Source: Mobula hypostoma (taxonomy: Eukaryota). From it: 64,000 bases of DNA. Below, in pieces: positions 1-64,000 of the stretch. The stretch covers positions 175,338,001 to 175,402,000 of the forward strand of contig NC_086097.1 of NCBI RefSeq assembly GCF_963921235.1, read 5' to 3'. Numbering within the stretch: the first letter of the stretch is position 1; each line of letters opens with the position of its first letter. The translations under genes were made by a program, and so were the position numbers. Below the pieces are notes generated by a model. It was not told the origin of the DNA. It made no database searches and saw only the letters and a list, made by a program, of their open reading frames with translations.

Positions 1-714
1 CAAGACAAGCTTTCCACTGTACATGTGTCAATAATGAACCTATTCCAGTTCCACATTCCAAGGGCATGGGAGAAGGTGGAGAAGAGGATGGTACTTGGAT
101 GGAAAGGTTATATCCAGCAATAAAAGGTGAATAGACTGAGACAGTTTGTCTCAAAGAGGGAATGAGAATCTCACAAAGGTCTTTAAAGCAAAGATGCTTG
201 TACAGAATTTTCAGAATGGGCCTGTTTCCATACTGGATGACTCCATGGCAGAGGAGATGCTCCCACGTGTGTGTGGTGCTCTTGACCTGGGAGCCATAAA
301 CACACGGGGGGGGGTGTGGGGGGAGGATCACTGGTGTGTCCAACAGAAGCTTCATCCAGTCGGTGATTAAAATGTGCAGATTGCTACCACATCAAGCTAT
401 TGAGGAAAGTAGTGATGGTAAGTGTATGATAAACACAGGAAGGGGAGATGAACCAATTCTGCATTATATGTTCTGATAATTCTATCTAAAATTAAGCAAA
501 ACATTGAAAATTGAAGATACTTCCATCACAGCAGGCTGCACCAAAGTGGATTCAGGCAGCAGTGAAACTGAGCCAGCAGTGAAGCCAGCATTTGTTTGTC
601 ATCATGGATTACTTGCCCGAAATCAGTCACGGCCCACCGCAGATAGAAAGCGCAGTGGAGGGGCACAGCTGTCTAGGTCAGAATAGCTGAAGACCACAGC
701 GCACTGCACAAGCA

Positions 715-1055
715 TTAAGACCATACGGCCATGAAACGTAGGAGCAGAATTAGGCCATTCAGCCCAACAAGCCTGCTCTGCCATTTGATCATGGCTCTTT
801 TATTTTCATTCTCAAAACCATTCTCCTACCTTCTTCCCATAATCTTTTACACCCTTACTAAGTAAGTACCTAATAACCTCTACTTTATATATACCCAATG
901 ACTCGGCCTGCTCAGCCACCTGTGGCAAATAATTCCACCTTATGGTTAAAGAAATTCTTCGTCATCACTGCTCTAAAGGGACATCCTTCTGCTCTGAGGC
1001 TTAGACTCTCCCAATATTGGAAACATCCTCTCCATATTCCCTCTATCTAGGCCTT
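715..1055 (-). mobile_element. CR1-type LINE 3' end fragment (degenerate)
   Basis: Reverse complement resembles the CR1 3' ends at 13730-14340 and 21080-21575 (ggcctaattctgctcct, short tandem tail). Confidence 0.7.
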
Positions 1056-1283
1056 TCGAAGAGAGGGAGAGGAGCCCTACACAGCAGGGGGTGAGGAGTT
1101 CAACCAGCCAGAAAGAGGATTGCAACCTTCACCCCTGCTACAGGGTGTCCCAAGCACATTTTGAATTGGTGTTGTCACGTTGCAGCCAATTTCGACACAA
1201 CATGCTCTCATTACCTTAACCTTACTGAAAGTAAATATTGACAACATCCACATCACACATGATTACAAATGGTGTAAAATTAC

Positions 1284-1334
1284 CTTCATTTATGTCGAAT
1301 ATGTCTTGATCTAATCCAGCGTCGACATCCTCTT
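1284..1334 (-). CDS. MEP1B: Meprin A beta-like, coding exon 3 (propeptide, (E)EDVDAGLDQDIFDINE(G))
   Basis: ctctcatccag|AAGAGGATGTCGAC...ATAAATGAAG|gtaatt, phase 1-1. The peptide closely matches the meprin beta propeptide DVDGGMDQDIFDINEG. Later exons lie beyond the left edge. Confidence 0.88.
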
Positions 1335-1429
1335 CTGGATGAGAGGCCAAAAAGAGGTTTCTTCAGTCATCTTTTTCAATGCTGAGAGTATTCTTTGTGC
1401 AGCTCAGAAAGCCATTTTTGACCCTCTAC

Positions 1430-1720
1430 ACCAGAGTTTTGAAAGAGGGGATACATTCCCAGCTGCCGCTGCTGTTCCCACTCTTCCCTCCCCCATCTGC
1501 CAATCATCCCTCCTCACCTGGATCGACCTATCACTTGCCAACACTTTCTTGGCCCCCTTCCTCTCTCTGCTTAATGGAGGCTAACTCCGCTCTAGCCTTT
1601 CAGCTTAACCTTGACCTGAAATATTGACTGTCCATTTCACTCCACATTTGCTGCCTGACCCACTGAGTTCCTCCAGCACTTTACTTTTGGTTCTGCATTC
1701 CAGCATCTGCTGTCTTCATT
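1430..1720 (+). mobile_element. Penelope-like element terminal (pLTR) fragment, degenerate
   Basis: Pyrimidine-rich tract followed by gctgcctgacccactgagttcctccagcact, a motif shared with the other PLE ends in the window. Confidence 0.55.
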
Positions 1721-2315
1721 TCCCCCAACTCTGAATCATTTGCTCCAAGTCTTTATCCAATTCCCTTCTGAATGTATTTATTGAGCCACCTTCCGGAATG
1801 TGACTACCTGAAACATTGATGTTCATTCTTCTATACATTGCTGGATGGATTTAATACAGAAAGTTTAAGCTTCCTCTTCAATTTATACTTACCATTTGTA
1901 CTTAGTAGCATTCCAAGGTCAATCTGGAAACAAGCATCTGAATGAACCTCCTATCATCACTGCTAATTAAATCTTTATTAATTGCTTCATCCATGGAAAA
2001 GTTTGTTAAAGGATGCTGACCCATATCAATGCAATGTGGTTAATTGAGTGATGGAGGTTGAGAGGAGCTCTGCTGCCCTGATTATGAGAGGCGGAAATTG
2101 GCAGCTGGTATGCTTCTCCTAAGGTTGACATCCAATACAAGAGGCTATGCATTTAAGGTGAGAGGGAGCTAGGTTCAAAGGAGGTGTATGGGGCAAGTTT
2201 ATTTAGTGCACAAGTAAGTAAAAACAAGGTTTGGGTCATAAGAGTGCGTGTGTTCTGAGTCCAGTTATTTTATTTATCTTATTATCAGGGATGACAGTTA
2301 CTACTGTGCAGGTTG

Positions 2316-2720
2316 AACACACACAAAATGCTGGAGGAACTCAGCAGGCCGGGCAGCACCTATGGAAAAGAGTCAATGGTTGATGTTTTGGGCCGAGACA
2401 CTTCAGCAGGACTGGAAAAAAAAGATGTGGTCAGAGGAAGGGGAGGGGAGGAAGAAATACAAGGTGGTAGGTGATGGGTGAAACCTGGAGAAGGGGAGGG
2501 GTGGTGAAGAGCTGGGAAGCTGATGGGTGAAAGAGATGAGGGGCTGGAGAAAGGGGAATCTGATAGGAGAGGGTAGAAGACCACGGAAGAAAGGGAAGGG
2601 AGAGAAGCACCAGAGGGAGGTGATGTGCAGGAAAGGAGATGAGGTGAGAGTGGAAAATGGGAATGGGGAATGGTAAATGAGTGGGAGGAGGCAAGTACTG
2701 ACAGTTCAAGTAATTGATGA
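2316..2720 (-). mobile_element. Penelope-like element 3'/pLTR fragment
   Basis: aacacacacaaaatgctggaggaactcagcaggcc terminus, a decayed hammerhead and a purine-rich tract homologous to 16424-16850. Confidence 0.7.
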
Positions 2721-2789
2721 CCACAGTGGAATCACCATGCTTGTCCAGTCCCTATACACCTCCATCCCTAACAGGGCCTTAAAGCTCTC

Positions 2790-3555
2790 TGCTTCTTTCT
2801 AGTCACCAGGCCCAACCTATTCCCCTCCACCACCACTTTCCACAGTCTGGAGGAGCTGGTCCTCACTCTCAATAATTTCTCCTTCGGCTCCTCCCATTTC
2901 CTTCAAACAAAATGTGTAGCCATGGGCGCGCGCATGTGTCCCAGCTATGCCTGCCTGTTTGTCGGCTACGTGGAACAGTCTATGTTCCAAACCCACACCA
3001 GTAGCAAATTCCAACTTTTCCAATGCTACATTGACGTCTGCATTGGTGCTGCTTCCTGCACCCACGATGAGCTCGTCAGCTTCAACAACTTCACACTTCA
3101 CTTGTAACTTTCCCCTGCCCTCAAATTTATCTGGTCTATTTCCAACACCTCCCTCCCCTTTCTCGATCTCCCTGTCTCTATCTCTGGAGACATTTGATCT
3201 GCTGATATCGTTTATACATCCACTGATTCTCACAGCTACCTGGGCTATACCTCTTCCCACCCTGTCACTTGTAAAAATGCCATCCCCTTCTCTCAGTTCT
3301 TTTGTCTCAGCGCATTTGTTCTCAGGAACTAATGAAATGTCCTCCTTCTTCAAAGAAAGGGGCTTTCCTTCCTCCACCATCAATGCTGTTCTCATCCACA
3401 TCTCTTTCATTTCGCGCACATCTGCCATCACCCCATCCTACCACCACTCTTGTCCTCACCCCACTAGATTCTGCAACCAGCATATACTTCTCTGTTATTT
3501 CCAACCTCTCCAATGGGATCCCACCATAAAGCACATCTTTCCCTCCCTCCAACTC
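2790..3555 (+). mobile_element. Penelope-like element RT fragment
   Basis: Encodes AMGARMCPSYACLFVGYVEQ...CYIDVCIG (PLE RT motifs) and MSSFFKERGFPSSTI, which is shared with the PLE at 17705. Confidence 0.75.
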
Positions 3556-4160
3556 CAATGGGCTTACACCCATCTGGATGAGCCAGGCAGCACTGTGAGA
3601 ATCATATTCTCTGCTTTCCTAAGGAGTAAGCTCATGGGGAAGCAGGTGGATGCTCCACTAGTGTCCTGGATTACAGACTAGTGTCCAGACAGCCACAGTA
3701 TGTGAGATTGCAGAGCTGTGTATCAGACACTGTGGGTGGCAGCACAGGAGCACCTCTGGGGTCTGTCCTGTCCCCCTTCCTGTTCACCATCTACATCTCG
3801 GACTTCAGATACAATTGGGAGTCCTGCCCCCCACAGAAGTTTTCGGATGATTCAGCAGTTGTGGGCTGTATCAGCCAGGGTCAAGAGCTTGAGTAAAGAA
3901 GAGTGGTGGACAACTTTGTTGAGTGGTGTGGGCTGAATCATCTGCAGCTCAACATCACTAAGACAAAGGAGTTGGTGGTAGACTTCAGGAAGGTGAAAAC
4001 ACCTTGCATTCCCATCTCCATCAAGGGAATGGATGTGGAAGTCGTATGAGGCTACAAATACTTGGGAAATTGCCTGGACAATAAGCTGGACTGGACTGAA
4101 AATACAGGGGCTCTGCACAAGAAGAGATAGAACCGACTGTACTTCTTGAAGAGGCTCCAG
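3556..4160 (+). mobile_element. Rex1/Babar-like LINE RT fragment
   Basis: AYTHLDEPGSTVRI...RQPQYVRL...GAPLGSVLSPFLFTIY...KFSDDSAVVGCI, in frameshifted pieces. Confidence 0.7.
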
Positions 4161-4164
4161 TTAT

Positions 4165-4950
4165 TGGGTAGGACCAACCACGGTAGGCCTTACACGGTGA
4201 GCGGTAGGGCACTGAGGAATGTGGTAGAACAAAGGGATTGGGGAATATAGGTCCATAATTCATTGAAAGTGGTGTCAGAAGTAGACAGGGTCGTAAAGAA
4301 AGATTTTGGTACATTGGCCTTCATAAATCAATGTATTGAGTACAGAAGATGGGATGTTATGTTGAATTTGTATAAGACGTTGGCGAAGCCTAATTTGGAG
4401 TATTGTGTGTAGTTTTGGTCACTTACCTACAGGAAAGATTTAAATAGGGTTGAACTAGCACAGAGAAAATTTACAAGGGTGTTACCGTGTCTGGAGAACC
4501 TGAGCTATAAGGAAAGATGAAATAGGTTAGGACTGTATTCTTTAGAATGTAGAAGATTGAGAGGAGATTTGATGGAGGTATACAAAATTATGAGAGGTAT
4601 AGATAGGTTAAATGCAAGCAGGCTTTTTCTACTGAGGTTGGTGGAACTACAACCAGAGGTCATTGGTTAAGGGTGAAAGGTGAGAAGTTTAAGGGGACCA
4701 TGAGAGGAAACTTCTTCACTCAGAGGGTTATGAAACTGTGGAATGAACCGCCAGCACGTGGTGCATGCGAGCTCGATTTCAATGTGTGAGAGATGTTTGG
4801 ATAAGTACATGGATAGTTGGGATTTGGAGGGCTATAGGCAGGTCAGGGATATAGAGGGCAGGTTGATGTTAGGCAGTTTATATGGTTTTGTCATGGAATA
4901 GATGGGCCGGTTCCTGTTTCTGTGCTATACATGTCTATGACTCTATGTCT
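4165..4950 (+). mobile_element. CR1-type LINE 3' portion (degenerate)
   Basis: CR1 RT C-terminal signature (ttggagtattgtgtgtagttttggtc, LEYCVQFW-like) and a (ctatga)-type tail. Confidence 0.75.
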
Positions 4951-4954
4951 GTAT

Positions 4955-6488
4955 AGAACATAGAACATAGAATAGTACAGCACAGTACAGGCCCTTCGGC
5001 CCACATTGTTGTGCCGACCCTCAAACCCTGCCTCCCATATAACCCCCCACCTTTAATTCCTCCATATACCTGTCTAGTAGTCTCTTAAACTTCACTAGTG
5101 TATCTGCCTCCACCACTGACTCAGGCAGTGCATTCCATGCACCAACCACTCTCTCAGTAAAAAACCTTCCTCTAATATCCCCCTTGAACTTCCCACCCCT
5201 TACCTTAAAGCCGTGTCCTCTTGTATTGAGCAGTGGTGCCCTGGGGAAGAGGCGCTGGCTATCCGTTCTATCTATTCCCCTTACTATCTTGTATACCTCT
5301 AACATGTCTCCTCTCATCCTCCTTCTCTCCGAAGAGTAAAGCCCTAGCTCCCTTAATCTCTGATCATAATGCATACTCTCTAAACCAGGCACCATCCTGG
5401 TAAATCTCTTCTGTACCCTATCCAATGCTTCCACATCCTTCCTATTGTGAAGGGACCAGAACTGGACACAGTACTCCAAGTGTGGCCTAACCAGAGTTTT
5501 ATAGAGCTGCATCATTACCTCACGACTCTTAAACTCTATCCCTCAACCTATGAAAGCTAACACCCCATAAGCTATCTTAACTACCCTACCTACCTGTGAG
5601 GCAACTTTCAGGGATCTGTGGACATGTACCCCCAGATCCCTGTGCCCCTCCACGCTACCAAGTATCCTGCCATTTACTTTGTACTCTGCCTTGGAGTTTG
5701 TCCTTCCAAAGTGTACCACCTCACACTTCTCTGGGTTGAACTCCATCTGCCACTTCTGCAACCTATCAATGTCTCTCTGCAATCTTCAACAATCCTCTAC
5801 ACTATCTACAACACCACCAACCTTTGTGTCGTCTGCAAACTTGCCAACCCACCCTTCTACCCCCACATCCAGGTTGTTAATAAAAATCACAAAAAGTAGA
5901 GGTCCCAGAACCGATCCTTGTGGGACACCACTAGTCACTACCCTCCAATCTGAATGCACATGTACACCCTCCACATGACCCCCTGCTTTCTGCAGGCGAG
6001 CAACTTCTGAATCCACCTGGCCAAACTTCCCTGGATCTCATGCCTTCTGACTTTCTGAATAAGCCTACTGTGTGGAACCTTGTCAAATGCCTTACTAAAA
6101 TCCATATAGATCACATCCACTGCACTACCCTCATCTATATGCCTGGTCACCTCCTCAAAGAACTCTATCAGGCTTGTTAGACACGATCTGCCCTTTACAA
6201 AGCCATGTTGACTGTCCCTGATCAGACCATGATTCTCTAAATGCCCATAGATTCGAACTCTAAGAATCTTTTCCAACAGCTTTCCCACCAGAGACGTAAG
6301 GCTCACTGGTCTATAATTACCCGGACTACCCCTACTACCTTTTTTGAACAAGGGAACAACATTTGCCTCCCTCCAATCCTCCGGTACCATTCCCGTAGAC
6401 AGCGAGGACATAAAGATCCTAGCCAGAGGCTCAACAATTTCTTCCCTTGCCTCGTGGAGCAGCCTGGGGAATATTCCGTCAGGCCCCA
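4955..6488 (-). mobile_element. CR1 LINE family B copy 1, 5'-truncated
   Basis: ORFs 5938-6501, 5786-6016, 5543-5782 and 5021-5515 carry [36 protein letters not shown] and LEYCVQFW. Tail is (atagaac)n on the plus strand. Confidence 0.92.
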
Positions 6489-6499
6489 CAATGTATGTC

Positions 6500-6960
6500 A
6501 ATCCATTGCCCCATCTACTGCCGCAATGCGGACGGCTGATGGCATGAACATCAATTTCTCAAACTTCTTCTAATTGACCCCCCTTCACCATTCTCCATTC
6601 CCGTTTTCCTCTCTCACTTTATCTGCTTTCCTGCACATCACCTCCCTCTAGTGCTCCTTCCTCTTTCCCTTTCTTCCATGGTCTTCTACCCTCTCTTATC
6701 AGATTCCCCCTTCTCCGGCCCTGTATCTCTTTCACCAATCAACTCCCCAGCTCTTCACTTCACCACTCCCTCTCTCCTGGTTTCACCTGCCAGTTACCAC
6801 CTTGTACTTCTTCCTCCCCTCCCCCCACCTCCCTACTGATTTCTCATCTTCTTTTCCATTCCCGATGAAGGGTCTCAGCCCAAAACGTCGACTGTTTACT
6901 CTTTCCATAGATGTTGCCTGGCCTGCTGAGTTCCTTCAGCATTTTGTGTGTGTTGCTAGT
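6500..6960 (+). mobile_element. Penelope-like element 3' end/pLTR
   Basis: Encodes the end of the GIY-YIG domain (DGMNINFSNF), followed by a pyrimidine tract, a decayed hammerhead and the gcattttgtgtgtgttgct terminus. Confidence 0.75.
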
Positions 6961-7494
6961 AGCAAGGAACTTCAGGTCTGCTGTTGAAAGGATTTCTGTT
7001 TCTCAGCTGAGGCTGCTCATTAAATTCTAGCAGTGATTATGTTGTATCATTCTGTATCTATCCTCTTGCACGTTTCAGTAATTCTTTGCTCCTGTGATCT
7101 AAGTGACTTACTAGAAAGACAAATCTGCCCATTCTAGACTTCCAGTACCACCATTGCAGCTTTTGTTCTGATTGGCCACCCAGTTGGTAGTGACTCATCC
7201 ATTTCCAGCTTGACCAGTATTCCTTGTTAAAAATAAAGATCTAAAACTAAACCTTCCTGAAATCGGAGACCAAATTACAGTCAGAAAATATGGGAGACAC
7301 TCTAATTGCCTCCTCTCTATTGATATTATGAATTCAGAGAGTCAAATAGTCAAGATATTCATTGATGGGAAGTTCCAGCATTTATTATTAATTCTTAATT
7401 ACTCTGAACTGAGCAACTTGTTGGACCTTTTAAGAAGTCGTTTAGGAGTCATTTTTAGATCTGTAGCTTTGGAGACACATAAAAATACCAGACA

Positions 7495-8405
7495 TTGAAC
7501 AAGGTTATCAAAAATTACAGCAAGATCTTAATCAGCTGAGTACGTGAGCCAGGGAATGGCAAGTTTTAATTCATAGAGTTAATTAGTTACATATTTAATT
7601 CATAAAGTGTTGTATTGTGAAAAGTCAAACCAAGGTAGCAATTTCACAGTTAACAGTCAGGCCCTGGGAATTGTCATAAGCCAGAGGGATCTTGGAAATC
7701 AGTTACATACTTCACTGACAATCGAGTCATAAGTAGGCATGTGGTGAGGAAATAAATAGCACAAGAGATTCTGTTGATGCTTGAAATCCAGAGAAACACA
7801 CACAAAATGCTGGAGGAACTCAAGCAGCACCTGTGGAAATGAATAAACAGTCAACGTTTTGGGTCAAGATCCTTCTTCAGGCACCCTGGCCTTCAATGGT
7901 CAGGGCAATAAATATAAATGTTGGGAGGTCATGGTATGATCGTACAGGACACTGCTGAGGCCGCACTTGGAATATTGTCTTTGGTGTTTGGTCATTCTTT
8001 TATATGAAAAATGTAATGAAAATGAAGAGAGTGCAGAAAAGTTTTATAAGAATGTTTCAAGGACTTAAAGGACAGAATTTTCGGGGAGAGGTTAGATAGG
8101 TTAAGGCATTTTTCCTTAGAGCATAGGAGGCTGAGAGGTGACCTTACAGTGGTGTACGAAACCATGAAGGGTGCAGATGGAGTGAATGAACACAGTCTTT
8201 TTCCCATTGTTGGGGAATGCCGAACTAAAGGGCATAGGTTGAAGATGAGAGGGGAAAGATTTAATAGGAGCCTGAGGGGCAACTTTGTTTACATAGAGGA
8301 TGGTCAGCATATGAGATAAGTTACCAGAGGATGTGGCTGAGGCAGGCACATTAGCAAGATTTGAAAATCATTGAAATATGGGTAGGAGAGGTTTAGAGGG
8401 CTAAA
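7495..8405 (+). mobile_element. Old CR1 3' fragment interrupted by a short PLE end (about 7755-7880)
   Basis: Degenerate CR1 RT C-terminus (gaggccgcacttggaatattg), with a reverse-oriented PLE terminus inside it. Confidence 0.6.
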
Positions 8406-8429
8406 CAATGCTAGCTCAGAAGGCAACAT

Positions 8430-9010
8430 ATCATATCATTACCGTCTGTCGTGGAGACTCCAATGCACAGGGTTGTAAGAGACTGCAGAAGGCTGTCGTC
8501 TCAGCCAGCTCCATCATAGGCACTACCCTCACCACCATTGAGGACATCTTCTAAAGGCAGTACCATCCATCATTAAGCATCCGTACCATCTGAAATGCCC
8601 TCTCCACATTACTACCATCAGGGAGGAGGTACTGGAGCCTGAAGACGCACACTCAACACTTTAAGAACTATAGCTTCCCTTCTACCATCAGATTTCCGAA
8701 CAGTTGTTAAACCCATGAAGACCACTTCACTATTCCCCTTTTGCACTATTTATTTATCGAGTCCTGATGAACAATCTCAGCCCAAAACATAGACTGTTTA
8801 TTCCTCTCCATAGCTGCCATCTCGTCTGACTTCCTCCAGCATTCTGTGTGTGTTGCTCTGGATTTCCAGCATCTGCAGAGTCTCTGGTATTTATTTTTCC
8901 ATATTGTAACTTGTAATTTGTATGCCTGCACTTTTCTGCTGCCACAAAATAACAAATTTCACAACTACTGCCAGTGATAATAAATCGGGTTCTGATTCAG
9001 ATTCTGAATT
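8430..9010 (+). mobile_element. Rex1/L2-like LINE 3' end with (attctg)n tail, interrupted by a PLE end (about 8760-8890)
   Basis: Homologous to 15513-15992 (ctaccatcagggaggaggtac...cctgaag; tail ttctgattcagattctga). Confidence 0.6.
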
Positions 9011-10196
9011 GACAAAGATGGATTGGGATGAATGACCTAATCCCATGACATATGACTCTATGGCTCTATGATAGTTGGACAGGGACAGTACATGGATAAG
9101 AAAGATTTCAAGGGATTTGGGCCATATGCTAGCAGATGGGATTAGCGTAGATGGTCAACATGGACCAGCTGGGCCAAAGGATCTGTTTCCATGCTGTTTA
9201 ACTCTATGACAGGACACATTGGCAAATGTTCTTTCCAAAGGTAAGCAAATCCATTGGATTTCTATGACAGACAAGTAACTTCATGGTGACTTGGTGATAT
9301 GCCAACTTTTTAATCTGAGAATTACTAATTTAACTAAAAGTTGGTTGCCCAGCTTTTGTGGTAGAGTTCAAAACCATGGCCCAAGGTATTACTTTGGGCA
9401 TCTGGATGTGAGTTCAATAATTAATCTCAGATGGAAAACAAAGTAAGTATATCTGGAAATGCTGAGATTCCAGGCAATTTAATTGAATAATAATTCACTG
9501 CCAACCTTTGCATAAACACTGGTAAAGCAAAGCAGTTCACTGAACTTGCTGTAATAAAATTATTTTATTGAGCATTATTGAAAATCATTAAGCAGATTAG
9601 TTTGCTAACAAGATAAAATACCAGCAGATAATACAACATCATTGACTTTTATCTTATACCACCTTCACTGCAATGTTATTTCACAAGACATGCCATAGGC
9701 AGAGGATAGAAAGCTCATTCAGGGAGGAGGTACAGGAGCCTGAAGACACACACTCAACATGTAAATGAATAATTCTCAGATGAAAAGGTAATAATCGCGG
9801 AAAGAGGAGTGGTGAGGCTGAGGAAGGGATTTGCACCTAATGAAAAAGGGAGACATACAAGAGGTTAGCATTGGCAAAGGGCAGAGTTCACAGGAAGCTG
9901 AGGCATTGGAGGAGATTAAAGTATGAGGAAGATAGACGAAGTTGGAAGAGTAGCAAATTGCTTAAAAAATTGGTGTTGTGTAAAGAATAAGGAATAGGAA
10001 TTTTGGAGAAGGCACTGAGAATGGGGGATTGTTTTCACATATGGATTGAGCAAGTTTGCAGTCAGTTGTTTTGGTGTGTCCAAGGGATAAGTTGAAGTAT
10101 TTATGGAGACGTCCATTGTTGTAGACTTCTGAAACCTTTTGCACTTTCATATAAAATATTCGGCTATGTTTAACTAAAGAGGAAATTAAAACTCAC

Positions 10197-10215
10197 CTGT
10201 CTCTAGTGAGATTGC
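10197..10215 (-). CDS. MEP1B: Meprin A beta-like, coding exon 2 (19-bp micro-exon, AISLET+G)
   Basis: ttttggtttgttttcaatag|GCAATCTCACTAGAGACAG|gtgagt: strong acceptor and donor, phase 0 to phase 1. As I recall it, human MEP1B exon 2 has the same 19-nt size and phase. Confidence 0.8.
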
Positions 10216-10299
10216 CTATTGAAAACAAACCAAAAGATGGAGGTTAAAGACAAGTAGAAACATTACCACATTCAAATCACATTATCCACAACACAAATC

Positions 10300-10900
10300 A
10301 AGATTTCAGGTTCAGAAGGATAAATAATTGTACATTTATTATTATAATTTTATCTGGTGTTAATGTAATTTTTTTGAGTCTGGTGGTCTTAGTGTTAATG
10401 CTACATAGCCTCCTCCCTGATGGGAGTGAGACAAACAGTCCATGAGCAGGGTGTGTGGGATCCTTCATGATGTTATGGCCCTTTTCTGGCACCTTTCTAT
10501 ATAGATAACCTTGATGACAGGTAAGCTGGTGCCTGTGATGTGCAATTTTGCCTACCCACTGCAGAGCCTTCCTGTCCATGGCAGTATAGTTTCCATACCA
10601 AGCAGTGATGCTACCTGTTAGGATGCTTTCTTCTGCACGTCTGTGGAATGAAATGAGCATGGATGTGCAAACTCCAGCTCTCTTCAGCCTCCTCAAAAGA
10701 TAGAGGCATTGGTGAGTTTTCTTTACTGTGTAGGATGTGTTCTGGGACCATGAGAGGTTGTGTGTGATGTGCATTCCCAGGAGTTTGAAAATGCTTGCAG
10801 TTTCCACTGTTATGCCACCAGTGTAAAGGTGGGTGTGAGTACTGTGATTTCTTAAGTCAATGAATAGCTCTTTTGTCTTGTTGATGTTAAGGAGGGCACC
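10300..10900 (-). mobile_element. Rex1/L2-like LINE ORF2 C-terminal fragment
   Basis: ORF 10298-10942 contains LNINKTKEL..D.R, FKLLGMHIT..LSWS, ESILTGSITAWYGN and DPTHPAHGLF..LPSGRR. Confidence 0.75.
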
Positions 10901-13039
10901 AGGCCTCAATCTCTTCCTCTTCCTCTCTGTAGACCGTCTCATTGCTCTTAGTGATAAGCGAGGCTTTGTGCGTTGGTCCTTTAGCTCAATGCATTTTCCT
11001 GTGGAAACAACTTCTTTACATCTTCACAGAACAGTACAGTACAGCACAGGAACAGGCCTTCCGACCCACAACATCTGTGCCACCCATGATGCCTAATATT
11101 ATGATCAACCCTGTTAAACCCTGTAAAAATGAGATACTCCTCATTATTCTAAACTCAGGGTGTAGAGCAGTTGACTTAAATAATTATCCATGGACAATAA
11201 ATTCATCCAAGCAACTATTCAAAATGCACAGCCATTACTCGCACTGGTTACTCCAACAGCATCTCCCGTGCCTGCAGCCACCACCGCTAAGACAGACAAG
11301 GCCAAGAGGCACTTGTGAACACCACTCTCTTCAGATTCCCCTCCAATTCCCTCACCATCGTTAAACTATATCACTGCCCCTTCATCATCACTGGGCCTAA
11401 GTCTTGAATCTTCCTCCTCAGAAACAACAAAGGACTTCAGAAGTTCAAAAGGACAGATCAACTCTGCCTTCTCAAAGTCAAAGTCACATTGACACATGCA
11501 CAAGTATATGTATGCACAGTTGCAATGGAAAACCTACTGCTAGAAGAATCACTGGCACATGGCATCAGACACACAAAATTCTCAAGGAAAACACAAACCT
11601 TGACATAAATTATACTCAACTTTCATAACAAAGAACAATTAGATCAAAATAATAGTCCTTTGTAGTGTGCAGTGACAAAAGTGGAGCAGTTAAACTCAGA
11701 TATACAGTATCAGTATTACAGTAGAGTACAGAGGATTACGGAGGCATGAGAGAGGAGCTGGCCAATGTTGATTGAAAGGGAACACTAGCAGGAATGACAA
11801 CAGAACAGCAATGGCTGGAATTTCTGGCAGCAATTTGGAAGACACAGGATAGAAGAAGTATTCTAAAGGCAGGGTGGTGCAATCATGGCTGACAAGAGAA
11901 GTCAAAGCCAACATAAAAAAAACAAAGAGAGGGCATATAATAAATCAAAAATTAACAGGTTGTTAGAGGATTGGGAAGCTTTTAAAAACCAACAAAAGGC
12001 AACTAATAATGTCATAAAGAAGGAAAAGATGGCATATGAAGGCAAATGATTCAATAATTTTAAGGAGGATATCAGACGTTTCTTCAGATATTTAAAGTGA
12101 GGATAGATATCAGACCATTGCAAAATGATGATGGAGAGGTAGTAATGGGGGACAAGGAAATAGGAGAGGAACTGAATAAGTATTTTGTATCAGTCTTCAC
12201 TGTGGAAGACACAGTATGCCAAAGTTTCTGAGTGTCAGGGGGTAGAAATGTGCGCCAAGTCGCCATTACTAGAGAAAAGGTTCTTGGGAAACTGGAAGTT
12301 CTGAAGGTAGATAAGTGACCTGGACCAGATGGTGTACACCCCAGGGTTCTGAAAGAGGTGGCTGAAGAGATTGTGGAGGCATGGGTAATGATCTTTCAAC
12401 AATCAATTGATTCTGTAATGGTTTCGCAGAATGAAAAATTGCAAATGTCACTCCAATCTTCATGGAGGGAGAGAGGCAGAAGAAAGGGAATTACAGCCCA
12501 GTTAGTCTGACCTCAGTAGGTGGAAAGGTGTTGGAGTTGATTGTTAAGGATGTACTTTTGGGGTACTTGGAGATACATGATAAAATAGGCCGTAGTCAGC
12601 ATGGTTTCCTTAAGGGAAAATCTTGCCTAATATATCTGTTGGAATTCTTTGAAGAAATAATAAGCAGGATAGAGAAAGGAGAATCAGTGGATGTTGTGTA
12701 CTTGGATTTTCGAAGACTCTTGACAAGGTGCCACACATGAGGCTGCTTAACAAGTTAAGAGCCCATAGTATTACAGATTGGCATGTATGATGTTGTAGGC
12801 ATCACTGAATCATAGATGAAAGAAGATTATAGCTGGGAGTTTAATGTCCAAGAATACACATTGTATCAAAAGGACGGGCAGGAAGGCAGAGGGAGTGCCA
12901 TTGCTTTGTTGGTAAAATATGAAATCGAATCTTTAGGAGGAGGTGACATAGTGTTGGAAGGAGCTTAATCATTGTGGATAGAGCTAAGGAAATGCAAGTC
13001 TTTTGGAGTAATTGATAGTGCATCAATTTGTTAATAAAA

Positions 13040-13283
13040 TGATGCACTATCAATTACTCCAAAAGACTGGAAGTAGAGTAAATACTGAAAAGCTTTTATT
13101 AACAGTAAAAATGGATCTACGTCCATGCTGTATGTCTGTCCTAGACTGAGAGGAGGAACAGTGACACAATCGCCTTTATTCAGGGGTCTGTGGGAGGAGC
13201 CACAGGAGCAGGCAGCAGAGGGCCGTGTCCAGGCATGTCCAGACAGGTAACCCAGTTACAACCTATATACATGGTTTACCACA
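13040..13283 (-). mobile_element. Short solo LTR (TG...CA) with a fold-back duplication of its end at 12997-13025
   Basis: Minus strand begins TGTGGTAAACC, contains AATAAA motifs and ends GTGCATCA. It is inserted inside the CR1 X endonuclease coding sequence. Confidence 0.65.
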
Positions 13284-13727
13284 GGTAAAAAGACCTTGAT
13301 GGGAGTTGTATATAGATCCCCAAACAATAGTAAGGATGTGTTTACAAATTACAATGGGAGATAGAAAATGCATGCCAAAAGGGCAATGTTACAATAGTCA
13401 TGGAGGATTTCAATATGCAGGTAGATTCATAAAATCAGGTTGGTGTTGGATTCCAGGAGGGGGTATTTCTAGAGTGCCTGTGAGATGGCTTTTTAGAGCA
13501 GTTTGTGGTTAAGCCCACAAGGAGATCAGCTATTCTGGACTGGGTGTTGTGCAATGGTCTGGAATTGATTAGAGCGCTTAAGGTAAAAGAACCCTTAGGG
13601 GAAAGTGATCATGATATGATTGAATTCACCTTGAAATTCGAAAAGGAGAAGCTAAAGTCAGATGTATCATTATTACAATGAAATAAAGGGAATTACAGAG
13701 GTATGAGAGAGGAGTTGGCCAGAATTT

Positions 13728-14340
13728 CCAGGTCTAGAACACAAGAGCAGGGATGTGATGCTGAGACTTTATAAGGAACTGGTGAGGCCTCACCTTTAAT
13801 ATTGTGAACGATTTTGGGCTCCTCATCTAAGAGAAGATGTGCTGGCATTGGATGGAGAGAGTTCAGAGGAGGTTCACAAGGATGATTCTGGGAATGAAAT
13901 GGTTATCATACGAGGAATGTTTGAAAGCTCTGGGTCTGTACTTGCTGAAATGTAGAAGGATGAGGGGGGATCTCATTGAAACCTTTTGAATGTTGAATGG
14001 CCTAGACAGAGTTGATGTGGAAAGGATTTTTAACATGGTGGGGGGTCAAGAACAAGAGGTCACAGCCTCAGGGTAAAGGAGAGTTCATTTGAAACAGAGA
14101 TGTGGAGAAATTGCTTTAGTCAGAGGGTGGTGAATTTATGGAATTTATTACCAGAGGCAGCTGTAGCAGCCAGGTCAGTGAGGGCATTTAAGGCAGAGTT
14201 TGATAAGTTCTTGATTGGACATGGCATGTGGAGAAGGCTGAGGAGGGGAAAAAAGATTAGCCATGATCGAATGCCAGAGCAGACTCGATGGACCAGATGG
14301 CCTAATTCTGCTCCTATGTCTTACGGTCATTATTGGTCTT
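13728..14340 (+). mobile_element. 5'-truncated CR1 3' end nested in CR1 X
   Basis: RT C-terminus, 3' UTR and tail. The X sequence (gagttggccagaat/attgattgg) resumes afterwards. Confidence 0.75.
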
Positions 14341-15512
14341 ATTGATTGGAAAACAACAACAGCAGAGCAGCAATGGCTGGAGTTTCTGGAAGCAATTCAG
14401 AAGGCATAAGATATATACATTCCAAAGAGGAAGAAGTATTCTAAAGGCAAGGTGACACAACCACGGCTAACAGGAGAGGTCAAAGCCAACATAAAAGCCA
14501 AAGGGAGGGCATATAATAGAGCAAAAATTAGTGCAGAGTTAGAGGAATGGGAAACTTTTAAAATCCACCAGAAGGCAACTAAAATAGTCATTAGGATGGT
14601 AAAGATGGAATCCAAAAGCTAGCCAATAATATTAAAGAGGATACCAAAAGTTTCTTCAAATACATAAGGTGTAAATGAGAGGCAAGAGTCGATATTGGAC
14701 CATTCGAAAACGATGCTGGAGAGATAGTAATGGGGGATGTGGAATAGCAGATGAACCGAATAAGTATTTCGCATCAGTCTTCACTGTGGAAGACACTAGC
14801 TGTGTGGTGGCAGTTCCAGGTGTCAGGGGTCATGAAGTGTGTGAAGTTACCATTATTAGAGAGAAGGTTCTTGGGAAACTGAAAGGTCTGAAGGTAGGTA
14901 AGTCATTTGGACAAGATGGACTACACCTCAGGGTTCTGAAAGAGGTGGCTGAAGAGATTGTGGAGGCATGGGTAATGATCTTTTAAGAATCAATAGATTC
15001 TGGAATGTTTCTATAGACTGGAAAATTGCAAATGTTACTCCACTCTTCAAGAAGGAAGGGAGGCAGAAGAAAGAAAACCGTAAGCCAGTTAATCAATCCT
15101 CAATGGTTGGGAAGATGTTGGAGTCGATTATTAAGAATGAAGTCTCAGGGCTCAGGGTACTTGGAGGCATGTGATAAAATAGGCCGTAGTCAGAATGAGT
15201 TCCTCTAGAGAAAACATTGTCTGAAAAACCTCCTGGAATTCTTTGAAGAAATAACAAGCAGGATAGACAGAGGAGAATCCGTTGGTGTTGTGTTCTTGAA
15301 TTTTCAGAAGGCATTTGACAAGGTGCCATACATGAGGCTGCTTAACAAGCAACGAGCCCGTGGTATTGCAGGAAGGATTCTAGCATGGACAAAGCGGTGA
15401 CTGATTGGCAGGCAGCAAAGAGTCGAAATAAAGAGAGCTTTTCTGGTTGGCTGCTGGTGACTAGTGGTGTCCCACAGGGTCTGTTTGGGACCAATTCTTT
15501 TTAAGTTATATG

Positions 15513-15992
15513 TTAATAGGCTGTATCACTGTCTGGTATTCGGGGAGGGGGGCTACGGCACAGGACCGAAAGAAGCTGCAGAAGGTTGTAAATTTAGTCA
15601 GCTCCATCTTCGGTACTAGCCTGCAAAGTACCCGAAGTATTTTAATGGGCGATGTCTCAGAAAGGCAGCGTCCATTATTAAGGACCTCCAGCACCCAGGG
15701 CATGCCCTTTTCTCACTGTTACCATCAGGTAGGAGGTACAGAAACCTGAAGGCACACACTCAGCGAATCAGGAACAGCTTCTTCCCCTCTGCCATCTGAT
15801 TCCTAAATGGACATTAACCCTTGAACACTAGCTACTTTTTGCACGATTTTTAATCTATTGAATATACATATACTGCAATTTATTTATTTATTTTTCTTCT
15901 ATATTATGTATTGCATTGAACTACTGCTGCTAAGTTAACAAGTTTCATGACACATGCTGGTGATAGTAAACCTGATTCTGATTCTAATTCTG
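15513..15992 (+). mobile_element. Rex1/L2-like LINE 3' end with (attctg)n tail, nested in CR1 X
   Basis: ORF 15510-15749 GCITVWY...DRKKLQKVV; tail ctgattctgattctaattctga. It splits the CR1 RT between LYV and INGLD. Confidence 0.75.
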
Positions 15993-16519
15993 ATTAATGG
16001 TTTGGATAATGGAATTGATATAAAGTTTGCAGACAATATGAAAAGAGGTGGAGCGGCAGGTCATTTTGAGGAAGTAGAGAGGCTACAGGAAGACTGTTTA
16101 GGAGAATGGGCAAATACTGTGTTGGGAAGTGTATGATCATGTATTTGGTGGAAAAACTGAAAGGGTAGACTATTTTCTTAATAGAGAGAAAATACAAAAC
16201 ACTGAGGACATTGGAATCCTTGAATAGGATTCCCTGAAGGTTAATTTGCTGGCTGAGTTCGGTGGTGAGGAAGGCAAATGCGATGTGGTATTCATTTAAA
16301 AAGGACTAAAATATAAAGCAAGGATGTAATGTTGAAACTTTATAAAACACTGGTGAGGCCTCACTTGGAGTATTGTGAGCAGTTTTGGGCCCCTTATCTT
16401 AGAAAGGATGTGCTGAAACTGGAACACGAGGGAATCTGCGGATGCTGGAAATTCAAACAACATACATCAAAGTTGCTGGTGAATGCAGCAGGCCAGGCAG
16501 CATCTCTAGGAAGAGGTAC

Positions 16520-16555
16520 AGTCGACGTTTCAGGCCGAGACCCTTCATCAGGACT
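16520..16555 (-). ncRNA. Minimal type I hammerhead ribozyme (PLE-associated)
   Basis: Minus strand AGTC-CTGATGA-agg gtctcgg cct-GAAA-CG-TC-GACT: intact CUGAUGA/GAAA core, stems I and II, palindromic ACGT stem III and a GUC cleavage triplet. Confidence 0.75.
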
Positions 16556-18398
16556 AACTGAAGGAAGAGTTAGTAAGAGATTTGAAAGTGGGAGGGGGAG
16601 GGGGAGATCTGAAATGATAGGAGAAGACAGGAGGGGGAGGGATGGAGCCAAGAGCTGGACAGGTGATTGGCAAAGGGGATATGAGAGGATCATGGGACAG
16701 GAGGCCCAGGGAGAAAGAAAGGGGGAGGGGGGAAGCCCAGAGGATGGGCAAGGGGTATAGTGAGGGGGACAAAGGGAGAAAAAGAAGAGAGAAAAAAATA
16801 ATAATAATAAATAAATAACGGATGGAGTACGAAGGGGAGGTGGGGCATTAACAGAAGTTTGAGAAGTTAATGTTCATGTCATCAGGTTGGAGGCTACCCA
16901 GACGGAATATAAGGTGTTGTTTCTCCAACCTGAGTGTGGCTTCATCTTTACAGTAGAGGAGGCCGTGGGTAGACATATCAGAACGGGAATGGGATGTGGA
17001 ATTAAAAGGTGTGGTCACTGGGAGATCCTGCTTTCTCTGGAGGACAGAGCATAGGTGTTCAGCGAAACGGTCTCCCAGTCTGCGTTGGGTCTCGCCAATA
17101 TATAGAAGGCCACATCGGGAGCACCGGACGCAGTATATCACCCCAGCCGACTCACAGGTGAAGTGTCGCCTCACCTGGAAGGACTGTCTGGCACCCTGAA
17201 TGGTAGTGAGGGAGGAAGTGTAAGGGCATGTGTAGCACTTGTTCCATTTACAAGGAGAAGGGCCAGGAGGGAGATTGGTGGGGAGGGATGGGGGGGACGA
17301 ATGGACAAGGGAGTCGCGTAGGGAGCGATCCCTGTGGAAAGTGGGGGGGGTAGGGAAAGATGTGCTTAGTGGTGGGATCTCGTTGGAGGTGGAGGAAGTT
17401 ACGGAGAATAATATGTTGGACCTGGAGGCTGGTGGGGTGGTAGGTGAGGATAAGGGGGACCCTATTCCTAGTGGGGTGGCGGGGGGATGGGGTGAGAGCA
17501 GATGTGCGTGAAATGGGAGAGATACGTTTGAGAGCAGAGTTGATGGTGGAAAAAGGGAAGCCCTCTTCTTTAAAAAAGGAGGACATCTCCTTCGTCCTGG
17601 AATGAAAAGCCTCATCCTGAGAACAGATGTGGCGGAGACGGAGGAATTGCGAGAAGGGGATGGCATTTTTGCAAGAGACAGGGTGAGAAGAGGAATAGTC
17701 CAGATTGCTCCCCTTCCCCTTCTTGCAATTCCTCCATCTCCACTGCATCTGCTCTCAGGATGAGGCTTTTCATTCCAGGACGAAGGAGATGTCCTCCTTT
17801 TTTAAAGAAAGGGGCTTCCCTTCCTCCACCATCAACTCTGCTCTCAAACGTATCTCTCCCATTTCACGCACATCTGCTCTCACCCCATCCTCCCGCTACC
17901 CCACTAGGAATAGGGTTCCCCTTGTCCTCACCTACCACCCCACCAGCCTCCGGGTCCAACATATAATTCTCCATAACTTCTGCCACCTCCAACAGGATCC
18001 CACCATTAAGCACATCTTCCCCTCCCCCCCCCACTTTCTGCAGGGATCGCTCCCTACGCGACTTCCTTGTCCATTCGTCCCCCCCATCCCTTCCCACTGA
18101 TCTCCCTCCTGGCACTTATCCTTGTAAGCGGAACGTGCTACATATGCCCTTACACTTCCTCCCTTACCACCATTCAGGGCCCCAGACAATCCTTCCAGGT
18201 GAGGCGACACTTCACCTGTGAGTCGGCTGGGCTGATATACTGCGTCCGGTGCTCCTGATGCGGCCTTCTATATATTGGCGAGACCCGACGCAGGCTGGGA
18301 GACCGTTTCACTGAACACCTACACTCTGTCTGCCAGAGAAAGCAGGATCTCCCAATGGCCACACATTTTAATTCCACGTCCCATTCCCATTCTGATAT

Positions 18399-20525
18399 AG
18401 CAGATATTTGTAGTAAGAACAAGGTTGTGATTGTGGGAGATTTTAATTTTTCACACGTAGACTGAGAAGCCCATTCTGCAAAAGGGCTGGATGGTTTGGA
18501 GTTTGTAAAATGTGTGCAGGATAGTTTTTTGAAGCAATACATAGAGGTACCAACTAGAGAAGGGGCAGGGTTGGATCTCCTGTTAGGGAATGAGATAGGT
18601 CAGGTGACGGATGTTAGGGAGCACTTCAGGTCCAGTGATCACAATACAATTAGTTTCGGTGTAATTATGGAGAAGGATAGGACTGGACCTAGGATTGAGA
18701 TTTTTGATTGGAGAAAGGCTAACTTTGAGGAGATGCGAAAGGATTTAGAAGGGGTGGATTGGGAAAATTTGTTTTATGGGAACAGAGAAATGGAGGTCAT
18801 TTAAAGGTGAAATTTTGAGGGTTCGGAATCTTTATGTTCGTGTTAGGTTGAAATGAAAGGTTAAAAGTTTGAGAGAGCCATGGTTTTCAAGAGATATTAG
18901 AAACTTGGTTCAGAAAAAGAGAAGGATCTTCAATAAATATAGGCAGCTTGGAGTTAAGGAGGTACTCAAGGAATATAAAGAATGTAAAAAGAATCTTAAG
19001 AAAGAAATTAGAAAAGCTAAAAGAAGATACGAGGCTGCTTTGGCAAGTAAGGTGAAAATAAATCTAAAGGGTTTCTATAGTTATGTTAGTGGCAAAAGGA
19101 TAGTGAGGGATAAAATTGGTTCCTTGGAGAATCAGAGTGGACAGCTATGTGTGGAGCCAAAAGGGATGGGGGAGATTTTGAACAATTTCTTTTCTTCCGT
19201 ATTCACTAAGGAGAAGGATATTGAATAGTGTAAGGTAAAGGAGACAAGTAGGGTAGTTATGGAAAGTATGACAATCAAAGAAGAGCAAGTACTTGCACTT
19301 TTAAGGAATATAAAAGTGGATAGGTCTCCGGGTCCGGACAAGATATTCCCTAGGACTTTGAGGGAAGTTAGTGTAGAAATAACAGGGGCTCTGACAGAAA
19401 TATTTCAAATGTCATTAGAAATGGGAATGGTGCCGGAAGACTGGTGTATTGCTCATGTGGCTCTATTGTTTAAAAAGGGTTCTAAGAGTAAACCTGGCAA
19501 TTATCGGCCTGTGAGTTTGACGTCAGTGGTGGGTAAATTGATGGCGCCAGAGAGTAGTGGTGGATAACTGTGTCAGATTAGAGGACGGTGTGTAGCGGTG
19601 TGCCTCAGGGATCTGTACTGGGTCCAATGTTGTTTGTCATATATATTAATGATCTGGATGATGGGGTGGCAAATTGGATTAGTAAGTATGCAGATGATAC
19701 TAAGATAGGTGGTGTTATGGATGATGAGGTAGGTTTTCAAAACTTGCAGAGAGATTTAGGACAGTTAGAAGAGTGGGCTGAAAGATGGCAGATGGACTTT
19801 AATGCTGAAAAATACGAGGTGCTACATTTTGGTAGAACTAATCAAAATAGGACATACATGGTAAATGGTGGGGCATTAAAGAATGCTTTAGAACAGAGGG
19901 ATCTAGGAATAATGGTGCATAGTTCCCTGAAGATGGAATCTCATGTGGATAGGGTGGTGAAGAAAGCTTTTGGTTTCCTGGACTTTATTAATCAGAGCAT
20001 TGAGTATAGGAGTTGGGATGTAATGTTGACTTTGTATAAGGCATTGGTAAGGCCAAATCTGGAGTATTGTGTACAGTTCTGGTCATCGAATTATAGGAAA
20101 GATGTCAATAAAATTGAGAGAATACAGAGGAGGTTTACTAAAATGTTGCCTGGGTTTCATATCCTAAGTTATAGAGAAGGGTTGAACAAGTTAGGTCTTT
20201 ATTCTTTGGAGCGTAGAAGGTTGAGGGGGGGGGGACTTGATAGAGGTGTTTAAAATTATGAGGGGGATTGACAGAGTTGACGTGGCGAGACTTTTTCCAT
20301 TGAGAGTGGGGAAGATTCAAACAAGAGGACATGGGTTGAGAAGTGGTTGAGGCAGATTCTATGTTGTCATTTAAAGTTAAATTGGATAGATATATGGACA
20401 GGAAAGGAATGGAGGATTATGGGCTGAGTGCAGGTCAGTGGGACTAGGATAGGGTACGGCATGGACTAGAAGGGCCGAGACGGCCTGTTTCCGTGCTGTA
20501 ATTGTTATATGGTTATATGGTTATA
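18399..20525 (+). mobile_element. CR1 LINE family A copy 1, nested in the PLE
   Basis: ORFs 18496-18804, 18869-19228, 19259-19567 and 19588-20253 (EN end, RT YADD). Tail (ttatatgg)n; TSD tgatat at 18393-18398 and 20526-20531. Confidence 0.92.
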
Positions 20526-20687
20526 TGATATGTCTATCCACGGCCTCCTCTACTGTCAAGATGAAGCCACACTCAGGTTGGAGGAACAACACCTTATATT
20601 CCGTCTGGGTAGCCTCCAACCTGATGGCATGAACATTAAATTCTCTAACTTCCGTTAATGCCCCACCTCCCCCTCGTACCCCATCCG

Positions 20688-20692
<5 letters not shown>

Positions 20693-20731
<39 letters not shown>
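20693..20731. repeat. (TA)n microsatellite within the PLE pLTR
   Basis: Direct reading of the sequence. Confidence 0.9.
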
Positions 20732-22236
20732 TCTTTTTTTCTCTCTCTCCTTTTTCTCCCTCTGTCCCTCTCACTATACTCCTTGCCCATCCTCTAGACT
20801 TCCCCCTCCCCCTTTCTTTCTCCCTAGGCCTCCTGTCCCATGATCCTCTCATATCCCTTTTGCCAATCAACTGTTCAGCTCTTGGCTCCATCCCTCCCCC
20901 TCCTGTCTTCTCCTATCATTTCCCTCTCCTCCTCCCACTTTGAAATTTCTTACTCTCTCTTCTTTCAGTTAGTCCTGGTGAAGGGTCTCAGCCTGAAATG
21001 TCGACTGTACCTCTTCCTATAGATGCTGCCTGGCCTGCTGCGTTCACCAGCAACTTTTATGTGTGTTGCTGAAACTGGAGAGGGGTTAAAGTAGGTTTAC
21101 GAAAAAGATTCCACGATTGAATGGCTTGTCATATGAAGAGCATTTGATGGCTCTTGGCCTGTATTCATTCGAATTAAGATGAATGAGGAGTGACCTAATT
21201 GAAACCTATTGAATGGTGAAAGGCCTTGATAGAGTGTACGTGGAGAGAATGATTCCTATGGTGGGAGAATCTACGACTAGAGGACACAGCCTCAGAATAG
21301 AGGGGCGTCATTATAGAATGGAGATGAGGAGGAATTTCTTTAGCCAGAGAATGGTGACTCTGTGGAATTCTTTGCCACAGGCATCTGTGAAGGCCAAGTC
21401 TTTGTGTATATTTAAGGCAGTGGTTGATAGATTCTTGATTGGTCAGGGCATGAAGGGATATGGGGAGAGGCAGGAGATTAGGGCTGAAGAAAATTGGATC
21501 AACCATGATGAAATGGTGGAGCAGGTTGCTTGGGCCAAATGTTCTAATTCTGCTCCTATATCTTATGGTTTTATGGAATGATATTAGCGTGGATAGAGCA
21601 TTGGCTGATTGGCAGGAGGCAAAGAGTGGGAATAAAGAGAGCCATTTCTGGATGGCTGCCTGTGGCTAGTGGTGTTGCACAGGGATCTGTGTTTGGGCTG
21701 CTTTTTTAACATTATACGTCAATGATTTGTATGGTATAATTGATAGGTTTGTGGCAATGTTTGAGGATGATACAAAGATAGGTGGAGGAGCAGGTAGTTT
21801 TGAGGAAGTAGAGAGGCTAAAGGAAGATTTCGACAGATTAAAAGAATAGACAAAGAAGTGGCAGGTGGAATACAGTGTCAGAAAGTATATGGCCATGCAC
21901 TTTGGTAGAAGAAATAAAAGTGTAGACTATTTCTAAATGGAGAGAAAATTCAAAAATCTGAGGTGCAAAGGGACTTGGGAGATCTCATGCAGTATTCCCT
22001 AGAGTTTAAGTTGCAGGCTGAGTCGGTGGTGAGGAAGGCAAATGCAATGTTAGCACTTATTTTGAGAGAACTAGAATATAAAGCAAAGGTGTAACGTTGA
22101 TGCTTTATAAAGCACTAGTGAGGCATCACTTGGAGTATTGCGAGCAGTTTTGGGCCCTTATCTAAGAAAGGATGTACTAACAGTGGCGATGTTTCAAAGG
22201 AGGTTCAAGAGAATGATTCTAGAAATGAAAGGGTTA

Positions 22237-25200
22237 CCATAACCATATAACTATATAACAACGACAGCACAGAAACAGGCCATCTCATCTCTTCTAGTCC
22301 ATGCTGAACTCTTACTCTCACCTAGTCCCACCGATCTGCACTCAGCCCATAACCCTCCATTCCTTTCCTGTCCATATAGCTATCCAATTTAACTTTAAAC
22401 GACAACATCGAACCTGCCTCTACCACTTCTGCTGGAAGCCCATTCCACACAGCTACCACTCTCTGAGTAAAGAAGTTCCCCCTCATGTTACCCCTAAACT
22501 TTTGCCCCCTAACTCTCAACTCATGTCCTCTTGTTTGAATCTCCCCTAATCTCAATGAAAAAAGCCTATCCACGTCAACTCTATCTATCCCCCTCATAAT
22601 TTTAAATACCTCTATTAAGTCCCCCCTCAACCTTCTACGCTCCAAAGAATAAACATAAAACATAGAATAGTACAGCACAGTACAGGCCCTTTGGCCCACA
22701 ACGTTGTGCCGACCCTCAAACCCTGCCTCCCATATAAGCCCCCACCTTAGATTCCTCCATATACCTGTCTAGTAGTCTCTTAAACTTCACTAGTGTATCT
22801 GCCTCCACCACTGACTCAGGCAGTGCATTCCATGCACCAACCACTCTCTGAGTAAAAAACCTTCCTCTAATATCCCCCTTGAACTTTCCACCCCTTACCT
22901 TAAAGCCATGTCCTCTTGTATTGAGCAGTGGTGCCCTGGGGAAGAGGCGCTGGCTATCCCTTCTATATATTCCTCTTATTATCTTGTACACCTCTATCAT
23001 GTCTCCTCTCATCCTCCTTCTCTCCGAAGAGTAAAGCCCTAGCTCCCTTAATCTCTGATCATAATGCATATCTTCTAAACCAGGCAGCATCCTGGTAAAT
23101 CTCCTCTGTACCCTTTCCAATGCTTCCACATCCTTCCTATAGTGAGGTGACCAGAACTGGACACAATACTCCAAGTGTGGCCTAACCAGAGTTTTAGAGA
23201 GCTGCATCATTACATCGCGTATCTTAAACTCTATCCCTCGACTTATGAAAGCTAACATCCCATAAGCTTTCTTAACTGCCCTATCCACCTGTGAGACAAC
23301 TTTCAGGGATCTGTGGACATGTACCCCGAGATCCCTCTGCTCCTCCACACTACCAAGTATCCTGCCATTTACTTTGTACTCTGCCTTGGAGTTTGTCCTT
23401 CCAAAGTGTACCACCTCACACTTCTCCGGGTTGAACTCCATCTGCCACTTCTCAGTCCACTTCTGCATCCTATCAATGTCTCTCTGCAATCTTTGACAGT
23501 CCTCTACACTATCTACAACACCACCAACCTTTGTGTCGTTTTCAAACTTGCCAACCCACCCTTCTACTCCCACATCCAGGTCGTTAATAAAGATCACGAA
23601 AAGTAGAGGTCCCAGAACAGATCCTTGTGGGACACCACTAGTCACAATCCTCCAATCTGAATGTACTCCCTCCACCACCACCCTCTGCCTTCTGCAGGCA
23701 AGCTAATTCTGAATCCACCTGGCCAAACTTCCCTGGATCCCATGCCTTCTACCTTTCTGAATAAGCCTACCGTGTGGAACCTTGTCAAATGCCTTACTAA
23801 AATCCATATAGATCACATCCACTGCACTACCCTCATCTATATGCCTGGTCACCTCCTCAAGGAACTCTATCAGGCTTGTTAGACACGATCTGTCCTTCAC
23901 AAAGCCATGCTGACTGTCCCTGATCAGACCATGATTCTCTAAATGCCTATAGATCCAACTTGTTCAACCTTTCTCTGTAACTTAGGTGCTGAAACCCAGG
24001 TAACATTCTAGTAAATCTTCTCTGTACTCTCTCTATTTTGTCGACATCTTTCCTATAATTTGGTGACCAGAACTGTACACAATACTCCAAATTTGGCCTT
24101 ACCAATGCCTTGTAGAATTTTAACATTACATCCCAACTCCTATACTCAATGCTCTGATTTATAAAGGCCAGCATACCAAAAGCTTTCTTCACCACACTAT
24201 CTACATGAGATTTCACCTTCAGGGAACTATGCACCATTATTCCGAGATCCCTCTGTTCTACTGCATTCTTCAATGCCCTACCATTTACCATGTATGTCCT
24301 ATTTTGATTAGTCCTACCAAAATGTAGCACCTCACATTTATTACCCACAATGCCCCCTATCTTAGTATCATCTGCATACTTACGAATCCAATTTACCACC
24401 CCATCATCCAGATCATTAATGTATATGACAAACAACATTGGACCCAGTGCAGATCCCTGAGACACACCGCTAGTCACCGGCCTCCAATCTGACAAACAGT
24501 TATCCACCACTACTCACTGGCGTCTCCCATCCAGCCACAGCTGAATCCATTTTACTACTTCAATATTAATACATAACGATTGAACCTTCCTAACTGACCC
24601 TCCATGTGGAACCTTGTCAAAGGCCTTACGGAAGTCCAAATAGACAACATCCACCGCTTTACCCTCATCAACTTTCCTAGTAATCGCTTCAAAAAATTCA
24701 ATAAGATTTGTCAAACATGACCTTCCATGCACAAATCCATGTTGACTGTTCCTAATCAGACCCTGTTTATCCAGATAATTATATATACCATCTCTAAGAA
24801 TACTTTCCATCAATTTACCCACCACTGACGTCAAACTCACAGGCCGATAATTGCTAGGTTTACTCTTAGAACCCTTTTTAAACAATGGAACAACATGAGC
24901 AATATGCCAATTCTCTGGCACCATCCCCGTTTCTGATGATATTTGAAATATTTCTGTCAGATCCCCTGCTATTTCTACACTAAATTCCCTTAAGGTCCTA
25001 GGGAATATCCTGTCAGGATCAGGAGACTTATCCACTTTTATATTCCTTAAAAGCGTCAGTACTTCTTCTTCTATAATCATCATAGTTTCCATAACTTCCC
25101 TACCTGTTTCCCTTACCTTACACAATTCAATATCCTTCTCCTTAGCGAATACCGAAGAAAAGAAATTGTTCAAAATCTCCCCTGTCTCTTTTGGTTCCAT

Positions 25201-26459
25201 ACATAACTGTCCACTCTGATTCTCTAAGGGACTAATTTTATCCCTCACTATCCTTTTGCTATTAATATAACTATAGAAACCCTTTGGATTTATTTTCACC
25301 TTACTTGCCAAAGCAGCCTTGTATCTTCTTTTAGCTTTTCTAATTTCTTTCTTAAGATTCTTTTTACATTCTTTATATTCCTCGAGCACCTCATTTACTC
25401 CATGCTGCCTATATTTATTGTAGATCTCTCTCCTTTTCCGAACCAAGTTTCCAATATCCCTTGAAAACCATGGCTCTCACAAACTTTTAACCTTTCCTTT
25501 CAACCTAACAGGAACATAAAGATTCTGTGCCCTTAAAATTTCACCTTTAAATGACCTCCATTTCTCTATTACATCCTTCCCATAAAACAAATTGTCCCAA
25601 TCTCCTCCTCATAAATCCTTTCGCATCTCCTCAAAGTTAGCCTTTCTCCAATCAAAAATCTCAACCCTGGGTCCAGACCTATCCTTCTCCATAATTATAT
25701 CGAAACTAATGGCATTGTGATCACTGGACCTGAAGTGGTCCCCAACACATACCTGTCACCTGACCTATCTCATTTCCTAACAGGCGATTCAACACTGCCC
25801 CTTCTCTAGTTGGTACCTCTATGTATTGCTGCAAAAAACTATCCTGCACACATTTTACAAGCTCCAAACCATCCAGCCCTTTTACAGAATGGGCTTCCCA
25901 GTCCATGTGTGGGAAAATTAAAATCTCCCACAATCACAACCTTGTGCTTACTACAGATATCTGCTATCTCCTTACAAATTTGCTCCTCCAATTCTTGCTC
26001 CCCATTAGGTGGTCTATAATACACCCCTATAAGTGTTACTACACCTTTCCCATTCCTCAATTCCACCCAAATAGCCTCCCTAGACAAGCCCTCTAACCTA
26101 TCCTGCCAGAGCACCGCTGTAATATTTTCTCTGACAAGCAATGCAACACCTCCCTCTCTTGTCCCTCCAATTCTATCACACCTAAAGCAACGAAATCCAG
26201 GAATACTTAGTTGCCAATCACACCCCTCCTGCAACCATGTTTCACTAATAGCTACCACATCATACTTCCAGGTATCAATCCATGCTTTAAGCTCATCCAC
26301 CTTTCTTATAATATTCCTCGCATTAAAATAAATGCATTTAAGAAATTTTCCACCTCTCACTCTCTGTTTATCACTAACGGTGCAAACAACTTTACTATTT
26401 TCTTTTTCTTCCTTCTCCTCTATATCTGTTCCTACACTCTGGTTCCCCTCCCCCTTTGT
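22237..26459 (-). mobile_element. CR1 LINE family A copy 2 (22237-22652 plus 23948-26459), nested in CR1 Y
   Basis: ORFs 25839-26495 (APE endonuclease, YFNARNI...ISETWL), 24514-25446 and 23947-24510 (RT), and 22322-22699. Tail (ccatataa)n on the plus strand. Confidence 0.92.
22653..23947 (-). mobile_element. CR1 LINE family B copy 2, nested in family A copy 2
   Basis: The 321-aa ORF 22716-23681 is nearly identical to those of 4955-6488 and 37945-39470. Confidence 0.92.
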
Positions 26460-27390
26460 ATGAGGTCTCATTGATGGCTCTGGACCTATACTCACTGGAA
26501 TTAAGAAGAATGAGGGGAGATCTGATTGATACCTATCGAACGTTAAAAGGCCTTGATAGAGTGAATATGGAGAGGATGTTTCCTATGGTGGGAGAGTCTA
26601 AGACCAGAGGACACAGCCTCAGGATATGAGGACATCCGCTTAGAACGGAGTTGAAAAGGAGCAGGGAGTGGTGAATCTGGGGAATTTATTGTCACAGGTA
26701 GCTGCGGAGGTCAAATCATTGGGTATATTTAAGGCAGAGGTTGATAGATTCATGGTTAGTCAGGGCATGCAGGGATGCAGGGAGAATGCAGGAGATTGGG
26801 GCTGAGAGGGAAATGGATCTGCCATGATGGAATGGTGGAGCAGACTCGCTAGGCCAAATAGCCTAATTCTGCTCCTATATATTATGGTCTTATGGTCTTA
26901 AAAGTGATCAATGTGTTGCTCTGCTGAACTGTTGATTAGGGTTGTGATAGTTGCTTCAGGAACGGAGTGGTTGAGGCTGTTTTTGAACCTGATGGCGTGG
27001 CACTTCAGTCTTCTGTATCTGCTGCCCAATGGTAGCTGTGAGATGTTTGGATAGCCTGGATGGTGGGAAATTTTGATGATGGAAGTTGCCTTCTTTAGTC
27101 AGTGCTTTCTGCAGAATCTACCACCGGTGGGGAAGGATGTTTCACAGGATGTATAGGGCTGAGTCCACTATCCTCTGCAGCTTCTTACGTCCCTGCACAT
27201 TCATATTTCCATACCAGTCTATGGTATACCAGAGAGAGTACTTACAGCAGTACATCTGTGAGGGTTTGTTAGAGTGTTTGGTGAATAACGAGCCTCCTTG
27301 AACTTTTCAGAATGTAAAGACTCTGGTGCCTACTTTGCACTAAAATTGACCATTTTTGTGTTTATTGTATTTCTCTTGTACAAAATTGTA

Positions 27391-28641
27391 TGTAACACCC
27401 TGGGAAAGGCTTCACTACTAACATAATGGCCTTTCTGTAGAAGCAGTGCTTGGGTTATGGTTAGAGGTAATGGGTGCTTTGGAATGTGAGTTGGGTCCTT
27501 TGTTCAGTGGGAGGTGAAGAGAGAAGACGCTGGAGGGAACTGGTCGTAGGATAAGAACAAAAGAACATAAGAAATCGGAGCAGAGTAGGCCATCTATCCT
27601 GTCGAACCTGCTCCGCCATTCAATAAGATCTGGCCATGGACTCATCTCCATGTACCTGCCTTTTCCCCATAACCCTTAATTCCCCAGTTATGCAAAAATT
27701 TATCCAACCTTGTCTTAAATATATTTACTGAGGTAGCCTCCACTGTTTCATTGGGCAGAGAATTCCACAGATTCATCACTCTCTGAGAAAAGCAGTTCCT
27801 CCTCATCTCCATCCTAAATCTACTCCCCCAGATCTTGAGGCCATGTCCTCTAGTTCTAGTCTCACCTAGCAGTGGAGAAAACTTTCCTGCTTCTATCTTA
27901 TCTATCCCTCTCATAATTTTATATGTTTCTATAAGATGTCCTCTCATTCTTCTGAATTCCAGCGAGTACAATCCCAGGTGACTCAATCTCTCCTCATAGT
28001 TTAACCCCCTCATCTTTGGAATCAACCTGGTGAACCTCCTCTGCACTGCCTCCAAAGCCAGTATATCCTTCCTCGAGTATGGAGACCAGAACTGCACACA
28101 GTACTCCAGGTGCGGCCTCACCAGTACCCTGTACAGTTGCAGCATGACCTCCCTGCTCTTAAATTCAATCCCTCTGGCAATGTAGGTCAACATTCCATTT
28201 GCCTTCTTGATAGCCTGCTGCACCTGTAAACCAACCTTTTGTGATTCATGCACAACCACTCCCGAGTCCCTCTGTACAGCATCATGCTGCGATTTTTTTA
28301 CCATTACCACGACCCAGTGGGGAGATCGTGATCCGATGGAGCCAGGTGGCGAGATCGACTGAAGATCGGTGAATTGAGCTCCAACTGGTGCACATTTGAC
28401 TGTTTAATTTTAATGGGCCCTTTTTGTTTTTTTTTCTTTCTTTTAAGATTCATAAATATAATTCCTTTAACCATATGCAGTGGGCTGTCTGTTATTTCAG
28501 GCACTGAGTTGTAACAGGGTAGCATATCACACAGCACCCACACAAACTGGGGTTCAGCAGGTGGGGAGAGTCACCTCAAGCTCACGGCTTTGGCGGGATT
28601 GGAGTCAAACTTACGCAGTCAAGGAAACCAGTGGGGTTTCA
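27391..28641. mobile_element. Solo LTR (27391-27551 plus 28304-28641) split by a CR1
   Basis: Termini TGTAACACCC...GGGGTTTCA with a 4-bp TSD tgta (27387-27390, 28642-28645). It sits inside a LINE 3' end (about 27330-28790). Confidence 0.7.
27552..28303 (-). mobile_element. CR1 LINE 3' end, 5'-truncated
   Basis: ORF 27642-28310 (LVRPHLEYCVQFWSP...); tail (aagaacat)n on the plus strand. Confidence 0.9.
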
Positions 28642-28942
28642 TGTACTTACGTTATAAATAATTTGGTTTTCTAAAGAATGCTGCTTATCTGACCTTATAT
28701 GCCTGTGATGCTGTTGCAAGTAAGCTTTTTATTGCACCTGTGAAGTCATGTCTTGAGCTTATTAGAATAAACTCGACTTCGATTTTGGTTACAGTCTTCC
28801 AAAGTCAACAACGAAACTCTCCGACTTTAGGGAAATTCCCATTTCTTTCTGTCCAGACGTCATGTTGGGTCAGACTTTCTATTCCTGCGAGAATATTCAG
28901 GTCTGCTGGGCATGTCCCTCGGCCTTGATATTAACACCCAAA

Positions 28943-29290
28943 GGTGGCACGGTGTCACAGCAGGTACAGCCACTGTCTCACAGCGCCAGAGGCTCGGGTT
29001 CAATCCTGACCTCGGCTGATGTCTATGTGGAGTCTGCACGTTTGCCCTATGATCAAGTGGGTTTCCTCTAGGGGCTCAGGTCTCCACAAATATCCCAAAG
29101 ATGCCCGGGTTGGTGATTAATTGGCTGCTTTAAATTCCACCCTGCCCCCCTCAGTGTGTGGGTGAGTGATAGACTATGGGAGGGGGGTGGTTGATGGGAG
29201 CATAGGGAGAATAATAATGGGATTTGTGTAAATGGTTGTTAGCTGGTCAGTGTGGATTGGTGGGGAGAAGGTCTCGTTTCTGCGCTGTGT
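28943..29290 (+). mobile_element. tRNA-derived V-SINE (HE1-like, elasmobranch)
   Basis: Box A-like ggtggcacggtg, box B GGTTCAATCC at 28997-29006, V-domain-like gtgggtttcctc...atcccaaagatg, and a CR1-like 3' tail. Confidence 0.75.
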
Positions 29291-29409
29291 GGCTAATTGT
29301 CTGTAACGTGTTTCAAAATGCACCCTCCAGCATTTTGTGTGCGTTGTATCAGGTTCAAGAACAGCTTCTTCCCTTCAGCCATTTGATTCTTGAACCAAAC
29401 AGCAAAACA

Positions 29410-29570
29410 GTAAAGAACAGGAATTCTGCAGATGCTGGAAATTCAAGCAACACACATCAAAGTTGCTGGTGAACGCAGCAGGCCAGGCAGCATCTCTAGG
29501 AAGAGGTGCAGTCGACGTTTCAGGCCGAGACCCTTCGTCAGGACTAACTGAAGGAAGAGTGAGTAAGCAA
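29410..29570 (-). mobile_element. Short Penelope pLTR end, near-identical to 16426-16575
   Basis: gcagatgctggaaattcaagcaacacacatcaaagttgctggtgaacgcagc... Confidence 0.85.
29510..29545 (-). ncRNA. Minimal type I hammerhead ribozyme (PLE-associated)
   Basis: Minus strand AGTC-CTGACGA-agg gtctcgg cct-GAAA-CG-TC-GACT, with intact core. Confidence 0.75.
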
Positions 29571-29582
29571 AACAGTAACTAC

Positions 29583-30432
29583 TGTTACGTACCCCATAAC
29601 TGGGTTGCCAAACCAGCAGAAATGGATCACTCAGTTGGAGTCTGGATTACTAGAACTAAGAAAGTTTTATTAAAGAAACAAGCAACACAGTACTCTAATC
29701 AAAAGGATAATAAAAGCAACAGTTCAGCAATGATAAACATACATGCACACAGAATTAAGATAACAGGATCAATCAAGCTCTATCGTTGTCTAGGGGTAAA
29801 TGATCAGTTTCAAAGTGACGCAAAGTTCAGTTCAGTTCGCAGTAATCGCTGTCGTGGGAGATGGACAGTGTGGGGGAAGGAGAGAGAGAGCAAAACGAAT
29901 GAATATTCAAGGCTTCCACACAGACCTTCGCAGTCAGCTTTCGGGCGAGTCCTTTGTGATGTCATCTGAGGTCACCGACCGTGAGCCCTCTGTTTCCAGA
30001 TACGATCGTTTCTCTGCGGTGAACCTAGCACCCAGGCAAGGGTGGACACACACCAGGTTCCCGCCAATCGTGCCTTTCCACCCTAAGCGTCTATGGCTTG
30101 ATCCCACGATCAGCCGTCCAAGAACTTCCCACCGACTTGTGAGAGACGCACCGCTTCTTGTTACCTCGGGTGTCATGTGTCTGTTGCCTTAGCGAACCTG
30201 TCCCTTTTTATCCCTCTGTTGGGGTATTGCCTGTCCATCACTTCAAACAGTTCGGGGTTCAAAGGGGGAGCCGATCTTGACAGCTCTCCTTCCTTCATTA
30301 ACATCTCCAAATGCTGCTCCATTGTTTTCCTTATCTCTCTCTCTCCTGAAGACAGGTGGCAGACCAACTGCTGATCCCACCGGTGCCAGCACAGGACAGC
30401 TAACATCTTAATCTATGTGTATTCTTGTCACA
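29583..30432. mobile_element. Solo LTR (850 bp), same family as 57394-58233
   Basis: TGTTAC...TCACA termini with TSD ctac (29579-29582, 30433-30436). The two copies share blocks such as accccataactgggttg and ggtgaacctagcacccaggcaaggg. Confidence 0.85.
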
Positions 30433-30489
30433 CTACCGAAGGCTGACAACACTACCAGCACTTTGATCAATTGGCACTAAAATGGACCT

Positions 30490-31490
30490 CTGCATAAATA
30501 TAAGATAAAACTTTATTCATCCATAAAGAATTTATTGTTGCAAGTTTGTTCTGCCAGAAAATATACTTTAAAATACAAAATGTAAGCAGTGAGGTATGAA
30601 GAAGAATCCAAAATGTGCATTAAAAAGTAATTAAGCAAAATACGGACATGACAGTGAAACCACATACTTCTATACTTAAGCAGGAGGAGTTGTAGAGTCT
30701 TACAGCCACAGGGAGAAAGGATCTCCTGTGGCGTTCAGTGGTGCACCTCGGTGGAATCAGTCTGTTAGTAAAGGTCTCCTCTGTTTGTCCAGTGTGTTAT
30801 GGAGGGGGTGAGGGGGATTGTCCAAAACGCTCCATAGCTTCTGCAGTGTCCTCCTTTCAGTCACCACCACCAGGGAATCCATGAGGCGCCTTCGTTTCCT
30901 AAGCTCCACCCCGCAACTATATTGGTGTTCCCTCACCAGGGAACACCTCATAAACCGTCTGGGTAGTCTCCAGCCCCTTGGCATGAACATTGAATTCTCC
31001 AGCTTCCAGTAATTCCCTCCCCCTCCCTTCCCCCATCCCAGTTTCACTCTGCCTCCTCCCCCAGCTGCCTATCACCTCCCTCATGGTTCCACCTCCTTCT
31101 ACTACCCATTGTGCTTTCCCCTATTCCTTCTTCACCTTTCCTGCTTATCTCCTCCCTGCCTCCCCTACCCCACCCCTGGATCTTTCCCCTTACTGGTTTT
31201 TCACCTGGCACCTACCAGCCTTCTCCTTCCCACCCTCCCCCCACCTTCTTTATAGGGCCCCTGCCCCCTCCCTCTTCAGTCCTACCAAGGGTCTTGGCCC
31301 GAAACATTGACTGTTCGTTTCCACAGTCGCTGCCCAACCTGCTGAGTTCCTCTAGCATGTTGCTTTGACCCCAGCATCTGCACAGCATTTTGTGTTAAGG
31401 AACCAGTTCCACCCCCAGAACAGAACTAGCCTTCCTTATCGATCTTCTTGGCATCATCTGCTCTCACCCTGCTGCCCCAGCAGACTACAG
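30490..31490. mobile_element. Rex1-like 3' fragment (minus) interrupted by a Penelope 3' end (plus, about 30942-31395)
   Basis: ORF 30757-31047 (SCGVEL...DNPPHPLH). The PLE part encodes EHLINRLGSLQPLGMNIEFS, followed by a pLTR. Confidence 0.65.
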
Positions 31491-31639
31491 CGCAGAATTG
31501 ACTTGTGAATCTGACAATAAACTCGATTTCGCCTTTGACTTTAATGTTACCAAATCCTCAGGCAGTACATTTGAGATTCCAGTCACAATATAGGTGAAAA
31601 CATTGTCACAATATAGGTGAGGGGTGGAGCTTAGGAAAT

Positions 31640-32438
31640 GATGGCACCTAACGTTAACTCCTTTGTTTGCATCTTTGGAAACAGCTCTATTTCTATCTTT
31701 AATATCTCTATTTTTCCCTTTCAGGGTTTTCACATGCCGACTTCGGTTCTTTGTCGGAATGGGACCCTCTCACAGGGTCTCACAACTGGCCGCTATTCGG
31801 CATGCCAAGGACGTGGCCTAGAAGACTAGCATGCTTTCAGGGTTCCGGGATTTCGTGACTCTGGAGGCGGGCAGACATGAGGTTAGTGCCTCCGCAGAAA
31901 ATCGGTGTGTTGTGGGAGACGGAAGATCGAAAGCAGCGAGCTGGCTGCTGACTGTGTGCTCAGAGACCCGAGTTCTTTGGGCACAGAGCTCAGAAAAAGT
32001 GATGCAACAGACTTTTAACATGGTAAGTCAGCAGATTGTTTGTTATGTCTCCCCTCTTGATGTGAAATGGGGACATCTCTTTTTCCTTTATTGGGGAGAG
32101 AGAGAGCCTGTGGTATGTCGAATTACTGGGTGAATGAGTAGACTTCAGGGTACTGCAAGTCTGAGTCTTTATTGATGCTTTGCTGCACGCTTGAGTGCTC
32201 GGTGGGGGGTGCCTATGCTTTTTTTGCTGGTGGGGGAGGGGGGATCGATGCTTTGCTGCTGATTGTGAATGGGAGGGGGAGCTGGGGGGGGCTTTGGGGT
32301 TCTAACATTTAACTGTCATTCACTCTTTGGGGCACTCCTCTGTTTTCGTGGATAGTAGCAAAGAAAAAGTATTTCAGGATGTATATTGTATACATTTCTC
32401 TGACAATAATTGTACCTTTGAAACCTTTGAAAAAAAAC
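31640..32438 (+). mobile_element. Probable non-autonomous non-LTR element with a (cctttga)n tail
   Basis: Starts gatggcacc and ends tgacaataattgtacctttgaaacctttgaaaaaaaa. No coding homology recognised. Confidence 0.4.
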
Positions 32439-33082
32439 TTCTTCTGATCCCCTCTGAAGTTCTTAATCCTCACCTTAAAAGTGTGCCCTTTGGTCATAGA
32501 TGCTTCTACCTTGGAGGGAGAATTCAATCTCTCTGTCTCTGCTGTATCTGTGCCCCTCATGACATTATATATCTCTATCAGGCTTCACCTCAACCTCCTC
32601 TGCTCCAAGAAGAACCAGCCCAGACCGTCTAACCTCTCCTCCAGACTGACGGAAGATCTGTGGAGTGTCCTCAAACATGGTTGCCTTTGGAAACATATCT
32701 CTATATCACATCCTGCACATGATGCTATCCATGTTTTGATCCTAACCAGCAGGTCCACCATGGACACGAGCACTATGTAAGCAAGGATACGTTATTATTC
32801 CCCCAACATGTCAATCAATCTGCCTTACCTCAGTACTGCATCTAACCTCCAATAAACTTCCCGTTGGAGTGAAGCTAATCTACAACAGCAAAGGGATTCC
32901 ATTCAAGCTGCCTCTTCTTCTAAGCAGAAGCAAGCCTTCTCCAACATCAGTCACTCAGGTGCAGGGTGCACTTCGTTGCTGGATTATAAGACTCATGCAA
33001 AACTTTGCAAAGCAGTAACAATTAGTGGTTATAAGCTGCTCCCTATAAGCATAAAGCTACTGACATTGAATCATTAACTTAC

Positions 33083-33148
33083 CAAATCCAGTGGGATAGC
33101 TGAAACTGCAAAACAGCAGAAACACAGGCAGAGAAACCAGGAAACCAT
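33083..33148 (-). CDS. MEP1B: Meprin A beta-like, coding exon 1 (signal peptide MVSWFLCLCFCCFAVSAIPLDL)
   Basis: ATG in context gacagaATGG, then 22 hydrophobic signal-peptide codons ending in phase 0 at a canonical donor TTG|gtaagt. It lies in non-repetitive sequence and splices in frame to the 19-bp and 51-bp exons downstream. Confidence 0.8.
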
Positions 33149-33360
33149 TCTGTCTGATGTACAGTGAATAATGTGCTTCAAGTTTGCATTCGTCTTCCTG
33201 TGCTTTAGGACTTTAGCCTCTGAGATGTTGATTTTAATGGGAACTTTGGCACGTTAGCAGGAAGAATACACTAACAAATGAAGATTGCATTTCCCCTTTC
33301 AGCTGCTTTCAGGTTTGAATTTGGGAAACCGCCTCGGGTATTTTTTTTTGACGTCACACA
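33149..33360 (-). promoter_or_regulatory. Candidate proximal promoter/5' region of the meprin gene
   Basis: Unique sequence upstream of the ATG. It contains two HNF4-type DR1-like motifs on the minus strand (AGGCTAAAGTCCT 33207-33219; GTGCCAAAGTTCC 33240-33252) and a perfect CRE TGACGTCA (33349-33356). Confidence 0.45.
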
Positions 33361-33419
33361 TGTAATGGCATTTTCAAAGTTGGATACTTCAAATTCCAGT
33401 ACAGAAGTTTTGAAGAAGC

Positions 33420-36400
33420 CTTGAGTTAACTACAAATGTTCCTTTATCCTAACTTGAAGTCCTCTCATTTTATCTGCCACTGATCCAGGGAAGAGTTTCC
33501 CCCCGTCTATTCTATCTATCCCCATCGTAATTTTTTCTGTATATCTCAGCTATGACCCCTCCTAACCTCCTCTGTACTGAGGAGAAGAGTATCAGCCTAT
33601 GCAGTCTGTCCTTATAGCCCAAGCTTTGCAGTCCAGCAACATTGTTGTGAATCTTTGCTGCACCCTCTCTAGCTTAATCACATTCTTCCTACAGCTAGGT
33701 AACCAGAACTGCTCACACTCCACATAACCAATGAACAATGTGTATGAAGTCCCAGCTCTGTGTCTTTGCTGATGAAGTAATGCCTTCTTGACCACTCCTG
33801 ATGAAGTGTCTTGGCCAGAAACGTCGGCTGTTTATTCTTCTCCTTAAATGCTGCCTGACTTGCTGAGACTGTCCATCATTTGTGTGAGTTACTCCAGATC
33901 TCCAGCATCTGCAATCTCTTATGTTCACACTCTGTCTACTTATGTCATCTCTTTCAGTGAACTGTGTACTTGTATCTCTTGGCCTTGCTGTTGAGTAATG
34001 CTCCCCAGGGTCCGGCCATTCACTGTGCAAGACCAGTCCTGGTTTCAGTCAAGTCAGGTCAGCTCAAGTCTATTGTCATTCAACTCTGTACATGCATAAT
34101 ATCTCGTCAAACGAGACACATAATAATAGAATACAGAACACATAATAACTTATGGATGAAATCTGCAGATGAATCGCACATAAATAAACAACTGAAGTGC
34201 ATAAGTTAGGTATTGTAAGGTACGGAACAGATTAACCAGTGACACAATGCGGCCAGGAGTTCAGAAGCCTAATGGCCTGGGAGAAGAAACTGTTTCTCAT
34301 CCTGACCGTTCTTGTTTTTATGCATCATCGTCTCCTGCCTGATGACAGAAAGTCAAAGAAGATGCTGGATGGATGGATCCTTAATAATACTAAGGACCCT
34401 GCATATGCCGCGCTCCTGTTAAAATGTCCCCGATGGATGGTGTGGAGACCATGATGATCCTCTCAGCTGTTCCCACTGTAGGGACTCCGGTCTGATGCTC
34501 TGCTGCTCCCATACCAGATGGAGATGCAACTTGTCACGATGCTATCTATGGTGCTCCTGTAAAATGCAGTTAAGATAGTGGGGTGGGGCGGTGTGGGGGC
34601 TTGAGGCCACTTGGTAACATGAGGCACAGACTCATTGGGATGAAAGAGCCTGTTATTGTGCTGCATCTCTAAATAAAAGTAAAATAAAATAAATGAGGCA
34701 TAAATAATGTGTAGTTTGTTGCTCTAGATTCCAACAGCTGCAGTCTCTTCTGTCTCCACCTTAATCAGAGCGGCTTGCTGGTGAATAATGGACAAGCCAG
34801 TTGCTCAAGTGTGTCCAATGGAAATACATCTCATCTGCAGTGATTACAACTTATGGTCCATCCAATGTCCAAACACAAGGATCCAATTAATGAATGTGCT
34901 ATCTCTGAAGCTTTGAAACAGCACATACCTGAAGCCAGGTATGTGTTTAATTGCTGAACGCATGAAAGACTATTTGCATTAGACCTTAAATACATTTTCA
35001 TTCAATTCATAGAAATGAAGGAGCTATGCTTGGGAGTAGATGTGTTTTCCAGGTACTGCATTTAAAAAATCTCAAGACAAATCAAAATCAGCCCAAATGA
35101 TTTCAGCTGAACATTAGCAATAAAATTAAACTTGTGCAGTAAAACCTTGCACTTACGAAGCAGTTTTAGTGCAGTAGAGTCCCCATTGACCTATCTATTA
35201 GGTACAGTAAAGTAGGTAGAATAGAACAGAAGAAATGGATTAGAATCCAGACTGGTTGCACCATGGTCTGGTTTGGGAACTCCAAGGCAAAGGAATGCAG
35301 GAGACTTCACAAAAGTGGTGAACTCAGCCAATCCCATTACAGGTACAGATCTTCCCCCCATTGAGCAACCTACGAGAGGTGATGGCTCAGGAAAGTGATA
35401 TCCATCAAGCACTGCCACCACCCACTGCTATTGAGGTGTAACAGGCAAGGCAATGGGAGGGCAAGCATTTCTACAGATTGGGGTAACTGGGAATAAAGCT
35501 TTGAAACTTTAGAGAGGGTGAAATTTGGAAATCTACCACAAGAAAAATAGAGTCAGAGAGCAACACAATGTGGATACAGGCACTTCGACCCACAGAGTCC
35601 ATGCCGACTACAGTGTCACTCAGCGAGTCCCAATTCATGCATTCGGCCCATATCCCACAAAACTCCGGCTGTACGTGTACTTCTGAAATGAAACCATTGT
35701 ACCTGTATCGACCACTTCTTCCAGCAGCTTGTTCCATATAATGACCACCCTCTGTCTGAAAAAGGCTGCCCCGTAGGTCCCTTTTAAATCTTTCTGCTCT
35801 CACCCCAAATCCATCCCCATGATTTTGGACTTCCCTATCCTGGGGAAAAGGCTGTTACCTGATCTACACCCATCAATTTTAAATAATTCTATAAAAACAC
35901 GTGTCATCCCCTCTATTCCAAGAAATAAAATTTAGTGTGGTCAACTTCTCCCTGTAATTCAGGATCTTGATACCTGACAACATCCTCGTAAATCTTCTCT
36001 GCACTCTTTCCAGTTTAACCATGTCTTTTCCATGGTAGGGTGACCAAAACTAATGCTAGGTTCAGTTTTAATCTGGTGCCAGTAATAGATGTTCAGCAGA
36101 AGGTAGGAGCTACTGCACCATGCACAAAACGCAGGAGGAGCTCAGCGGGTCATGCAGCATCTATGGAATCGATGAAACAGTCAATGTTTCGGACCGAGAC
36201 CCTTATTCAGCTACTGTATGACAATTCGGTCAACCTTCAACCCTGGGTCTCAACATGGCAGAACAGGCTAAAGGAAATAACTTCTTCCACTTTCCAATGC
36301 ATTTTCTTGGATGGTATCAGACCAACAGTACCCAGCCACAGAAGTAAAAGTTAAAGGTCCATTTAGGAGCAAGAGGGCACAACAATATAACAGCCAATAG

Positions 36401-36830
36401 AACCAGGAAGTTACAAGGAAGGTTGATACAGGGAGAAGGCGTTTGACAAAGCCCTGTGTGGGAAGCAGGTCCAGAAGACCGAAGTACTTGGCAGTCAGGA
36501 TGAAACTGTCAACTGGATTCAACATTGGCTTGGTGGAAGAAGCCAGACAGTGGTAACAGATAGTTGCCTCTCTGATTCGAAACCTGTAACTATTGGTGTG
36601 CAGCAGGGATTGGTGCTGGGTCTGTTGTAGTTGTTTATCCTATAATAATGAAATAAACTGGATGGCACCAAGACTGGGGGCATAGTGGACAGTAATGAAA
36701 TCTATCAGAGCTTGCAGCATGATCTGGACCAGCTGGATATATGGCCTAGAAAATGGCAGATGGAATTTAATGGCGACAAGTGTCAAGTGGCACTTTGGGA
36801 GGACAGACCAGGGTAGGACCTACAGAGAGC
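33420..36830. mobile_element. Patchwork of old CR1, Rex1/L2-like and PLE-end fragments
   Basis: Degenerate motifs at 33592-33795 (CR1, minus), 33797-33920 (PLE end), 34050-34620 (Rex1-like, minus), 35540-36060 (CR1, minus), 36120-36210 (PLE end) and 36360-36830 (CR1, plus). Confidence 0.55.
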
Positions 36831-37944
36831 AGGAGGGCACTGAGATGTGGAGTAGAACACCTCAGTGCCCAGGCAAGTGGACAAATCTGGAACAAACAGA
36901 TGGAAACGTGGGGAGAATGAAAATTGGATTGATGCAGGATGAGTGTAAATTGGTGGATGATGACTGGCCCAAACTCACTGGGCTGAAGGTCCTGTTTCTG
37001 TATTTTGTGATTCTAGGTGTCTATGAAAATGAAGGTACAAGCAGAGAACTCGGAGGCTAGAATCTTAGAATCAGAGTTCAGGTCCTTCAACTCAGCTTAT
37101 CCATCCTAGTCATCAGCCATCCATCCTAATCACACATCAATCAATTTTTCTACCCTCCTCACATGCTCACTGAGAGCCTTTTTGCAAAGCTTCCTTCTGG
37201 CTCCAAGTCATACTACACTACATTTCTGACTGGTTCAGGAAACAGAACCATACTGGGACAGATTTCACTGTACAGTAAATTCTCCATCACAGAACATATA
37301 TATGCTCTGAAGATGGACAACTGTCTTCTCTTGTAAAAACTGTATAATTTATGTTTAATTTTTTTTATTGTAAGTTGTGGTTATATGATGCTGCTACAAG
37401 TAGTTTTTTTTAATTACAGCAGTGCATATGTCGGTGAAATGGAGGGGAAAATCAGTCTCAAACCTAGAACGTTACTGTCCTTTAATTCTCCACTGAATCC
37501 CACTTATATCACCAACATATCAGAATGACCAAAACTGCAAGTAGATCGAGACATGTCAGATTCCAGTCACTTCTGCACCACTGTCTAGTTCCTCTTCCAT
37601 GTGCAACTGAAAATCACAGCAAAGGATGTCTAAGCCAGCTCTGTGAGACAATACAATCAGTCGCACGTCCCCAGTGATGAGACAAATGATGTTGAGTGAA
37701 ATTATCCCTCTGACGCGAGAGCTGATGGTTGAGGGGTAATATCTGTTCCTGAACCTGTGAAGTGGGACCTGATGCTCCTGTACCTTCTTACTGAAGAGAG
37801 CATTGCCTGGGCGGTGGGGGTCACGGATGAAAAGATGTTGCTTTCCTGTGACAGCACTGTGTTAACACACTCAATGGTGGGGAGAGCTTTTCCCATGATG
37901 GACGAGGCCATATCCACTACTTTTTGTGGGATATAAAGGAGTAT

Positions 37945-39470
37945 AGAACATAGAATAGTACAGCACAGTACAGGCCCTTTGGCCCACAATGTTGTGCCGA
38001 TCCCCAAACCCTGCCTCCCATATAACTCTCCACCTTAAATTCCTCCATATACCTGTCTAGTAGTCTCTTAAATTACACTAGTGTGTCTGCCTCTACCACT
38101 GACTCAGGCAGTGAATTCCACGCACCAACCACTCTCTGAGTAAAAAACCTTCCTCTAATATCCCCCTTGAACTTCCCACCCCTTACCTTAAAGCCATGTC
38201 CTCTTGTATTGAGCAGTGGTGCCCTGGGAAAGAGATGCTGGCTGTCCACTCTATCTATTCCTCTTAATATCTTGTATACCTCTATCATGTCTCCTCTCAT
38301 CCTCCTTCTTTCCAAAGAGTAAAGCTCTAGCTCCCTTAATCTCTGATCATAATGCATACTCTTTAAACCGGGCAGCATCTTGGTAAATCTCCTCTGTATC
38401 CTTTCCAATGCTTCCACATCCTTCCTATAGTGAGGCGACCAGAACTGGACACAGTACTCCAAGTGTGGCCTAACCAGAGTTTTATAGAGCTGCATCATTA
38501 CCTCGCAACTCTTAAACTCTATCCCTTGACTTATGAAAGCTAACACCCCATAAGCTTTCTGTGAGGCAACTTTCAGGGATCTGTGGACATATACCCCCAG
38601 ATCCCTCTGCTCCTCCACACTACCAAGTATCCTACCACTTACTTCGTACTCTGCCTTGGAGTTTGCCCTTCCAAAATGTACCACCTCATACTTCTCCGGG
38701 TTGAACTCCATCTGCCACTTCTCAGCCCACTTCTGCATCCTATCAATGTCCCTCTGCAATCTTCGACAATCCACTACACTATCTACAACACCACCAACCT
38801 TTGTGTCGTCTGCAAACTCGCCAACCCACCCTTCTACCCCCACATCCAGGTTGTTAATAAAAATCACGAAAAGTAAAGGTCCCAGAACAGATCCTTGTGG
38901 GACACCACTAGTCACAATCCTCCAATCTGAATGTACTCCCTCCACACGACCCTCTGCTTTCTGCAGGTGAGCCAATTCTGAATCCACCTGGCCAAACTTC
39001 CCTGGATCCCATGCCTTCCGACTTTCTGAATAAGCCTACCGTGTGGAACCTTGTCAAATGCCTTACTAAAATCCATGTAGGTCACATCCACTGCACTACG
39101 CTCATCTATATGCCTGATCACCTCCTCAAAGAACTCTATCAGGCTTGTTAGACACGATCTGCCCTTCACAAAGCCATGCTGATTGTCCCTGATCAAACCA
39201 TAATTCTCTAAATGCCCATAGATCCTATCTCTAAGAATCTTTTTCAACAGCTTTCCCACTACAGACATAAGGCTCACTGGTCTATAATTACCCAGACTAT
39301 CCCTACTACCTTTTTTGAACAAGGGGACAATATTTGCTTCTCTCCAATCCTCCGGTGCTATTCCCATGGACAATAAGGACATAAAGATTCTAGCCAGAGG
39401 CTCAGCAATCTCTTCCCTTGCCTCGTGAAGCAACCTGGGGAATATTCCGTCAGGCCCCGGGGGCTTATCC
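37945..39470 (-). mobile_element. CR1 LINE family B copy 3, 5'-truncated
   Basis: ORFs 38912-39499 and 38073-38987 with RT motifs including FADD; tail atagaacatagaatag on the plus strand. Confidence 0.92.
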
Positions 39471-40612
39471 GCCCTTCGTCTGCATGACAGCAATATCACC
39501 TGGCCTACATATCAGAGTTCACAATTGATATACAACAGATCAAGGGGAAAAATAATGCCGTGGCCGATTGCCTCTCATGGCTAGCCGTTGAGGCCATACA
39601 CTTCGGGGTTGACTATGCTGGTATGGCAGCTGACCAAGTTACTGACCCAGAGGCCCAGGTTTACCGAACAGCAGTCATGGGCCTGCAGATGGCTGACATT
39701 AAGTTCGGGGAAGCTGGGATCACCGACAGTCCAATGGCCTAGCGAGCAGATTCGCCGCTCCATAAAGGCTGCTCTGAGGGCTTCCCTGATGCATGATGTT
39801 GGCACGATCGCCTCCTGTGGGTCCTGCTGGGGCTCAGAACAGCTCCAGAAGAGGACCTGCAGTTGTCCACGGCTGAATTGGCATACAGGCAGCTGTTGCT
39901 AGTGCCAGGTGATTCCTGATGCCACGACTGCTCAGTTAGCCTCTCAACAGCGTTTCACCCTCCTCAGTGAATTTAATTCCTTTGCACCTCTTCTGACCTC
40001 CCATCATGGCGTTCTGCTCTCTTGGGTTCCTGTTGACCTACATTCAGCCTTGTTTGTTTTCGTCCGCTATGACCCACACCAGCATCCCCTTAGGGCCCCT
40101 TACGGTGGCCTGGTCCGCATTCTGGAACAGAAAGAAAAGACTTTTATGATAGATAAAGGCGTAAATCTGAACGTATGAGTATTTTGGTAGATCGCCTTAA
40201 ATAGGCCCACCAAGGTTTGGAGGATTCTGCTACCTTGCCCCTGCCGTCACCATGAGTCACCATGACCATGAGCGTGTCAACACACCTCTGGATGGGCCAG
40301 AGGCCTTGATGCTCCTCCGCCCACGGAACACAGGACCCGAGCTGGCTGGCTCGTCCAAGCTCCGGACAGACTCACAATGCCAGTTTTAGTGAACTCTGGG
40401 GGCGGGGAGTGTGTAGGGTAATGTAATTGGTGGAAACGTACATAATTCACAACCACCAACATTGAGTTGGGGTTCACTTTAAGAGCATGGTCTGACATGA
40501 TGACGCAATTACATAAAGTACTTCTAGTGTGCTTTGTGTTCGTTTTTTTTTATTTGGGAGTTCAGTAAATGAGTTGTTACAGTTTTCTTAAAAACTGCAG
40601 AAAACTTCTACA
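39471..40612 (+). mobile_element. Gypsy LTR retrotransposon 3' remnant (RNase H end, deleted integrase, PPT, 3' LTR 40412-40612)
   Basis: HLAYISEFTIDIQQIKGKNNAVADCLS; SNG...SIKAALRA; LRAPYGG (GPY/F-like). Purine tract ggggcggggag, then an LTR with TGTAG...CTACA termini. Confidence 0.8.
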
Positions 40613-42040
40613 GAACTGAAGAAGTGGGAAAACAATTCTGTTTTGAGCTACAGAGAGAACGAGGGATGTCTGTGATAAGGTGGATACCAAGGTTGTCTAG
40701 GTGATACAACTAACTGGCTTTGGGGTTCTCAGTGAATGAATGATGTTGATAATGTGGTCTCTACACTGGAGAATGGTTTTACACAGCTTGAGCTGGAATT
40801 CCTGAAAGAGGACACAAACTTAATTGTAAATTATAAGGGGGAATTGTATAAATTTCTAATTATGAAAAAAGGAGGGGTGTAAGGAAAGAGGAGAGGAATG
40901 GGATAATTGAAAGAGCTTTATTAAAGATCCAGCCCAGCAAAATGAACCCTCCACTCATCACTGGCTGCATATCCCCAGTATAAAAGCCACTTTTTTATCT
41001 TTTTATGTCATTCTGCAGTGAACATTTGCAGTCAAAATGGGCCACTCCTTTTCCTGTTAAACATATGAGGTGCTCTCACTAAACCTGTTTGCCTTTAAGT
41101 CTTCTCTAACTCGTTTGCCCAAGTGCAGTTGGACCCTTCTGTGCCAATCTCAAACACCCCTATCTCCTTGACTGATCCACCTAATCATTACTAAAGAGCT
41201 GACAATCATTAACCTCTATTAACTCATTGTAAGTCCCTGCTGAAATTTGGAAAGCCATTTCTGATTAAAGTTCATATGCATTTGCTTTGGTAATGCTTCT
41301 CCACAAACACAAACAGATAAGCAAAAATGCTGAACTGACATTTAAAATACTGCTTACAAAAGAAAGGGTTGAAATTGTCCTCAGTTATTACAGATCAATT
41401 TAGAATTACCATAGAGGAAGAAACTTCATAAAACTACTGATGCTGAAAATCTGAATGATTTAGCAAGTCAGGCAGCATCTGAGGAAACAGTGGAAAAGTT
41501 AACATTGCATATAGAAGACCCTTCAGTAGAACCGTGAAAGACAGAGAACAAGTTTGTTTAAGTTGCAGAGGAAGTGGGGTAGGGTTGGATGGAACAAAGG
41601 AAATGTCTGTGACATGTTGAGGTCTGGCTGTTGGAGAAATAAGTTCCAGGGTTATCCAACCAATGGGTTAATGGGGCAATGCTTTCCTGTCGATTTAGAC
41701 AAGAATATTCACTGGCTCAGATCATAGAATTGAAACAATGCAGATTAACCCATTGAGTACAGAATATTTTATGTAATTTTTGCATTTATTTAGGGCCCAA
41801 TATAAGTTTCTATTTTCAGTTTTATATACAAGAGAACTTCTGAAGCTGATTGCATTATGCTGGCATTATTGAGTACATCTCATACCAGTAATGATCACTA
41901 TATCGATAAGGTAATCCTAAAGTAGAACAGTAACTGCTGGTGAACACTCAGCAAGTTGAGCAGCATCTGTCGAGAGAGAAACAGAGTTGACACGACTGGC
42001 CATAGGCCATTCCTCACAATGGGAGAGTGAGAAGACAAGT

Positions 42041-43126
42041 ATGTTTCAGTATTCACAGTGAGAGGGACTGTGATGTTTGTTTCAGTATTCACAGTGAGAG
42101 GGGCTGTGATGTTTCAGTATTCACAGTGAGAGGGATTTTGATGTTCGTTTCAGTATTCACAGTGAGAGGGGCTGTGATGTTTCAGTATTCACAGTGAGAG
42201 GGACTGTGATGTTTCAGTATTCACAGTGAGAGGGACTGTGATGTTTGTTTCAGTATTCACAGTGAGAGGGGCTGTGATGTTTCAGTATTCACAGTGAGAG
42301 GGATTTTGATGTTCGTTTCAGTATTCACAGTGAGAGGGGCTGTGATGTTTCAGTATTCACAGTGAGAGGGACTGTGATGTTTCAGTATTCACAGTGAGAG
42401 GGACTGTGATGTTTCAGTATTCACAGTGAGAGGGATGGTGATATTTGCTTCAGTGTTCACAGTGAGAGGGACTGTGATGTTTGTTTCAGTATTCACAGTG
42501 AGAGGACGTGTGATGTTTGTTTCAGCATTCACAGTGAGAGGGCGTGTGATATGTGTTTCAGCATTCACAGTGAGAGGGCGTGTGATGTGTGTTTCAGCAT
42601 TCACAGTGAGAGGGCGTGTGATGTTCGTTCAGTATTCACAGTGAGAGGGATGATGATGTTTGTATCAGTACACACAGTGAGATGGACTGTGATGTTTGTT
42701 GCAGTATTCACACTGAGAGGAACTGTGATATTTCAGTTTTCACAGTGAAAGGGATTGTGAAGTTCTTTCAGTATTTACAGTGAGATGGACTGTGATGTTT
42801 CAGTATTCACAGTGATCGCGACTGTAATGTTTGATTCAGTATTCACAGTGAGAGGGATTTTGATGTTTGTTTCAGTATTCACAGTGAGAGGGACCGTGAT
42901 GTTGCAGTATTCACAGTGAGAGGGATTTTGATGTTTGATTCAGTATTCACAGTGAGAGGGGCTGTGATGTTTCAGTATTCACAGTGAGAGGGATTTTGAT
43001 GTTTGTTTCAGTATTCACAATGAGAGGGGCTGTGATGTTTCAGTATTCACAGTGAGAGGGATGGTGATATTTGCTTCAGTATTCACAGTGAGAGGGATTG
43101 TGATGTCTCAGTATTGACAGTGAGAG
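42041..43126. repeat. Satellite/minisatellite block 1, 36/32-bp unit gtgatgttt(gttt)cagtattcacagtgagagggact
   Basis: Direct tandem repetition. Confidence 0.95.
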
Positions 43127-43129
43127 GCA

Positions 43130-43860
43130 TCCAATCAACTTTCCCAACATTGATTGGAACTTTAGTGCACAAGGCTTGGATGGTGTGAAATTTGTTAGGT
43201 GTATCCAAGAAGGATTCTTGACACAAGATATAGATAGCCAGCATGAGAAGAGGCTATATTAGATTTAGTGCTGGACAAAGAACCAGGTCAGGTGTCCAAT
43301 CTCTCAGTGGGTGAGCATTTTGGAGACAGACTCCCTGACCCTTACTATAAACTTAGAGAAGGATAGGGGTATACAGTAAGCGAAAGTTTTACATTGGGGG
43401 AGAGGAAACAAAATCCTATTAGGAAGAAACTGGGGAATATAAATTAGGTATTCATCTACTGAGGGAAATACACATCAGGAATGTGTAGGTTGTGTAGGGA
43501 GCACATGCGAGGTGTTATGGATAGGTTTGTCCCATTAAAAAGCCTATCAATAACAAACCACCACAGGGCAGGATGGTGGAGTGAAGGATCCATGGTTGAC
43601 AAGAGATGTGGAACATCTAGCTGAGATGAGGAAAAAAGCATGCTTAACTTTTACCAAACAGGGATGACACAGGGCTCTAGAAGGGGTACAAGGTAACCAG
43701 GAAGGAGCTGAAAAATGGACCTAGGAGACCTAGGAGATGGCCAGGGTAGGTGTTGGCAAGCAGGATTGAGGAAAACCTATATGTGAAGAAAAGCAAGATG
43801 GTTATTGTGAGGGTAGGTCCAATCAGCGATCGAAGAGGAAATAGGTGTCTGGAATTAGAG
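43130..43860 (+). mobile_element. Degenerate internal CR1 fragment (EN end/linker) inside the satellite
   Basis: Resembles the family A/B region (ggatggtgtgaaatttgttaggtgtatccaagaagg...gagcattttggagacag). Confidence 0.65.
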
Positions 43861-43863
43861 AAT

Positions 43864-46800
43864 TTATTTACAGTAAGAGGGATCTCATCGCTTGCTTCAG
43901 TATTCACAGTGAGAGGGCCTGTGATGTTTGTTTCAGTATTCACAGTGAGAGGGCCTGTGATGTTTGTTTCAGTATCCGCAGTGAGAGAGATGGTGATATT
44001 TGTATCAGTATCCACAGTGAGAGGGATGGTGATGTTTGTATCAGTACACACAGTGAGATAGACTGTGATGTTTGTTTCAGTATTCACAGTGAGAGGGCCT
44101 GTGATGTTTGTTTCAGTATTCACAGTGAGAGGGCCTGTGATGTTTGTTTCAGTATTCACAGTGAGAGGGCCTGTGATGTTTGTTTCAGTATCCGCAGTGA
44201 GAGAGATGGTGATATTTGTATCAGTATCCACAGTGAGAGGGATGGTGATGTTTGTATCAGTACACACAGTGAGATAGACTGTGATGTTTGTTTCAGTATT
44301 CACAGTGAGAGGGCCTGTGATGTTTGTTTCAGTATTCACAGTGAGAGGGCCTGTGATGTTTGTTTCAGTATTCACAGTGAGAGAGCCTGTGATGTTTGTT
44401 TCAGTATTCACAGTGAAAGGGACTCTGATGTTTGTTTCAGTACTCAGAGTGAGAGGGTCTGTGATGTTTGTTTCAGTATTCACAGTGAGAGAGATTGTGA
44501 TGTTTCTATCAGTATTCACAGTGAGAGGGACTGTGATGTTTGATTCAGTATTCACAGTGATCGGGACTGAGATGTTTGATTCAGTATTCACAGTGAGAGG
44601 GACTGTGATTTTGCAATCTGTATTCAGAGTGAGAGGGACTGTGATGTTTGATTCAGTGTTCACAGTGAGAGGGACGGTGATGTTTGTTTCTGTATTCAGA
44701 GTGAGATGGACTGTGATGTTTGTTTCCGTATTCACAGTGAGACGGATTCTGATGTTTGTTTTAGTATTCACAGTGTCAGGAACATTGATGTTTCTGTATT
44801 CAGAGTGAGAGGGACTGTGATGTTTGTTTCAGTATTCACAGTGAGAGGGATTCTGATGTTTGTTTTAGTATTCACAGGGTCAGGAACATTGATGTTTCTG
44901 TATTCAGAGTGAGAGGGACTGTGATGTTTGTTTCAGTATTCACAGTGAGAGGGATTCTGATGTTTGTTTTAGTATTCACAGTGAGAGGGACTGTGATGTT
45001 TGTTTCAGTATTCACAGTGAGAGGGACTGTGATGTTTCAGTATCCACGGAGAGAGGGACAGTGATACTTGCTTCAGTATTCACAGTGTGAGGGACTGTGA
45101 TGTTTGTTTCTGTATTCACAGTGAGATGGACTGAGATTTTTGTTTCAGTATTCACGTTGAGAGGGACCCTGATGTTTCAGTATTCATAGTGAGATGGTCT
45201 GTGATATTTCAGTATTCTCTGTTAGAGGGATTGTGATGCTTGTTTCAGTATTCACACTGAGAGGGAATGTGATGTTTCAGTTTTCACAGTGAGAGTGACG
45301 GTGATGTATGTTTCTGTATCCACAGTGAGAGGGACTGTGAATTTTGTTTCAGTATTTACAGAGAGATGGACTGTGATGTTTCAGTATTCATAGTGAGAGG
45401 GACTGTGCTGTTTGTTTCAGTACTCACAGTGAGATGGACTCTGATGTTTGTTTCAGTACTCAGAGTGAGAGGGATTGTGATGTTCGTTTCAGTTTTCACA
45501 GTGTGAGGGCCTGTCAAGTTGGCTGCAGTATTCACAGTGAGAGAGATTGAGATTTTTCTATCAGTATTCACAGTGAGATGGATAGTAATATTTGTTACAG
45601 TGTTCACTGTGAGAGGAACTGTGATGTTTCAGTATTCAGAGTGAGAGGGACTGTGCTGTTTGTTTCAGTACTCACAATGAGAGGGACTCTGATATTTGTT
45701 TCAGTACTCAAAGTGAGAGGGAGTGTGATGTTTGTTTCAGTATTCACAGTGAGAGGGACTGTGATGTTTCAGTTTTCACAGTGAGAGGGATTGCGATGTT
45801 TCAGTATTCACTGTGAGAGGGACTGTGAGGTTTGTTTCAGTATTCACTCTGAGAGGAACTGTGTTGTTTCAGTTTTCACAGTGAAAGGGATTGTGAAGTT
45901 CATTTCAGTATTTACAGTGAGATGGACTGTGATGTTTCAGTATTCACAGTGATCGCGACTTTGGTGTTTGATTCCGTATTCACAGTGAGAGAGACCATGA
46001 TGTTTGTTTCTGTATTCATAGTGAGATGAACTGTGATGTTTGTATCAGTATTCGCAGTGAGAGGGACTGTAATGCTTGTTTCAGTATTCACACTGAGAGG
46101 GACTGTGATGATTCAGTTTTCACAGTGAGAGGAACGGTGATGTTTGTTTCTGTATCCACAGTTAGAGGGACTGTGAAGATTGTTTCAGTATTTACATTGA
46201 GAGGGGCTGTGATGTTTCAGAATTCATAGTGAGAGGGACTGTGCTGTTTGTTTCAGTACTCACAGTGAGAGGGACTCTGATGTTTGTTTCAGTACTCAGA
46301 GTGAGAGGGATTGTGATGTTCGTTTCAGTTTTCACAGTGCGAGGGCCTGTCAAGTTTGCTGCAGTATTCACAGTGAGAGAGATTGTGATGTTTCTTTCAG
46401 TATTCATGGTGAGAGGGACTCTGATGTTTGATTCAGTATTCACAGTGAGAGGGATTGTTAGGTTTTTTTCAGTGTTCACAGTGTGATGGATAGTAATAGT
46501 TGTTTCAGTATTCACTGTGAGAGGAACTGTTATGTTTCAGTATTCAGTGTGAGAGGGACTGATGTTTGTTTCAGTATCCACAGTGAGAGGGATGGTGATG
46601 TTTGTATCAGTACACACAGTGAGATGGACTGTGATGTTTGTATCAGTATTCGCAGTGAGAGGAACTGTGATGTTTCAGTTTTCACAGTGAAAGGGATTGT
46701 GAAATTCCTTTCAGTATTTACAGTGAAATGGACTGTGATGTTTCAGTATTCACAGTGAGAGGGATTGTGATGTTTAAGTATTCACAGTGAGAGGGACTGT

Positions 46801-48417
46801 GAAGTTTGTTTCAGTATTCACAGTGATCGCGACTGTGATGTTTGATTCAGTATTCACATTGAGAGGGACTATGATTTTGCAATCTGTATTCACAGTGAGA
46901 GGGACTGTGATGTTTAATTCAGTATTCACAGTGACAGGGATTGTGATGTTTATTTCAGTATTCACAGTGAGAGAGATTGTGATGTTTCTATCAGTATTCA
47001 CAGTGAGAGGGACTGCGATGTTTGTTTCAGTATTCACAGTGAGGGAGATTGTGATGTTTCTATCAGTATTCACAGTGAGAGGGACTGTGATGTTTGATTC
47101 AGTATTCACAGTGATTGGGATTGTGATGTTTGTTTCAGTATTCACAGTGAGGGGGACTGTGATTTTGCAATCTGTATTCACAGTGAGAGGGACTGTGATG
47201 TTTAATTCAGTGTTCACAGTGAGAGGGACCGTGATGTTTGTTTCTGTATTCATAGTGAGATGGTCTGTGATGTTTGTTTCCGTATTGACAGTGAGAGGGA
47301 TTCTGATGTTTGTTTTAGTATTCACAGTGACAGGAACATTGATGTTTCTGTATTCACCGTGAGAGGGACTGTGATGTTTGTTTCAGTATCCACAGTGAGA
47401 GGGACGGTGATGTTTGTTTCAGTATTCACAGTGAGATGGACTGTGATTTTTGTTTCAGTATTCACAGTGAGAGGGACATTCATCTTTGTTTCAGTATTCA
47501 TGTTGAGAGGGACCGTGATGTTTCAGTATTCATAGTGAGATGGTCTGTGATGTTTCACTATTCTCTGTGAGAGGGATTGTGATGTTTGTTTCAGTATTCA
47601 CACTGAGAGGTACTGTGATGTTCGTTTCAGTATTCACAGTGAGATGGACTGTGATTTTTGTTTCAGTATGCACAGTGAGAGGGACGGTGATGTTCTTTCA
47701 GTATTCACACTGAGAGGGACCGTGATATTTCAGTATTCATAGTGAGATGGTCTGTGATGTTTCAGTATTCTCTGTTAGAGGGACTGTGATGCTCGTTTCA
47801 GTTTTCACACTGAGAGGGAATGTGATGTTTCAGTTTTCACACTGAGAGGGAATGTGATGTTTCAGTTTTCACAGTGAGAGGGACGGTGATGTTTGTTTCT
47901 GAATCCACAGTGAGAAGGACTGTGAAGTTTGTTTCAGTATTTACAGTAAGATGGACTGTGATGTTTCAGTATTCATAGTGAGAGGGTCTGTGCTGTTTGT
48001 TTCAGTACTCACAGTGAGAGGGACTCTGATGTTTGTTTCAGTACTCAGAGTGAGAGGGATTGTGATGTTCGTTTCAGTATTCACAGTGCGAGGTCCTGTC
48101 AAGTTTGCTGCAGTATTCACAGTGTGAGAGATTGTGATGTTTCTTTTAGTATTCACGGTGAGATGGACTTTGATGTTTGTTTCAGTATTCACATTGAGAT
48201 GGATAGTAATATTTGTTTCAGTATTCACAGTGAGAGGAACTGTGATGTTTTAGTACTCAGAGTGAGAGGGAATGTGATGTTTGTTTCTTTATTCACAGTT
48301 AGAAGGACGGTGATGCTTGTTTCAGTATTCACATTGAGATGTACTGTCATGTTTTTTGCAGTATGCACAGTGACTGGAACTCTGATGTTTCAGTATTCAC
48401 CTTCAGAGGGACTGTGA
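43864..48417. repeat. Satellite block 2, same 36/32-bp unit, with higher-order duplications
   Basis: Direct tandem repetition, with diagnostic variant units recurring at fixed spacings. Confidence 0.95.
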
Positions 48418-51400
48418 GGTCATTTTTCTCGGTGGTTGATAGGGATAGGACTGCGCAAGCGCCTGCAAGTCACTCCGTGAGTCAGCGTGAGTATTTAAAA
48501 GAGAGCAGTTTGACTGAGCGGGCGACGTTGTACTGGGCAACTGAGTAGAGGGAGACAGAGTAGGAAGGCTTTGGCGAGCAGAGGCTGAGGATGAGCTTCA
48601 TTCCAAGTGAGGACCACTCAAGAGTCTTCAGCGAGGAGGTTGAGGGAAGAGACTACGCCACAGTAGGAGACGGTGAAAAGTGGTGAAGAGATGACCGCTA
48701 GGCTGATCCAGTGTACTGCGTGCATGATGTGGGAAGTCAGGGACACTGATAGTTCCTCTGGATCCTACACCTGTGGAAAATGTGTCCAGATTCAGCTTCT
48801 GAGGGACCGTGTTGCAGCATTGGAGAGGCAACTGGGAGACCTTAGGTTCATCCGGGAAAACGAGAGTTTTCTGGACAGGACCTACAGTGAGGTCATTACA
48901 CCAAGGATACCGGAAGAGAGTAGGGGGGCGACGACGAGTAAGGAAAGGATGCTTGAAGTACAGGAGACCCCGGTAGATGTGCCTCTCATAAACAGGTTCT
49001 CCCTCTTGGAAGCTGTTGCGACAGAAGACTGCCAACCTGAGAGGCGGACGGGTCTGCGAGTCAACAATTGGTGCTGAAGCAAAGCCGAGGAGACAGACGT
49101 CAGGCAGAGCCGTGGTAGTAGGGGACTCCATAGTGAGAGGTACAGAAAGGGGTTTCTGCAGCAACAGGTGGGATTTAAGGATGGTGTGTTGCCTCCCTGG
49201 TGCCAGGATCCAGGACGTCACGGACCGATTACAAGGAATCCTCAAGGGTGAAGTTGAACATTCGGAAGTGGTGGTGCATGTCAGCACAAATGACGTGGAG
49301 AAGAAGACGAAAGACATCCTACAGCGCGACTTCAGAGAACTCGGAAGAAGGCTGAAAAGCAGGACTTCCAGGGTGGTTATCTCCGGTTTGCTTCCAGTTC
49401 CCCGTGCTGGACTGGTCAAGAACAGGGAGATAATGGATCTGAATGTGTGGCTGAGGAACTGGTGCAGGAAGCAAGGATTTACATTCTTGGACCACTGGGG
49501 TATGTTTCGCGGTAAGGATGAATTGTACAAAAGGGACGGGTTGCACCTTAATAAGCGGGGCACCAGCATTCTGGCAGGCAGGTTTGCCTCTGCAACACGG
49601 GGGTGTTTAAACTAAGTAGTGGGGGAGAGGGGACGAACTGGAAACATAAGGATGGAGATAAAGGGAAAGTGAGAATAAGAAAAGTTAAGAATGACAACAG
49701 AATCAACAGAGCAGAAAGCTCAAGAAGGGATCGTACAGTATGGCCAAGTGATACAGGAATTGATATGGGAGGTGAGGGGAGTAATGAATTAAAAGTATTG
49801 TATATGAATGCACGGAGTATAAGAAATAAAGTGGACGAGCTTGAGGCACAGTTGGAAATTGGTAAGTATGATGTTGTGGGAATAACAGAGACATGGCTTC
49901 AAGTGGACAGGGCCTGGGAAATGAATATTCAAGGGTATACGTCCTATCAAAAGGACAGACTGATATGTAGAGGGGGTGGGGTGGCTTATTGGTGAGGAAT
50001 GATATTCAGTCCCTTGCGAGGGGGGACATAGAATCAGGAGACGTAGTGTCAGTATGGATAGAACTGAGAAATTCTAAGGGTAGAAAGACCCTAATGGGAG
50101 TTATCTACAGGCCCCCAAACAGTAGTCTGGATGTAGGGTGTAAGTTGAATCAAGAGTTAAAATTGGCATGTCGCAAAGGTAATGCTACAGTTGTTATGGG
50201 GGACTTCAATGTGCAGGTAGACTGGAGGAATCAGGTTGGTGCTGGACCCCAAGAAAGGGAGTTTGTGGAGTCCCTCCGAGATGAATTCTTAGAACAGCTT
50301 GTACTGGAGCCTACCAGAGAGAACGCAATTCTAGATTTAGTGTTGTGCAATGAACCGGATTTGATCAGGGACCTCAAGGTAAAGGAGCCATTAGGAGGTA
50401 GTGACCATAATATGATAAGTTTTAATCTACAATTTGAGAGGGAGAAGGGAAACTCGGAAGTGTCAGTATTACAGTTGAACAAAGGGAACTATGGTGCTAT
50501 GAGGGAGGAGCTGGCCAAAGTTCAGTGGAACAATACCCTAGCAGGGATGACAGTGGAACAGCAATGGCAAGTGTTTCTGGGAATAATGCGGAAGGTGCAG
50601 GATCAGTTCATTCCAAAGAGAAAGAAAGATCCTAAGGGGAGTAAGGGGAGGCCATGGCTGACAAGGGAAGTAATGGACAGCATAACAATAAAAGAGAAGT
50701 ATAACATAGCAAAGATGAGTGGGAAGCCGGAGGATTGGGAAACATTTAAGGAGCAACAGAAGGTAACTAAAAAGGCAATACGCGGAGAAAAAATGAGGTA
50801 CGAAGGTAAACTAGCCAAGAATATAAAGGAGGATAGTAAAAGCTTATTTAGGTATGTGAAAAGGAAAAAGTAGTTAAGACCAAAATTGGGCCCTTGAAGA
50901 CAGAAACGGGTGAATTTATTATGGGGAACAAAGAAATGGCAGACGAGTTGAACAGGTACTTTGGATCTGTCTTCACTAGGGAAGACACAAACAATCTCCC
51001 AGATATAATAGTGGCCAAAGGACCTAGGGTAATGGATGAACTGAAGGAAATTTATATTAGGCAGGAAATGGTGTTGGATACTGTTGGGTCTGAAGGCTGA
51101 TAAGTCCCTGGGACCCGATGGTCTGCATCCCAGGGTACTTAAGGAGGTGGTTTTAGAAATCATGGACGCATTGGTAATCATTTTCCAATGTTCTATAGAT
51201 TCAGGATCAATTCCTGTGGATTGGAGGGTGGCTAATGTTGTCCCTCTCTTCAAGAGGGGAGGAAGAGAGAAAACAAGGAATTATAGACTGGTTAGCCTGA
51301 CATCGGTGGTGGGAAAGATGCTGGAGTCAATTATAAAAGATGAAATTATGACACATCTGGATAGCAGTAACAGGATCGGTCCGAGTCTGCATGGATTTAC

Positions 51401-52659
51401 AAAGGGGAAATCGTGCTTGACTAATCTTCTGGAATTTTTCGAGGATGTAACTATGAAAATGGACAAGGGAGAGCCAGTGGATGTAGTGTACCTGGACTTT
51501 CAGAAAGCCTTTGATAAAGTCCCACATAGGAGATTAGTGGACAAAATTAGGGCACATGGTATTGGGGGCAGAGTACTGACATGGATTGAAAATTGGCTGG
51601 CTGACAGAAAACAAACAGTAGCGATTAATGGGTCCCTTTCAGAATGGCAGGCGGTGACCAATGGGGTACCGCAGGTTCAGTGCTGGGACTGCAGCTGTTT
51701 ACAATATATATTAATGATTTAGATGAGGGAATTAAAAGTAACATTAGCAAATTTGCCGATGACACAAAGCTGGATGGCAGGGTGAAATGTGAGGAGGATG
51801 TTATGAGAATGCAGGGTGACTTGGACAGGCTGGGTGAGTGGGCAGATCCATGGCAGATGCAGTTTAATGTGGATAAATGTGAGGTTATCCACTTTGGTGG
51901 CAGATTATTATCTAAATAGAGTCAAGTTAGGAAAAGGGGAAGCACAATGAGATCTAGGTGTTCTTGTACATCAGTCATTGAAAGCAAGCATGCAGGTACA
52001 GCAGGCAGTGAAGAAAGCTAATGGCATGCTGGCCTTCATAACAAGGGGAATTGAGTGTAAGAGCAAAGAGGTCCTTCTGCAGCTGTACAGGGCCCTGGTG
52101 AGACCACACCTGGAGTACTGTGTGCAGTTTTGGTCTCCAAATTTGAGGAAGGACATTCTTGCTATTGAGGGAGTGCAGCGTAGGTTCACAAGGTTAGTTC
52201 CCGGGATGGCGGGACTGTCATATGTCGAAAGATTGGAGTGACTGGGTTTGTATACTCTGGAATTTAGAAGGCTGAGAGGGGATCTTATTGAAACATGTAA
52301 GATTATTAAGGGATTGGACACGCTGGAGGCAGGAAGCATGTTCCCGCTGATGGGTGAGTCCAGAACCAGAGGCCACAGTTTAGGAATAAGGGGTAGGCCA
52401 TTTAGAACGGAGTTGAGGAAAAACTTTTTCACCCAGAGAGTGGTGGATGTATGGAATGCTGTGCCCCGGAAGGCTGTGGAGGCCAAGTCTCTGGATGCTT
52501 TCAAGAAAGAGATGGATAGAGGTCTTAAAGATAGCGGAATCAAAGGTTATGGGGATAAGGCAGGAACTGGATACTGATTGTGGATGATCAGCCATGATCA
52601 CAGTGAATGGTGGTGCTGGCTCAAAGGGCCGAATGGCCTACTCCTGCCCTATTGTCTAT
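48418..52659 (+). mobile_element. Full-length CR1 LINE (5' UTR, ORF1 zinc-finger/leucine-zipper plus SGNH esterase, ORF2 EN-RT), frameshifted
   Basis: ORF1 CTAC...CGKC and VGDS...STND...DGLHL (48673-49615). ORF2 YMNARS, ITETWL, GDFN, GSDH, GPDG, FADD, LEYCVQFW (about 49800-52577). Tail (ctattgt)2; TSD tgtga at 48413-48417 and 52660-52664. Confidence 0.93.
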
Positions 52660-53030
52660 TGTGACATTTGTTTCAGTATTCACAGTGAGAGGGACTGTGA
52701 TGTTTGTTTCAGTATTCACAGTGAGAGGGACTGTGATGTTCGTTTCAGTATTCACAGTGAGTGTGGCTGTGATGTTTGTTTCAGTATTGACAGTGGTAGG
52801 GACTGTGATGTTCGTTTCAGTATTGACAGTGAGAGGGACTGATGTTTATTTCAGTATTCACAGTGGGAGGGACTGTGATGTTTCAATATTCACAGTGAGA
52901 GGGACTGTATTGTTTTCTTCAGTATTCACAGTGAGAGGGACTGTGATGTTTGTTTCAGTATTCACAGTGAGAGGGACTGATGTTTATTTCAGTATTCACA
53001 GTGGAGGGGTTGTGATGTTTGTTTCAGCTT
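52660..53030. repeat. Satellite block 3, continuing after the CR1
   Basis: Same unit, resuming in register after the TSD. Confidence 0.93.
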
Positions 53031-54845
53031 TACGATGCGAGGGACCTTCTCATTTGCTTCAGTATTCTCCATTGCAGGCTGATTGAGAAAGTCAGGAGGT
53101 GTGGGATCCAGGGAAACATGTCTGCCTCGATATAGGGCTGTCTTGCCCATGGAAGGCGGAAGGTAGTAGCAAACATAGAGAACTGTGCCTGGAGGATGGT
53201 GACCAGAATCTGTTTGAGGGTATGGAGACCAGGTCATTGGGTGCATTTAAGGCAGAAGTTGATAGGTTCTTGATTAGACAGAGTGTGAAGGGTAATGGGG
53301 GAGGAGGCAGGAGACTGGGGTTGAGAGGGAAAATGGATCAACCATGACGAAATGGCAGCCCAGACTCGATGGGCTTCTGTCTCTTATGGTCTGTGTAAAA
53401 CTCTGGTTAGACCACAGTCTTGGTCACCTCATTAAAGAAAGGATGTGGTAGCTTTAGAGAGGGTGCAGAGGAGATTTGCCAGTCTGCTGTCTGAGTTAGA
53501 GGGCATGGCTTGAGCAAGTTAGGGCTTTTCTGTTTTGAGTGAAAGGTGATGAGGTGAATTGGTAGATGTGAACGAGATCACAAGAGGCATAGTTCGAGTG
53601 GATAGCAAGAGACTTTTTCTCGGGTGGAAATAGCTAATACTAGGAGATATAATTTTGAGATAATTTGAGGAAGGTACGTTATGTCAGGGGTACATTATTT
53701 ATGTAATGCACGCTTTGCCTAGGGGCATGATCTCAAGGTGGGTAGACCCCTGCCCGGCCAAACTTTAGAACTCCCATTTGGGTGGATGCTGTGTGAGGTG
53801 TCCCCTGTGTCAAATCAGTACCCCAAAATAACAAACAGTACACAATATGCGGTTAAACAAGTAAGATTTTATAACTCTTACTTGGACTGTGAGACTAGTA
53901 GAGAACAAAATATAAAATAGAAAGTACCAGGAGTTTATTTAAACAGTTTGTGCACAATTTGTTGGAGCTCACGGTTTCCCTTCGCTGATTCCTCCTTCGA
54001 TCCTTGTCGACCTTCGGCTCCCGCCGGAGCCCGAAGGGTCGGGCAGCCCACTACTCCTCATGTCGTGTCTTCTCTCTTCATTCCCCTCACGCCTTCTCCC
54101 CAAAGCCCGGGAAAACCAATGGCTTTCACTCAAACAAGAAAGAATAACATCTCACCCATTGGTTAGCAACTGAATTCCAAAGTCCCGTTATCTCTACCTA
54201 TAACCCAAACGTGCTGCTACAGAGAATCCATTACCTCAGCAATTAACATTACAGAGAAGCCATTTTATTGTAACACTACAGAGAAGCCATTTTATTAGCC
54301 TTAGCAGTTAACATAAAAGAGAAACCTTTACACTCTCCCCCCCACCAAATTTAGTCATGTCCTCATGACATTGAGATAATTCGCCAACCCCTTCCTGTAA
54401 ACACAAAAACCCAATCCAGGTACCAACAGTGACATACCTCTCCAAACAATAGACCTCACACCCTGTTCCCCAGGCGCTACATCGGCCAACCTATCCGGGA
54501 GTTTCCTAATCCTCTGAGACCTCTGTACCCCCTCACCTAACCCTTCAGGCTCAGACACTACTGGGGATACTTCGGGTCTACTTGCCGAATCCTCTCTCAA
54601 TCTATCACTCATGCCCCCCTGCAACTCGGAGCTCCCTGTCTCGTGATCAGGCCCCGCTGTCTCTCCTTCAGATCCTGCAGTAACCCAGGCTGCCCACAGC
54701 TAGCCACCCTCCCCCCACCCACTTCACCTGACTTAGTGGGAGAAGGGCCAGGAATCTCTTCCTCAAACAAAGGGAAGTTAGCGAAAGGCAGCATGTACCA
54801 CACCTCCATCTCATCATTCTTTGAATCCGTATTCTTCTCCTTTTC

Positions 54846-55818
54846 CTCGATTTGTGGCTGCTGTTTGGTTTTCTCCAACCTGGAGCACTTGGCCTGGGCT
54901 GCCTTTGCAGCCTCTTCAGCCCCCTGCAATCGAGACGTCAGCTTCTTCTTGGACTCCTCCAACTCTCGACGCAGTCGCAGCAGTTCTGACTCACACTTCT
55001 TGTCCATCTCCATCTGGGACGCAGTTACTCCACCAGCTTCTTCCAATCTATCAGTAAGGCCTTTCAGTTTCCTGGTAAGATCACCTCGCTGTTTCTCGAC
55101 CTTGGTTCTCATAGATCGCTCTGCATGCAACTCCTCCTTCAGTTCCTCAACCCAGGCCTGATATTCCTTAATCTTCCTCTAAAGAGCGCAGTTAAAGATT
55201 GTTCATCCTCTAGTTTAGCTTATCCTATAGATAAGCTGAACTTATCTCCAGCTCTTTCTTCTTAATGACTTCTTCCAGGCCAACTTTCCGTTTTTCCATT
55301 TCATTTAGGCTCTCAATGGTCATCTTCAGGTCCCCTTCAAGCTTCCACTTCCCTCTTCCAAGATCTGTCTGCAATTGCTTCTCCTCCTCTGAATTGTATT
55401 CAGACTCCCCTCTCTGTGCTCTCAGTTTTCTGTGGGCCTTAGTCAGACAGCTTTCTTTGTCTTCCCTAACTTGCAAGTCTTCCAATCTGTTCTGGATCAA
55501 TTTCTCCAATTTCTGCTTATCCTTTCGAAGGTTGGTTATTGTTTCATCTCTCTGGTTTAATTCATCAGTAAGTAACCACAGTTTCTGCTCTGAATTCTGT
55601 TTCTCTGTCCCCACTTTGACGCGCGTGGACTCCAATTCTTCAATGTTTGTCCCAAGATTGCGGCCCTCAGTCTCCAGTCTGCATTTCTGAGCGTTCAGTT
55701 CAGCGGTGCAAATCTCCTCCCTCAGCAGTCTCTCTTTCAGATCGGCGACCTGGGTTTCCAGCTCCAGGTTCACCTTCAGGTGCTGCGTGCAATGCTGCTC
55801 AATGTCAGCCCGACTCTC
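54846..55818 (-). pseudogene. MYH16: Captured intronless myosin heavy chain rod fragment (MYH16-like) replacing the integrase core
   Basis: [70 protein letters not shown]...[21 protein letters not shown] and [15 protein letters not shown]...LEKTKQ are sarcomeric myosin S2/LMM motifs. MYH16 is the closest paralog as I recall the sequences. Confidence 0.8.
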
Positions 55819-57393
55819 CCGATCCTTGTCCATGTCCACCCCCTCAGGCACCTGTCGTGACAAAACATCCACATCGATGTTCCGGCTCCCCGGCCGGTAC
55901 TTCAGGCTGAAATCATTGGCGGACAACACTGCCAACCTCGGATGGCCCGTGGCATCCAGTTTCACCGAGGTCATGATATGAGTTAGGGGATTGCTGGCCG
56001 TCTGCACCTCAAAATTAACCCCGTAGAAAGAGTCACTCAGCTCATCCACTCACCGCCCGTTCCAATGCCAGGAAGTTCAACTTCTGCGTTGGGTAATTTC
56101 TCTCGGAGGGCGTCAAACTCCGGCTGACAAACTCCACGAGTCTCAACCCGGTGCCTTAATCCTGTTATGGGACGCCCCCTAAACTGTCTCAGCTGTCCAC
56201 AGAAACCAGCACCAGCGCCTGGAGCAGCAACTCCTTTAGCGATTGAGAAGCTTCCTCACATTTTACATTCCACTTCTGTCCAAAAAGCCTCGACGGGTTT
56301 AAATATTCTCCACCCTCCGGTCCTTTATTCCCTCTCCCTGTCTTCCCCATGCCCCGCTGGAAGGTTGCAGGGGCTCCGGATATGCCCAGGGGCATCTTTT
56401 CCGACTGGAAGAACCCCAGGGGACATATAACTGTCGTCTTCTGTTTGTCGGCCTCACTCATCGGGATCTGGTAACGTCCACTCCTCAGATCCAGTACATT
56501 AAACTACCTTGCCGTACTCGGACAGACCAGCGCCTCTTCAACTCTCAGGACCGCATACTGACCAGGGACGATGCGCCTGTTCAGAGTCCTATAAACCACA
56601 TACATGCGTACCTCCCCTTTCTTCTTCCTGGCCACTACTCGTGGGGACTCATAGAGGCTTTGAAACCCAGGGATGATCCGCAGCCTCCACATCTGCAGGG
56701 GCCAGTCGCCGCGACCTCTCCCCAAACGGGGTGTCCTCAGCCATCAACTCTCCCCCCTCATGGTATTCCGGAACGCCCACTATGAGGGCTTCTCTTTCAG
56801 ACACTCCGGGAAATTTTCGAGTCCCCATCACTCTCGCTACTTTCCTGGGCCGTACCACCATTGACTTCGACTGGGTGAACCACACAGTCCCTTGTTTAAA
56901 TTCGGTACCCAGCCCGCTCCTGCCACACACATCCTCAAACGCAGCTCGAAACACTGGGTGAATGGACAATGTCCCCGAACAGTTCTCACCTGCCTTCTTC
57001 TTACAGGCCCCCATGAGCCTCCTCACCAGCCGGTTGTTGGTCCCCTCCAGAATTGAAACGCTGCCCATCTCAACAGTGTCCGGACACATCAGCACTAACG
57101 ACTCCCGGCCCTCAAACACCCCCACATCAGTCTCCCAGAACTGCAGTTTCATTGACCAATAACCGTCGTATGGATAATCACCAGCACTGATACCCCAAAA
57201 CTCCAGTGCCCTGAATGGTGTCAAGGGTAAATGCTTCGGATACCAGTTGTAAAATGCATGGTATAGTAACTTGACCTGCGACCCGGTGTCGAGGATGGCT
57301 TTAGCATAGCTTCTATCTATCCGTAACGACACACCGGAGTGTGGTCCCACTAAGCCTTCATGAATAGGGTCCTTTTCTTTCAGGAGTTCCTTG
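55819..57393 (-). pseudogene. Gypsy pol remnant: protease, RT, RNase H
   Basis: [88 protein letters not shown]. Confidence 0.85.
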
Positions 57394-57641
57394 TGTTACC
57401 TACCCCGTAACTGGGTTGTCAAACCAGCAGAAATAGAACACTCGTTGAAGTCTGTGATTACTAGAAACTAATAAAGTTTTGTTAACAAAAATAAGTAATG
57501 CAGTACACTAACCGCAAGGATATAAATGTAACAGGTTAGCAATGATAGTATACACATATACACAGAAATAGGGTAATAGGAATCATCCAAGCTCTATCGC
57601 AGTCTAGGTGATCAGTCTTAAGGTGAAGCAGAGTTTGTACC

Positions 57642-57703
<62 letters not shown>

Positions 57704-58233
57704 CAGTTGAGGTTACAGGCAAACCTTTCGATGCCTTCTGATCCCACTACGGTCACTGACTGTGACCCCTCCGTTCCGGATGCGACCGTTCTTCCGTGGT
57801 GAACCTGGCACCCAGGCAAGGGCGGACACACAACAGGTCCCCACCGGTCATACCTTTACACCCTGTGAGCCTCTGGCCGATTCCCGCGAATCGATCCTTC
57901 AAACTCCCACCAACTTGTGGGGCACAATGCTCTTTCCAGGGTCTCATGACGTGTGTCTTGTGCCTTAGCAAACCCGCTATTTTTATCTCTCGATGGGGTA
58001 TCGCCTGCCCATCAAACTTCACACTTCCTATTGTCTCAGCAGGATTGTTAATGAACAGTTCAGGTTCAAAGCAAACTGTCTGTGGCAGACGCCAACATAA
58101 TGAATTATGTGTCTCTCTCTCGTTATCTCTCTCTTCTCTCTTATTAACATTTTGAATGGTTTTCCGTTGTCTCTCGTTATCTCTCTCATTAACATCATCC
58201 GTTCTGCAGCTCTGCTTGACTTCACACATGACA
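57394..58233. mobile_element. Solo LTR (840 bp) nested in the Gypsy gag region, containing (GA)n at 57646-57698
   Basis: TGTTAC...TGACA termini with TSD cttg (57390-57393, 58234-58237); homologous to 29583-30432. Confidence 0.88.
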
Positions 58234-59048
58234 CTTGGTACATTGCTGGGAACGTGTTCCCCCAGAGACACCAGGCCGTTAACCCACTGGGTCTCCTCTA
58301 AGTTTCCCAGCACCCCTCTGATCAGCTGAACAAATGAGGTAGGGGCTATCTGATCCATCCTTAACTTATCCACCTCAGCTGCCTGACTGATCCCCCGACG
58401 CTGCAACCAATTTAGCTGTCTCTCTAGCTGAAAAAGATATGCTGAAAGCTTTTCCCCATTTTTCTGACTCATGTTTTGAAACCCCACCCCAAGCTGCATT
58501 TCGCTCCCAGTCGAACCAAACGCCTTGTCCCGCGCTTGCAAATAACTGACAGCTGTCACTACGGGGTAATGGAACCTGCCCGTTCTAACAACATCAGCAG
58601 CCCACCAATTCAAACTTCCAACCAATCTCTGTCACTTTTTGTCATCCAAGCACAGCCCCTCATCTGACAACTGAGAGGTCTGTTCCACCCCCGTCTCGTA
58701 CACCTTTGCCCCTTTAGGGATGGGTACTATTCCACAAACCAGGCAGAGCCTGCCATAGCTGGAACACTTATTCACCAAAGAAACAAAAATGGACACTACC
58801 TCAAAATTCTCACTCTTCACTGGGGGATGAGGACTAATTAACCATACCAAATCTGACCACTCTTTCCCCTCACTCCTAACAGTATGGACAGCCCATGACC
58901 CGGCCTCATCTGGGGCACCAGTAGACACTGGAAATCCCACCTCTGTGACGTCAGCACTAGTCTGCACTAAAGCAAGGTCTGAGCCCACCATTTTATCAAA
59001 CTTTCGCACTACGATTTCAACTTTTCCAACAGCTTTAACCATATTCAA
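58234..59048 (-). pseudogene. Gypsy gag remnant (PNMA/Ma-like capsid)
   Basis: SYGRLCLVCGIVPIPKG..YETGVEQ and AFGSTGS...QKNGEKLSAYLFQLERQL resemble PNMA-type Gypsy gag. Stops and frameshifts are present. Confidence 0.7.
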
Positions 59049-60003
59049 AAATCAAATTACATTACATCCAGGGTACGACTATCCACCCTGCTCAACCTGT
59101 TACTAACCACAATTCCACAGAGGCACACCAGCACTGATTTATGCAGGGCGATCACATAGTATCCCACAGAATCAAATCGATGGACGAGCCCCCACATTGT
59201 AACACTCGCCTTGCCTAGTGGCATGATCTCGAGGGTGGTAACCCCCCTGCCCAGCCAAACAGTAGAACTCCCCTTTGGGTGGATGCTGCATGAAGTGTCC
59301 CCTCTGTCAAATCAGTACCCCAAAATAACAAACAGTACACAATATGTGGTTAAACAAGTAAGATATTATAACTCTTACTGTGACTATGAGACTAGTGGAG
59401 AACAAAATATAAAATAAAAGGTGCCAAGAATTTATTTAATCCGTTCGTGCACAATTCATTGGAGCTCACAATTTCCCTTCACTGATTCCTCCTTCGATCG
59501 TCGTCAATCCTCGGCTCCCGCCAGAGCCCGGAGGGTTGGGCAGCCCACCGACTCCTCAAGTCACGTCTCCTCTCTTCATTCCCCTCGTGCCTTCTCCCCA
59601 AAGCCCACGAAAACCAACAGCTTTCACACAAACAAGAAAGAATAACATCTCGCCCATTGGTTAGCAACTGAATTCCAAAGTCCCGTTATCTCTACCTATA
59701 ACCCAAACGTGCTGCTACAGAGAACCCATTACTTCAGCAGTTAACATTACAGAGAAGCCATTTTATTGTAACACTACAGAGAAGCCATTTTATTAGCCTT
59801 AGCAGTTAACATAAAAGAGAAACCCTTACATTTACATCAAGAATCATGGGTGTGTGGAACACCATGGCCAGTGTGGTGGTAGTAGCAGATACATTAGGGA
59901 TATAAAAGAGGTTCTTAGATAGGCACATGGATGATAGAAAAATGGAGGGTTTTGTCAGAAAGGAGGATTAGGTTGACCTCAGAGTAAGTTAAAAGGTCGG
60001 CAC

Positions 60004-60471
60004 TGTTGTCACGTGAACAAAGTCACCGGAAAGACGCAATACGAAAAGTACTTTTTATTTGATACACACACTGACAAATAAGCTGACTGCCTTTTGGAGA
60101 AAGAGACCCACTGACCCACTTTCCCACTTTCGGACCAAGAGGTCTGCCTGACACAACACCACATGACAAGTTATACGCTAAAGATCAAAGAAGAGTTCAG
60201 GAAAATTTCATATTTACAATGTTTCCTTTGAACTACACACCACTGTCTTCACACCCGTACTACAACACCCAAATAACGAATTTATATCAGGGTTGTCTGG
60301 TCTTCCAATTAACTTGGGTCATGGTTCTTAGGAACCCATTGTTCAGAGCTATATTTTAGATTTAGTCCGCAGTTCAAATTCACAGCAGAAGACTGGTGGT
60401 TGAAGTCAGTTGCTGAAGTTATTTGCTATATGTGCTAACCCCCAAAAAAATGCTCTAACAGTTCCTCCTCT
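60004..60471 (-). mobile_element. Probable 3' LTR (60004-60460) plus polypurine tract of a further LTR element
   Basis: TGTT...AACA termini. On the minus strand, AATAAA near 60055 and a purine tract agaggaggaa immediately upstream of the LTR. It truncates a CR1 tail. Confidence 0.55.
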
Positions 60472-60490
60472 AGCCCTGATGAACAAAAAT

Positions 60491-63255
60491 AATTTTTTTT
60501 ATTTCAAAATATACTTTATTCAAAAATAAATATATACAATAAACCATTCAATAACTTTCCATCCTTTACATACGTTTCCATTATACACAGTACATATCCG
60601 TATTTTTAGCCACCCATGTGGCACTCCAGTAGTTCAGCTTACCATATCATTGTTGAGGGGTATACTCCCCACCCCCCGACCCCTACCACTCCCACGGGTG
60701 GAGAAACCTATACTGTGGTTCTTCCTCACCGGGCCCTTGCGGTGGCTGCACCGAGTTTCAGTGCGTCCCTCAGCACGTACTCCTGCAGCCGAGAATGTGC
60801 CAGTCGGCAGCATTCTCCCACGGACATCTCCATGTGCTGGTAGATCATCAAGTTTCGGGCCGACCAAAGAGCGTCTTTCACCGAATTGATGATCTGCCAG
60901 CAGCACCGGCCGTTGGTCTCCGTGTGTGTCCCCGGGAACAGCCCGTAGATCAGAGAGTCCTCTGTTACGCAGCTGCTGGGGATAAAACGTGACACTAGCC
61001 CGTCCATCCTCCTCCACACCCTCTTTGCAAACTGACAGTGTGCAAAGAGGTGGGTCACAGACTCCTCCTCACTGCAGTCCTCCCGTGGGCAGTGGGGTGC
61101 GGAGACGACGTTCCGGGCGTACAGGAGGGCTCTGACTGGGAGGGCCCCTCTCACCGCCAGCCAGGCGAGGTCTTGGTGCCTGTTGGTGAGATCTGGCAAT
61201 GAGGCATTTTGCCAGATGAACTGGACAGTCTGCTCAGGGAACCACCCCACTGTGTCCATCACGTCCTTCTCCTGCAGTACCTGCAGGACACTACGTGCCG
61301 ACCACTGCCTGATGGCCCTGTGGTCAAAGGCGTTCTCCTGGAAGAACTTTGCTACGTAGGACAGGTATGGTGGCAACGACCAGCTGACTGGGGCGTTGCG
61401 CGGGAGTGGGGCCAGACCCATCCTTCGTAGCCAGGGCGACAGGTGGAACCTGGGCACATAGTGGTACTTGGTGCCCACATACCTGGGTTCTACACACAAC
61501 CTGATGAAGCCACATACAAAGCTGGCCATCAGGGTGAGGGCGACATTGGGGACGTTCTTGCCCCCGTTGTCCAGGGACTTGAGCATGGCGGTCCGTCTCA
61601 CCCGCTCCATCTTGGATCCCCAGACGAATCTGAAGACAGCCCGGGTGATTTCCGAGCTGTAGGAGCGGGGGACAGGCCACACCTGCGCCAAGTACAGCAG
61701 CCCTGAGAGCATCTCACACCTGATGACCAGGTTCTTGCCTGTTATCAACAGGGAGCGCCCTCCCCACAGTCCCAGTTTCTGTTTCACCTTGGCAGTCCGC
61801 TCCTGCCAGTTCTTGTTGCACGCCTCAGCCCCTCCGAACCAGATCCCCAACACCTTCACGTGGTCAGACCTGATGGTGAAGGGGACGCTGGATCGGTCGG
61901 GCCAGCTGCCGAAGAGCATGGCTTCGCTCTTCGTGCGGTTGACCCTGGCCCCCGACGCTAGCTGGAACTGTTCGCAGGTGCCAATCAACCTGCGAACTGA
62001 CCTCGGATCAGAGCAGAAGACAGTGACGTCGTCCATGTACAGGGAGGTTTTCACTTGGGTCCCTCCACTGCCTGGCAGCGCCACCCCTCTTATGCCCTCA
62101 TCCCTCCTGATGGCTTCCGCAAAGGGTTCTATGCAGCAGACAAACAAAACAGGGGAGAGGGGACAGCCCTGCCTGACTCCAGACCTGATGGGGGAGCTGT
62201 CTGTTTCCCACCCGTTGACCTGGACTGCACTATGGATGTCTGTGTAGAGCAGTCTAATCCAATTCCGGATTCCCTCCCCAGATCCCATTTTGGAGAGCAC
62301 GTCCGCCATGTACGTGTGCGATATCCTGTCGAAGGCTTTCTCCTGGTCCAAGCGGACCAGGCAGGCGTCCACCCCCCTGTCCTGCACGTAGGTGATGGTG
62401 TCCTTCAGCAGCGCGAGGCTGTCTGAGATCTTCCTGCCCGGTACAGCACAGGTTTGGTCTGGGTGAATCACCTGTCCTAGAGCAGACTTGACCCTGTTGG
62501 CAATAGCCTTGGACAGGATCTTGTAATCCACATTCAGGAGAGAGATGGATCTCCAATTTCCAATGTCCTCCCTTTCCCCCTTCTGCTTGTAGATGAGGGT
62601 GATGATGCCTTTCCTCACGGACTCTGACATACTGCCGGCCAGAAGCGTAGCGTTGTATACTTCCAGCAGGTCTGGGCCCATCCAGTTCCACAGAGCCGAG
62701 TACAACTCAGCCGGTAAGCCGTCGCTTCCGGGAGTCTTACCCGACCCAGAGGAATGGATGGAGCCTGTCAGCTCGTCCAGGGTCAGTGGCTGATCCAGAC
62801 TCTCCCGCTTGCCGTCGTCTAAGACCTGCGTGATAGACGACAGGAAGTTGCGGGAGGCTGTGGATTCTGTGGCCTTTTCGTCGTACAGACCGGCATAGAA
62901 GGACTTGCAGATCCTCAGTATGTCGGTCTGCGAGGACGCGACTGAGCCGTCCTCTTCCTTAAGGTTGTGGATCACAGAGCTCCCCCTGTGCACCTTTTGG
63001 AAGAAGAAGTGTGAGCACGTCTCGTCCTGCTCCACGGTTTGGACCCTTGATCGGAAGATGATCTTGGAGGATTCGGCGGTGAGGTGCTGGGCTTGCCGGC
63101 TCTTCACCTCTCGCAATTCCTCCCTGACATCCACCCCCTTCGACTGCAGAAGGAGAAGTTGCTGCAACTCTGTCTGGAGTTTACGCAGTTCACTCTGCTC
63201 CTGCCTTGCTTTCTGGATACCCTTGTGGATGAAGAACCTCTTAATGTTCTCCTGA
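60491..63255 (-). mobile_element. Tx1-type (L1 group) LINE, 5'-truncated, with poly(A) tail
   Basis: Long open ORF2, GC-rich, with a 3' UTR carrying AATAAA motifs and an A-tail (T run at 60493-60500 on the plus strand). Confidence 0.88.
60726..63167 (-). CDS. Tx1-type ORF2 fragment: reverse transcriptase plus C-terminal cysteine-rich zinc knuckle (no endonuclease)
   Basis: PGSDGL, NWRSISLLNVDYKIL, DQEKAFD, GVRQGCPLSP, YMDD, CPREDC..EESVTHLFAHC; 813 uninterrupted codons. Confidence 0.85.
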   Translation of the reverse strand: MQQLLLLQSKGVDVREELREVKSRQAQHLTAESSKIIFRSRVQTVEQDETCSHFFFQKVHRGSSVIHNLKEEDGSVASSQTDILRICKSFYAGLYDEKATESTASRNFLSSITQVLDDGKRESLDQPLTLDELTGSIHSSGSGKTPGSDGLPAELYSALWNWMGPDLLEVYNATLLAGSMSESVRKGIITLIYKQKGEREDIGNWRSISLLNVDYKILSKAIANRVKSALGQVIHPDQTCAVPGRKISDSLALLKDTITYVQDRGVDACLVRLDQEKAFDRISHTYMADVLSKMGSGEGIRNWIRLLYTDIHSAVQVNGWETDSSPIRSGVRQGCPLSPVLFVCCIEPFAEAIRRDEGIRGVALPGSGGTQVKTSLYMDDVTVFCSDPRSVRRLIGTCEQFQLASGARVNRTKSEAMLFGSWPDRSSVPFTIRSDHVKVLGIWFGGAEACNKNWQERTAKVKQKLGLWGGRSLLITGKNLVIRCEMLSGLLYLAQVWPVPRSYSSEITRAVFRFVWGSKMERVRRTAMLKSLDNGGKNVPNVALTLMASFVCGFIRLCVEPRYVGTKYHYVPRFHLSPWLRRMGLAPLPRNAPVSWSLPPYLSYVAKFFQENAFDHRAIRQWSARSVLQVLQEKDVMDTVGWFPEQTVQFIWQNASLPDLTNRHQDLAWLAVRGALPVRALLYARNVVSAPHCPREDCSEEESVTHLFAHCQFAKRVWRRMDGLVSRFIPSSCVTEDSLIYGLFPGTHTETNGRCCWQIINSVKDALWSARNLMIYQHMEMSVGECCRLAHSRLQEYVLRDALKLGAATARAR

Positions 63256-64000
63256 ACCAGGAAAGGCCAGCTTTAAGGAGATTCTACTCAAATAGGACAG
63301 CAGAAATGCCCTGCCTCGGAACTCCCTCCTCCCAATTACTTTATGTGCACCTACATATCGAATAGCTACCTTATCATTCCTAATGGCGATCTACAAGACG
63401 CTAAGCAGAGAAATTGCCCAGAAATTTGAATATCAGTTTTTTAAAAAAATGCAGCTTTGTTCGTATGCTTATTGTTCTTTCCCTGCTGGCCAATCACATT
63501 CCTTGTCTTCACCCTTTCATTCTCTGGTAGGTAAAAACCTCTCTCTTTCCAGTGCCACCAGCAGGGTAAATGTATCGGGCTCACAGGCCTCTCATTAATG
63601 TACAGGAAGGGGCTAGGATGGGTCTCTGTTTGAATGACTGCAAGGATCTCTCCCTGCTGGCAACCTCTTCTGAATCACTGAATCACTGGCCTGACTGCTG
63701 AAAGGGCCCAGCTCATTTGTATTAACTCTCCATTCAGGTTGGGGGTGACTGCCTTCAGATGCCGTGTGTGATCTTTCTCAATCTGCCATGCCATCGAAGT
63801 TGTGAAACCTACTGCCTCAGCTTTAACTTAAATTCCTCCCCATCTATTTTCCCCAATATATTTTCTATTCTATGCTGTTGAACTAATCATCTACCTTCAC
63901 CAAACAGCCTTCATTACGGAGTACCGGTACCATCACACTTCACCACGCTATTCACGGCTTTCTGTCACGCTTCTGGTGTCTTCTGCCTTTGCATTTCCTG

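Follow-up and report, generated by a model that had tools for sequence, protein, structure and literature searches.

A Gypsy-derived element family of rays with a captured myosin rod in the place of integrase

In the window, i.e. the whole 64,000-nucleotide stretch of Mobula hypostoma DNA analysed here, an LTR element on the minus strand contains a piece of a muscle gene. An earlier note, made from the sequence alone, had proposed that the integrase of a Gypsy retrotransposon was replaced here by a spliced, MYH16-like myosin heavy chain rod. The locus raises the question of which gene the rod came from, how it was captured, and whether it played any part in the spread of the element. We consider it nearly certain that the capture took place and that the chimera became a family; what favoured that family is a matter of lower probability, to which we return below.

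Architecture of the element and its insert

The element spans two LTRs (59830-59198 and 54332-53702, with 89.9% identity across 633 columns) and has Ty3/Gypsy termini, with a TG...CA LTR pair, a short TSD, a PBS and a PPT. Homologues of Gag, PR, RT and RH follow one another in Gypsy order. The features, numbered by position in the window, are:

59831..59834, minus strand: TSD TAAA, 5' side
59198..59830, minus strand: 5' LTR with TG...CA ends, K2P distance to the 3' LTR 0.107
59182..59194, minus strand: PBS-like stretch of 13 nt, TGGGGGCTCGTCC, presumably of tRNA-Pro type
58234..59042, minus strand: gag remnant, PNMA-like and frameshifted (PF14893, E 1.2e-14; 30% to the Xenopus Gypsy P0143)
57394..58233, minus strand: nested 840-bp solo LTR of a different family, CAAG duplicated at its ends
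56652..57393, minus strand: protease remnant (LDTG motif) and linker
55825..56695, minus strand: RT remnant without the YxDD core, tether and RNase H remnant (PF00078, E 1.5e-5)
54846..55824, minus strand: captured intron-free myosin rod at the integrase position, from the C68 MYH16-related paralogue
55187..55235, minus strand: frameshift and stops, private to the window copy
54950..54959, minus strand: 10-nt overlap at the point where 624 nt of the donor mRNA were lost in frame
54355..54845, minus strand: pol tail, common to the integrase-bearing sister, frameshifted in the window copy's lineage
54333..54345, minus strand: polypurine tract
53702..54332, minus strand: 3' LTR
53698..53701, minus strand: TSD TAAA, 3' side

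The description of this locus as a complete LTR element holds for the LTRs, TSD, PBS-like stretch and purine tract, but not for the interior. The window copy is decayed: the YxDD core of RT is deleted, a solo LTR found in no other copy is nested within the element, and the myosin carries a private frameshift. The frame at 56049-55225 leads, as first noticed, from the end of RNase H into myosin, here 197 amino acids matching MYH7 898-1089, sarcomeric myosin S2 (E 8e-29). Past the break, the frame at 55178-54609 matches MYH7 1106-1182 and about 1369-1422 before entering the pol tail; a second myosin stretch does follow a frameshift, but that frameshift exists only in the window copy. The span given for the rod was right except at its start, which lies at 55824 and not 55818, and the supposedly uninterrupted copy is intron-free but lacks the 624 nt lost at 54950-54959. 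Top protein matches of the insert are myosin-16. Integrase was not detected inside the element (best E 2.9, whereas a sister element serving as positive control gave 1e-104), in agreement with the proposed exchange. Since it is missing after RH here and present in the sister (L013/L036), the element is a non-autonomous Gypsy derivative.

Other repeats surround the element. A minus-strand frame of 848 codons near the 5' LTR (60726-63272) is presumably a Tx1/L1-like LINE, and we take many further fragments in the window to be CR1-like and Penelope-like. A 32/36-nt repeat forms long arrays at 41900-48500 and 52600-53000, with frames that are stop-free on both strands. The nested solo LTR holds a (CT)n run and has relatives at window positions 29583-30248 and in introns of the donor gene (L032, L033).

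The donor gene and the capture junctions

Canonical MYH16 (G000:C36) was considered as donor and rejected: the insert spans seven of its intron positions without gaps, and these positions agree, yet only 322 of 564 columns are identical (57%). Against the same four exons of a divergent MYH16-related paralogue at G000:C68, the window insert is identical in 516 of 564 columns (91%). Best matches are myosin heavy chains, and a protein tree groups the eight element rows with an intron-bearing gene of Narcine as their sister (99/97), apart from the clade of canonical MYH16. The Narcine protein, which is short and has exon-skipping isoforms, is closer to the insert than canonical MYH16; its orthologue in Mobula hypostoma is the intron-rich gene at C68, at about 14.48-14.74 Mb. 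Going by these comparisons, the donor is the C68 paralogue and not canonical MYH16, which refines the original attribution to a MYH16-like gene.

Four donor exons were fetched and carry splice signals at their ends, while no genomic position was found for four further, shorter exon stretches. The element lacks a donor intron of 3 kb as well as the 87 kb and 92 kb that separate donor exons, in keeping with the mRNA source that had been suggested. A 3.7-kb RNA-guess contig from a different species traverses the donor exons and stays myosin past 54845; it also contains the 624 nt missing from the element. Whole-protein searches overlooked the donor because family copies fill the candidate list, and exon-sized DNA queries located its long exons but not its short ones.

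The C68 gene is of interest in its own right. It covers 260 kb (G000:C68:14480496-14737195; L031, L033-L035) and adjoins the fast myosin cluster. Proteins of its kind from Narcine and killifish (P0128, P0139) are annotated as motor-less and have an N-terminal EPE.EDLDWD motif in common; the killifish protein stands at the base of the tree on a long, unsure branch, and in an atlas search it gave nothing beyond generic coiled-coil matches. Upstream of the C68 donor no motor domain was matched among 65 scored of 487 candidates, and no longer homologues of the Narcine N-terminus were found. This may be a conserved rod gene, or rod isoform, that has no motor. The available text of a study of MYH16 biology (PMC6402096) shows no paralogue of this kind. 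Beyond the known clusters, myosin head or distal rod sequence was matched over long unbroken stretches (G000:C63:65110016, C73:26273943, C18:48745520 and C50:30689110), which are either large exons or further retrocopies.

The manner of capture can be read from an integrase-bearing sister (L013 8421-10000 and L036), a decayed element split by a LINE-like fragment and situated immediately upstream of a copy with myosin. It has the RNase H end and the tail in common with the myosin-carrying element. Between the matching flanks there are 1493 nt in the sister and 974 nt in the window copy, indicating replacement and not insertion: about 1.5 kb of integrase sequence was lost, and the myosin was joined in frame at both ends. 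At the 5' junction, sister and donor agree at 9/11 nt; at the 3' junction they share about 3-4 nt. This microsimilarity is judged against the one decayed sister. From such marks we infer capture by template switching, the route named in the earlier note; they fit the model in the available text of Tan et al. 2016 (PMC5131818). Capture by splicing at the 5' end of the insert is a minor possibility: an exon begins right at the junction, but no GT is present in the sister at this point.

Copies, deletions and the reading frame

The chimera is a family with at least 149 loci. All 149 candidates scored in a protein search matched (of 1240 candidates), as did all 40 scored in a DNA search (of 3149). 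We examined the 37 best-scoring copies, comprising the window copy, 20 found by DNA search and 16 by protein search. The 5' junction recurs in five other insertions and the 3' junction in ten, which rules out misassembly, and six distinct 4-bp TSDs were found among 14 copies tried. These results support the suggestion of a non-autonomous family integrated in trans, in which the integrase-bearing sisters would be the mobilising elements. LTR pair distances of 0.076-0.126 in six copies (seven copies at this step had no match to the PPT pattern) indicate that the sampled insertions are old, and all copies examined are decayed. Lineages can be told apart by common deletions and LTR subtype, with deletions in gag, PR, RT, RNase H and myosin. 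Many copies retain the YxDD region that the window copy has lost, so the pol of the founder was fuller than that of any examined copy. A shrunken copy, L024 (G000:C5:66.90 Mb), has a 716-codon stop-free frame leading from gag/PR/RT remnants into myosin, its catalytic domains truncated.

Annotations of Mobula hypostoma, M. birostris, Hypanus and Hemitrygon include chimeric proteins, frequently named as myosins; P0122, P0124, P0132, P0137 and P0278 are family copies labelled as myosin or MYH16 genes in ray annotations. RNA-guess contigs from runs of four organisms span family junctions, although such contigs may include DNA and are no proof of transcription. Rfam gave no match.

We then compared the deletions that the copies have in common. 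Between gag and the end of the myosin, the 25 deletions common to at least three copies (6 in gag, 4 in PR-RT, 8 in RT-RH and 7 in myosin) are all net multiples of three, in lists made by hand and with adjacent gaps netted (1+24+35, 1+98, 7+28-8). Among the events seen in copies ascertained by DNA search, 20/20 keep the frame; the remaining five come from protein-search copies. Under a microhomology null, 37-58% of pairs fall in frame, giving P values of about 1e-6 to 2e-5 for the excess, and 1e-6 against the highest null (58%). Single-copy deletions of at least 9 nt are in frame in only 8/20 cases (P 4e-6 against 25/25), in a hand-made list with one approximate entry and three further large deletions omitted, two in frame and one not. 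A control in the distal tail gave 0/6 in frame, although it is not size-matched, tail events being small and coding events large. In the LTRs, 8/23 common indels are multiples of three, as are 6/7 of those of at least 9 nt, in LTR subtypes that align poorly. Four small frameshifts are common to 2-4 copies, mostly non-sisters in the tree; counting them lowers the figure to 25/29 (P 1e-3 against the 58% null). Uncompensated small frameshifts that mark lineages number none before the myosin end and six in the short distal tail. In the PR-RT linker, the basal copy L013 deletes 98 nt and the expanded lineages (L016-L028) 99, which could reflect a frameshift compensated later or a private change.

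Do the amino acids show the same constraint? Substitutions were counted against the donor exons and divided into lineage-level changes (52 N, 17 S, 0 stops) and private ones (212 N, 74 S, 17 stops). N:S was 52:17 on lineage branches against 229:74 for private changes (P 1.0). Stops amounted to 0/69 at lineage level against 17/303 in private changes (P 0.051, or 0.40 with scattered common changes added). Omega on lineage branches was 0.5-3.2, with no deficit relative to private changes. Between lineages A and D, replacement changes were not in short supply in gag, PR, RT or myosin (P 0.16-0.83), and there are two fixed stop-class differences whose side of origin is not assigned. In the N:S comparisons of the examined copies, no purifying selection on rod or gag was seen. 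Thus, the protein sequence of the family is not conserved and its amino acids drift neutrally, while the reading frame is conserved in the sampled lineages; selection on the frame is probable, judging from the deletion counts. The Pol-coiled-coil fusion once envisaged is upheld as a founding in-frame reading frame, but the coiled-coil sequence bears no sign of selection.

Competing explanations and known systems

The reading we favour, with a probability of roughly two thirds, is that selection for translation in cis acted on this non-autonomous family, by analogy with the mouse element IAP 1Δ1, and that the myosin served as in-frame filler. A double template switch during reverse transcription would have exchanged the integrase for a partial spliced mRNA of the MYH16-related paralogue, and integrase-bearing sisters would have mobilised the chimeric copies in trans. 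Retrotransposition then spread the chimera, its lineages deleting different pieces of gag, PR, RT, RNase H and myosin. Master copies may have been favoured if ribosomes could translate the RNA from gag almost to its 3' end, either through a cis effect like that of IAP 1Δ1 or, as an alternative of our own from general knowledge, through escape from nonsense-mediated decay. The amino-acid identity of the rod would be irrelevant.

The main competitor holds that the chimera was a pure passenger for which LTRs and packaging signals sufficed, the in-frame deletions being a product of codon-phased microhomology and of curation. The neutrality of amino acids in every region, the in-frame share of microhomology pairs (up to 58%), the large LTR indels that are also mainly multiples of three and the decay of all copies agree with it. 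It does not account well for common deletions that exceed even the highest null, for the contrast with single-copy deletions, or for lineage-defining frameshifts being confined to the distal tail, and we think it unlikely, though it deserves real weight. A functional coiled coil, in which a fusion of Gag remnant and myosin dimerises or docks on the particles of autonomous elements and so favours its own RNA, would explain why the three capture-level junctions are all in frame and why the rod core is in frame in all sampled lineages; many substitutions are compatible with heptad function as well. The omega values, however, show no constraint on lineage branches, different parts of the rod are deleted in different lineages, and retention of the rod is ascertained, the copies having been found via a myosin search. 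We consider this role very improbable. A later processed pseudogene in one LTR element, or an assembly error, is already refuted: identical junctions occur in many insertions with differing TSDs, integrase sequence is replaced rather than interrupted, and neither poly(A) nor a duplication flanks the myosin. A bolder version of selection for translation, which we regard as quite doubtful, is that by filling the integrase gap in frame the capture made a cheater element with an RNA translated all the way through and perhaps a coiled-coil fusion that docked on helper particles, and that a muscle-gene fragment thereby became a successful repeat in myliobatiform rays over tens of millions of years.

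The capture mechanism itself is already known from animal LTR-mediated retrocopies (Tan et al. 2016, PMC5131818). As in the cases given in the available text of that study, a partial mRNA replaces part of the internal ORF with microsimilarity at the switches, the LTR pair is retained, and retroposition is repeated and frequently in frame; intron loss relative to the parental gene, a replaced interior, microsimilarity at both switches and independent TSDs were all found here. Secondary spread of those cases is described there as reaching few sites, older vertebrate ones being mostly disabled single loci, whereas the ray family occupies at least 149 loci, has split into several deletion lineages and has relatives in three ray genera. 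In maize Bs1 and in the capture of human FAM8A1 by HERV-K, host exons likewise lie inside an LTR element with common switch points (as far as covered in PMC5131818), but Bs1 is given one to five copies, and the ray family has one parental gene and far more copies. IAP 1Δ1 is non-autonomous and requires Gag and Pol in trans, and its in-frame gag-pol fusion ORF is reported to aid retrotransposition in cis (available text of PMC6466679 and PMC7411935). The ray family resembles it in that the fusion frame is retained in the lineages that spread, according to the hand-listed deletions. IAP is, in those sources, a retrovirus-like ERV with a single deletion and no host sequence; the ray family is Gypsy, with a host-derived filler, many serial in-frame deletions and a cis effect that is presumed by analogy. 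Vertebrate Gypsy elements with PNMA-like Gag (Xenopus P0143, P0284) have the same Gag-PR-RT-RH order at 30-62% identity, and the sister has its integrase downstream of RH; the family differs from them in carrying myosin instead of integrase, and the window copy in having no RT core.

Our literature search, with subscription journals, Repbase and Dfam outside its scope, found no description of a myosin-carrying LTR family in rays. New are how many copies there are, that the family persists across ray genera, that the donor is an unexpected one, and that the frame is kept without its sequence. A vertebrate host-gene capture by an LTR retrotransposon has here reached hundreds of copies and not a handful. 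The family explains why ray annotations contain short, spurious "myosin" and "MYH16" gene models. It also draws attention to a MYH16-related gene of fishes that has been little noticed and may lack a motor. The many deletion lineages of the family, independent of one another, amount to a natural experiment on whether translation in cis is a requirement for non-autonomous LTR elements, and the combination of an open frame with a drifting protein hints that translation, and not myosin itself, may have aided the spread of the family.
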